From positions 1 to 35,080 of IMG/VR virus record IMGVR_UViG_3300020151_000934: 35,080 nucleotides of DNA; one strand, 5' to 3'. The position numbers were made by a program, and so were the translations under genes. The notes below the pieces were generated by a model that saw only the letters and a program-made list of their open reading frames with translations, was not told where the DNA came from and ran no database searches. Below are positions 1 to 35,080 of this stretch, one piece after another; the first letter of the stretch is position 1, and each line of letters opens with the position of its first letter. This DNA comes from a virus. Lineage: Duplodnaviria > Caudoviricetes.

Positions 1-315
1 CATCCTATAGAAGAATGTTCAAGTGCAGGGTTTCTTCTCTTATTAAGAACAACTGTACCTATTTATTTAATTGACAAGTCTATAAGATGCTTAGTTCATT
101 TCCCACGAGTAGATACTTTGTTAGATATGAACAAAAACCATATTTACAATAAAGAAGACATTAACAATAAATTTAAACAAAACGTGTTTAAAGATTATTT
201 AAAAGATTTACCAATACCCACTAAACAAATGAAAAAATTGATGAAAGGCGAGGACATAACATTATATTATAATGATTTATTAGAAATTTTTAAAGATAGG
301 CTAATACATGAGTAA
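1..315 (+). CDS. Hypothetical protein, 5'-truncated by the window edge
   Basis: Frame 1 is open from base 1 (HPIEECSSAGFLLLLRTTVPIYLIDKSIRCLVHFPRVDTLLDMNK...) to TAA at 315, so the tracked 118..315 ORF is probably only its C-terminus. Confidence 0.65.
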   Translation, partial: HPIEECSSAGFLLLLRTTVPIYLIDKSIRCLVHFPRVDTLLDMNKNHIYNKEDINNKFKQNVFKDYLKDLPIPTKQMKKLMKGEDITLYYNDLLEIFKDRLIHE

Positions 316-721
316 GAATAATAATCATTTTGAAATTATCAAAAATAAAAGACTTAAACAAGTACATTCTACAAAAGAATTCTTTGCTGGAGAGACCGTT
401 CTATTTATATGTTGTGAAGAATCAAGAATACCTTCTCAACACACAATACAATTAGATGTAAATTACCATGTATTAGACCCTATTGTAAAGTATATTAAGC
501 ATTCCTTTGATCCTAACGTAAAAGTAGAGGGACACTCTTTAGTAGCCATTAGGAAAATAAGAGAAGGAGATGAGATAACGAGAAACTATTACGAAACTGA
601 GGAAATTATTGTAAAGGAATTTACTGATAAGGAAACAGGAGAAAAAGTAAATACAAAGAATCTCTATTTATATAACAATAAACACACTGAAGATGGATTA
701 CTATTTGATGCAGAATTTTGA
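308..721 (+). CDS. Minimal SET-domain protein (putative lysine methyltransferase)
   Basis: VKYIKHSFDPNV resembles R(F/Y)INHSCxPN, LVAIRKIREGDEITRNY resembles A.RDI..GEE(L/I)T.DY, and N-terminal STKEFFAGETV resembles A...I..GE.I. Confidence 0.8.
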   Translation: MSKNNNHFEIIKNKRLKQVHSTKEFFAGETVLFICCEESRIPSQHTIQLDVNYHVLDPIVKYIKHSFDPNVKVEGHSLVAIRKIREGDEITRNYYETEEIIVKEFTDKETGEKVNTKNLYLYNNKHTEDGLLFDAEF

Positions 722-1244
722 TTATGAGGAGAATAGAAATTTATTTTGGGAAGTGAATCCTGAATTTAAATTCACAGAACCCTTTGATAATTTTTATAAT
801 TCTTCTGAAAACAAGGATTATACTTCAGAAGTAATGTGGGCCATATATCTTTTTTGTGATATAAAGTCCCCAAAGATTAGACTTAGAAAGGACGAAAGAG
901 AAGAAGATATTAAAAAATACTTCTTAAAAGATGATACTTTTAGCTTTGAGCATCATCAGGATTTAATAGATGCCTACCCAAAGGTAGTAATGACCAAGAT
1001 TCAAAGAGAGTTGAAAGTATGGCAGGATAAGATAGAGGAGAGAAACAAGTTCTTAGAAACTGTTTCTTATAGCTTAGATACATTTGAAGCTCTGGATAAG
1101 ATGATGAAAGACTCAAAACTTATTTGGGAATCTTTTGGAAAGATTTATAAGGAATACCAAGATGAGAACATTGAAACTAGGGCTAGAGGAGGAAGAGAAG
1201 AATCTTTCACTGAGAAATTAGTGAGCAAAGCAAATAAAAAATAA
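693..1244 (+). CDS. Hypothetical protein upstream of TerL (possible small terminase subunit)
   Basis: 183-aa charged, helical-looking ORF. The TerS idea rests only on position. The true start may be the ATG at 708. Confidence 0.6.
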   Translation: MDYYLMQNFDYEENRNLFWEVNPEFKFTEPFDNFYNSSENKDYTSEVMWAIYLFCDIKSPKIRLRKDEREEDIKKYFLKDDTFSFEHHQDLIDAYPKVVMTKIQRELKVWQDKIEERNKFLETVSYSLDTFEALDKMMKDSKLIWESFGKIYKEYQDENIETRARGGREESFTEKLVSKANKK

Positions 1245-1285
1245 ATAACACACACAAAACAATTAACTTAATAAAATTAACAATT

Positions 1286-1498
1286 ATGTACCCAGTAAAC
1301 AAGCCAAATCAATACAATCAACCAAAAGCTAAAGAAAATCCTTTACAGTTAAAGCATGGAAGTTATTTTTGGCTTTCAAGAGTTTTAGGAACGTACACTA
1401 AAGAAAGGTATGCACAAATGCAATTAGCCTTGGAAGAAATTAAACAAAGATCTGAAAATCAAGTTACTAACGAAGAAATTTCTTCTGAAACATTATAA
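1286..1498 (+). CDS. Hypothetical protein (70 aa)
   Basis: ORF with an A/CA-rich leader that fits the operon packing. Confidence 0.7.
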   Translation: MYPVNKPNQYNQPKAKENPLQLKHGSYFWLSRVLGTYTKERYAQMQLALEEIKQRSENQVTNEEISSETL

Positions 1499-1504
1499 TA
1501 TATT

Positions 1505-1741
1505 ATGATTATTTTTATAGACCTCACTACAAATAAGATAGAGATTGATGGATGCGAAGATCCTGAGTTAGATGTGCAAAAAACTTTGCGAAAAATAGCA
1601 AAGAATATTGATAAGTATGAAGTAGAGCAGGTTTCTATAAAGAAAGAGATGGAAAAAATGATTAACAAAATTATTTCTAACAGAATTGTTATAAAGGGAT
1701 TTAATGATGATGTTAAACCTAGAGAAACAAAAGATAAATGA
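1505..1741 (+). CDS. Hypothetical protein (78 aa)
   Basis: ATGA overlap with terL suggests translational coupling. Confidence 0.7.
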   Translation: MIIFIDLTTNKIEIDGCEDPELDVQKTLRKIAKNIDKYEVEQVSIKKEMEKMINKIISNRIVIKGFNDDVKPRETKDK

Positions 1742-4041
1742 TTATAGAGACTTCTTATATTTTTCCTAAAATATATGACAATACACCTTTTATTAAGCAT
1801 CACCCTGTTTTACATCCTCATAGTACAGCTTATGCTGAATATTGGACTAAAGAACTTGAGGAGTTTATTTTAGGGCTATGGAGAGAAGAACAAACTCCTG
1901 AAGGTATTCGTTGGAGGTATATGAATCCTCAATTAAATTACTTTACCAACTATCACACCATCACTATTCAAGATGGTAAGCAGCGTATTAAATCCAGGCC
2001 TAGCCTATTGGACATAAACTGGACAATATTAAATTGTTGGTTTATTTGTAGAGGATTTAGTGGATTTGACGGAGACGAGGAATATACATCTAATTGGACT
2101 GTAAAGTTAAAGGAAGATAAACTAATAAACCCTAATCTTCCAGATATTCCTCTAAAGTTTCTTAATAACCTTACTGACAACTGCTATAAGCAGGATGGCA
2201 CCTTAAAAAAGTATATAGATCCTTTAGAATATCTTAATGGTACCCATGAAATAAATTTAGGCAATCCTTTATATGAAAATAACTCTTTAAACTTATTTCT
2301 ACTAGGATCTCGGTCTGGAGGTAAATCCTTTATGGCATCTGCTCTTATGGAGCATGAGTGGCTATCAGACGGTGCTAAGACAGTGGAGGATTATTTATCA
2401 GGAAATAACAAAGTGGAAATATTTTGTGGATCAGCCAGTTCAGGTAAATCTTCTCAGCTTTTAGATAAATTCTCAAACTCTTTAAAGAATCTTCCTGGAG
2501 AGTACTTTGACAGAGAATATTTCCCTTCTCCTTTTAGCAGAACCTTCTCAGGTACCTTGAAAGTTGGTAACTCAAAGAATCCTTTTAGGTTTGAGTATGA
2601 AAAGAAAATAGGAAACTCTACAGTGAAAGAGGGGACAGGATCTCTTCTTATCCATGAAACCTATAAAGATAATAAGCAAGCTGCTGTAGGGGGTCGTTAC
2701 AACGTACTAATAGTGGAAGAGGTGGGATTAGAAGACAAAATCCTCACTGTACATGGAGCAAATGAATCTACGCAAGATATGGGAGCAGGTAAGTTTGGAT
2801 CATCATTCTACTTAGGAACGGGTGGAGACATGGAGAAAGTTATTGAGTCTGAGATTATCTTCAGAGACCCTGAAGCTTATGATTTCTTAGGATTTAAAGA
2901 TGTCTACGAAGGTAGAGGAGTTATTGGATTCTTTCTTCCTTCTATTTACACCAACTTAGCTTATAAAGATGAAAACGGTAATACTGATGTAGATACCGCT
3001 TTGAAATACGAGATGGAGAGACGTGAAGAAAAGAAACAAGCAAATAATACGTCTGCCTATGATGAGTATATCATGTCTAGGCCAATTAAGCCTTCTGAAA
3101 TGTTTCTCTCAAAAACTGGAAATAAGTTTCCTATTGTTATGCTTAGAGAACAGCAGGCTTCTAATGATAGGTACCAGTTTAAAAAACATTTAAGAACATT
3201 AGGACATCTTGTAGAAGATCCTGATTTTATTTCGGGAGTTAAATTTAAGCCTAACTTTGATTTGAGACCTATAGATAGGTTTCCTCATGATTCTAAGTCA
3301 GATTTAAAAAGTGCTTGGGAATTTTATGAACACCCTCCTGCGGGAATGATACCTCCTAATTTATTTAAGATTGTATATGACCCTATTAGAGATGAAGGAG
3401 GGGGAACATCCCTGGCGGCTATTTATGTTTACAAGTCTAATAATACATTAGATAATAATGGTAATGAGATTGTAGCTTGGTGGGTAGGTAGATACGATAT
3501 GCCTGAAGAAATACATCTTAATTGTGTATTAGCTGCTAAATATTTTAATGCTCAAGTAATGTTTGAGAATAACATTATTGACTTTAAGAATTATTGCATG
3601 AGGACAGGGAACTATCATATTCTGGCCCCCACTCCAAAACAAATAATTGAGAAAGCTATAAAAGACCCTACGCTAAAGTATGATGTAGGAGTACCAATGA
3701 CAAACCCTTTAAAGCAATATGCTTTAAGATTGGCACAACAATGGCTGTTAGAGGAGAAGAAAAAGTATGTAGAAGAGCTAGAAGATGGTACTAAGAGAGA
3801 AATAGTGGTGAGAAACTTAAATACTCTTAAAGATGATTTGCTATTAGAAGAGCTCATACAGTTCAATGACAAGGGAAACTTTGACCGAGTGTCTGCCTTT
3901 CTCTTACTAATGCTTTGGCTAGAGCAAGATAAAGAAATGATTATCAGCGAGTCCGAAGAAATAGTGAAAAAAACGTCAAATGATTTTTATAAAGATTTAT
4001 ATAATAACCAGTTAAAAAACACCAATTTACTGAAATATTAA
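1738..4041 (+). CDS. terL: Terminase large subunit, crAss-like
   Basis: Walker A LGSRSGGKS, Walker B VLIVEEVG, motif LGTGG, nuclease acidic motifs VYDPI, FENN and NFDRVSA. 767 aa, directly upstream of the portal. Confidence 0.93.
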   Translation: MIIETSYIFPKIYDNTPFIKHHPVLHPHSTAYAEYWTKELEEFILGLWREEQTPEGIRWRYMNPQLNYFTNYHTITIQDGKQRIKSRPSLLDINWTILNCWFICRGFSGFDGDEEYTSNWTVKLKEDKLINPNLPDIPLKFLNNLTDNCYKQDGTLKKYIDPLEYLNGTHEINLGNPLYENNSLNLFLLGSRSGGKSFMASALMEHEWLSDGAKTVEDYLSGNNKVEIFCGSASSGKSSQLLDKFSNSLKNLPGEYFDREYFPSPFSRTFSGTLKVGNSKNPFRFEYEKKIGNSTVKEGTGSLLIHETYKDNKQAAVGGRYNVLIVEEVGLEDKILTVHGANESTQDMGAGKFGSSFYLGTGGDMEKVIESEIIFRDPEAYDFLGFKDVYEGRGVIGFFLPSIYTNLAYKDENGNTDVDTALKYEMERREEKKQANNTSAYDEYIMSRPIKPSEMFLSKTGNKFPIVMLREQQASNDRYQFKKHLRTLGHLVEDPDFISGVKFKPNFDLRPIDRFPHDSKSDLKSAWEFYEHPPAGMIPPNLFKIVYDPIRDEGGGTSLAAIYVYKSNNTLDNNGNEIVAWWVGRYDMPEEIHLNCVLAAKYFNAQVMFENNIIDFKNYCMRTGNYHILAPTPKQIIEKAIKDPTLKYDVGVPMTNPLKQYALRLAQQWLLEEKKKYVEELEDGTKREIVVRNLNTLKDDLLLEELIQFNDKGNFDRVSAFLLLMLWLEQDKEMIISESEEIVKKTSNDFYKDLYNNQLKNTNLLKY

Positions 4042-4048
4042 AATAATT

Positions 4049-4079
4049 TTTATAAAAAAATAATTTTTAATTAATTTTG
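4049..4079 (+). promoter_or_regulatory. Putative promoter TTA-N19-TAATTTTG upstream of the portal gene
   Basis: Bacteroidota -7 element TAnnTTTG at 4072-4079. 28/31 identical to 6666-6696. Confidence 0.6.
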
Positions 4080-4099
4080 TTTTTTTAAATAAACTAAAA

Positions 4100-6610
4100 A
4101 TGGTAATAAACGATAGTTTAACCGCACAATTCTTAAACATGCCTGGAAGTGATAGGCTAAGTTATAAGAAAAAAATAGCTGATAACTATGCCTGGGCAAG
4201 GCAGAGAATGGATTACCTATGCAATCAATATAATTATTATAACGAAAGGAAAGAAAAGTTTAAAATCAACTACGAGTTATATAACGGTAGAATGGATTTT
4301 ACAAGTTATATAAATACAGGAAATATAATTGAGAATGAATTAGGAATGGATATTCCAGAAATGGAAATAAATCAAAGTGATTTTATACATTTTCCTATAC
4401 TACAGAATGTGTTGCATGACCTAGAGGGTGAGGAAATTAAAAGACCTTTTAATCTTAGAGTGGTAAGTACCAACTCTACAAGTGAATCTGTGAGACAAAG
4501 AACTCGTAGAGAACTTTTAGTTGAGAATACTTCAAAGATTGTCAAGCAAGATTTACTCTTAAAAGCAAAAGCAGCCAATCAAAAAAGATTGGAAGAAATA
4601 AAGGCTCAGATGGACCCGTCAATGGACCCTCAGTATTTAGAGAAATTACAAGAAATTACAGCTAACTTAGATGCTCAACTAGAGGAAACCATTAACAAAA
4701 TGACTCCTATTGAAGTAGAGACTTATATGTCTAAAGGCTTTAGATTGCCTGAAGAGAAGCTTACAGATGAGCTACTACAGTACCATATTCGTACAGATAG
4801 AATTAAATTAGTTTTTGATAAGGGCTGGAAAGATGTAATTATTACAGGAGAAGAGGTATATTGGACAGGAGAGTTGAATGGTAGACCTACCATCAAAGCT
4901 TGTAATCCTTTATATTTTAACTATGCAAAATCTAAAGATGTAGATTTCTTAGATGAAGCAGACTGGTGTACTTATGATGAGTACCTTTCTATTTACGAGA
5001 TTTATCAAAAGTTTGGAAATATAATTACAGAAGAAGAAAGAGAAGTGTTTGACAAATATGAGTCTACATTAAACTCTCCATCAGATTCTAAGGTGTGGGA
5101 AATTATTCCTAATGCTATTATGAATCCTACAGATTCTGAGGCTACCCCTAGCTGGATAGATCCTTGGGAAGACAATTACAGTGATAATTTTAAAATCAGA
5201 AGACTAAGAGTAACTCACGTTGTTTGGAAATCTTTGAAAAAAATTAAATATATTTTCAGATTAAATGAAAATGGTACCCTAGAAAAGACTATTGCTGATG
5301 AAACGTATGTTTTCAATAAAGAAACAGATGTTAAGCAAGAGATTCTATGGATACCTGAATTCTGGCATGGGTATAAAATATTTACCAATCCAAAGGTTTA
5401 TTTAAAGCTTGAGCCTATTCCTAATCAATATAGAGACGTTGATAATCCTTTCCAGATTAGAGGCCCTTATACAGGATCTGTTTATTCTGCAAGAAATTCA
5501 GCTCCTATAGCAATTGCAGATTTAGGAAAGCCTTGGCAGTTCTTATATAATGTAATTATCAATCAAATTATTGAATTGATGAAAACAGATATAGGAAATG
5601 TATTACTAGGGTTACAAGAGCAGATTCCAAAAGAAATGACTCCTACACAGTGGATGACTTATATTAAGAAGTTTAAAGTGGCCTTGATTAGTGCTTCAAA
5701 AGAAGGAGATTTGAGAAATATGGGTGTGGACCCTAATTATTGGAAATCAATCAACCTATCTCACGCTCAGGAGATAAACCAAAAAATACAACTATTAGAG
5801 TATATTGAGAAAAAAATGGCTCAATCTATGAGCTATAACCCTGGTAGACTAGGTCAGCAATCTCCTTACGAGTCTATAGGTAATAATCAACAAAGTATTA
5901 TTCAGTCTTCAAATCAAACGGAGAAATGGTTCTACATGCATAATTATGTAAAAGAAAGAACTGTTGAGAATTATATTGAAATATGCAAGGTAATATATAA
6001 GGAAAATCCATTAAAGGCTTCTTATATTCTTTCTGACTTGAGTGTAGCTACATTGAACACAGAGGTGGCAGATTTTGCAAACTATAACTATAAAGTGTTT
6101 ATAACGAATACATTAAGAGATACAGAGATTATTAGTCAATTGAAAAACTTGATTCAGCCTATTATTCAAAATAGTGGGGGAGATTTAAGAGTGGCTACAG
6201 AGATTCTTACTACAGAGAATGCTACAGAGGTTAAAAATATCATTGCTAGAATTCAGGAGCAAAAAGAAGCTAAAGAAGAGCAAATGCAAAAATCTCAACA
6301 AGAGCAACAAATGCAAATGCAGCAAATGCAAATTCAAGCTAAACAAGAAGAAATGAAGATGCAGAAACAAATAGCTGATGATAGAAATGCTGTAACATTG
6401 AAGTCTGCAGAGCTAAATGCTCAAAGATTAGAAAGAGCCAACGATATTGACCAGGATGGAACAAACGATTTGATTCAATTACAAATGGAAAAGAACGAAA
6501 ATGAATCAAGTGTAGAGCTCAATGACGCTAAGATAGCACAGATACAACTTCAGAATAAAAAAATTGAAACAGAAATTCAACTAATGAAACAAAAAGGGAA
6601 AAAAGATTAA
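4100..6610 (+). CDS. Portal protein, crAss-like
   Basis: 836 aa between TerL and scaffold/MCP. Contains NYELYNG and LEGEEIKRPF, plus a Q/M/E-rich C-terminal coiled coil typical of these portals. Confidence 0.88.
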   Translation: MVINDSLTAQFLNMPGSDRLSYKKKIADNYAWARQRMDYLCNQYNYYNERKEKFKINYELYNGRMDFTSYINTGNIIENELGMDIPEMEINQSDFIHFPILQNVLHDLEGEEIKRPFNLRVVSTNSTSESVRQRTRRELLVENTSKIVKQDLLLKAKAANQKRLEEIKAQMDPSMDPQYLEKLQEITANLDAQLEETINKMTPIEVETYMSKGFRLPEEKLTDELLQYHIRTDRIKLVFDKGWKDVIITGEEVYWTGELNGRPTIKACNPLYFNYAKSKDVDFLDEADWCTYDEYLSIYEIYQKFGNIITEEEREVFDKYESTLNSPSDSKVWEIIPNAIMNPTDSEATPSWIDPWEDNYSDNFKIRRLRVTHVVWKSLKKIKYIFRLNENGTLEKTIADETYVFNKETDVKQEILWIPEFWHGYKIFTNPKVYLKLEPIPNQYRDVDNPFQIRGPYTGSVYSARNSAPIAIADLGKPWQFLYNVIINQIIELMKTDIGNVLLGLQEQIPKEMTPTQWMTYIKKFKVALISASKEGDLRNMGVDPNYWKSINLSHAQEINQKIQLLEYIEKKMAQSMSYNPGRLGQQSPYESIGNNQQSIIQSSNQTEKWFYMHNYVKERTVENYIEICKVIYKENPLKASYILSDLSVATLNTEVADFANYNYKVFITNTLRDTEIISQLKNLIQPIIQNSGGDLRVATEILTTENATEVKNIIARIQEQKEAKEEQMQKSQQEQQMQMQQMQIQAKQEEMKMQKQIADDRNAVTLKSAELNAQRLERANDIDQDGTNDLIQLQMEKNENESSVELNDAKIAQIQLQNKKIETEIQLMKQKGKKD

Positions 6611-6665
6611 TCCCTTATAAACACTGGGTTTGCTGATTAATTTTTTTATTCTAAGAAAAAAATAA

Positions 6666-6696
6666 TTTATAAAAAAATAATTTTTTTTCAATTTTG
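6666..6696 (+). promoter_or_regulatory. Putative promoter upstream of scaffold/MCP
   Basis: TTTATAAAAAAATAATTTTTTTTCAATTTTG, a near copy of 4049-4079. Confidence 0.55.
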
Positions 6697-6739
6697 CAGT
6701 ACAAAACAATTATTTCACACACACACATAAACAAACAAT

Positions 6740-7876
6740 ATGCAAGAGAACAATTTAGATTTTGAAATTATAGAATTCAATGACGATCTTTTAGATGATA
6801 ATAACCTATCAGATAAAATAGAATCTATAAACGAAACAGAGGAAACAAATGAGGAAGAAGAAGACGATGATGATTCTTCTTTAGTTAACGCTGATTTGAT
6901 AGATGAAGATAATATTGACGACCTTGATCTTAATGATGAAGAAAAGGAAGCAATATTAAATAAGAAAAAAGAAAACGCTTCTTCTCAAAAAGAAGAAGAT
7001 GAAGATTCTTCAGAAGAAGGAGATGAAAATTCAGAGGTAGATCCTTTAAAAATATTTGCTTCAGAATTACAAGAAAAAAATCTTTTAAATCTTCCAGAAG
7101 ATTGGGATGGATCAGAAGAAGCTTTGTTTGAAGCTTATGAAGCTACTTTAGATGAAAGAGCTTTAAATTTAGTAAAGAGTTCTTATAAAATAGATGATCC
7201 TAGAGTAGACGGTGTTCTTAATTTTTTGAAGAATGGTGGAAATATTGATGAGTATATCAATTTACACGCAGAGACAAATTGGGTGGACGTAGACATTGAA
7301 GATGAAGATAATGCTACAGCTCTTGTAAAAACATATTTAACTTCGGTTAAAAATTTAGAAGAAGAAGAAGCAGAGTCACTTTTAGAAGGATATAAAGAAA
7401 AAGGAAAGCTATTTAATCAAGCTAGTAAAATACAAGCTGATTTAAAGGTTTTCAGAGAAAAACAAGAAGACGATCTTATAAAATCTCAACAAGAATATGC
7501 TCGTATCCAAAGAGAAGAGTATATTAAGAGTGTAAATAAAATTAGAGAGACTATTCAAAGTGGTAAGAGCAATAATGTAGTTATTGCTAAAAACCAAAAA
7601 AGTAATTTTGAAGATTTTATCTTTTCACCACAAGAGATAAGAAACAATAAGGGAGAGGTTGTAGGAAGAGCTACAGGGTTTAAACAAAAATTAAATGAGT
7701 ATCTTTCTGATCCTGAAAAAATGGTAGCATTAGCTTACAAAATATTTGAAGGATTGTCAGATAAGTCAGATAAAGTTGAAGTAGCAAGTAAAGAAAAAAG
7801 TAAATTGGCGGAAAGTTTGAGAAGAGCTTCTGGGAAAACAAAGCCAAATACAATTAAATTAGAATTCATAAATTAA
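6740..7876 (+). CDS. Putative capsid scaffolding protein
   Basis: Very acidic low-complexity N-terminus and helical C-terminus, located between portal and MCP. Confidence 0.7.
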   Translation: MQENNLDFEIIEFNDDLLDDNNLSDKIESINETEETNEEEEDDDDSSLVNADLIDEDNIDDLDLNDEEKEAILNKKKENASSQKEEDEDSSEEGDENSEVDPLKIFASELQEKNLLNLPEDWDGSEEALFEAYEATLDERALNLVKSSYKIDDPRVDGVLNFLKNGGNIDEYINLHAETNWVDVDIEDEDNATALVKTYLTSVKNLEEEEAESLLEGYKEKGKLFNQASKIQADLKVFREKQEDDLIKSQQEYARIQREEYIKSVNKIRETIQSGKSNNVVIAKNQKSNFEDFIFSPQEIRNNKGEVVGRATGFKQKLNEYLSDPEKMVALAYKIFEGLSDKSDKVEVASKEKSKLAESLRRASGKTKPNTIKLEFIN

Positions 7877-7902
7877 ATATTCAAAAATAAAATTAAATTA
7901 AC

Positions 7903-9480
7903 ATGAAATTATCACAAAGTAAATTCGGTATTATAAAAGCTCCTACGATTACAGGTGATCGTAACTGGGGTATGAACTATACCAACTTAAACAATCTATA
8001 TGCTGCAGGTTTGATTAAAACAGACGTAGACGCATTAGGTGGTATGGGTCAATTAGCATCAATGAAAACATTGTTTGACGGTACTGCACCATTATTGGAA
8101 CTAGCTCAAGGCTCTGACACTATCACTATTGAAGGTGACAAAGTAGAATGGGAATTCATGGTTTCAGGATACAGACCAGCTCTTATCGTGGAAGACGTTG
8201 AAGCAGGAAACCTTACAAAAGGTATTGCTCAAAGAGAGTTTAAAATTAAACTTGACATTGGAACATTTGTAGAAGGTGATACATTGGTATTCACTGACAG
8301 CAAAAAATTCAATATGCGTGTAAGTAAAGCTCCAGTTAAAGAAGGATCTTTCACAGTTTACACAGTTAAATTGATGACTGACAGCCCAAGCTTGTTTGTT
8401 GACAATAGTTTGTTCACTCCAGGAACAAGAGTAATGAAAATGCACTCTACTTATTCTGAGGCATCTGTAAAAGGTGGTTCAATGAGTGTTGATGCTATCG
8501 GTAAAATTAAATTCCGTTCTGGATTGACAAGATTTAGAAAACAATACCAAATGACAGGAGATGCTGCTCAAAGAAGATTGAACGGTAACTTGTCTGAGGC
8601 AGATTTGTTGATCTTGGCAGGAAGAAAAGCAGGTGAGAGCCAACAAGCTTTCCAAACAAGAATTGCTAACGCATTGAGCAAGAAAAATACAGGTAACATG
8701 TATATTACTTCAGTTGCTGAGGTTAAATTCAACAAAGAATTTGAAATGGAAAAAGAACTTCACTTGATGTATCAAAGAAGTACTTCTACAGTTATTGACG
8801 AGTCTACAGGATACTTTGTAAACCAAGGTCCAGGTCTTCAAGAGATTTTGGAAGACGGATACAGAGAATTCTACAACACTTTCTCTATTGGTCTTATCAA
8901 AGACTTCTTGCAAGATATATTCTTCGGAAGAGTTGCTTACGATCAAAGAAATGTTGTAATGTGGACTGGAGAGATTGGATTGAGATTGTTTGATGAGGCT
9001 ATCAACCAAATAACTCAAGGTTTCTTCAAAGATATGAAAGATTATTTCATCAAAACAGATGGTGCTTCATTGGTACCAGGTGGACCAACAGGATTGTCTT
9101 ACACTGAAACTCCATACACTCAATACAAATTGAAATTTGGTGGTTCATTGACAGTTATGCACATGAAAGCTTATGATGATGTAACTTTCAACACTATCTT
9201 AGATGAGAATGGTTACCCAGCAGAGTCTTCAAGATTTACATTCGTTAACTACGGATTGGGAGATGGTTTTGGTAAAAACATTTCTTACTTGAAATCTAAG
9301 AGAGATGTAGCTTACGGTTACGAAGGTGGATTGTCAAGCCCTTACGGAAACAACCAAGGAGCATTGATGTCTCACTCAGGTGACTTCTGGACAGTACATA
9401 GAATGGAATACGCAGGTATCATGGTAAAAGATGTTACAAAATGCGGTGAGTTGATTCCAGCAGTATTAAGAGGAAAATAA
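7903..9480 (+). CDS. Major capsid protein, crAss-like
   Basis: 525 aa following the scaffold. Motifs VEWEF, QGPGLQEILE and VMWTGEIG. Strong codon bias (TTC, AAC, TAC, GGT) and a downstream terminator. Confidence 0.88.
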   Translation: MKLSQSKFGIIKAPTITGDRNWGMNYTNLNNLYAAGLIKTDVDALGGMGQLASMKTLFDGTAPLLELAQGSDTITIEGDKVEWEFMVSGYRPALIVEDVEAGNLTKGIAQREFKIKLDIGTFVEGDTLVFTDSKKFNMRVSKAPVKEGSFTVYTVKLMTDSPSLFVDNSLFTPGTRVMKMHSTYSEASVKGGSMSVDAIGKIKFRSGLTRFRKQYQMTGDAAQRRLNGNLSEADLLILAGRKAGESQQAFQTRIANALSKKNTGNMYITSVAEVKFNKEFEMEKELHLMYQRSTSTVIDESTGYFVNQGPGLQEILEDGYREFYNTFSIGLIKDFLQDIFFGRVAYDQRNVVMWTGEIGLRLFDEAINQITQGFFKDMKDYFIKTDGASLVPGGPTGLSYTETPYTQYKLKFGGSLTVMHMKAYDDVTFNTILDENGYPAESSRFTFVNYGLGDGFGKNISYLKSKRDVAYGYEGGLSSPYGNNQGALMSHSGDFWTVHRMEYAGIMVKDVTKCGELIPAVLRGK

Positions 9481-9495
9481 AACCCGATAGGCTTT

Positions 9496-9530
9496 AGGGT
9501 ATGAGCCATCTAATCATACCCTTTTTTTTT
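9496..9530 (+). terminator. Intrinsic terminator after MCP
   Basis: AGGGTATGA (9496-9504) pairs with TCATACCCT (9514-9522), followed by a T-tract. Confidence 0.85.
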
Positions 9531-9550
9531 CTATCATTTGATAGAAGGAT

Positions 9551-9621
9551 AGCAGGAGGGAGGTATGGATCTCTCTGGTCTCATAAACCAGTTTAACCAG
9601 TTCGAGTCTGAGTCGTTGCTA
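9551..9621 (+). tRNA. Degenerate tRNA or tRNA-like element, anticodon CAT
   Basis: Acceptor AGCAG/TTGCT, D-stem GAGG/TCTC, perfect anticodon arm CTGGT-CTCATAA-ACCAG, T-loop TTCGAGT. T-stem is bulged, U8 and A14 are absent, and there is no CCA. Confidence 0.7.
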
Positions 9622-9655
9622 CTATTTTTTTTTAAATCACACAAACAACAAAACA

Positions 9656-10567
9656 ATGAGTACATTATTAAACAAGAGGGTAAAAATTTACCCAAACATT
9701 AAAAAGAATAAGCATTGGCAAGTAAATATTGACCCTGCTTATAGACAAGCTTCTGAAAGCTATGCATTTTTGGCTAATGCTAATACCATTAGACCTCAAT
9801 TTGATGAGAATGCTTACAGATACAATCTAGGTCCTATCAATGATAGATACACTGATGAACAAATAAATGAATTAGTAAGAAAACTTGCATTAAATGATGA
9901 GTATACTAATCAAAAAATAACTTCAGCAGATCCTTCTAATAGAAGAGACCCATTCTTTACACATACTAAGTGTAGAGCTAAATTAGGAAGAGATATTCAA
10001 ATTCTTGACCTAAACAAACCGACAGAAGAATTGATTTATGCAATCATGTCGGCAGATTCAATGACAGTGGTGGGAGAGACTTCTCTGTCTAAACATCCAG
10101 CCGCAGAGTGGATTATTGAAGATGAAATAGCAGATGCTACTGTGAGAGAGTCTAAGCGTGAAAAAACAAGTAAATTACACGAAAGATACAACAAACTCAC
10201 ACTATCTCAAAAGAGAGACATGAGTACCGCTTTAGGTATTAAATTGACAGGAGATGAGAAAGAAGTGATTATAGAAGACTTATTGTACTCTAAGATTACT
10301 GAAAACACCAATAAAGAAACCTTGGCAGCTATTCAAGATTTATTTATTGAGCTATCAGATTCTAAAAATAAAGCAAAATTGGAAGTTACTATCAATGTTG
10401 AGAAAATGTACCAATATGCAGTGTTGAGAAAGGAAAATATTAAAGTATTCTTTAACGGAGAGCAACTTCAAACAGATACTATAAATATTATTGATTTCTT
10501 ACAAAAACCAGAAAATTCATCATTATATTTAAGCCTAGAAGAGGCTTTAAAAGCTAAAATGAAATAA
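9656..10567 (+). CDS. Hypothetical protein following MCP
   Basis: 303-aa ORF with a TAATG overlap to the next gene. Function not recognised. Confidence 0.75.
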   Translation: MSTLLNKRVKIYPNIKKNKHWQVNIDPAYRQASESYAFLANANTIRPQFDENAYRYNLGPINDRYTDEQINELVRKLALNDEYTNQKITSADPSNRRDPFFTHTKCRAKLGRDIQILDLNKPTEELIYAIMSADSMTVVGETSLSKHPAAEWIIEDEIADATVRESKREKTSKLHERYNKLTLSQKRDMSTALGIKLTGDEKEVIIEDLLYSKITENTNKETLAAIQDLFIELSDSKNKAKLEVTINVEKMYQYAVLRKENIKVFFNGEQLQTDTINIIDFLQKPENSSLYLSLEEALKAKMK

Positions 10568-11271
10568 TGTTTTCAATAAAAGAAGCCCATTATAAATTTA
10601 AACAACATGCTAACAAGGTAGATGGGTTAAGAAACGCTAACTTTCTTATACCTCAGATAGATGAATATCTTTTTGAAGCATATATAATTTATATTGAAAA
10701 TATTTGCGAACAACTAGAAATAAACCAAAAAAGAAGAGATGACATAAGGGAGCTGGAAATAAAAAATTTTCCACTCCCAGTCACTAAGATTAACGAAGAC
10801 TATTACACTGCAGATTTACCCGCAGATTATTATAGATACTTAGAGTCTTATTCTGTATGCTTTACAGAGAAATGTCCAAAGAAAACTATTAAGAATTTTT
10901 TCATACAAAAGGATGATATTTATACAAATGATCCAATGTTTAATTCTTCTTATGTGTTTGAAAGAGTGAACATGGATATGTCAGGTAATAAGTTATACCT
11001 ATACTATGAAGGATTCGATATAGAGAAAATATTTCTTTCTTATATTAGAAAACCTTTAAGGCCAGGAAATCCGCAAGATTTTACTTATGGAAATGGTACA
11101 TATAACCTTCCTGATGGCACCCCTGCTGTTCAAAGAGATATAGAAATCAACTCCACTTTCCAAGCAAACAAGATTATAGATATTGCAGTATTAATAGCAA
11201 TGAGAGATGTGGGTAATACTATAGATTTTGAGTCACAATTAAATAAAATTTTAAACATATCAAAAATTTAA
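10567..11271 (+). CDS. Putative head-tail ring/adaptor protein
   Basis: HYKFKQHANKVD...NFLIPQIDEYL, LPADYYRYL and LSYIRKP resemble crAss-like ring proteins. Confidence 0.65.
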   Translation: MFSIKEAHYKFKQHANKVDGLRNANFLIPQIDEYLFEAYIIYIENICEQLEINQKRRDDIRELEIKNFPLPVTKINEDYYTADLPADYYRYLESYSVCFTEKCPKKTIKNFFIQKDDIYTNDPMFNSSYVFERVNMDMSGNKLYLYYEGFDIEKIFLSYIRKPLRPGNPQDFTYGNGTYNLPDGTPAVQRDIEINSTFQANKIIDIAVLIAMRDVGNTIDFESQLNKILNISKI

Positions 11272-11293
11272 TAAACCTTAAATAAATTTCAAA

Positions 11294-12469
11294 ATGAGAT
11301 CAAGAATTCAAAAACAAATGTTCCTTCCAACTGCCGCAGTAGCAGGTAGTGCGACAGGATACGGTATTGTTCCAACTGGTACAGCGTTTTATAATGCTAC
11401 CACTAAACAATACTTATTAAGACCAGGTCAAATCGGATTTTACAATGCCGCGACCAACACAGCAGTAGATGCTACTACTATCGTAGGAGTAAAATCTATT
11501 TTTATTGCAATTGGTGTAGATAAAACTGCATCTAAATTAACTTCAGACAATGTAAGATTGGCTTCAGGTGAAACTATTACATCTTGTTCAATTGATGATG
11601 CAAGTGTAGTAGCTCCACAAGCAGGTGAGTCTAACAAAGCTAAGTTTAACTTCTCTTGTACAGATTGTTCACAAAACTATTCTATTGGAATCAGAATTAA
11701 CGATCCTACATTGAACTTTTTCTACCCAGAAAACAGATACCATGTAGAATTGATTTCTGTTCAATCAGAAGAGTGTCCTTCTTGCGATGGAGATTGTAAC
11801 TATACTCACGATTGTGAAGAAGTTGCATTGAAATTGAAAGCAGAGATTGAAGCAAATGAACTATTGTCTAAATATGTAGACGAAGTAAGAACTTCTGCAG
11901 ATCCAGTTAGTCCAATAACTCCAGCAGCAGGTTTCTCTTGTGCAATCGAAGTTACTTTCAAAGTAAACACTGCAGAGTGTGTATGTTTCCCTCCATCAGA
12001 AGCTATCATTGATAGATATACTATCGGTTCTATTCAAGTAATCTTGAATTCAGCTTGGGCTCCAAATTCTACAAGTGTTTCTGTAGACAATACAGGAATG
12101 CAATTGCCAGAAGGTCATGGTGCTAAGTTGCAGTGGGAAGAATACCATGAAATGCCAGGTGGTACAGGTTTCGATGGTTTGAACAGTGAAGTTGAAACTA
12201 CAGGAGCTCCTTACTATGCTCAATTGAATGTATCAAGAACTAAAAACCTATTGGTAGATTGTAATCAAACATATTGCCAATATGTATTAGGATACCATAC
12301 AGTTTCTCCAAATGAGAATGCAAACAGCATGAACTGGAATCCAAACTTTATCACAACTATCTTAGTTCCAATTTCACATAGTACTACTCAAGCAGCGGTT
12401 GAGGCTGCGTTAAATGCTTTTGTAACTACAGGACCTTGTGGAAAAACAATTGACCTTCAGTGTGATTAA
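11294..12469 (+). CDS. Abundant structural protein (auxiliary capsid protein candidate), 14 Cys
   Basis: MCP-like codon bias, own terminator, beta-rich 391 aa, position in the head module. Confidence 0.6.
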   Translation: MRSRIQKQMFLPTAAVAGSATGYGIVPTGTAFYNATTKQYLLRPGQIGFYNAATNTAVDATTIVGVKSIFIAIGVDKTASKLTSDNVRLASGETITSCSIDDASVVAPQAGESNKAKFNFSCTDCSQNYSIGIRINDPTLNFFYPENRYHVELISVQSEECPSCDGDCNYTHDCEEVALKLKAEIEANELLSKYVDEVRTSADPVSPITPAAGFSCAIEVTFKVNTAECVCFPPSEAIIDRYTIGSIQVILNSAWAPNSTSVSVDNTGMQLPEGHGAKLQWEEYHEMPGGTGFDGLNSEVETTGAPYYAQLNVSRTKNLLVDCNQTYCQYVLGYHTVSPNENANSMNWNPNFITTILVPISHSTTQAAVEAALNAFVTTGPCGKTIDLQCD

Positions 12470-12525
12470 TTATAAAATTAATATTATTAAGTAAAATTAA
12501 TTAATATATTGTTTTGTGTGTGGAG

Positions 12526-12563
12526 TAGGTGGTAGAGGAAACTTTACCGCCTATTTTTTTTTT
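12526..12563 (+). terminator. Intrinsic terminator with GAAA loop
   Basis: TAGGTGGTAGAG-GAAA-CTTTACCGCCTA followed by a T-tract. Confidence 0.88.
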
Positions 12564-12580
12564 ATATACATAACATAAAT

Positions 12581-12611
12581 TTTATAATATAAAAATTAAT
12601 ACTTACTTTTG
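12581..12611 (+). promoter_or_regulatory. Putative promoter TTA-N19-TACTTTTG for the fibre gene block
   Basis: Same 31-bp geometry as 4049 and 6666, directly after a terminator. Confidence 0.6.
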
Positions 12612-12632
12612 TTAAATAAAATATAAATATAC

Positions 12633-13478
12633 ATGAAAAGAATTAATATTATTTCAGAGACAATTTATAAAGGCCAGCATAAACTTGTTAATCAAGGTGC
12701 CTTTGTTAATATGTCAGACTTAATGGGAGATATATTCTCTTGTTTTGGAATCACTTGTTGCAATGGGCTTCTTGCCAGCAAATCAGATTTCTTTTTAAGA
12801 AAATCAGCTTTAATTTATAGCAGAAAAAAACCAGGTGCCAATTGGCAATCCTTAAATAAAATGGTTTTAGATGTTTATAACTGTTTTGTAGGTACAATAC
12901 TATGTCCAGGATCAAGAAGTGCACAATGGTGGATAACTACAGATGTTATTAGACCCGCAAAAACTGTTGAAACTATCAACTTCACCCCAATTATAGAAAA
13001 AGTATTAGATTGTTGTGGCATTATTAACACATGTATTCCAATAAACTTTAGAGCTTATCAGGAAGATTGGGTAGCAGCAGGAATATCTAATGAAGCTGAT
13101 TTCTTAGCATTACTAGTTGCTATGGGTAATGGAACCCCAGTTGTAAGTAATTTTTCATTATCATCATCCATTCCATCTGCAGTAACACTAAACAATTTTA
13201 TTGCAGCATCTATTTCAGGAGCAGAAATACTAGACTTTACATTCTTAACGCCTTCTTCTGAGTTAAATTTAATAACTACTCTACCTATAGAAACTTCTTA
13301 TATAGATGTTTCTGGGCAAGCGTTTAATACAGATAGTTTAGATATTTTAGGAGGATTATTCTTACAAGGTACTTTACCTAAGAGTTATTGGGATAGTTCA
13401 AGCCAATTATCTTCTGACCAACCTAGTGCGGGTGTTCAGGCAGATTTAACTGCAGATGTAAACACTGTTACTTTTTAA
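12633..13478 (+). CDS. Cys-rich putative virion fibre/decoration protein, paralog of the next gene
   Basis: N-terminal ~130 aa aligns with 13491..14084 (IISE.I.KGQ, DIF.C, QWWI, IRP.KT.ET.NF, CCG). Confidence 0.65.
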   Translation: MKRINIISETIYKGQHKLVNQGAFVNMSDLMGDIFSCFGITCCNGLLASKSDFFLRKSALIYSRKKPGANWQSLNKMVLDVYNCFVGTILCPGSRSAQWWITTDVIRPAKTVETINFTPIIEKVLDCCGIINTCIPINFRAYQEDWVAAGISNEADFLALLVAMGNGTPVVSNFSLSSSIPSAVTLNNFIAASISGAEILDFTFLTPSSELNLITTLPIETSYIDVSGQAFNTDSLDILGGLFLQGTLPKSYWDSSSQLSSDQPSAGVQADLTADVNTVTF

Positions 13479-13490
13479 TAAATAGACTGC

Positions 13491-14084
13491 ATGTACATAA
13501 TATCAGAAGCAATTTTTAAGGGACAAGGTAAGGCTGCTAAATTAGCAGGCTATACCAGTTTCAGCAATATATTATGTGATATATTTAATTGCTATAGTCT
13601 AACTTGTGATGCTACTTCAAATACCTATTTAAAGAAAGCATATATCATTAAATCTAATAAAAGGCCTAAGAATAAGTTTATTTCTCTTACAAAGCTTATA
13701 TTAGATATATATAACTGTAAAGCAGGTACTACACTTTGTGTAGATTCAACTGATTTTCAATGGTGGATAGATGGAGGTCAAATTAGACCAAAAGCTACTA
13801 TTGAAACTTTGAACTTTGACAAGATAGTAACTAATTTGCTAATCTGTTGTGGATTAGTATCTTGCGGTGGATGTAGTTTAGCAAATGCTACAGTAGATCT
13901 ATTAGACTTAGCAGGTAATCATATTGCATATATATTCCCTAATAATACTATTTGCCCCCAAGCAACGGTGCCTCTAAATGATTTAGCAGGAAACTTACTA
14001 GGATATATTCTTCCAACTAATACAGATGGAACTACAGAGGAAATAAAAGATTTAGCAGGAAATACCCTAGGATGGGCATATTAA
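13491..14084 (+). CDS. Cys-rich putative virion protein with three C-terminal DLAGN repeats
   Basis: Paralogous N-terminus; repeats DLAGNHIAY, DLAGNLLGY, DLAGNTLGW. Confidence 0.65.
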   Translation: MYIISEAIFKGQGKAAKLAGYTSFSNILCDIFNCYSLTCDATSNTYLKKAYIIKSNKRPKNKFISLTKLILDIYNCKAGTTLCVDSTDFQWWIDGGQIRPKATIETLNFDKIVTNLLICCGLVSCGGCSLANATVDLLDLAGNHIAYIFPNNTICPQATVPLNDLAGNLLGYILPTNTDGTTEEIKDLAGNTLGWAY

Positions 14085-14106
14085 TAATAATAAAATAAAA
14101 ATATAA

Positions 14107-15528
14107 ATGGCAACAGTAATAACAAACACAGATATAGGAGCTTTTTTGGGATTTTCAGGTAGTCCTTTAAAATTAGTCGCTCAAGAACAACTAAGAGGAC
14201 AAAATTATATAGTTGTTTATGGAAACAATAATTCTATACAACAAAATGGATTTGAATTATGGGATAAATATAATTTTGCAAAAACTGTTACTCCTTATGG
14301 GCAACCATTATCTTCTACCAATAGATTTACAGTTTTTGTAGCCCCTGGGGTATATTCCTTATATTCAATAATGTTTCCTGAATTAACTTTAGATACTCCT
14401 TATATTGATATAATTTCATTGTCAGGAGAAGCAGATGTATTTATTACTTCTACTTTAAGTAGTGTGCCTTTAATAGTAGCAACTTCTGATATTAGATTAA
14501 GAGGATTTGATTTAGGAAGTCAAGCTATACATATTAATGATTCTTATAATAATAATTATTTTGAAAATATAATTGGAGGAAATTTTAACTTTTCTCATCC
14601 TTCTAGTAATGGGGATATTGCAGGTAATTTTAAAAATTGTGTAGGAGGGTTATATTCTTTTGGGGATGCAGATAGTAGCCAAACTGTAATATATTCTACA
14701 TTTGAAAGCTGTATTGCAGAAAACTGGTCATTTGGTTATACATTAACTGATTCTAATTTAAAAAATTGCACTGCAACATCTAATAGTTTTGGTTATAGTG
14801 AAATAACAGGGTCTACTTTAATTGACTGTAAAGCTACAGATTTTTCTTTTGCTAACGATAAAGGAATTGATGATTCAACACTAACAAATTGTATTGGAGG
14901 AGATCGTTGTTTTGGTTCCGCTCTTAGTGGAACTACTTATGTAACAAATAGTACACTTATTGATTGTACTGCTTCAGAATCTTCTTTCAGTAATTATATT
15001 GAAAATTGTGTGTTTAGAAATTGTAAAGCAAGGGGGCAGTCATTCGGAACTACTTCTAATTTAACTATAATTTCTGAAATTATTAATACTACTTTTACTG
15101 ATTGTACCGCATCAGCTTATTCATTTGGAGTTCGTAATGGTGCTGATGTTACATTTACAAACTGTACAGCACTTGAAGAGTCTTTTGGAGCTGACCAAGC
15201 AAATGCTATATATAAAAACTGTACAGCAGGTGCAAGTTCATTTGGAGCAGGTACACAAGGATGGCCTACTTTAATTGCAGGAGGACAATTTTATAATTGT
15301 GTTGCTGGTGCAAACTCTTTTGGTACTAATTTTGCTAATGGAGTGTTTCATTATTGTTTATGTAATGGTGGTGGAGGATTTCAAGGAGGAACACAAAGTG
15401 GAATGGGAGGAAATGCTTATTACACTACAGGTATTTCTTCTGCTATTGTAGGTACAGCAATCTATTGTTCTGATGGGTCTCTTAATCCTGTAAACGTTGG
15501 TTTAACTTCAACAACAAATAATATATAA
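14107..15528 (+). CDS. Parallel beta-helix repeat protein (spike/fibre candidate)
   Basis: VFVAPGVY beta-helix cap motif, then 11 copies of (N/D/S)Cx(A/G)xxx(S/C)F(G/A/S). Confidence 0.7.
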   Translation: MATVITNTDIGAFLGFSGSPLKLVAQEQLRGQNYIVVYGNNNSIQQNGFELWDKYNFAKTVTPYGQPLSSTNRFTVFVAPGVYSLYSIMFPELTLDTPYIDIISLSGEADVFITSTLSSVPLIVATSDIRLRGFDLGSQAIHINDSYNNNYFENIIGGNFNFSHPSSNGDIAGNFKNCVGGLYSFGDADSSQTVIYSTFESCIAENWSFGYTLTDSNLKNCTATSNSFGYSEITGSTLIDCKATDFSFANDKGIDDSTLTNCIGGDRCFGSALSGTTYVTNSTLIDCTASESSFSNYIENCVFRNCKARGQSFGTTSNLTIISEIINTTFTDCTASAYSFGVRNGADVTFTNCTALEESFGADQANAIYKNCTAGASSFGAGTQGWPTLIAGGQFYNCVAGANSFGTNFANGVFHYCLCNGGGGFQGGTQSGMGGNAYYTTGISSAIVGTAIYCSDGSLNPVNVGLTSTTNNI

Positions 15529-15532
15529 GAAT

Positions 15533-15814
15533 ATGAAATATTTAAAATTAAAAAATAATAATTGGGTAGAAATTACTGCCAATAAAGTTGATACTAAGAA
15601 TGAGGAAACTAAATTAGTTACAACTACTATTGAAAATGTAGAGGGTACTGCTCCAAAAGCAGATGCTAAAAAAGCTCAAGATAAATTAAATACACTATCG
15701 GTTAAAGATAACAAAAACTTTGAATTACTTTCTGCAGTTTATATTGGAGGAGATATTGATAAGTTAAGTGTAGAATATAATTTATCTGGAGAATATAGTC
15801 AAACTTTTATTTAG
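15533..15814 (+). CDS. Hypothetical protein (93 aa)
   Basis: ORF tightly following the beta-helix gene; possibly its partner or chaperone. Confidence 0.65.
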   Translation: MKYLKLKNNNWVEITANKVDTKNEETKLVTTTIENVEGTAPKADAKKAQDKLNTLSVKDNKNFELLSAVYIGGDIDKLSVEYNLSGEYSQTFI

Positions 15815-15865
15815 TAAACTCAAAATTAATTCTCATATTTGCAACATATCTTTTAAAAATAATTT

Positions 15866-16534
15866 ATGCCAGACTTTGCAAATGAAAGAGAAAAAAATAT
15901 AAGATTCCAAATTACTTTAAATGAGGAACAAAAACAAGCAAAAGCGATTATACTTGAAAATAGTATAACTTATATCGCAGGTAAAGCAGGATCAGGTAAA
16001 ACCTTAGTATCTTGTCAAGTAGCTTTAGATTTGTTTTTTAAAAAGCAAGTAAAGAATATTATAATAACAAGACCCGCTGTAGAAGCAGGAGAAAAACTAG
16101 GCTTTTTGCCAGGAGGATTGGAAGATAAATTAGATCCTTATGTACAGGCCATCTATCAGAATTTTTATTCTTTATACAAGAAAGAAAAGATAGATAGCAT
16201 GATAAAAGAAGGTTCTATACAAATAAAACCTTTTGCTTACATGAGAGGAAGTACATTTTGTGAAGCTGTAATTATAGTGGATGAAGTGCAAAATACTACT
16301 GAGAGTCAGGTAAAAATGGTGATGGAAAGATTGGGTAAGGGAAGTAAAATGATGCTATGTGGAGATATAAACCAAATAGATTTAGGTAGAGGAATTACTT
16401 CTGGAATAAAATTTTTAGACTTTTTACAAGAAAACGAATTAAAAAACTTTAGTAAAATTGTCCTAAAAAATAACCATAGAGATCCAATTGTAGAGGAGAT
16501 ATTAAACTTATACGAAAGTTTCAAAAATAAATAA
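15866..16534 (+). CDS. phoH: PhoH-family ATPase
   Basis: GKAGSGKT Walker A, ITRPAVE, LGFLPG, YMRGSTF, IVDEVQN, GDINQID, HRDPIV. Confidence 0.95.
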   Translation: MPDFANEREKNIRFQITLNEEQKQAKAIILENSITYIAGKAGSGKTLVSCQVALDLFFKKQVKNIIITRPAVEAGEKLGFLPGGLEDKLDPYVQAIYQNFYSLYKKEKIDSMIKEGSIQIKPFAYMRGSTFCEAVIIVDEVQNTTESQVKMVMERLGKGSKMMLCGDINQIDLGRGITSGIKFLDFLQENELKNFSKIVLKNNHRDPIVEEILNLYESFKNK

Positions 16535-16535
16535 A

Positions 16536-17102
16536 ATGAATTTAAATTTAGAATTTAGTCAGCATAGTTGCAAGTATATTTATGTAAATAATACTTCTGA
16601 GTATGATTTAACATTAGGAAACATTGTTTCTACCTATGTTAATGTATTGACTCCTGGACAAACTATAACTAAAAAACTATTAATTCCTTTTGAAGGACAG
16701 CTTACTTTAAATGCTAAAAATTTAGGACAACAAACTAATCTTAGCAAATACTTGCAAGATATTTTAGAAGGATACTATACATTAGAATTAGTAGTTGAAC
16801 AACAACTTGATGTTAATAGTCCAATAGTAACAAACAAAGAAACTTTTTGCTATTTTAATACATGTCAATTAGATTGTACCATTGATAAGAGAACTTTGGA
16901 ACTTTTACAAAACAAATGTTGCAATGAAAATGATTGCACAGGTAAATTAAGACAAGAGACAAAGGATATTGAAACTTTAAAGTTATATAGAGAAGGATTA
17001 AAATCTTCTGCCAGCCTTTGTAAAAAAGAAACTGCTACTGAAATATATGAATGCCTTCAATACAAATTAGAGGTGCTAAATATTGATTGTGGCTGTAAAT
17101 AA
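16536..17102 (+). CDS. Putative tail hub/structural protein with Cys-rich C-terminus
   Basis: Ig-like beta N-terminus (EGYYTLELVV) and helical Cys-rich C-terminus ending DCGCK. Position before the fibre genes. Confidence 0.55.
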   Translation: MNLNLEFSQHSCKYIYVNNTSEYDLTLGNIVSTYVNVLTPGQTITKKLLIPFEGQLTLNAKNLGQQTNLSKYLQDILEGYYTLELVVEQQLDVNSPIVTNKETFCYFNTCQLDCTIDKRTLELLQNKCCNENDCTGKLRQETKDIETLKLYREGLKSSASLCKKETATEIYECLQYKLEVLNIDCGCK

Positions 17103-17110
17103 ATAAAAAG

Positions 17111-17719
17111 ATGACATTAAGTACTTATAAAGATTTATTGTGTGATTTAGATGCTCAAATTTCAAAATTAGTGCAATCTTTTTGTAGATCTGAAACTTAT
17201 GGATATAAAACCTGTAAAGATAAGTTACAAAAATTAATCCACACAAAGCAATTATTAGGAAATAACTTTAACTTACCAGAAATGAGTAAGTTATTTTTTA
17301 GTTGTACTAGTAATGAAGATGGGTCTGTTAAAACTATTAAAAGATTTAATAAGATTGTTGGTAATAAAGTTGAGTTGATAGTAAAAACAATTACTAAGAC
17401 TATTGATACTTCAAGAGAATTTAGATTTGAATTGCCTGCAATACCTAATACAGATGGATTTTATATTTATTCTTTATGGATAAATTGTCAAATAAATACT
17501 GTAGCAGATGTAACAAAAGTATTAGAAATACTAGAAAAAGCAAATTATTTAGGATTTTTTAATTTTCAATATGATGCTATTAATAATGAAATTTTTTCTA
17601 ATGAATCTTATTTGTACACTGAAACATTTGCTTATGAATATGTACACTTTGATGTAATAAATACTCTTCAGTGTTTAAATACAAAAACAATAACTCATCT
17701 AATAGAAAGAATTAACTAG
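17111..17719 (+). CDS. Hypothetical protein, probably tail-associated
   Basis: 202-aa ORF within the structural operon. Confidence 0.65.
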   Translation: MTLSTYKDLLCDLDAQISKLVQSFCRSETYGYKTCKDKLQKLIHTKQLLGNNFNLPEMSKLFFSCTSNEDGSVKTIKRFNKIVGNKVELIVKTITKTIDTSREFRFELPAIPNTDGFYIYSLWINCQINTVADVTKVLEILEKANYLGFFNFQYDAINNEIFSNESYLYTETFAYEYVHFDVINTLQCLNTKTITHLIERIN

Positions 17720-17732
17720 AAATTAAAACAAT

Positions 17733-18758
17733 ATGTGTGTAGATTGTAACCCTTTAGAAACCAATACTGGATTAGTCCAGTACTCTGGGCCTGATTTAGT
17801 TATATGTAATGGAGTATCTATTACTAATGGAGAATTGCTTACATCTGTAATTGCTAAGTTTGATAATTGCATTGGAATACTCCAAAGTCAATTAGATATG
17901 TCAAGTTTAGTAGAAAACAGTCCTTGTATTAATTTAACCAAAACTTCTTTATTAACAGTATTACAAAGTATATTAGATACTGAGTCTGCTTATTGTACTC
18001 AATTACAAACATTGAATACTCAAATAACTAATTTACAGCTTCAAATAGATAATTTAAATTTAACTAAACCTGTCACTGTAACTGCATGTGATCCAACTAG
18101 AGTTACTTTAACTGAGACTCCTAGTTCAAAAACTTTTAAAGTAAATGGGTTAGTTCCACCAAAAACTATACTTCCTTATTTTGGATTACCAACAGATTTT
18201 AGTCCTAATGGATTAGGAATAGCAGGTACAGCAACAGCAGGGTGGGCTATAGCTAATGGTTTAAATGGAACCATAAATGCTTTGAATCAATTTATAAGAT
18301 ATGGGGCTTCAGCAATTACTACTCCTACAGGAAATAATTCAGTTACTTTAGGTGTACCAAATATCCCACCTCTAACCTTTAATGTAAATGCTAATTTTAA
18401 TTTATCAGGGACTACTGATGAAGGAGGAAAACACAACCATAACTTGGGGATAAGTAACGATGTAGGTGACCAATATTATCCAGCAGTAGCTTCTTTTGAT
18501 GGGAAGGATTGTGGAGGAGAAACTAGAATAGTGGGCCCTAATACAATAGACCCTACTGATTCTAGTACATTATGTAATATAACTACTCCTGTTAATAACT
18601 TTAGTCCTGTTCTTTTAGGAGGTTCACACTCGCATACTTTTAATGCAACTGCAACAGGATCTTTTACAGGTAATACTACAAATGATAATGTTCAAAGTAT
18701 CAGTGTTGTACCCCAACATATACAAGCTATTCCTATACAATGGGTAGGTTGTTCATAA
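17733..18758 (+). CDS. Tail fibre protein with collar-like domain
   Basis: Coiled coil, then VPPKTILPY...GWAIANGLNGT...FIRYG (tail-collar-like), HNH and HSH motifs, and a C-terminal ISVVPQHI motif. Confidence 0.75.
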   Translation: MCVDCNPLETNTGLVQYSGPDLVICNGVSITNGELLTSVIAKFDNCIGILQSQLDMSSLVENSPCINLTKTSLLTVLQSILDTESAYCTQLQTLNTQITNLQLQIDNLNLTKPVTVTACDPTRVTLTETPSSKTFKVNGLVPPKTILPYFGLPTDFSPNGLGIAGTATAGWAIANGLNGTINALNQFIRYGASAITTPTGNNSVTLGVPNIPPLTFNVNANFNLSGTTDEGGKHNHNLGISNDVGDQYYPAVASFDGKDCGGETRIVGPNTIDPTDSSTLCNITTPVNNFSPVLLGGSHSHTFNATATGSFTGNTTNDNVQSISVVPQHIQAIPIQWVGCS

Positions 18759-18785
18759 TAAATAATAATAAAAAATAATAATAAT

Positions 18786-20555
18786 ATGTGTAATAATTAT
18801 CCAAACTGTAACTGTTCTAGTTGTTCACCATGCCAAAGTTGTACTCAAGTAACACCTACTTGTAATTGTACAACTACTTGTACTTGTACTACTGAACAAT
18901 TTACAGAAGAATGTCCTTGTGGATTACAATCTACAAATTGCTTAATTTATACAGGAGATAATCTACAAGATTGTGCGGGAGATGATTATCTTCTTAGAGG
19001 CACTAATTTTAATGATTTTTTATCTCAACTTTGGGATACTGTTAAATGTGCTGCAACTCCTTCTACCAATACAGTAACATATGATGGAGCAAATATAAGA
19101 AACTGTGATAATACTGCAACAGTTGTTGCTACAGGGTCCTCTTTAACTGTCGCTCTAAATAATATTTGGAATGCAGTTAAATGTTTCTATAATGATATTA
19201 GACTAAGACAAGCTGTATGGCAAGGAAGTGCTACTATAACTGTTGGGCCATCTCAACCTGCTCCTTTTAATAATATTAACACTGCTTTAGCTGAATTATC
19301 TCAATATCATTTTGATGATTCTAATATTATTCTAAGACTAGAGAATGGTACATATATTTTAAATTCTCAATATGAATTTGATGCATTATTGCTTGATAAA
19401 AATGTACTATATGTTGAGTCTTTGTCAGGAGTAAAAGACAATGTTATACTTAAAGGGTCCGCTGGAGAAGGAGTGCATAGTTTTTCTGCAGGATTTATTT
19501 CTTTTAGTAATTTAACTTTGGCTTCTGAAAATAATGCTCCTATAATAGGATTATATGCTACAGGAGCACACGCTGTTTTAACAAATGTTAAAATAACAAA
19601 TAATTCTAGTTCATCAACATTGTTTGTTGCAGCTCAAGGAGCTAGTTTACAATTCAATAATTGTACATTTGTGGATTCAAATACTGTAAATAACTCTCCT
19701 GTATTTTATGCTGAAAGACAAGGAAATATTACCATATCAGGAGGTACCTATACAGTAAATAGATATTTCTTTATATCAAGAGATTCAAGTTTGTATTTAT
19801 CTGGAAGTTCTGTTTTGTATACAAATCCTAGTGATATATCTTTATTTGTTTTATCAGGAAATAGTACTGGTACTATAATTAATACTCCTATAGGAAATAC
19901 GAATCCTAGTGGACCACCAAGCAAAGCTTTTTTACTAGAACAAAGCACCCTTTATGTACAAAATATTTATAATGTTGCTACAAATTGTATTGCAGGATTT
20001 CAAACAGCTTTTAATGTTACAGCAAATTCTAATGTTAATATTGTAAATCAAAATAATAACTCTGAATATATTAATAAATATTTTTGTATTACAAGTGCAA
20101 GTCATTTTAAAATGACTGGTGGTAAAGTTACATCTTATGATTATAATACTCCTTCACTTGGTATTTATAACCAATCAAGTAAAGTTACATTATATCAAGT
20201 AAGCATAGAATCTAACAGAGTAATAGAGAGTTGGAATAATGGAGTCAGTAATTTTGAAAATTGTACTTTTATATTTAATACAACTTATGCTTTAGCAAAC
20301 CCATCTTCACAAAGAATTTATATCTGGGAAGACAATGGCAATACTTCTACTTTTACTGGTTGCACTTTTGATTTAAATAATTTATCACTAGGAATTAGAA
20401 CGTCTGTTAATGGTGCACAATTTTGGGTAGATTCTGGTACTTTTTTAAATACAGGTGCCAGTCCAGCACTTATTTCAAGTTTTAATTCAATAATATATGC
20501 TCCTTTAGTTACTGCAATTCCAAAAGTAGCTGATGCTAGTAGTTATACTTTTTAA
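18786..20555 (+). CDS. Tail spike with Cys-rich N-terminus and pectin-lyase-like beta-helix
   Basis: TITVG...FNNINTAL...ILRLENGTY is a typical beta-helix entry, followed by N/S/T-rich coils (NCTF repeats). Confidence 0.72.
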   Translation: MCNNYPNCNCSSCSPCQSCTQVTPTCNCTTTCTCTTEQFTEECPCGLQSTNCLIYTGDNLQDCAGDDYLLRGTNFNDFLSQLWDTVKCAATPSTNTVTYDGANIRNCDNTATVVATGSSLTVALNNIWNAVKCFYNDIRLRQAVWQGSATITVGPSQPAPFNNINTALAELSQYHFDDSNIILRLENGTYILNSQYEFDALLLDKNVLYVESLSGVKDNVILKGSAGEGVHSFSAGFISFSNLTLASENNAPIIGLYATGAHAVLTNVKITNNSSSSTLFVAAQGASLQFNNCTFVDSNTVNNSPVFYAERQGNITISGGTYTVNRYFFISRDSSLYLSGSSVLYTNPSDISLFVLSGNSTGTIINTPIGNTNPSGPPSKAFLLEQSTLYVQNIYNVATNCIAGFQTAFNVTANSNVNIVNQNNNSEYINKYFCITSASHFKMTGGKVTSYDYNTPSLGIYNQSSKVTLYQVSIESNRVIESWNNGVSNFENCTFIFNTTYALANPSSQRIYIWEDNGNTSTFTGCTFDLNNLSLGIRTSVNGAQFWVDSGTFLNTGASPALISSFNSIIYAPLVTAIPKVADASSYTF

Positions 20556-20592
20556 TTAATAATTAAGTAAATAAAAAATAAAATATAAAGAA

Positions 20593-21120
20593 ATGAATGA
20601 ATTTAGAGTAAAATATATAAAATTAGCCACTGATTATTTTATAGATTTTCTATCAGAAGAAAATAAAACTTTATTAATTACTGATAAAGACCAAACTGTA
20701 ATTTTAGATGCTTTTCAAGTTAAGCCTGGTAATAAATATAAATTTTTAGATTGGGTACAAAAAGCTAGAATTAAATGGAATTTTCCTGCTTCTTGGAGCG
20801 GTAATCCTACTGATATGGTTCTTACAGAAGACATATATAAATTTGGTGTCCTAGAGTCCGTAAATACTAACTTATGGTTAAATGTTACAGCTTTTCCTGG
20901 AATTACTTTCCCAGACACTACAATAACAGATCTTGAAGGTAATACAATTGTTATTCCTGGTGGAGGAACCCCTCCAACCATTACTACAAATAATAGAACA
21001 TTTGCAGAAATGTATGCACTAGCAACTTCACAAGGTGTATTCTTTGGAGATATTGAGATGCCAGAACTATATGTTGGTACAGCAACTCCAGGAGGAGATT
21101 TATTTGTATTATCCGTATAA
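20593..21120 (+). CDS. Hypothetical protein (175 aa)
   Basis: ORF within the fibre block. Confidence 0.7.
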   Translation: MNEFRVKYIKLATDYFIDFLSEENKTLLITDKDQTVILDAFQVKPGNKYKFLDWVQKARIKWNFPASWSGNPTDMVLTEDIYKFGVLESVNTNLWLNVTAFPGITFPDTTITDLEGNTIVIPGGGTPPTITTNNRTFAEMYALATSQGVFFGDIEMPELYVGTATPGGDLFVLSV

Positions 21121-21129
21121 TAAATAAAA

Positions 21130-22122
21130 ATGACAAGAGCAGAATTAGAGAAACTTTTTGGTTATAAAGCAGGAAGAAAATTATACAACTTATTATATAG
21201 TAGTTGTGCTAACTTTTGCTGCATGGTAAAAGATTGTTTAGGAATTAGTCCTTCAGGTAGTCCAACATTATATTTAAATCAACAAGGAGAGTGGAGTGCT
21301 ACAACAGGTCCTCAAGGACCACAGGGGCCACAAGGTATCCAAGGTATTCAAGGAGTGCAGGGCCCTCAAGGTGCAGCTTTAACTGTATTAGGTTCTTATC
21401 CTGACCTTGCTTCATTTTTAGCAGGTGCAGGAGCAAGTCCAGGAAATCCAGGAGATGCTTGGATTATAGAATCTGATGGTTCTTTATATGTATGGCATAC
21501 AATAACTAATACTTGGGATGATGTGGGAGATTTACAAGGACCACAAGGTTTACAAGGTCCTCAAGGTATTCAGGGAATACAGGGAATACAAGGAGTACCA
21601 GGTCCAGTAGGATTGCCAGGATTGTTTGCACAAACAGCAAATAGCTCACCTATTACAGGTACAACAGTAGAAACTACATTAATCAATGGAGGTGTTGGAA
21701 CATTAAGTGTTCCTGCAAATGGATTCCAAATAGGAGATAGTTTTAGAGCTATATTTGGAGGGGTTATGTCAGTGGCAAATAATCAAACTATTAGAATTAG
21801 AGTTAAAGCAAATGGTAGTACATTATTAGATAGTGGCGCACAATCAATTACAAATATAACTAATGGTATTTTTTCTCTTAATATAGATTTTACTGTAAGA
21901 CAATTAGGCGGGGCAGGAGTGGCTTCAATAGTTTCATTGGGTACATTTCACTATAATAAAACATCTAATGCAGTTACTGAAGGTTTTGGATTTAATGTGG
22001 TTAATAACACCACATTCAACACCACTGTAAATAATACTTTAAATGTCACTGTACAATGGGGGTCTAATAATGCTACAAACAATATTTATAGTGATATTTT
22101 CATATTAAACAAAACATATTAA
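21130..22122 (+). CDS. Collagen-like fibre protein
   Basis: Two G-X-Y tracts (GPQ/GIQ) flanking a small W-containing domain, with a beta-rich C-terminal head. Confidence 0.85.
   Translation: MTRAELEKLFGYKAGRKLYNLLYSSCANFCCMVKDCLGISPSGSPTLYLNQQGEWSATTGPQGPQGPQGIQGIQGVQGPQGAALTVLGSYPDLASFLAGAGASPGNPGDAWIIESDGSLYVWHTITNTWDDVGDLQGPQGLQGPQGIQGIQGIQGVPGPVGLPGLFAQTANSSPITGTTVETTLINGGVGTLSVPANGFQIGDSFRAIFGGVMSVANNQTIRIRVKANGSTLLDSGAQSITNITNGIFSLNIDFTVRQLGGAGVASIVSLGTFHYNKTSNAVTEGFGFNVVNNTTFNTTVNNTLNVTVQWGSNNATNNIYSDIFILNKTY
21307..21621 (+). repeat. Coding 9-bp periodic collagen repeats (two tracts)
   Basis: ggNccNcaa / ggNatNcaR units at about 21307-21372 and 21526-21621. Confidence 0.85.
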
Positions 22123-22134
22123 AAATAAGATATA

Positions 22135-22584
22135 ATGGCATTTTTAGAGAAAAAATTATTGAGTAAAAAAGATTTATTCATTTTGTTTGGACAAAAAGCA
22201 GGTAAAAATTTATATAATTTAATTTATAAATGTTGTTCTTCTTGTTTTAATAAATCTTATACAGTTAGTTTAAGTCAATTTGGAGCAAATAATGAACCTC
22301 AAGTTGCAGTTGAATTTAGCAATAGTTTACAAGTGGTAGCAACTTACTCTTATATCAATCCAGGAGAATATGCAGTTATATTTGATAAACCTATTTTTAA
22401 TAGTCCTCTTGATTATGCAGTTATTTTAAATAATAGTTTTTATGTAGGACCTGATTTATATACCATTCAAGTAGTTCCTACTTTTGTTAACTCTGTACTT
22501 ATAACATCTTATAAAAACGGATCTCCTTCAGATGACTTAATAGGAACAGGTGTTCCTTGTATTTTAGATATTAAAACTTTTTAA
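22135..22584 (+). CDS. Putative fibre/decoration protein sharing an N-terminal motif with 21130
   Basis: LFGQKAGKNLYNLIYKCC versus LFGYKAGRKLYNLLYSSC. Confidence 0.65.
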   Translation: MAFLEKKLLSKKDLFILFGQKAGKNLYNLIYKCCSSCFNKSYTVSLSQFGANNEPQVAVEFSNSLQVVATYSYINPGEYAVIFDKPIFNSPLDYAVILNNSFYVGPDLYTIQVVPTFVNSVLITSYKNGSPSDDLIGTGVPCILDIKTF

Positions 22585-22590
22585 TTAATT

Positions 22591-22704
22591 ATGAGCAATT
22601 TTACAGAAGAATCTTTATTAAAAACATTAAAAGCCAAGTATGCGTACTTGAAAGATAATGATGAAACCGCTATGAGAGTTTATAATTTAATTTTAAAGAA
22701 ATAA
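22591..22704 (+). CDS. Small ORF (37 aa) absent from the ORF track
   Basis: MSNFTEESLLKTLKAKYAYLKDNDETAMRVYNLILKK. It fills the gap exactly and has a TAATG overlap with the holin. Confidence 0.65.
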   Translation: MSNFTEESLLKTLKAKYAYLKDNDETAMRVYNLILKK

Positions 22705-23141
22705 TGGGAAAGTATATAAACGCCTTTATAGTATCAATAATAACTTTTTTCTCCCCTATATATGGGCTTTTATTAGCTGTTGGTGCCATGATTTTTATGG
22801 ACACTATATTAGGGGTTACAAAAGCAATTAAACTCGAAGGATGGGAATCTGTTACGTCAAGAAAGGCAAGCGTTATTATAAGCAAATTCCTACTTTATCA
22901 ATTAACAGTGATAACCTTCTTTATAATAGATTATAATTTAATAAATGAGTTTACTAAATTACATTATCAGAATGATTATTTACTAACTAAATTCATAACG
23001 CTATCTTTATGTTTCGTTGAAGCAAAAAGTATAGATGAAAACATAAAAGCAATCTTTGGTTTTTCTATTTGGACAAATCTAAAAGAAGTTTTAATAAGAA
23101 CACAAGAAATAAAGAAAACTACAAAAATCCTTAAAAAATAA
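22704..23141 (+). CDS. Holin (phage holin 4-like)
   Basis: Several TM segments, motifs DTILGV.KA, TSRK and EAKSIDENI, basic C-terminus, upstream of the endolysin. Confidence 0.8.
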   Translation: MGKYINAFIVSIITFFSPIYGLLLAVGAMIFMDTILGVTKAIKLEGWESVTSRKASVIISKFLLYQLTVITFFIIDYNLINEFTKLHYQNDYLLTKFITLSLCFVEAKSIDENIKAIFGFSIWTNLKEVLIRTQEIKKTTKILKK

Positions 23142-23145
23142 AACT

Positions 23146-23406
23146 ATGAAATTCCTAAGAGAAATGTTTAGCGATGACAACTCAATCAATGAGAAATCTG
23201 TCATTGGATTCCTAGCCTTTATTATGATGTCCTTATTTGCAATTGTAGATATTGTTACAGGATATTTAGGCAAAGAACTTGTTGTAAATGAATTTATATT
23301 CAATGCTTTTGAAGTGCTTGTATTAGGTTCATTCGGTATTGCTGCAACAGAAAAAATTACAAACATTATAAAATCTAATAAAAAAGAAGAAAATGAGTCT
23401 GAGTAA
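23146..23406 (+). CDS. Two-TM membrane protein (second holin or antiholin candidate)
   Basis: Two hydrophobic segments and a charged C-terminus, inside the lysis cassette. Confidence 0.65.
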   Translation: MKFLREMFSDDNSINEKSVIGFLAFIMMSLFAIVDIVTGYLGKELVVNEFIFNAFEVLVLGSFGIAATEKITNIIKSNKKEENESE

Positions 23407-24004
23407 ATTACAAGAGAAAATAGGAGTAACCGCTGACGGAGCGTTTGGCCCTGGAACAATGAAAGCTGCTATGGCTTTTTATGGTTTTACACCTGAAAGA
23501 GCTGCACATTTTTTTGCCCAAACTGCACATGAGTCTGGAAACTTTAAAGCTTTTTCTGAAAACTTAAACTATTCTGCTGATGGATTGGTTAAGATATTTG
23601 GTAAATATTTTACAGCAGCTACAGCTCCTAGTTATGCAAGAAACCCTGAAAAAATTGCTAACAAAGTATATTCTTCAAGAATGGGTAATGGTGATGAAGC
23701 ATCAGGAGATGGTTGGAAATTTAGAGGAAGAGGAGCTCTTCAATTAACAGGTAAATCTAACTATCAAGCATTTGCAGATTATTTAGGTAATCCAGAGATT
23801 ATGAATAACCCTGATTTAGTAGCTGGAGAACTTTCTTTTGAGTCTGCTAAATTCTTCTTTGACAAAAACAAACTATGGGACATCTGTGATAAAGGTGTAA
23901 CTAAAGAAACTATACTAGCTCTTACTAAAAGAATTAATGGCGGAACCCATGGAATAACTGACAGAGAAGAAAAGACATTTAAATACTATACATACGTTAA
24001 GTAA
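23393..24004 (+). CDS. Endolysin, glycoside hydrolase family 19
   Basis: HFFAQTAHESG, FRGRGALQLTGK, TKRINGG. N-terminal LQEKIGVTADGAFGPGT resembles a half peptidoglycan-binding motif. Confidence 0.92.
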   Translation: MSLSKLQEKIGVTADGAFGPGTMKAAMAFYGFTPERAAHFFAQTAHESGNFKAFSENLNYSADGLVKIFGKYFTAATAPSYARNPEKIANKVYSSRMGNGDEASGDGWKFRGRGALQLTGKSNYQAFADYLGNPEIMNNPDLVAGELSFESAKFFFDKNKLWDICDKGVTKETILALTKRINGGTHGITDREEKTFKYYTYVK

Positions 24005-24005
24005 T

Positions 24006-24467
24006 ATGAAATATATACTCATAATCCTTGTTATTTTATTTGGGACATATATGTGGGTTTCACATAATAAACTTGCCCATGATGAAGCTATAATCCAAAG
24101 ACTAGAAGATAGTCTTTCTCAAAAAATAGATACACTTATAGTAGACAGGGAAGTAGTGAAAGATCATTATATTAAATCTAAAGAAGTTGTATATAAAATA
24201 GATGAAAGATATACCGCAGGTAAAGATTCTGTGTGTGATAGCTTAGTGGTGGCCTTAAAACACTCTTTGGTAAATTGTGATAAAGTAATAGTTAAGTCTG
24301 ATACTTTAATTAAAACTTTATTAGTAAGAGATACAGTTAGAGTAAAACATATACAATACCTGCAAGCTAGAAATAAATTTTCTTTAATTGCAGGGCCTAC
24401 ATTATCTTTTACGCCACAAGGAATTCAACCTGGTATAGGAGTTGCCTTTGGAATAAAAATAAAGTAG
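24006..24467 (+). CDS. Spanin-like protein candidate
   Basis: N-terminal TM anchor, coiled coil, and C-terminal amphipathic beta-hairpin; directly follows the endolysin. Confidence 0.55.
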   Translation: MKYILIILVILFGTYMWVSHNKLAHDEAIIQRLEDSLSQKIDTLIVDREVVKDHYIKSKEVVYKIDERYTAGKDSVCDSLVVALKHSLVNCDKVIVKSDTLIKTLLVRDTVRVKHIQYLQARNKFSLIAGPTLSFTPQGIQPGIGVAFGIKIK

Positions 24468-24468
24468 A

Positions 24469-25200
24469 ATGAATATTACTTATTTAAATTTTTTACCTAA
24501 TTTTGGATTTGATAATACAATTTATTATCTAAACCCAGAAGGTAAATTTTATGGATGGGATAAAAATAATAGTAGATTTTATAATTTATCTACTCCTGCT
24601 TTAAATGATGTAGAGGGAATTTCTTTTGATAATTTACAAGAAGGAGATGTGTTATCTTACGATAGTGTTTCTCAAACTTGGATTAACAAAGTTAGCAGTA
24701 CATCCCCAGGAGTCAACTCTTTTAACGAAAGACAAGGAGATGTGTATTTGTTAGGATCAGATGTAACTTATGCCTTGGAATATACCCCTGAAAATGAAGC
24801 AAATAAAACATCAACAGTAGCTGGTAATGAAACTTCAGAAGCTTATTTTCCTACAATAAAGGGTTTAGTTGATTGGGTAAATTCTTTATTTATAACTATA
24901 AATGCTAATTTTAATTGGTATATAAAAGGAGAGGCAAGTTGGAATCTTAAAGATTTAGACACTGATACTACTTTTTTTAAAGTTAATACTAATGGTAATG
25001 TATTAATAGGTACTGACGTAGAAGAACCTTCCTCCATATTAAATATAAATTCAACAGTAAAAGGATTCTTACCCCCAAGAATGACAGCAGAGGCAAGAAG
25101 ATCAATATCTATGCCAGCTATAGGGTTAATGGTATATCAAACTGATGAAGAAGAGGGCTTATATATAAATAAGTCTGAAGGATGGGTTTTTATTAGATAA
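24469..25200 (+). CDS. Fibre-like protein
   Basis: EGDVLSYD...TWIN and VNSFNERQGDVYL fibre motifs, plus the KGFLPPRMT...PAIGLMVYQTD module seen in Bacteroidota fibre/surface proteins. Confidence 0.65.
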   Translation: MNITYLNFLPNFGFDNTIYYLNPEGKFYGWDKNNSRFYNLSTPALNDVEGISFDNLQEGDVLSYDSVSQTWINKVSSTSPGVNSFNERQGDVYLLGSDVTYALEYTPENEANKTSTVAGNETSEAYFPTIKGLVDWVNSLFITINANFNWYIKGEASWNLKDLDTDTTFFKVNTNGNVLIGTDVEEPSSILNINSTVKGFLPPRMTAEARRSISMPAIGLMVYQTDEEEGLYINKSEGWVFIR

Positions 25201-25253
25201 CCCATAAAACATATAAATTGTAAAAAAATTAAAATAATTAAAAAAAATACATT

Positions 25254-25715
25254 ATGCAATTATCAGAAAATTTATCATTAGCAGAAGTTATAAGATCAGA
25301 AACTGCTAAAAGAAAAGGAGTTAGTAATATGCCAACTCCAGAACACATTGAAAACTTTAAACTATTGGCCACAAAAATATTTCAGCCTATTAGAGAGCAT
25401 TTTGCAAAGCCAATCCATATTTCTTCTGGTTATAGGAGTGCTGCTTTAAATAAAGCAATTGGTGGTGCTGCATCTTCTCAACATTGCACTGGAGAAGCTA
25501 TTGATATTGATATGGATGGAACATCTATAACAAATGCTCAAATTTTTAACTATATTAAAGATAATTTAATCTGGGATCAATTAATCTGGGAGTTTGGGAC
25601 CAAAGATAACCCTGATTGGGTACATGTATCTTACGAGTCTACAGGAAAGCAAAGAAAACAAATCCTTGTGGCTACAAAATCAGGAGGAAAAACTGTTTAT
25701 ACTCCATATAAATAA
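25254..25715 (+). CDS. Peptidase M15-family Zn peptidase (second peptidoglycan hydrolase)
   Basis: ISSGYRS, SQHCTGEAIDI (H-x6-D) and WVHVS. Confidence 0.9.
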   Translation: MQLSENLSLAEVIRSETAKRKGVSNMPTPEHIENFKLLATKIFQPIREHFAKPIHISSGYRSAALNKAIGGAASSQHCTGEAIDIDMDGTSITNAQIFNYIKDNLIWDQLIWEFGTKDNPDWVHVSYESTGKQRKQILVATKSGGKTVYTPYK

Positions 25716-25723
25716 AAAAACTA

Positions 25724-25753
25724 TTGACAGTTAGAAATATTGTTGTATATTTG
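25724..25753 (+). promoter_or_regulatory. Consensus Bacteroidota sigma-A promoter TTG-N19-TATATTTG
   Basis: TTG at 25724-26 and TATATTTG at 25746-53. Confidence 0.75.
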
Positions 25754-25758
25754 CAGCA

Positions 25759-26275
25759 TATTTATCTCACTGAGACAAATTTCTGGTGCCTGACGTTTGA
25801 GGGGAAACCCTGGTTCATAAGATTTCACTAGATAGTTTTAAATAAGTAAGGACCTCCGAGGATTAACAATTCAGATACCTTCAGGGAAAGGAGAGGAAAA
25901 ATAGGATCAAATGACGTAAGAATTGGGCTTCCCAGTTTCCTATAAAATACACGATAGTAAATATTCCTAAGTACAGAAATGTATATGGAAATTTATGAAC
26001 GAACTTACCAATAGAAACAAGATAGATGCGTTTATTGTAAAGTATTCAGATTTCCTAGATTTTTTCTCGGGAGAACCCTCTATTTCTTTAAATAATTACT
26101 ATAATCTAAGTTCTAGTAATATGCTCTAACTATGTCCAAAAAAAAATACAAAAAAATACATTTTTTTCTTTGAATTAAAAAAAAAGTAGTATCTTTGCAT
26201 CAGATAAATATATAGATAGAGCAATTCTGTCGGATACCCCTTGCTGATTCCCTTTGAGCAAGGGGTATTTTTTTT
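25759..26275 (+). ncRNA. Candidate structured non-coding RNA of unknown family
   Basis: Consensus promoter upstream, two GAAA-capped hairpins, exact CCTAAG/TATGG receptor, long-range helices, strong terminator downstream, and no long ORF. The 3' end is uncertain (could be near 26090). Confidence 0.55.
26169..26197 (+). promoter_or_regulatory. Bacteroidota promoter TTTG-N17-TATCTTTG
   Basis: TTTG at 26169-72 and TATCTTTG at 26190-97. Confidence 0.6.
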
Positions 26276-26276
26276 T
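26234..26276 (+). terminator. Strong intrinsic terminator
   Basis: Perfect 12-bp stem ATACCCCTTGCT/AGCAAGGGGTAT followed by a T-tract. Confidence 0.9.
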
Positions 26277-26283
26277 CTAAAAA

Positions 26284-26355
26284 CTAATAAAATCATAATT
26301 TTTTTTTACTTTTGTAAGAAATTATGTGCCATTAATAAAAAAATGTTTATTTTTG
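26284..26355 (+). promoter_or_regulatory. Tandem putative promoters for the phosphoesterase/tail operon
   Basis: TACTTTTG at 26307-14 (context resembles the 4049/6666 motif) and TATTTTTG at 26348-55. Confidence 0.5.
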
Positions 26356-26371
26356 CATAAAAATAATAAAA

Positions 26372-27589
26372 ATGATAGTACAAAAAACAATAGATAAATT
26401 TTTAAATTGGAGAGAAAATAATCAAAATTACCTACAATTTGGAAGACCAAGTAAAAAAGCATTGCTTAAAAGACTTAACAGGGAAGGGTTTAATCTATGT
26501 CCAGAAGAGTTAAGTTTTTTACTTAAACAATCAGGAAGGAATTCATTTATAAAAGAAAAAGTAAATGAAGGCACTAATGTATGGGTTCCTACAGAAATGG
26601 TAGATACAGTTAAAGAATTAAACGCCATCTATCAAGAAAGTAAGAAACTAGGGTTAGATGTGGGAGACGTAAAGCATGGGTGGTTAAAAACACAAGATGC
26701 TTCAATGTTTTTTACTAATCCTTTATACAAGAAAAAGGAAGAAGATGGGTTTTATAATGAACTAATAGAAGATTTACAAAATTTTTCTCCCTCTTTTCCT
26801 GTAATAAAAAGGACCCCTAGCAGTGAGGGCCATCTATTAATCATAGATCCTGCTGATATTCATATCGGGAAGTTAGCTATGGCTTTTGAAACAGGAGACG
26901 AATATAACACTAAAATTGCAGTAGAAAGAGTTTTAAAAGGAGTACAGGGTATTTTAGACAAGACATCAGGATTTAATATTGACCAAATTCTTTTTGTAGG
27001 CGGAAACGATATTTTACACATTGATACCCCAAAAAGAACTACAACAAGTGGAACGCCACAAGATACAGACGGAATGTGGTATTCTAATTTCTTAGTAGCC
27101 AAACAGTTATATATAGATGTATTAATGATGTTAATGCCAGTGGCAGATGTTCATTTCACTTTTAACCCATCGAACCATGACTACACCAATGGCTTCTTTT
27201 TAGCAGATGTTATCAAAACATACTTTAAAGATTGTAAGAACATAACATTTGATTGTTCTATTGCCCACAGAAAGTATTATAAGTATTATAACAACTTAAT
27301 AGGAACCACTCATGGAGATGGGGCTAGACAAGCAGATTTGCCATTATTAATGGCTCATGAAAGTAAGGATTGGAGCGATTGTAAGCATAGATATATTTAT
27401 ACCCACCATGTGCACCACAAGACAGCAAAAGATCATATAGGGGTTACAATTGAAAGTTTGAGAAGTCCTAGTGCTTCAGATAGCTGGCATAGTAGAAATG
27501 GATATACAGGAGTTCCAAAGGCAATAGAAGGTTTTTTACATCATAAAGAATTTGGTCAAATAAGCCGAATTACGCATATATTTAACTAA
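26372..27589 (+). CDS. Calcineurin-like metallophosphoesterase
   Basis: Five motifs in order: ADIHIG, GGNDILH, SNHD, THGD, HHVHH. About 150-aa N-terminal extension. Confidence 0.88.
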   Translation: MIVQKTIDKFLNWRENNQNYLQFGRPSKKALLKRLNREGFNLCPEELSFLLKQSGRNSFIKEKVNEGTNVWVPTEMVDTVKELNAIYQESKKLGLDVGDVKHGWLKTQDASMFFTNPLYKKKEEDGFYNELIEDLQNFSPSFPVIKRTPSSEGHLLIIDPADIHIGKLAMAFETGDEYNTKIAVERVLKGVQGILDKTSGFNIDQILFVGGNDILHIDTPKRTTTSGTPQDTDGMWYSNFLVAKQLYIDVLMMLMPVADVHFTFNPSNHDYTNGFFLADVIKTYFKDCKNITFDCSIAHRKYYKYYNNLIGTTHGDGARQADLPLLMAHESKDWSDCKHRYIYTHHVHHKTAKDHIGVTIESLRSPSASDSWHSRNGYTGVPKAIEGFLHHKEFGQISRITHIFN

Positions 27590-27593
27590 GATT

Positions 27594-27788
27594 ATGACAA
27601 CTTTTTTCTATTCTAAAGGAGGTCCTATAAATAACAACCAAAGCAATAATGGTGAGGGAGAACAGGCTATAAATTTAATAGACATTTATAGATACTTTCT
27701 TTCTCACCCTTTATGCAAATTTAGAAACATGCCTTATCAAATTTTTTTAGCAAGTTATACAAATTGGTTAGAAGCGCAATATAATTAA
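27594..27788 (+). CDS. Hypothetical protein (64 aa)
   Basis: Fills the gap in the operon. Confidence 0.55.
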   Translation: MTTFFYSKGGPINNNQSNNGEGEQAINLIDIYRYFLSHPLCKFRNMPYQIFLASYTNWLEAQYN

Positions 27789-27800
27789 AAATAAAATATT

Positions 27801-28472
27801 ATGACAATAAGAGAAATTATAAGTGGTTATAGAGTACCTATAGATCATGGTCTTCCTACAGATGACACAGATTTTCCTACAAAATACATCTATCATTTAA
27901 TGAAATTAGCTAGAGCTAAGTTAATATATGACAGAATAAATGATCCTAGGTTTAATTATAATTTAGCTTTACAAACTTTAGAATGTGTGGAGCTTCAATT
28001 AGCAGAAACTAACGAATGTTGTGAAAAGATTCCTTCAGGATGCAAGTGGTTGAAATCAAAAAAACCTATACCTGAAACTATCAATAATATGATTAATAAA
28101 GTGTACAATGATAGGGGAGACACTTACAATAGAGTACTATCTGAGTCTTCTAACTCATTTAAAAGATATTCTTTTATTGAAGAAAGTGATTTTAAATATT
28201 TGATTAAAAATGGTTATTTATTTGTACCAGATTTAGATAGCCCTCAATGGGTAAAAATTGAAGGATTATTTTATGATGATGAAGTAATTAAAGCTACATG
28301 TGGGCCAGTGTGTGATTTATTAGACACAGAATTTCCTTTAGACAGCAGATTGGTCACAACTATGTATTCTATCATGAATGAAATGATAATGAAAGTATAT
28401 CCTTACTTTAAGAAGGATGTTACAAATGACAGCACAACTGATGATACATTAAATAATGCGAAAGGTAAGTAA
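27801..28472 (+). CDS. Putative tail ring protein
   Basis: YLIKNGYLFV, VKIEGLFYD and LDTEFPLD resemble crAss-like ring proteins; synteny with the IHF-like, tubular and muzzle genes. Confidence 0.65.
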   Translation: MTIREIISGYRVPIDHGLPTDDTDFPTKYIYHLMKLARAKLIYDRINDPRFNYNLALQTLECVELQLAETNECCEKIPSGCKWLKSKKPIPETINNMINKVYNDRGDTYNRVLSESSNSFKRYSFIEESDFKYLIKNGYLFVPDLDSPQWVKIEGLFYDDEVIKATCGPVCDLLDTEFPLDSRLVTTMYSIMNEMIMKVYPYFKKDVTNDSTTDDTLNNAKGK

Positions 28473-28839
28473 TAAACCAAAGCCTTTTTATTCTCTAACT
28501 CAAGTAGCAAAGGATAGCAATTTTGAGGATAAGCAAACCTATAAAAGAGTTGTAGAGGAGATATTTAAAGTTGCGGGAGAAAAACTTATATATAAAAATA
28601 GAGTTAGTCTTGCGGGATTGGGTGTATTTTATTTAAGTGCTTATAAGTCTAATAAGAGATTAGTAGATTTTGGGATGACAAAAAAACTAGGTAAAACTAT
28701 TTATTATACAAATTTTCATTCAAATAGGGTTAGGTATAAAATATCTTGGGGAAAAAGTATAAGAACAAAGTATTATCTTTTTAAACCATATAGATTTTTA
28801 AACCGAGAATTAGCTAAAAAAATAATAAACGATGATTAA
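28456..28839 (+). CDS. IHF/HU-like basic DNA-binding protein
   Basis: Helices followed by RVSLAGLGVFYL (HU motif V.L.GFG.F) and FKPYRFL; very basic. Crassvirales carry IHF-like genes at this position. Confidence 0.7.
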   Translation: MRKVSNKPKPFYSLTQVAKDSNFEDKQTYKRVVEEIFKVAGEKLIYKNRVSLAGLGVFYLSAYKSNKRLVDFGMTKKLGKTIYYTNFHSNRVRYKISWGKSIRTKYYLFKPYRFLNRELAKKIINDD

Positions 28840-29782
28840 CATAGAACTAGTACCTATAAGTACTGTAATTGAAAACTGGAAACAAATTGCAGTATCAGAA
28901 TTAAATTTTAACGAAGATCTACTTACTGAGTGGATCTTAGATGCTTATAATGATATTGGAACTTATAAGCAATATAAAGAAAGAGTACAGAGACTTAAAG
29001 TGAGAAACTACAAGGCACAACTTCCTTGTGGATTTAGACAGTCTTTATATGTATTGGCACAGCCTTTACGCCCTCAAGAAGAAGCTTTTTTCTTGACAGA
29101 ATACATTAGACAGGAACCAGGAAATGAAAACTGTACCTGGGAGTATAAAAGAGTTTGTAAGTGCCCTGAAGATAAACATTGTAGTTGTGAACAAAACTAC
29201 ATAGAAACAGCAGGATACTTATTTATCAATAATTTAGAAAGAGCGAAGGGTTTCAAGTTTGCAACAGTGCAAGACTTTACGCAATGGTATTCTACAAATC
29301 CAAGAAAATGGGTGGTATTGCAGCCTCAAAAAAATGAAGTATCCCTTTTAAACTATAGAGAATTAGGCATTCATTTAAATCCTTCACATTCTTTTACTAT
29401 AGATAATGGATATATTATAACAGACTTTAAAGAAGCCGATCTATTGATTGGTTATTTAGGTATACCAATAGGAGAAGATGGTCTTCCTTTAGTTCCCAAT
29501 ATGGGAAGTTATACAAATGCTTTGATTGCGGCCTTAGAAAGAAAATTTGCTTATATACAATATAGAAAAAGTAGAAGTGGGGCTGATTTAAATTTCTTCC
29601 AACTATCTGATAGAGAATATTCAAAATGGAAAGTTAAAGCGAGAGAAGATATGAATGCTCAAACATTTGAAGAAATGTGGGCTATGGGAGAAGCTACAAA
29701 TCAATTTTTGGTCCCTAACGAATATCATGGTTTAGATCAGAGAAAATCACAAAAAATAAATAACGGATTTACAAGATATTAA
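28832..29782 (+). CDS. Tail tubular/ring protein
   Basis: VRNYKAQLPC, FTIDNGYIITDF and YLGIPIGEDGLPLVP; directly before the muzzle gene. Confidence 0.7.
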   Translation: MINIELVPISTVIENWKQIAVSELNFNEDLLTEWILDAYNDIGTYKQYKERVQRLKVRNYKAQLPCGFRQSLYVLAQPLRPQEEAFFLTEYIRQEPGNENCTWEYKRVCKCPEDKHCSCEQNYIETAGYLFINNLERAKGFKFATVQDFTQWYSTNPRKWVVLQPQKNEVSLLNYRELGIHLNPSHSFTIDNGYIITDFKEADLLIGYLGIPIGEDGLPLVPNMGSYTNALIAALERKFAYIQYRKSRSGADLNFFQLSDREYSKWKVKAREDMNAQTFEEMWAMGEATNQFLVPNEYHGLDQRKSQKINNGFTRY

Positions 29783-29793
29783 TAAGTTAATGT

Positions 29794-32700
29794 ATGGCAG
29801 AGCAAAATAACAATAACACAAGAAGTCTTCAAGATGTAAAAAATTATACCTTCACCAAGGGTATGAATGATGATGCTTCTCCAGAAGCCCAGCCTGCAGA
29901 TACCTACAGAGCGGCTTTGAATATGGTGAAAGAATCTTCTGAAGGAGATGAAAACTTTTTAACCACAGAGTATTCTAATGCGTTTAGAATAAAGCTTCCA
30001 GGAAAAGTTTTACATTCTAATTTGATTAAGCAATTAAATCAAGTTGTAGTATTCTTGCACACAAATCAAATAGGATTATATGACCCTAATTTAAATACTT
30101 ACACTACTTTGTATTCAGATCCTGCATTAGATCTTTCTATATACTTAGAATCAGTGTCATTTACAAAAACAGAATGTGAAGATATTGTTCTTATTTTTTG
30201 GGATGGTAAAAATAGAGTGAGAAATATTAATGTAACTAAGTATCTAAAAGAAGGCCCAGGATCAGGTAATGTAGAAGATTTAGACTTATTTAAAACTGCT
30301 GAAACTTGTATTAATTTAGCAGATGTAAGTTTTATTGAGAATGCTGCTTATAATGTAGATGCTGGAGTTTATAGGCCTTTTATTCAATATGAAGATATTG
30401 ATGGTAATACTACTAACTATTACATTATAAATGAAAATATCCCATTAATAGAAGATAGTATCTCTGGAACATTTCAATATATTGACGGTAACCCGTCTAA
30501 GATTTTAAATAAAAGTATTGTATTATTGTTTAATAATGTAGACACTAAATACCCTTTTATGAACATAGGGTTTATAAAAACAGTTAATGGGGTGTCTACT
30601 TCTTTTATATTTAAAAGACTACAACCTGTTACAGAAAATATGACGGTTACTTACGGGGGAGATATTACTTTTACTCAAACAGTAGATTTGGCCGAAGTTT
30701 TAAATAAAAGAGCTTTTTATGTTTCTGCAAAGCATGGATTGATTTATAATAATAAACTATTAATTGCGGGAGTAAGAGGTATTAAAAATGTTGATTATCA
30801 GCCTTATGCAAATGATATAACTGTAAAATATGTTACAGGTAAAATAAATTTAAGTAGAACAAAAGGATACAAAAATCCTGAACATATTATTCATCATAAG
30901 TCTTGGATGAGAGATGAAAACTATATGATTGGAATTGTTTTAGAATTTGAGGATATGTCAGAGTCTCCTGTATTTCCTCTAATTAATAGAAAGTATGATA
31001 ATTTTCCTGAATTTGGACAACCTGGTAGACCTGAAACTAATGATACAGTCCTATGTTGTACAGATGATAGAAAATATTGGAAAGAAGTAAATACTGCTAA
31101 GAGAACTATGTATAATCATTTTGCTGGAGACCTTAGTGTCACTGATTTTTGTTCAGGAACTATAGATACAGAAAGTAATAATGTTAGATCTGAGGGATAT
31201 TTAGGTTATTTTGAATCAGAAGAAAGATACCCTGTAATACCTAGATGTGGAGACAATACAGGATCATTAAATCCTGATGATTATATGTATCCTATTGAAG
31301 TTATAGATGGTAAGGTTTTTGGAAAGCATATTACATTGTTTAAAATGCCAGATTCTACTATTGAACCTTTTCATAATAATCTGACAGATACTTATGCTAT
31401 TGAGGAAAATAAAAACAGATATGATAGTAAATATGATAGCTTAGAAATATATCCTCTAGGTATTAAATTAGAAGGGGTAGAAATGCCTACACTAGAAGAA
31501 ACTGGAGGAGTTAAAGTTACAGGATATAGAGTGGTATATGTAAGAAGAGATACTTTTAATAAATCAGTACAAGATAAGGGTTGGTTTGTTGAAATGTTCA
31601 AAAACAATCTTAATGGACAAGATTTTATATATCCTAAACATAATGTTAATGCCGCAGCTAAATGGGATTATTTTTCAAATCTTAGAGATAAAACTATAGA
31701 AACTTCTAGTCCTATTCAAGACTTTGTTGCAAACTGTGGATATGGTACACATTATGATAATGGTATTATGTTTTATGGGGGAAACACACTGTTTTCTCAA
31801 CAAGGATTAAACGTAAATCATGTTAAGATAGAGCAGCAGTATAATACCGTAGGATATTATATAGATTCTGTAAATGGAGTAAATACTACTCCTGGAGGAA
31901 GTGCTGGTGCTGGGGTGATAGATCCTTCTACATTTAAAGATAAAGATGGTAGATTGAGATCTGCTGCAGTTCAAATATATAACTTTTATGATTATGGATA
32001 TGTACAATCTGATAATATAAGTATAGATAGAAGCAAAGGATATTTTAATAGAACAGAAGATATTTATCAATTTAAAAATATTTGTACAGATAATTATTCT
32101 TATGTAAATGATAATGTAATCTTAAATAAAATATTAAACTCTGAATATTCTTTAGTTAATTTTTACAGAGAAAGTGGTGTTTATTTAGATTTTAATAATC
32201 CTACAGATTTGTCATTTAATAAAAATTATAAATCTTATTATAATCAAACTTTTACTGTAGCGAGCACTACTACAGTAACTATTACGGTTAATGCTGCTAT
32301 TTCTATTGGGCAAATAGTAACTATTACAGACTTAGGCTCTTGTAGTTCTAGTTCTATATTTGGACCTATAGGTAGACAGTTTAGTGTTGTTAATAGTACT
32401 ACATTACAAGTAATAGGGACTCCTTTTACTTTACCCCAAGTGGGCAGTACTTGTAATACTATTGACTATAATGTAACTATTATTAGACAATATTTCAACT
32501 CAGATACAAGTAGTAAGAAATGTTTTACCGCTTCAGGGGGAAGTTCTCTTCCATTTACTCTTAATACAGTAAATAATTATACTATATTAAATTCTACTCA
32601 AATAAGACTTAACGGTCAAACCCCAGGTACTTATGTTGTAAATGAAAGATATTTTGTTTATGCTCCAGGAGTATTCTCTCCTTTATTACCAGGAGATGAA

Positions 32701-35064
32701 TTTGAAGTTACAAGTCTAGGCCCTATTTCTGGATTTCCTCCAACGCAAACTGTTACACTTACAAAGATAAACTCAGGTCCTATTGGATCAATAAGTTCTA
32801 CCTTTAATTTTTTACTGTTGCAAAAAATACCTAACTTTGCAGCAGAACAAACTTTTACAGTAGCTACTGGAAGTACTGTAACTTATAATAATAACTACCC
32901 TGTAGGCACCACAATTACTGTAAGTAATTCTACTAACCCTTCAATAATAGCTAATACAAATACTTTTATTGTAACAAATAGCACTACTTTAACTTTAACG
33001 GGGGGTCCTCCTCTTACTTTAATAGGGTCTACTGCTGATGTTTTTGTGACAGCTTCCGCTCCTTTTGTTCCATCAGGTGTTTCTTATTTTGATGATTATT
33101 TGGATAATACTACTGCCACAGGAATATTAGATGAATGTAATATTGGTTATATTTATTATGGGTCTATAAAAAATAATCTACCAAGACAATATGGAAGTAT
33201 TGATGATATGTTTTTTATTGATACAGGATTAAAGGCATGTGCAAACCAAAAAACTTTAACAGGATTTTACGGAGATAGTTATATAAATACTTTTTCTTTT
33301 GTAAGAACAGGTGTTACAGGTATGTTAGAGGATTCTTTTATAGATGATAATAGTGCTGCTTGGATGGATAGAAATGATGCTACATATACAATTCAACAAA
33401 TTATAGGAAGAGGTAAAGATTCTTATCTTTTAAATCTCTACTTAGCACAAAAGGCTAATGTAACTCTTATAAATACAGTTACAGAGTCTGACGTAAACTT
33501 AGACCTAAGATATGAAGGACCTACTTTTAATGAAGTATATTACCCTAAATTATCTAATGGTAAATATTATCTATTCTCTACAAGAAAAAATGAATATGCA
33601 GAAGATTGTTATTTAAATACTTATTTTTATGAGTTAATTTGTAGGGACCAAAACGATAATTGTACATCTACTAATTATGATGAAGTAGAGTATAATGATG
33701 CTTATAAAAACTTCCATAACAATAAAATAAATCTAAATAATGATTATAATGAGTTGAATGGGATGAGGTTTAAGCTATTTAAGCCTATTAATGCTCAATA
33801 TAAAACTTGTGATTGTGATGCAGAATATGACAATAGAATCGCCATATCAACTGCAGATAATCAATCAGTTGGAAGATTAAATTATAGCAAGTTTCTTACA
33901 AATAGTTTTGTCACTCTTCCTCACAAAGAAGGAAAGATAACAAACTTATTTAAAGAGAGTCAAGTTTTATATGCACATACTACAGATAATATTTGGAGAC
34001 TATTGACTCTTGAGTCAAAATTACAGGCAGATAATAATCTAGTGTATTTAGGTACAAATGATTTTCTAAGTGCACAACAATTAGAGTTGTTTGCATCTAA
34101 TGAAGGTTATATGGGATTGCAAGATAAAAGATTTTCTTTCCAAAACAATACTGGATATTTCTTTGCAGACTTAAAAAGCCAAACATTAAACCTAATGTCT
34201 GGAGGTAAATTAGACGCAGTTTCTACTTACGGTATGAATAGCTTCTTTAAGAATCAATGGAATACATACTTTAATTCTTACGGGGCTTCTACAAACACTA
34301 ACTTACCTATTATACCTCAATCAAACCCAGATTTATCCACAGTGGAGATTTATTTTGGATATGATTATAGACATAGAAGACTTCTTCTAACAGATAAGAC
34401 AAATGGGTTTACTATTAGTTATTATCCAGAAGATAAAGCGTTTTTCTCTTTCCATTCTTACCTTCCAATGGCATATATTCAGAATAGAGATACTTTCTTT
34501 ACTCAGGATGATAATTATAATCTTTATATACACGAAGATAACTTTAATTCTTATAGAAAATTCTACGGAGTTAATTACCCTTCACTGATAGATGCAGTAT
34601 TTACCTATCATCCATTGGTATACACAACACTTAACAATGTTGGTATGAAAATAGATGCGTATAAAAATGTTAATGGACAGTTGTTGATTACTAACGAAAT
34701 CCCTACAAGTTTGCAGGTTTGGACTAGCAGACAACATAGTGGTGAAATAATGTTAAAAACTCCTATTAATGCTGATTACATGGAGAATGTTGTACTAAAT
34801 AATCAACCTAACCCCATAATAAACGGTATTGTATATTGTAATAACTTGGCTAACTATGTATTAGACGATACTGTCAATTTTGTTACTGGAGATATTTTCC
34901 CAGTTGCTAATGCCAATGTGAGTTTTTCTAAGAATTGGACTGAGGTAGACAGGATTGAAAACAACTTTTTCAATTATAGAGTCAAGATAGACAACAAAGA
35001 TTTAGAAAATTTAAAATTTATACTTAAATTTACAGTTCTTAACTACAACATATCCATGCGTTAA
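29794..35064 (+). CDS. Tail stabilisation/muzzle protein (P22 gp10-like role)
   Basis: N-terminal FTKGMNDD...YRAALN, SWMRDENYMIGIV, C-terminal FTISYY...FFSFHSYLP, typical of crAss-like muzzle proteins. 1756 aa. Confidence 0.8.
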   Translation: MAEQNNNNTRSLQDVKNYTFTKGMNDDASPEAQPADTYRAALNMVKESSEGDENFLTTEYSNAFRIKLPGKVLHSNLIKQLNQVVVFLHTNQIGLYDPNLNTYTTLYSDPALDLSIYLESVSFTKTECEDIVLIFWDGKNRVRNINVTKYLKEGPGSGNVEDLDLFKTAETCINLADVSFIENAAYNVDAGVYRPFIQYEDIDGNTTNYYIINENIPLIEDSISGTFQYIDGNPSKILNKSIVLLFNNVDTKYPFMNIGFIKTVNGVSTSFIFKRLQPVTENMTVTYGGDITFTQTVDLAEVLNKRAFYVSAKHGLIYNNKLLIAGVRGIKNVDYQPYANDITVKYVTGKINLSRTKGYKNPEHIIHHKSWMRDENYMIGIVLEFEDMSESPVFPLINRKYDNFPEFGQPGRPETNDTVLCCTDDRKYWKEVNTAKRTMYNHFAGDLSVTDFCSGTIDTESNNVRSEGYLGYFESEERYPVIPRCGDNTGSLNPDDYMYPIEVIDGKVFGKHITLFKMPDSTIEPFHNNLTDTYAIEENKNRYDSKYDSLEIYPLGIKLEGVEMPTLEETGGVKVTGYRVVYVRRDTFNKSVQDKGWFVEMFKNNLNGQDFIYPKHNVNAAAKWDYFSNLRDKTIETSSPIQDFVANCGYGTHYDNGIMFYGGNTLFSQQGLNVNHVKIEQQYNTVGYYIDSVNGVNTTPGGSAGAGVIDPSTFKDKDGRLRSAAVQIYNFYDYGYVQSDNISIDRSKGYFNRTEDIYQFKNICTDNYSYVNDNVILNKILNSEYSLVNFYRESGVYLDFNNPTDLSFNKNYKSYYNQTFTVASTTTVTITVNAAISIGQIVTITDLGSCSSSSIFGPIGRQFSVVNSTTLQVIGTPFTLPQVGSTCNTIDYNVTIIRQYFNSDTSSKKCFTASGGSSLPFTLNTVNNYTILNSTQIRLNGQTPGTYVVNERYFVYAPGVFSPLLPGDEFEVTSLGPISGFPPTQTVTLTKINSGPIGSISSTFNFLLLQKIPNFAAEQTFTVATGSTVTYNNNYPVGTTITVSNSTNPSIIANTNTFIVTNSTTLTLTGGPPLTLIGSTADVFVTASAPFVPSGVSYFDDYLDNTTATGILDECNIGYIYYGSIKNNLPRQYGSIDDMFFIDTGLKACANQKTLTGFYGDSYINTFSFVRTGVTGMLEDSFIDDNSAAWMDRNDATYTIQQIIGRGKDSYLLNLYLAQKANVTLINTVTESDVNLDLRYEGPTFNEVYYPKLSNGKYYLFSTRKNEYAEDCYLNTYFYELICRDQNDNCTSTNYDEVEYNDAYKNFHNNKINLNNDYNELNGMRFKLFKPINAQYKTCDCDAEYDNRIAISTADNQSVGRLNYSKFLTNSFVTLPHKEGKITNLFKESQVLYAHTTDNIWRLLTLESKLQADNNLVYLGTNDFLSAQQLELFASNEGYMGLQDKRFSFQNNTGYFFADLKSQTLNLMSGGKLDAVSTYGMNSFFKNQWNTYFNSYGASTNTNLPIIPQSNPDLSTVEIYFGYDYRHRRLLLTDKTNGFTISYYPEDKAFFSFHSYLPMAYIQNRDTFFTQDDNYNLYIHEDNFNSYRKFYGVNYPSLIDAVFTYHPLVYTTLNNVGMKIDAYKNVNGQLLITNEIPTSLQVWTSRQHSGEIMLKTPINADYMENVVLNNQPNPIINGIVYCNNLANYVLDDTVNFVTGDIFPVANANVSFSKNWTEVDRIENNFFNYRVKIDNKDLENLKFILKFTVLNYNISMR

Positions 35065-35080
35065 TGGCTAAAGGTAAAAA
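35064..35080 (+). CDS. Start of the next ORF (MAKGK...), truncated
   Basis: TAATG overlap with the muzzle stop codon. Confidence 0.5.

Follow-up and report, generated by a model that had tools for sequence, protein, structure and literature searches.

Small RNAs of phages are known mostly from temperate phages of Proteobacteria. Some of them have already been described to act in trans (PMC12197685). VpdS and PreS (PMC12197685) and SviR (10.1101/2022.04.08.487710) are mobile-element RNAs that recognize their targets in trans through short, imperfect pairing, and SviR lowers the translation of a putative phage structural protein. By their published descriptions, on which our comparison is based, these RNAs belong to temperate phages or to a satellite of Proteobacteria, and their action also extends to the genomes of hosts or rivals. 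AgvB, also phage-derived, follows a GU/CA pairing logic in which it holds the CA-rich side and blocks a host sRNA (PMC4104026). GcvB silences ACA enhancers with a conserved, unstructured GU-rich seed, and its several CA/ACA-rich targets are translation enhancers at ribosome-binding regions (PMC3879156); the available text of PMC9299463 holds no passage on CA-rich enhancers. GcvB is further characterized by Hfq dependence and an amino-acid transport regulon. In Bacteroides, FopS and GibS consist of a single-stranded 5′ seed with a Rho-independent terminator behind it (PMC11697453). In the general class of trans-acting sRNAs derived from 3′UTRs, a conserved seed lies in the 3′UTR and the terminator is shared with the parent mRNA.

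Here we analyze an element of this last layout in a 35,080-nucleotide stretch of viral DNA (hereafter, the window). By its sequence, the element appears to work like GcvB and FopS while being a member of neither. As in GcvB, a conserved GU-rich seed, predicted to be accessible, faces several CA/ACA-rich partners predicted at ribosome-binding regions. Unlike GcvB, which is a standalone gene, the element has a 3′UTR layout of about 55-90 nt, is encoded by a phage of a presumed Bacteroidota host, has predicted partners among phage morphogenesis genes and shows no match to the Rfam GcvB model. The order of seed and terminator is that of FopS and GibS; however, the 5′ end of GibS, as represented in oligonucleotide AWO-241, is U-rich, contains CAT and is aimed at start codons, and neither TTGTTTT nor TTTGTGTG occurs in six text supplements of PMC11697453. 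Moreover, FopS/GibS RNAs are present in 12-15 copies and have canonical TAnnTTTG promoters (PMC7366714), whereas the phage element occurs once per genome, lacks a strict promoter and has phage genes as its predicted partners. In contrast to VpdS, PreS and SviR, its carrier is a crAss-like phage, whose own late genes are the predicted partners; in contrast to AgvB, the phage encodes both the GU-rich side and the partners. In a literature search that did not extend to subscription journals or to supplements on bioRxiv, we came across no description of an RNA of this kind in Crassvirales.

Genomic setting of the element

The window represents the late arm of a freshwater phage that is crAss-like by its gene content. 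Genes for a crAss-type major capsid protein (PF23898, E 1.5e-65), terminase and portal are found in syntenic order, which places the window with Crassvirales-like phages. The nearest named relatives are the Flavobacterium phages Fpv3/FpV4, with 32% identity in the capsid protein, and Cellulophaga phage phi14:2, with 34% in the terminase. Since these relatives are phages of Flavobacterium and Cellulophaga, and since TAnnTTTG-type elements precede several genes, we infer that the host belongs to the Bacteroidota. Intergenic DNA accounts for only 1693 of the 35080 nt. The features discussed below are collected in Table 1.

Table 1. Positions of the element, its candidate partner sites and the late genes in the window
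Feature	Position	Strand	Remark
Partner site inside the 308-721 gene	435..452	+	Watson-Crick pairing to the seed at 16 of 18 positions
CA-rich leader of the 70-aa ORF at 1286	1249..1263	+	Perfect 15-nt partner
Terminase	1738-4041		Late arm of the phage
Portal	4100-6610		Late arm
Shorter second partner	6701..6710	+	Just after the Bacteroidota -7-like element CAATTTTG
(CA)n leader of the presumed scaffold gene	6713..6742	+	Main scaffold partner site
Scaffold gene, presumed	6740-7876	+	Identity deduced from its place between the portal and major capsid genes
Major capsid	7903-9480		Late arm
CA-rich leader of the 303-aa gene at 9656	9637..9658	+	Weaker partner
Parent gene of the element, 391 aa	11294..12469	+	Likely auxiliary capsid protein
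Weak AU-rich hairpin 5′ of the seed	12476..12507	+	Possible processing or 5′-end feature
GU-rich seed, core TTGTTTTGTGTG at 12509-12520	12508..12525	+	Predicted largely accessible
Intrinsic terminator hairpin and 10-T run, one-directional	12526..12563	+	Stem 12526-37/12542-53
TAnnTTTG -7 element of the next gene (12633)	12604..12611	+	Consensus as given in PMC7366714

The product of the parent gene is syntenic with FpV4 gp17 (21% identity, E 1.7e-6), and its structural model, of low confidence (pLDDT 48), has as its top fold match 7qof_a, a 333-aa chain of the crAss001 capsid, at a weak E value of 3.6e-3. Because of this synteny and fold match, the product is probably an auxiliary capsid protein. 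Sequence searches gave no name for the 1286, 6740, 9656 and 10567 proteins, nor for two proteins referred to here as MTIKEFK and 280-aa. By crAss gene order, the MTIKEFK protein may be chaperonin-like and the 280-aa protein single-strand-binding-like.

Several other features were noticed. The zone 3′ of the element (12633-14084) is occupied by two paralogues, the 12633 and 13491 genes, whose copy number and arrangement differ among relatives, and appears to be a variable tail or head-fibre region. A 656-nt intergenic stretch (25716-26371) with TAnnTTTG-type elements, a GC-richer part and a terminator-like hairpin may specify a non-coding RNA; a comparison of this stretch with Rfam gave no match. 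The terminase match of L034 extends over about 3.3 kb (2797-6129) for 759 residues, which points to an inserted stretch such as an intron. Within the 140-kb record G001, the initial 40 kb (G001:C1:1-40000; L045, L046) are mixed in strand, whereas the complete record G002 is laid out in two arms; they may be a misjoin or a foreign segment.

Conservation of the seed and its terminator

Past the stop codon of the parent gene, the weak AU hairpin, the seed, the terminator stem and ten Ts follow one another, and the -7 element of the next gene sets the whole apart from downstream transcription. We examined 69 sequences (44 viral loci, 24 metagenome loci and the window, some being the same contig in two collections). 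The 12-nt seed core is invariant in all 39 loci that reach the region (21 distinct sequences), across five deep lineages and down to 60-65% identity of the parent protein. By comparison, 32 of 156 fourfold degenerate sites are invariant across lineages, including none of the 15 sites with G or C; from these sites the chance of an invariant 12-mer is about 2e-10, before correction for having chosen the site. All 208 cells of the terminator stem are paired in an alignment of 14 sequences, and 3 of its 15 pairs covary through two-sided changes. On this comparative evidence, seed and terminator form a real feature and the seed is under purifying selection. At its 3′ end the seed of the window's clade has GTGTGGAG, where that of the other lineages has GTGGG.

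The element is present as a single copy in each of four genomes, and a covariance model detected no paralogue in four clade genomes or in the FpV4 stretch. Applied to 121 genomes from the order to which Cellulophaga belongs, the same model gave no match, a weak result for want of a positive control. A cmscan of the window against 4227 Rfam families returned no match at E<=1. Of 64 viral loci with a seed-plus-GTAGG pattern, those with a terminator hairpin all belong to this clade, and those without one looked like chance matches. A terminator stands at the corresponding position in FpV4 and phi14:2, but the seed and the CA leaders are both missing there. There are capsid homologues with identities of 52-80%, but viral contigs, scanned three times, contributed no new lineage, a fourth scan was empty and GTDB yielded one doubtful match, so that the depth between the clade and FpV4/phi14:2 is unsampled.

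No strict promoter for a standalone RNA was found within 300 nt upstream in any of 14 lineages. A candidate internal promoter, TGCTTTTG/TGCATTTG, located about 90 nt upstream in 12 of the 14, was rejected as it is explained by Ala-Phe-Val codons of the protein. Folding of forms whose 5′ end lies at most 25 nt upstream predicts a seed opening cost of 1.2-2.5 kcal/mol. Weak pairing is predicted between the seed 3′ end and the U tail, and the core may pair with A-runs upstream. In the window's clade the AU hairpin has an energy of -2.4 to -2.5 kcal/mol, as compared with -4.2 to -5.2 kcal/mol in seven distant loci; it gives way to another weak fold in L001 and L015 and is not part of the RNAalifold consensus. 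Two freshwater metatranscriptomes cover small shares of the region, with contigs over parts of 7900-12429; among the 16 listed pieces of 25 none reaches the element, and contigs of this kind show neither RNA ends nor strand.

Complementarity to CA-rich leaders

An earlier note on this DNA had drawn attention to a match between the seed and three leaders, and its coordinates all proved correct. The segment 12508-22 (ATTGTTTTGTGTGTG) matches 1249-63 perfectly in reverse complement. The shorter motif ACAAAACAAT occurs at 1254, 6701 and 9648 on the plus strand and at 12508 on the minus strand, with (CA)6 at 6716-27 and CACACAAAC at 9638-46; the copy at 9648 runs into the ATG of the 9656 gene. Four copies compare with 0.29 expected, and none of 100 shuffles reached four, for a motif chosen post hoc. 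The window contains seven perfect inverted repeats of at least 15 nt, so that the 15-mer by itself is unsurprising; the pair 12508-22/1249-63 is the only one with both arms intergenic.

These repeats could speak for coincidence: CA leaders might be kept as translation enhancers and the GU stretch for mRNA stability or termination, their low-complexity match being one of composition. Leaders in Bacteroidota are normally A-rich (PMC6847099), and exact-match permutations gave only modest ranks: across the eight data sets of the clade, 12-109 of 495 permutations match as many leaders at 9 nt, and more do so when the length is 8 or 10 nt. Composition-preserving shuffles, in contrast, rarely reach the energies of the real seed. 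In the window, 0 of 300 and 2 of 500 shuffled seeds equalled its best-leader energy, figures biased by the discovery itself; six other lineages gave 0-3 such cases per 100-200 trials, in a test that left out leaders containing fewer than three Cs and the initial 40 kb of G001. Moreover, seed and CA leaders are jointly absent from the outgroups FpV4 and phi14:2. Coincidence appears largely refuted by the matched changes in a coding site and by the scan of 1235 windows described below, and we regard it as the least credible of the explanations considered.

Ranking of targets in other genomes pointed to the same genes. In G002, seed partners stand out in 4 of 97 called leaders, namely those of the scaffold, 1286-type, 9656-type and MTIKEFK genes; their orthologues also rank high in G001 and G003, together with the leader of the 280-aa replication-arm gene. 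Further CA leaders thus lie outside the window. When opening costs are included, the two sense-strand sites with the best net energy both fall in leaders in each of the four sequences scanned (window, G001, G002 and G003), although leaders make up 5-9% of the sense sequence; the top site in G003 is the 1286-type leader. Leader duplexes mostly cover positions -22..-7. A strong CA-rich partner site (-19.1 kcal/mol) was also seen in the phoH leader of L037 (5072-5095), so that partners may be gained as well as lost.

Over 23 loci the perfect 15-nt partner, the 1249 leader, is strong in 14, degraded in 3 and, with a gene inserted, lost in 6, while the seed stays. It lies at -37..-23 from the 1286 ATG in the window and closer, at -23..-4, in L013, L015 and L019. 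The scaffold leader is a predicted partner, as proposed, yet its main site is the (CA)n block and not the copy at 6701, which is absent in the L016/L017/L032/L034 group and shows A>G variants in L013, L015 and L130. Scaffold leaders have CACACACAC where the seed is of the window type, versus CCCACAT or ACCACAT with the GTGGG type, and prefer their cognate seed in 12 of 14 distinct rows; in the exceptions, L017 and L034, the non-cognate longer seed pairs as well or better. This clade change amounts to about one event on the tree. The 9656 leader can be retained as a target of the weaker sort: its CACAC core is kept, its A-run varies and it shows no cognate preference, and most of the distant 9656 leaders pair equally well or better with the non-cognate longer seed. 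ACAAAACAC, in L021, L022 and L025, is a partner variant that breaks pairs.

Between the major-capsid terminator and the 9656 leader lies a tRNA-Met(CAT)-like element (9551-9622). It was called only at a relaxed, noisy threshold, and neither ARAGORN with default settings nor Rfam reported it. Among relatives, L016, L017, L018 and L030 show erosion of its anticodon loop, and the L020 group has a shorter tRNA-like form in its place; this points to a function as an mRNA processing signal. In L037 (1017-1640) and L029 (after 4539) an ORF has been inserted behind the 5′ half of the element and divides it in two; by its motif, the beginning of this ORF resembles a GIY-YIG homing endonuclease.

A partner site in a coding region

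The best conserved partner had been missed in the earlier note. It is found 126 nt after the start of the 308-721 gene, which encodes a SET-domain-like protein (Pfam match, E 8e-6), and pairs with the seed around an internal mismatch and a 3-nt bulge. In the scan of 1235 aligned coding windows this was the only locus at <=-18.5 kcal/mol in all five lineages; the next independent locus reached -13.4 kcal/mol, and permuted cores gave -11.1 to -13.3 kcal/mol in 12 of 12 cases. Among 32 loci with the gene (five distant matches left out), the site core is kept in 29, weakened in L346 and L355 and lost in L350; the seeds of these three lie off their contigs. In the L020 group an extra gene follows the 693 gene, and its start looks SET-like by eye.

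Changes in the seed are matched at this site. The GAG>GGG change is accompanied by a synonymous ACT>ACC change, the only such column of 247, and an A>G change confined to the L020 group by a synonymous TTA>CTA change (2 of 18 columns). At a His/Tyr codon within the site the third-position C is invariant, the only such column of 121 in the gene (12 of 459 overall). The cognate seed is best or tied in all five rows. Matched changes, of the kind that the earlier note had put forward as a test, are present both here and in the scaffold leader; in these alignments the matched synonymous changes at 435-452 are the strongest evidence for pairing, though on this small tree the matched changes amount to only two or three events that are independent.

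The same changes bear on whether the sites might be recognized by a protein, either as a DNA-binding site or late-promoter element working in both orientations, as the earlier note had offered by way of alternative, or as CA-rich RNA bound by a protein, including antisense RNA running from 12522 downwards. The short motif does recur near gene starts, one copy follows a -7-like element and TTGTTTTG is one base away from TAnnTTTG. However, the leader copies are all in the sense orientation and vary in length and promoter spacing while the reversed copy is invariant; no minus-strand TAnnTTTG lies within 400 nt in any of 14 lineages, and the terminator is one-directional. Above all, the coding partner tracks the seed despite its mismatch and bulge. 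Because of the bulges, mismatches, G-U type variants and matched synonymous changes, an RNA duplex is favoured over a DNA site, and protein recognition in any of these forms seems improbable.

Alternatively, the seed might be aimed mainly at host mRNAs with CA-rich leaders, in a form of host take-over to which the phage sites would be secondary. The core is indeed more constant than any phage leader, and in a partial scan of GTDB, made without a matched control, 45 of 120 matches to CACACAAAACAAT..ATG, and 6 of 12 leader-like ones, carry Bacteroidota names in their titles. Against this, the variable ends of the seed track phage sites, and we judge a primary role against the host very improbable.

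Discussion

The core idea of the earlier note, that a seed-plus-terminator RNA pairs with CA-rich phage sites, draws good support from conservation, from out-of-sample ranking of targets and from the matched changes. We consider it likely, from comparison of sequences, that some form of the GU-rich 3′UTR RNA engages in RNA-RNA pairing. That this form is a processed 3′UTR small RNA, which pairs in trans with phage morphogenesis messages and represses their translation, we hold to be probable on balance. Repression by a processed 3′ fragment is the best reading because the predicted leader duplexes mostly cover the -12/-13 adenines and because GcvB and FopS provide precedents.

Under this mechanism, late transcription of 9656-10567-11294 would end at about 12560. 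Nuclease trimming, suggested by the lack of an internal promoter, would leave a stable fragment of 55-90 nt. Its seed would lie over about -22..-7 in the leaders of the scaffold and 9656 genes and, in relatives, also of the 1286 ORF. Bacteroidota ribosomes do not use Shine-Dalgarno pairing. Adenines at -12/-13 promote initiation in Flavobacterium johnsoniae (PMC6847099); since the duplex would include them, 30S loading would be blocked. Pairing at 435-452 may promote cleavage or decay of the pre-terminase operon message. As a net result, accumulation of the capsid-decoration message would turn down assembly and packaging factors.

A different outcome of genuine pairing has to be weighed, in which no repressing small RNA is released. 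The seed could act from the intact mRNA 3′ end, the duplex could guide processing, stabilization or activation, or the coding site could be a sponge, for which AgvB offers a model. All the covariation evidence fits equally well here, no internal promoter was found in any of the 14 lineages, and the best conserved partner is a coding one, at a distance from the start that makes 30S occlusion impossible as its mechanism. The 9656 leader and the seed, being the two ends of one message, could even pair in cis. Cis pairing, however, cannot account for the 435 and 1249 sites, as both are upstream of the conserved major-capsid terminator. In addition, access to the seed is cheaper in short forms than in longer ones (2.7-4.9 kcal/mol), and the leader sites lie consistently over -22..-7, as suits translational blocking. 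We therefore consider this outcome unlikely, although it deserves to be taken seriously, and retain repression by a processed fragment as the preferred reading.

The natural variants of seed and partners constitute ready-made compensatory pairs. Tentatively, and with more doubt than conviction, we envisage a lytic crAss-like phage whose assembly feedback is made of RNA only: a small RNA freed from the 3′ end of a capsid message would silence the CA-rich enhancer tags of scaffold, pre-terminase and chaperonin-like messages and cut the packaging operon at co-evolving synonymous codons, a timing device independent of Shine-Dalgarno pairing that may be widespread and overlooked. If true, a self-targeting RNA in a phage of Bacteroidota would mean that late-gene output is balanced post-transcriptionally without the use of Shine-Dalgarno sequences.

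Follow-up and report, generated by a model that had tools for sequence, protein, structure and literature searches.

The sole large ORF-free gap in the window, a 35,080-nucleotide stretch of viral DNA, holds an RNA element that, by comparison with its homologues, is real, selected and structurally supported; it consists of a core of ~270 nt (25760–26027) and a variable 3′ tail. We consider it highly probable that a folded RNA is made from this region and selected. The predicted fold belongs to no Rfam family and has an exact GAAA loop/receptor brace, a type whose solved examples so far come from ribozymes. The RNA is found in a clade of uncultured crAss-like phages, whose two complete genomes each keep it as a mobile gene present once. 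An earlier note on this DNA had put forward a candidate large structured phage RNA, perhaps undescribed, with an exact 11-nt GAAA receptor, and the homologues collected here bear the proposal out, displaying both covariation (23/70 pairs) and receptor conservation (11/11 sequences). The RNA is apparently undescribed and would represent a new fold class among the orphan large phage RNAs. Few classes of large tertiary-folded RNAs are known from bacteria and phages, and several of the earlier ones are ribozymes or RNA-only assemblies. Its 270-nt length, defined ends and natural variants open this RNA to direct transcription, probing, assay and imaging; it would give a first structural handle on the non-coding RNAs of crAss-like phages and, if it turned out to be catalytic, would be of an entirely new category.

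The window is a 35-kb crAss-like phage fragment encoding a Crassvirus capsid, two CrAss ring proteins, a terminase and a P22-like portal. Its nearest named relatives are distant (32% identity of the capsid to Flavobacterium phage Fpv3/4, 34% of the terminase to Cellulophaga phage phi14:2), and these relatives, together with the promoter motifs, point to a Bacteroidota host. The gap (25716–26371), which the earlier note had already singled out, separates an M15 endolysin gene from an exonuclease gene. No conserved ORF was found in the element, the ORFs of either strand being lineage-specific; antisense ORFs of 44–51 codons were dropped on that ground. A candidate antisense target (a 9-nt match near window position 27620) was set aside for want of a counterpart in G001, one of the two complete genomes. 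The window exonuclease (26372–27589) looks mosaic by alignment, with ~35% identity over its length to its counterparts in G001 and G002, the other complete genome, 58–63% over residues 1–120, and 63–90% in neighbouring genes. All motifs listed in the earlier note are present where it placed them. The features as we now define them are as follows, where a two-sided change alters both members of a pair.

25254..25715, + strand: upstream gene, M15 peptidase endolysin, outside the element; differs among relatives
25724..25753, + strand: predicted Bacteroidota sigma-A promoter (TTG 25724–26, 19-nt spacer, –7 box TATATTTG at 25746–53)
25760..26027, + strand: structured RNA core, 268 nt, closed by P1; model R1 scores 210–322 bits on 11/11 sequences, its own training set
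25760–67 with 26020–27, + strand: P1, closes the core and joins its 5′ and 3′ ends; 8/8 pairs in 11/11 sequences, four two-sided
25771..25840, + strand: domain I, with P2, P3 and the P3a GAAA hairpin
25771–76 with 25835–40, + strand: P2, tentative; 100% paired, one-sided change only
25782–88 with 25826–32, + strand: P3; 100% paired, with a single two-sided change once the register is corrected
25791..25873, + strand: candidate pseudoknot from domain I to the P5 loop (TGA 25791–93 with TYA 25871–73, TTG 25797–99 with CAA 25867–69)
25800..25811, + strand: P3a hairpin with invariant GAAA tetraloop at 25804–07 (11/11); 3/4 pairs two-sided
25829..25846, + strand: near-invariant 18-nt stretch TAGATAGTTTTAAATAAG (3′ strand of P3, 3′ strand of P2, junction to P4); one insertion in L582
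25846..26008, + strand: domain II, closed by P4, holding P5, P6/P6b and P7
25846–50 with 26004–08, + strand: P4; GTAAG/CTTAC, GGTAG/CTACT or GATAG/CTATC
25853–86, + strand: P5; one pair two-sided
25889..25899, + strand: invariant purine-rich junction strand AGGAGAGGAAA (11/11), without a start codon behind it
25901–43, + strand: P6/P6b; three two-sided pairs in each
25952–26001, + strand: P7, long rod carrying the receptor; seven pairs two-sided
25966..25988, + strand: 11-nt GAAA receptor (CCTAAG 25966–71 and TATGG 25984–88), capped by a 2–4-bp stem and a GNRA loop
26009..26019, + strand: conserved A-rich junction strand CAATAGAAACA, from P4 to P1
26028–68, + strand: variable hairpin region between P1 and the 3′ hairpin
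26069..26078, + strand: conserved 3′ hairpin GGG-(AGAA/GTAA/ATAA)-CCY; 3/3 pairs in 11/11, one-sided change only
26190..26197, + strand: TAnnTTTG box within the tail, the second of its type; L392 and L380 have it too
26234..26277, + strand: intrinsic terminator with a 12-bp stem plus a T run, where the primary transcript is predicted to end; stem covaries
26348..26355, + strand: TAnnTTTG box directly before the downstream gene, with another box at 26307
26372..27589, + strand: downstream gene, PHROG ‘DNA repair exonuclease’, outside the element; a different gene follows the RNA in G001 and L582

Covariation, fold and the GAAA receptor

Homologues were found in 17 IMG/VR contigs and comprise 11 distinct sequences of about four lineages, with identity down to ~70%. 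Between the window and G002 the core is identical at 241/267 positions, as against 43–79% agreement at four-fold sites of five structural genes (terminase 105/224, portal 116/199, capsid 157/198, ring proteins 35/54 and 33/76). The margin is smaller for G001, at 174/249 core positions and 43–68% of four-fold sites. Across the 272 alignment columns 141 are invariant, 78 of which fall among the 138 unpaired columns. Folding of the region alone is no better than that of shuffled sequences (minimum free energy, z = –0.13).

Paired changes among the homologues support a two-domain RNA fold in which most helices are backed by such changes. RNAalifold, run on the plain alignment A6, returned 67 pairs, 20 of them with two-sided change. 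Our adjusted 70-pair model, evaluated on a plain MAFFT alignment, is paired in 95.5% of 764 cells and has 23 two-sided pairs, a number reached by 0/500 shuffles, while controls with slid partners gave at most 6. An alignment fitted to model R1 yields 26 two-sided pairs out of 67, but P6 is mis-registered there in three rows, and we therefore prefer 23/70. The covariation probabilities are optimistic because the structure itself comes from these sequences, and the signal is carried by just about four independent lineages, with alignment A8 fitted to the structure. Since shuffling ignores relatedness, lineages were also compared directly on the fitted alignment. Between L392 and L555, 26 pairs changed, of which 23 were kept and 18 were double changes (3.8 expected under the null); the corresponding figures are 13, 11 and 5 for the window and L392 (null 0.7), and 8, 8 and 2 for L555 and L582 (null 0.15). 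The window and L003 differ at two pairs, one of them kept, which is uninformative.

Several two-sided changes each are found in P1, P3a, P4, P6, P6b and P7, one each in P3 and P5, and none in P2. Three hairpins proposed in the earlier note are upheld: AGGG-GAAA-CCCT (P3a), ATAGGA/TCCTAT with its inner GGG/CCC hairpin, and the receptor hairpin, whose stem covaries. Three other proposed helices fare poorly and are replaced by other helices in our model; jointly they show 2 two-sided changes in 20 pairs, a level reached by 32/500 shuffles. Pairing of GTTCATAA (25813–20) with TTATGAAC (25993–26000), thought to close a ~190-nt domain, retains 3/8 pairs in 3/11 sequences and 7/8 in two more, and closure falls instead to P1. 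The TTTC-TGGT/ACCA-GAAA helix is unsupported, its TGGT/ACCA part pairing in 77% of cells. TCTC/GAGA has one two-sided change, is broken in 2/11 sequences and competes with the better-supported P1, before whose closure it might form briefly. We also dropped TGAGGG/CCTTCA, broken in L555; GGTTC/GAACT, with one two-sided change in L555, broken in L582 and overlapping P4; and ACGT/ACGT, for which L555 has no second strand. In the candidate pseudoknot 6/6 pairs are possible in 11/11 sequences when anchored per sequence, with two-sided change in none.

All 11 sequences contain CCUAAG/UAUGG within a helix and a conserved GAAA loop elsewhere. The bare CCTAAG..TATGG pattern occurs in 30/100 shuffles of the window and is not significant; with a closed stem and GNRA cap it occurs in 0/2000, which is significant. 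The 11-nt receptor is described as specific for GAAA (PMC3494683, PMC11571812). Its own cap is GAAA in 5/11 sequences and GAGA, GUGA or GCAA in 6/11, on a cap stem that covaries, so the cap is not its conserved ligand. The loop at 25804–07 is the only GAAA loop invariant in 11/11, even as its stem switches from AGGG/CCCT to AACT/AGTT. Because the receptor is GAAA-specific and the P3a loop stays GAAA while the cap varies, the P3a loop is the likely, predicted ligand, in cis or between molecules, in keeping with the docking suggested in the earlier note. The oligomerisation through the receptor's GAAA cap that was proposed alongside is disfavoured by the cap sequences and by the presence of the same hairpin elsewhere: among 120 viral pattern matches, ten are perfect GAAA-capped receptor hairpins, one being this RNA and nine lying in contexts that look, by eye, like group I introns.

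Predicted transcription unit and genomic position

The consensus promoter that the earlier note placed at 25724–53 stands in position, and a Bacteroidota sigma-A type, with a TAnnTTTG box at 25746–53, describes it better than TTGACA/TATATT; the TTG at 25724–26, judged by its spacing to the –7 box, we take to be the –33 element. From the position of the –7 box, transcription is predicted to start at ~25758 in the window. The Bacteroidota sigma-A TAnnTTTG box spans –12 to –5 (PMC9723704). In all six homologues checked, the box ends 5–7 nt before P1 and P1 begins 0–2 nt from the predicted start. At the other end, the terminator stem (26234–68) has 2 pairs with two-sided change in 2/5 sequences. 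Its loop ATTCCCTTT is kept in 5/5 aligned relatives while the stem covaries. The box inside the tail (26190–97) would give a ~75-nt transcript ending at the same terminator.

Downstream of the RNA, both genomic sites have a terminator hairpin and then a new promoter box. In G001 and L582 a hairpin and T run are followed by a new promoter box and then by a different gene, the G001 hairpin being visible though a simple terminator scanner made no call there. The RNA is thus likely a stand-alone unit transcribed by the host polymerase, as judged from these signals, and transcription would be middle or late. In phi14:2, genes of the middle and late classes use the host polymerase, and two intergenic regions yield abundant RNAs of unknown function (bioRxiv 10.1101/2020.03.07.982082).

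Close copies were found through relatives of the downstream exonuclease, and a pattern scan recovered a 90% type (L392, L380, L425). A string common to all types matched 35 loci, of which 17, including the variant L582, are homologous. Among 24 loci of the exonuclease clade the element lies upstream of the gene in 11 and is absent there in 12, with one locus too short. The complete 97.7-kb genome G001 has no element before its exonuclease and carries a 72% homologue where the early and structural modules diverge. G001 and G002 have one copy each, at two different sites with different flanking genes, each copy with its own promoter box. Comparison of these genomes shows that the RNA moves as a cassette with its own promoter and that its genomic position is not fixed.

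The distribution found so far is narrow. Model R1 detected no homologue in eight reference crAss-like genomes (best E 0.72, genome-wide, for phi14:2, where bases 1–9000 gave at best 9.3 bits with filters off), in 44 other viral records (a set of 46 held only the 2 known homologues), or in 100 receptor-pattern loci, and over 90 mixed loci it found just two known copies. Bacterial genomes were negative (0/151 and 0/2), as were eight GTDB pattern matches. A metagenome scan produced 7 homologous loci out of 51, all of known types; blastn of GenBank phages and receptor-based scans returned close copies or noise and nothing further; and in distant small phages the gaps that follow the exonuclease contained no homologue. 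Distant members may be missed by the pattern scans, because these require exact words.

Comparison with known RNA classes

Rfam 15 includes ROOL, GOLLD, OLE, raiA, ARRPOF, HEARO and riboswitches. It gave no match to the window at gathering thresholds and none of significance at E ≤ 10 (best E 0.058), where matches lay mostly over the downstream promoter and terminator and the two overlapping the core scored 17.1 and 12.3 bits. Nor did Rfam match two divergent homologues, and ARAGORN found nothing in the window. The novelty proposed in the earlier note survives the covariance-model check suggested there.

The earlier note had also failed to match the RNA to group I or II introns, RNase P or tmRNA, and our comparison agrees: the defining patterns of these classes and of the hammerhead are absent in 4/4 representatives tested. 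An exact CCUAAG/UAUGG receptor in a GNRA-capped hairpin and a separate GAAA hairpin are shared with group I introns. The P7 guanosine-binding pair with R and S motifs is lacking, however, the candidate G–C being G–U in L555; no gene is interrupted, there are no exons and no P1/IGS with terminal G, and at both sites the element lies between genes and has a promoter box to itself. For group I introns little weight can be put on the Rfam negative, since the general model also missed the group I-like locus L453. For group II, the 5′ GUGYG and the domain V triad hairpin are missing, and Rfam is also negative. With B-type RNase P the RNA has in common a helix closing the 5′ and 3′ ends, a GAAA/11-nt pair (docking being predicted here) and a GAGGAAA string; unlike it, the RNA lacks the tested CR-I/CR-V patterns (P4), a P4-type pseudoknot and any Rfam match. 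The hammerhead CUGANGA core is likewise missing.

A string of the form GTTTTAAATAAG-N-AGGAC also occurs in six tmRNA-like phage loci (L556, L558, L568, L570, L573 and L578), and ARAGORN called tmRNA in 3/3 of those run. In contrast to phage tmRNA, the RNA has no tRNA-like domain, T-loop, CCA end or tag ORF, and R1 does not score on tmRNA loci; the shared 11-nt A-rich string is at most a loop motif. An unannotated 470-nt tmRNA was noticed in phi14:2 (KC821624.1, L623:4031–4500) beneath a pair of small predicted ORFs, together with a tRNA-like stretch at ~1760–1852, seen by eye only. For the tmRNA, ARAGORN gives the tag GSSVQKLAMVA*, and the Rfam score of 46 bits (E 7e-16) falls slightly short of gathering.

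By its sequence signals the element has the marks of a large orphan RNA: its own unit, a multi-junction fold backed by covariation, and the lack of an ORF. The orphan phage RNAs ROOL and GOLLD need no protein for their assembly (PMC12286853). Like them, this RNA is phage-encoded, stand-alone and multi-helix, with loop–helix tertiary contacts that are predicted here; unlike them, it is ~270 nt, as compared with >800 for many GOLLD RNAs, and has a different helix order (PMC12286853). It also does not lie beside tRNA arrays in G000, G001 or G002, and no intermolecular (oligomer) contact was found in it. It resembles raiA, a 205-nt monomer, in size class, compactness, orphan status and many invariant junction bases, and differs in its phage rather than bacterial chromosomal location, its canonical 11-nt receptor and its lack of an Rfam match (PMC12286853). 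With the intergenic long RNAs of phi14:2, which are abundant (bioRxiv 10.1101/2020.03.07.982082), it shares a crAss-like phage origin and non-coding character, but no homology by R1. Literature searches returned no description of this RNA. The IMG/VR-wide screen of Fremin et al. (PMC10690425) could include a fragment; motif strings of the RNA are absent from its supplementary files 3, 5 and 6, and six contig names from file 4.

Receptor-like stretches of other kinds came up in the searches. At ~1400–1600 of L214, L225, L251 and L267, a non-coding-looking stretch combines CCTAAG..TATGG with the string GGGTAAAAGTCCAC; L214, L251 and L267 are contigs of ~410, 93 and 412 kb, and in L214 the stretch sits between tRNA genes. 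It has no Rfam match at E ≤ 1 except 20.5-bit noise, is not homologous to this RNA by R1, and is possibly a second undescribed RNA. The related contigs L243 and L309 have a CCTAAG-helix-TATGG stretch, without significant Rfam match in L243.

Possible functions

We tentatively read the RNA, giving this not quite an even chance, as a compactly folded, trans-acting scaffold or decoy that would bind a protein or ribonucleoprotein partner. We lean this way because the RNA and its promoter move together as a cassette, a terminator insulates it, its neighbours vary and it contains no ORF, and because in kind it is close to ROOL, GOLLD and raiA. The host polymerase would make the RNA from its own promoter to the terminator; the GAAA loop at 25804–07 would dock into the receptor at 25966–88 and clamp the two domains, the P3–P5 pseudoknot would link domain I to domain II, and the invariant junction strands would bind the partner molecule during infection. 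Candidate partners in G002 are Ro60/TROVE, PNK, an RNA ligase and 27 tRNAs (148/191 ORFs scanned). Ro60, PNK and RNA ligase were not found among the 93/96 ORFs scanned in G001, where ARAGORN called no tRNA and Rfam one weak tRNA. Since Ro60 turned up in G002 alone, we gave up the idea of a Ro60/Y-RNA-type partnership.

The main rival, which we consider unlikely, is a new class of large ribozyme, a free-standing crAss-like phage gene that would cleave or process RNA in cis or trans; in an equally unlikely detailed version, the GAAA/11-nt brace and the pseudoknot would hold the two domains around a catalytic core made up of the invariant junction bases near P1, P2 and P4. It ranks as the main rival because the account of four solved GAAA/11-nt contacts in PMC3494683 names group I ribozymes and B-type RNase P and nothing else, and because many junction bases are invariant (78/138 unpaired columns at ~70% overall identity). 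The size and multi-junction architecture fit a large ribozyme, and the eye picks out some echoes of group I introns: AAATT precedes a helix, and the receptor hairpin is followed by a 7-nt strand. Yet the RNA has no known catalytic motif, interrupts no gene, has its own promoter and lacks a consistent substrate, with 27 tRNA genes in G002 versus one weak Rfam tRNA in G001. Descent from group I as a degenerate or repurposed intron core we regard as highly improbable. The receptor is followed by AACGAACTT at the same spacing in the group I-like loci L453 and L470, and the Rfam negative is weakened by the miss of L453, but the would-be guanosine-binding pair fails in L555, the R and S motifs are absent in 4/4, the AACG bases pair locally with covariation, and a P3 partner, P6 and exon context were not found.

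It is also rather unlikely, in our estimate, that the RNA is a cis-acting leader, either a riboswitch aptamer or a put-like antiterminator that would let polymerase pass the downstream terminator and enter late genes. In favour of this, the predicted start coincides with the beginning of P1, a terminator follows within 160–250 nt, and at both sites the RNA points the same way as late genes; against it, different genes lie downstream, each preceded by a promoter box of its own beyond the terminator, no anti-terminator pairing conserved across lineages was found by eye, and in G001 the element is missing before the exonuclease but present elsewhere. That the RNA is a ribosome decoy or regulator, in which the invariant AGGAG pairs with the anti-Shine-Dalgarno tail of 16S rRNA, appears quite improbable. 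AGGAG has 5–7 bases complementary to the 16S 3′ end of a Bacteroidota genome and no start codon behind it, Bacteroidota retain the anti-Shine-Dalgarno tail but rarely use it (PMC6847099), and GOLLD was pulled down with ribosomes (PMC12286853). A 5-base match in a purine-rich strand is, however, expected by chance, the AGGAG bases could pair inside the RNA, and the Bacteroidota genome used may not be the host's. We give very little credence to a DNA-level site (origin, packaging or protein-binding region) or a mere promoter spacer with no RNA. [quoted passage not shown]

Further genes of interest were seen in the two complete genomes. G002 contains an array of 26 tRNA genes (L603:6744–18540) with the Ro60/TROVE gene inside it; the array adjoins a PAS histidine kinase, a response regulator and a second GH19 endolysin, with PNK and RNA ligase nearby in L604. 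In G001, a 93-nt tRNA-like gene with an aberrant anticodon region (L600:4520–4612, – strand) lies ~3 kb from the RNA and scores 41 bits with Rfam, without an ARAGORN call. The PhoH gene of G001 (L601:8219–9985) carries a LAGLIDADG intein, while the PhoH of the window is just 222 aa long.
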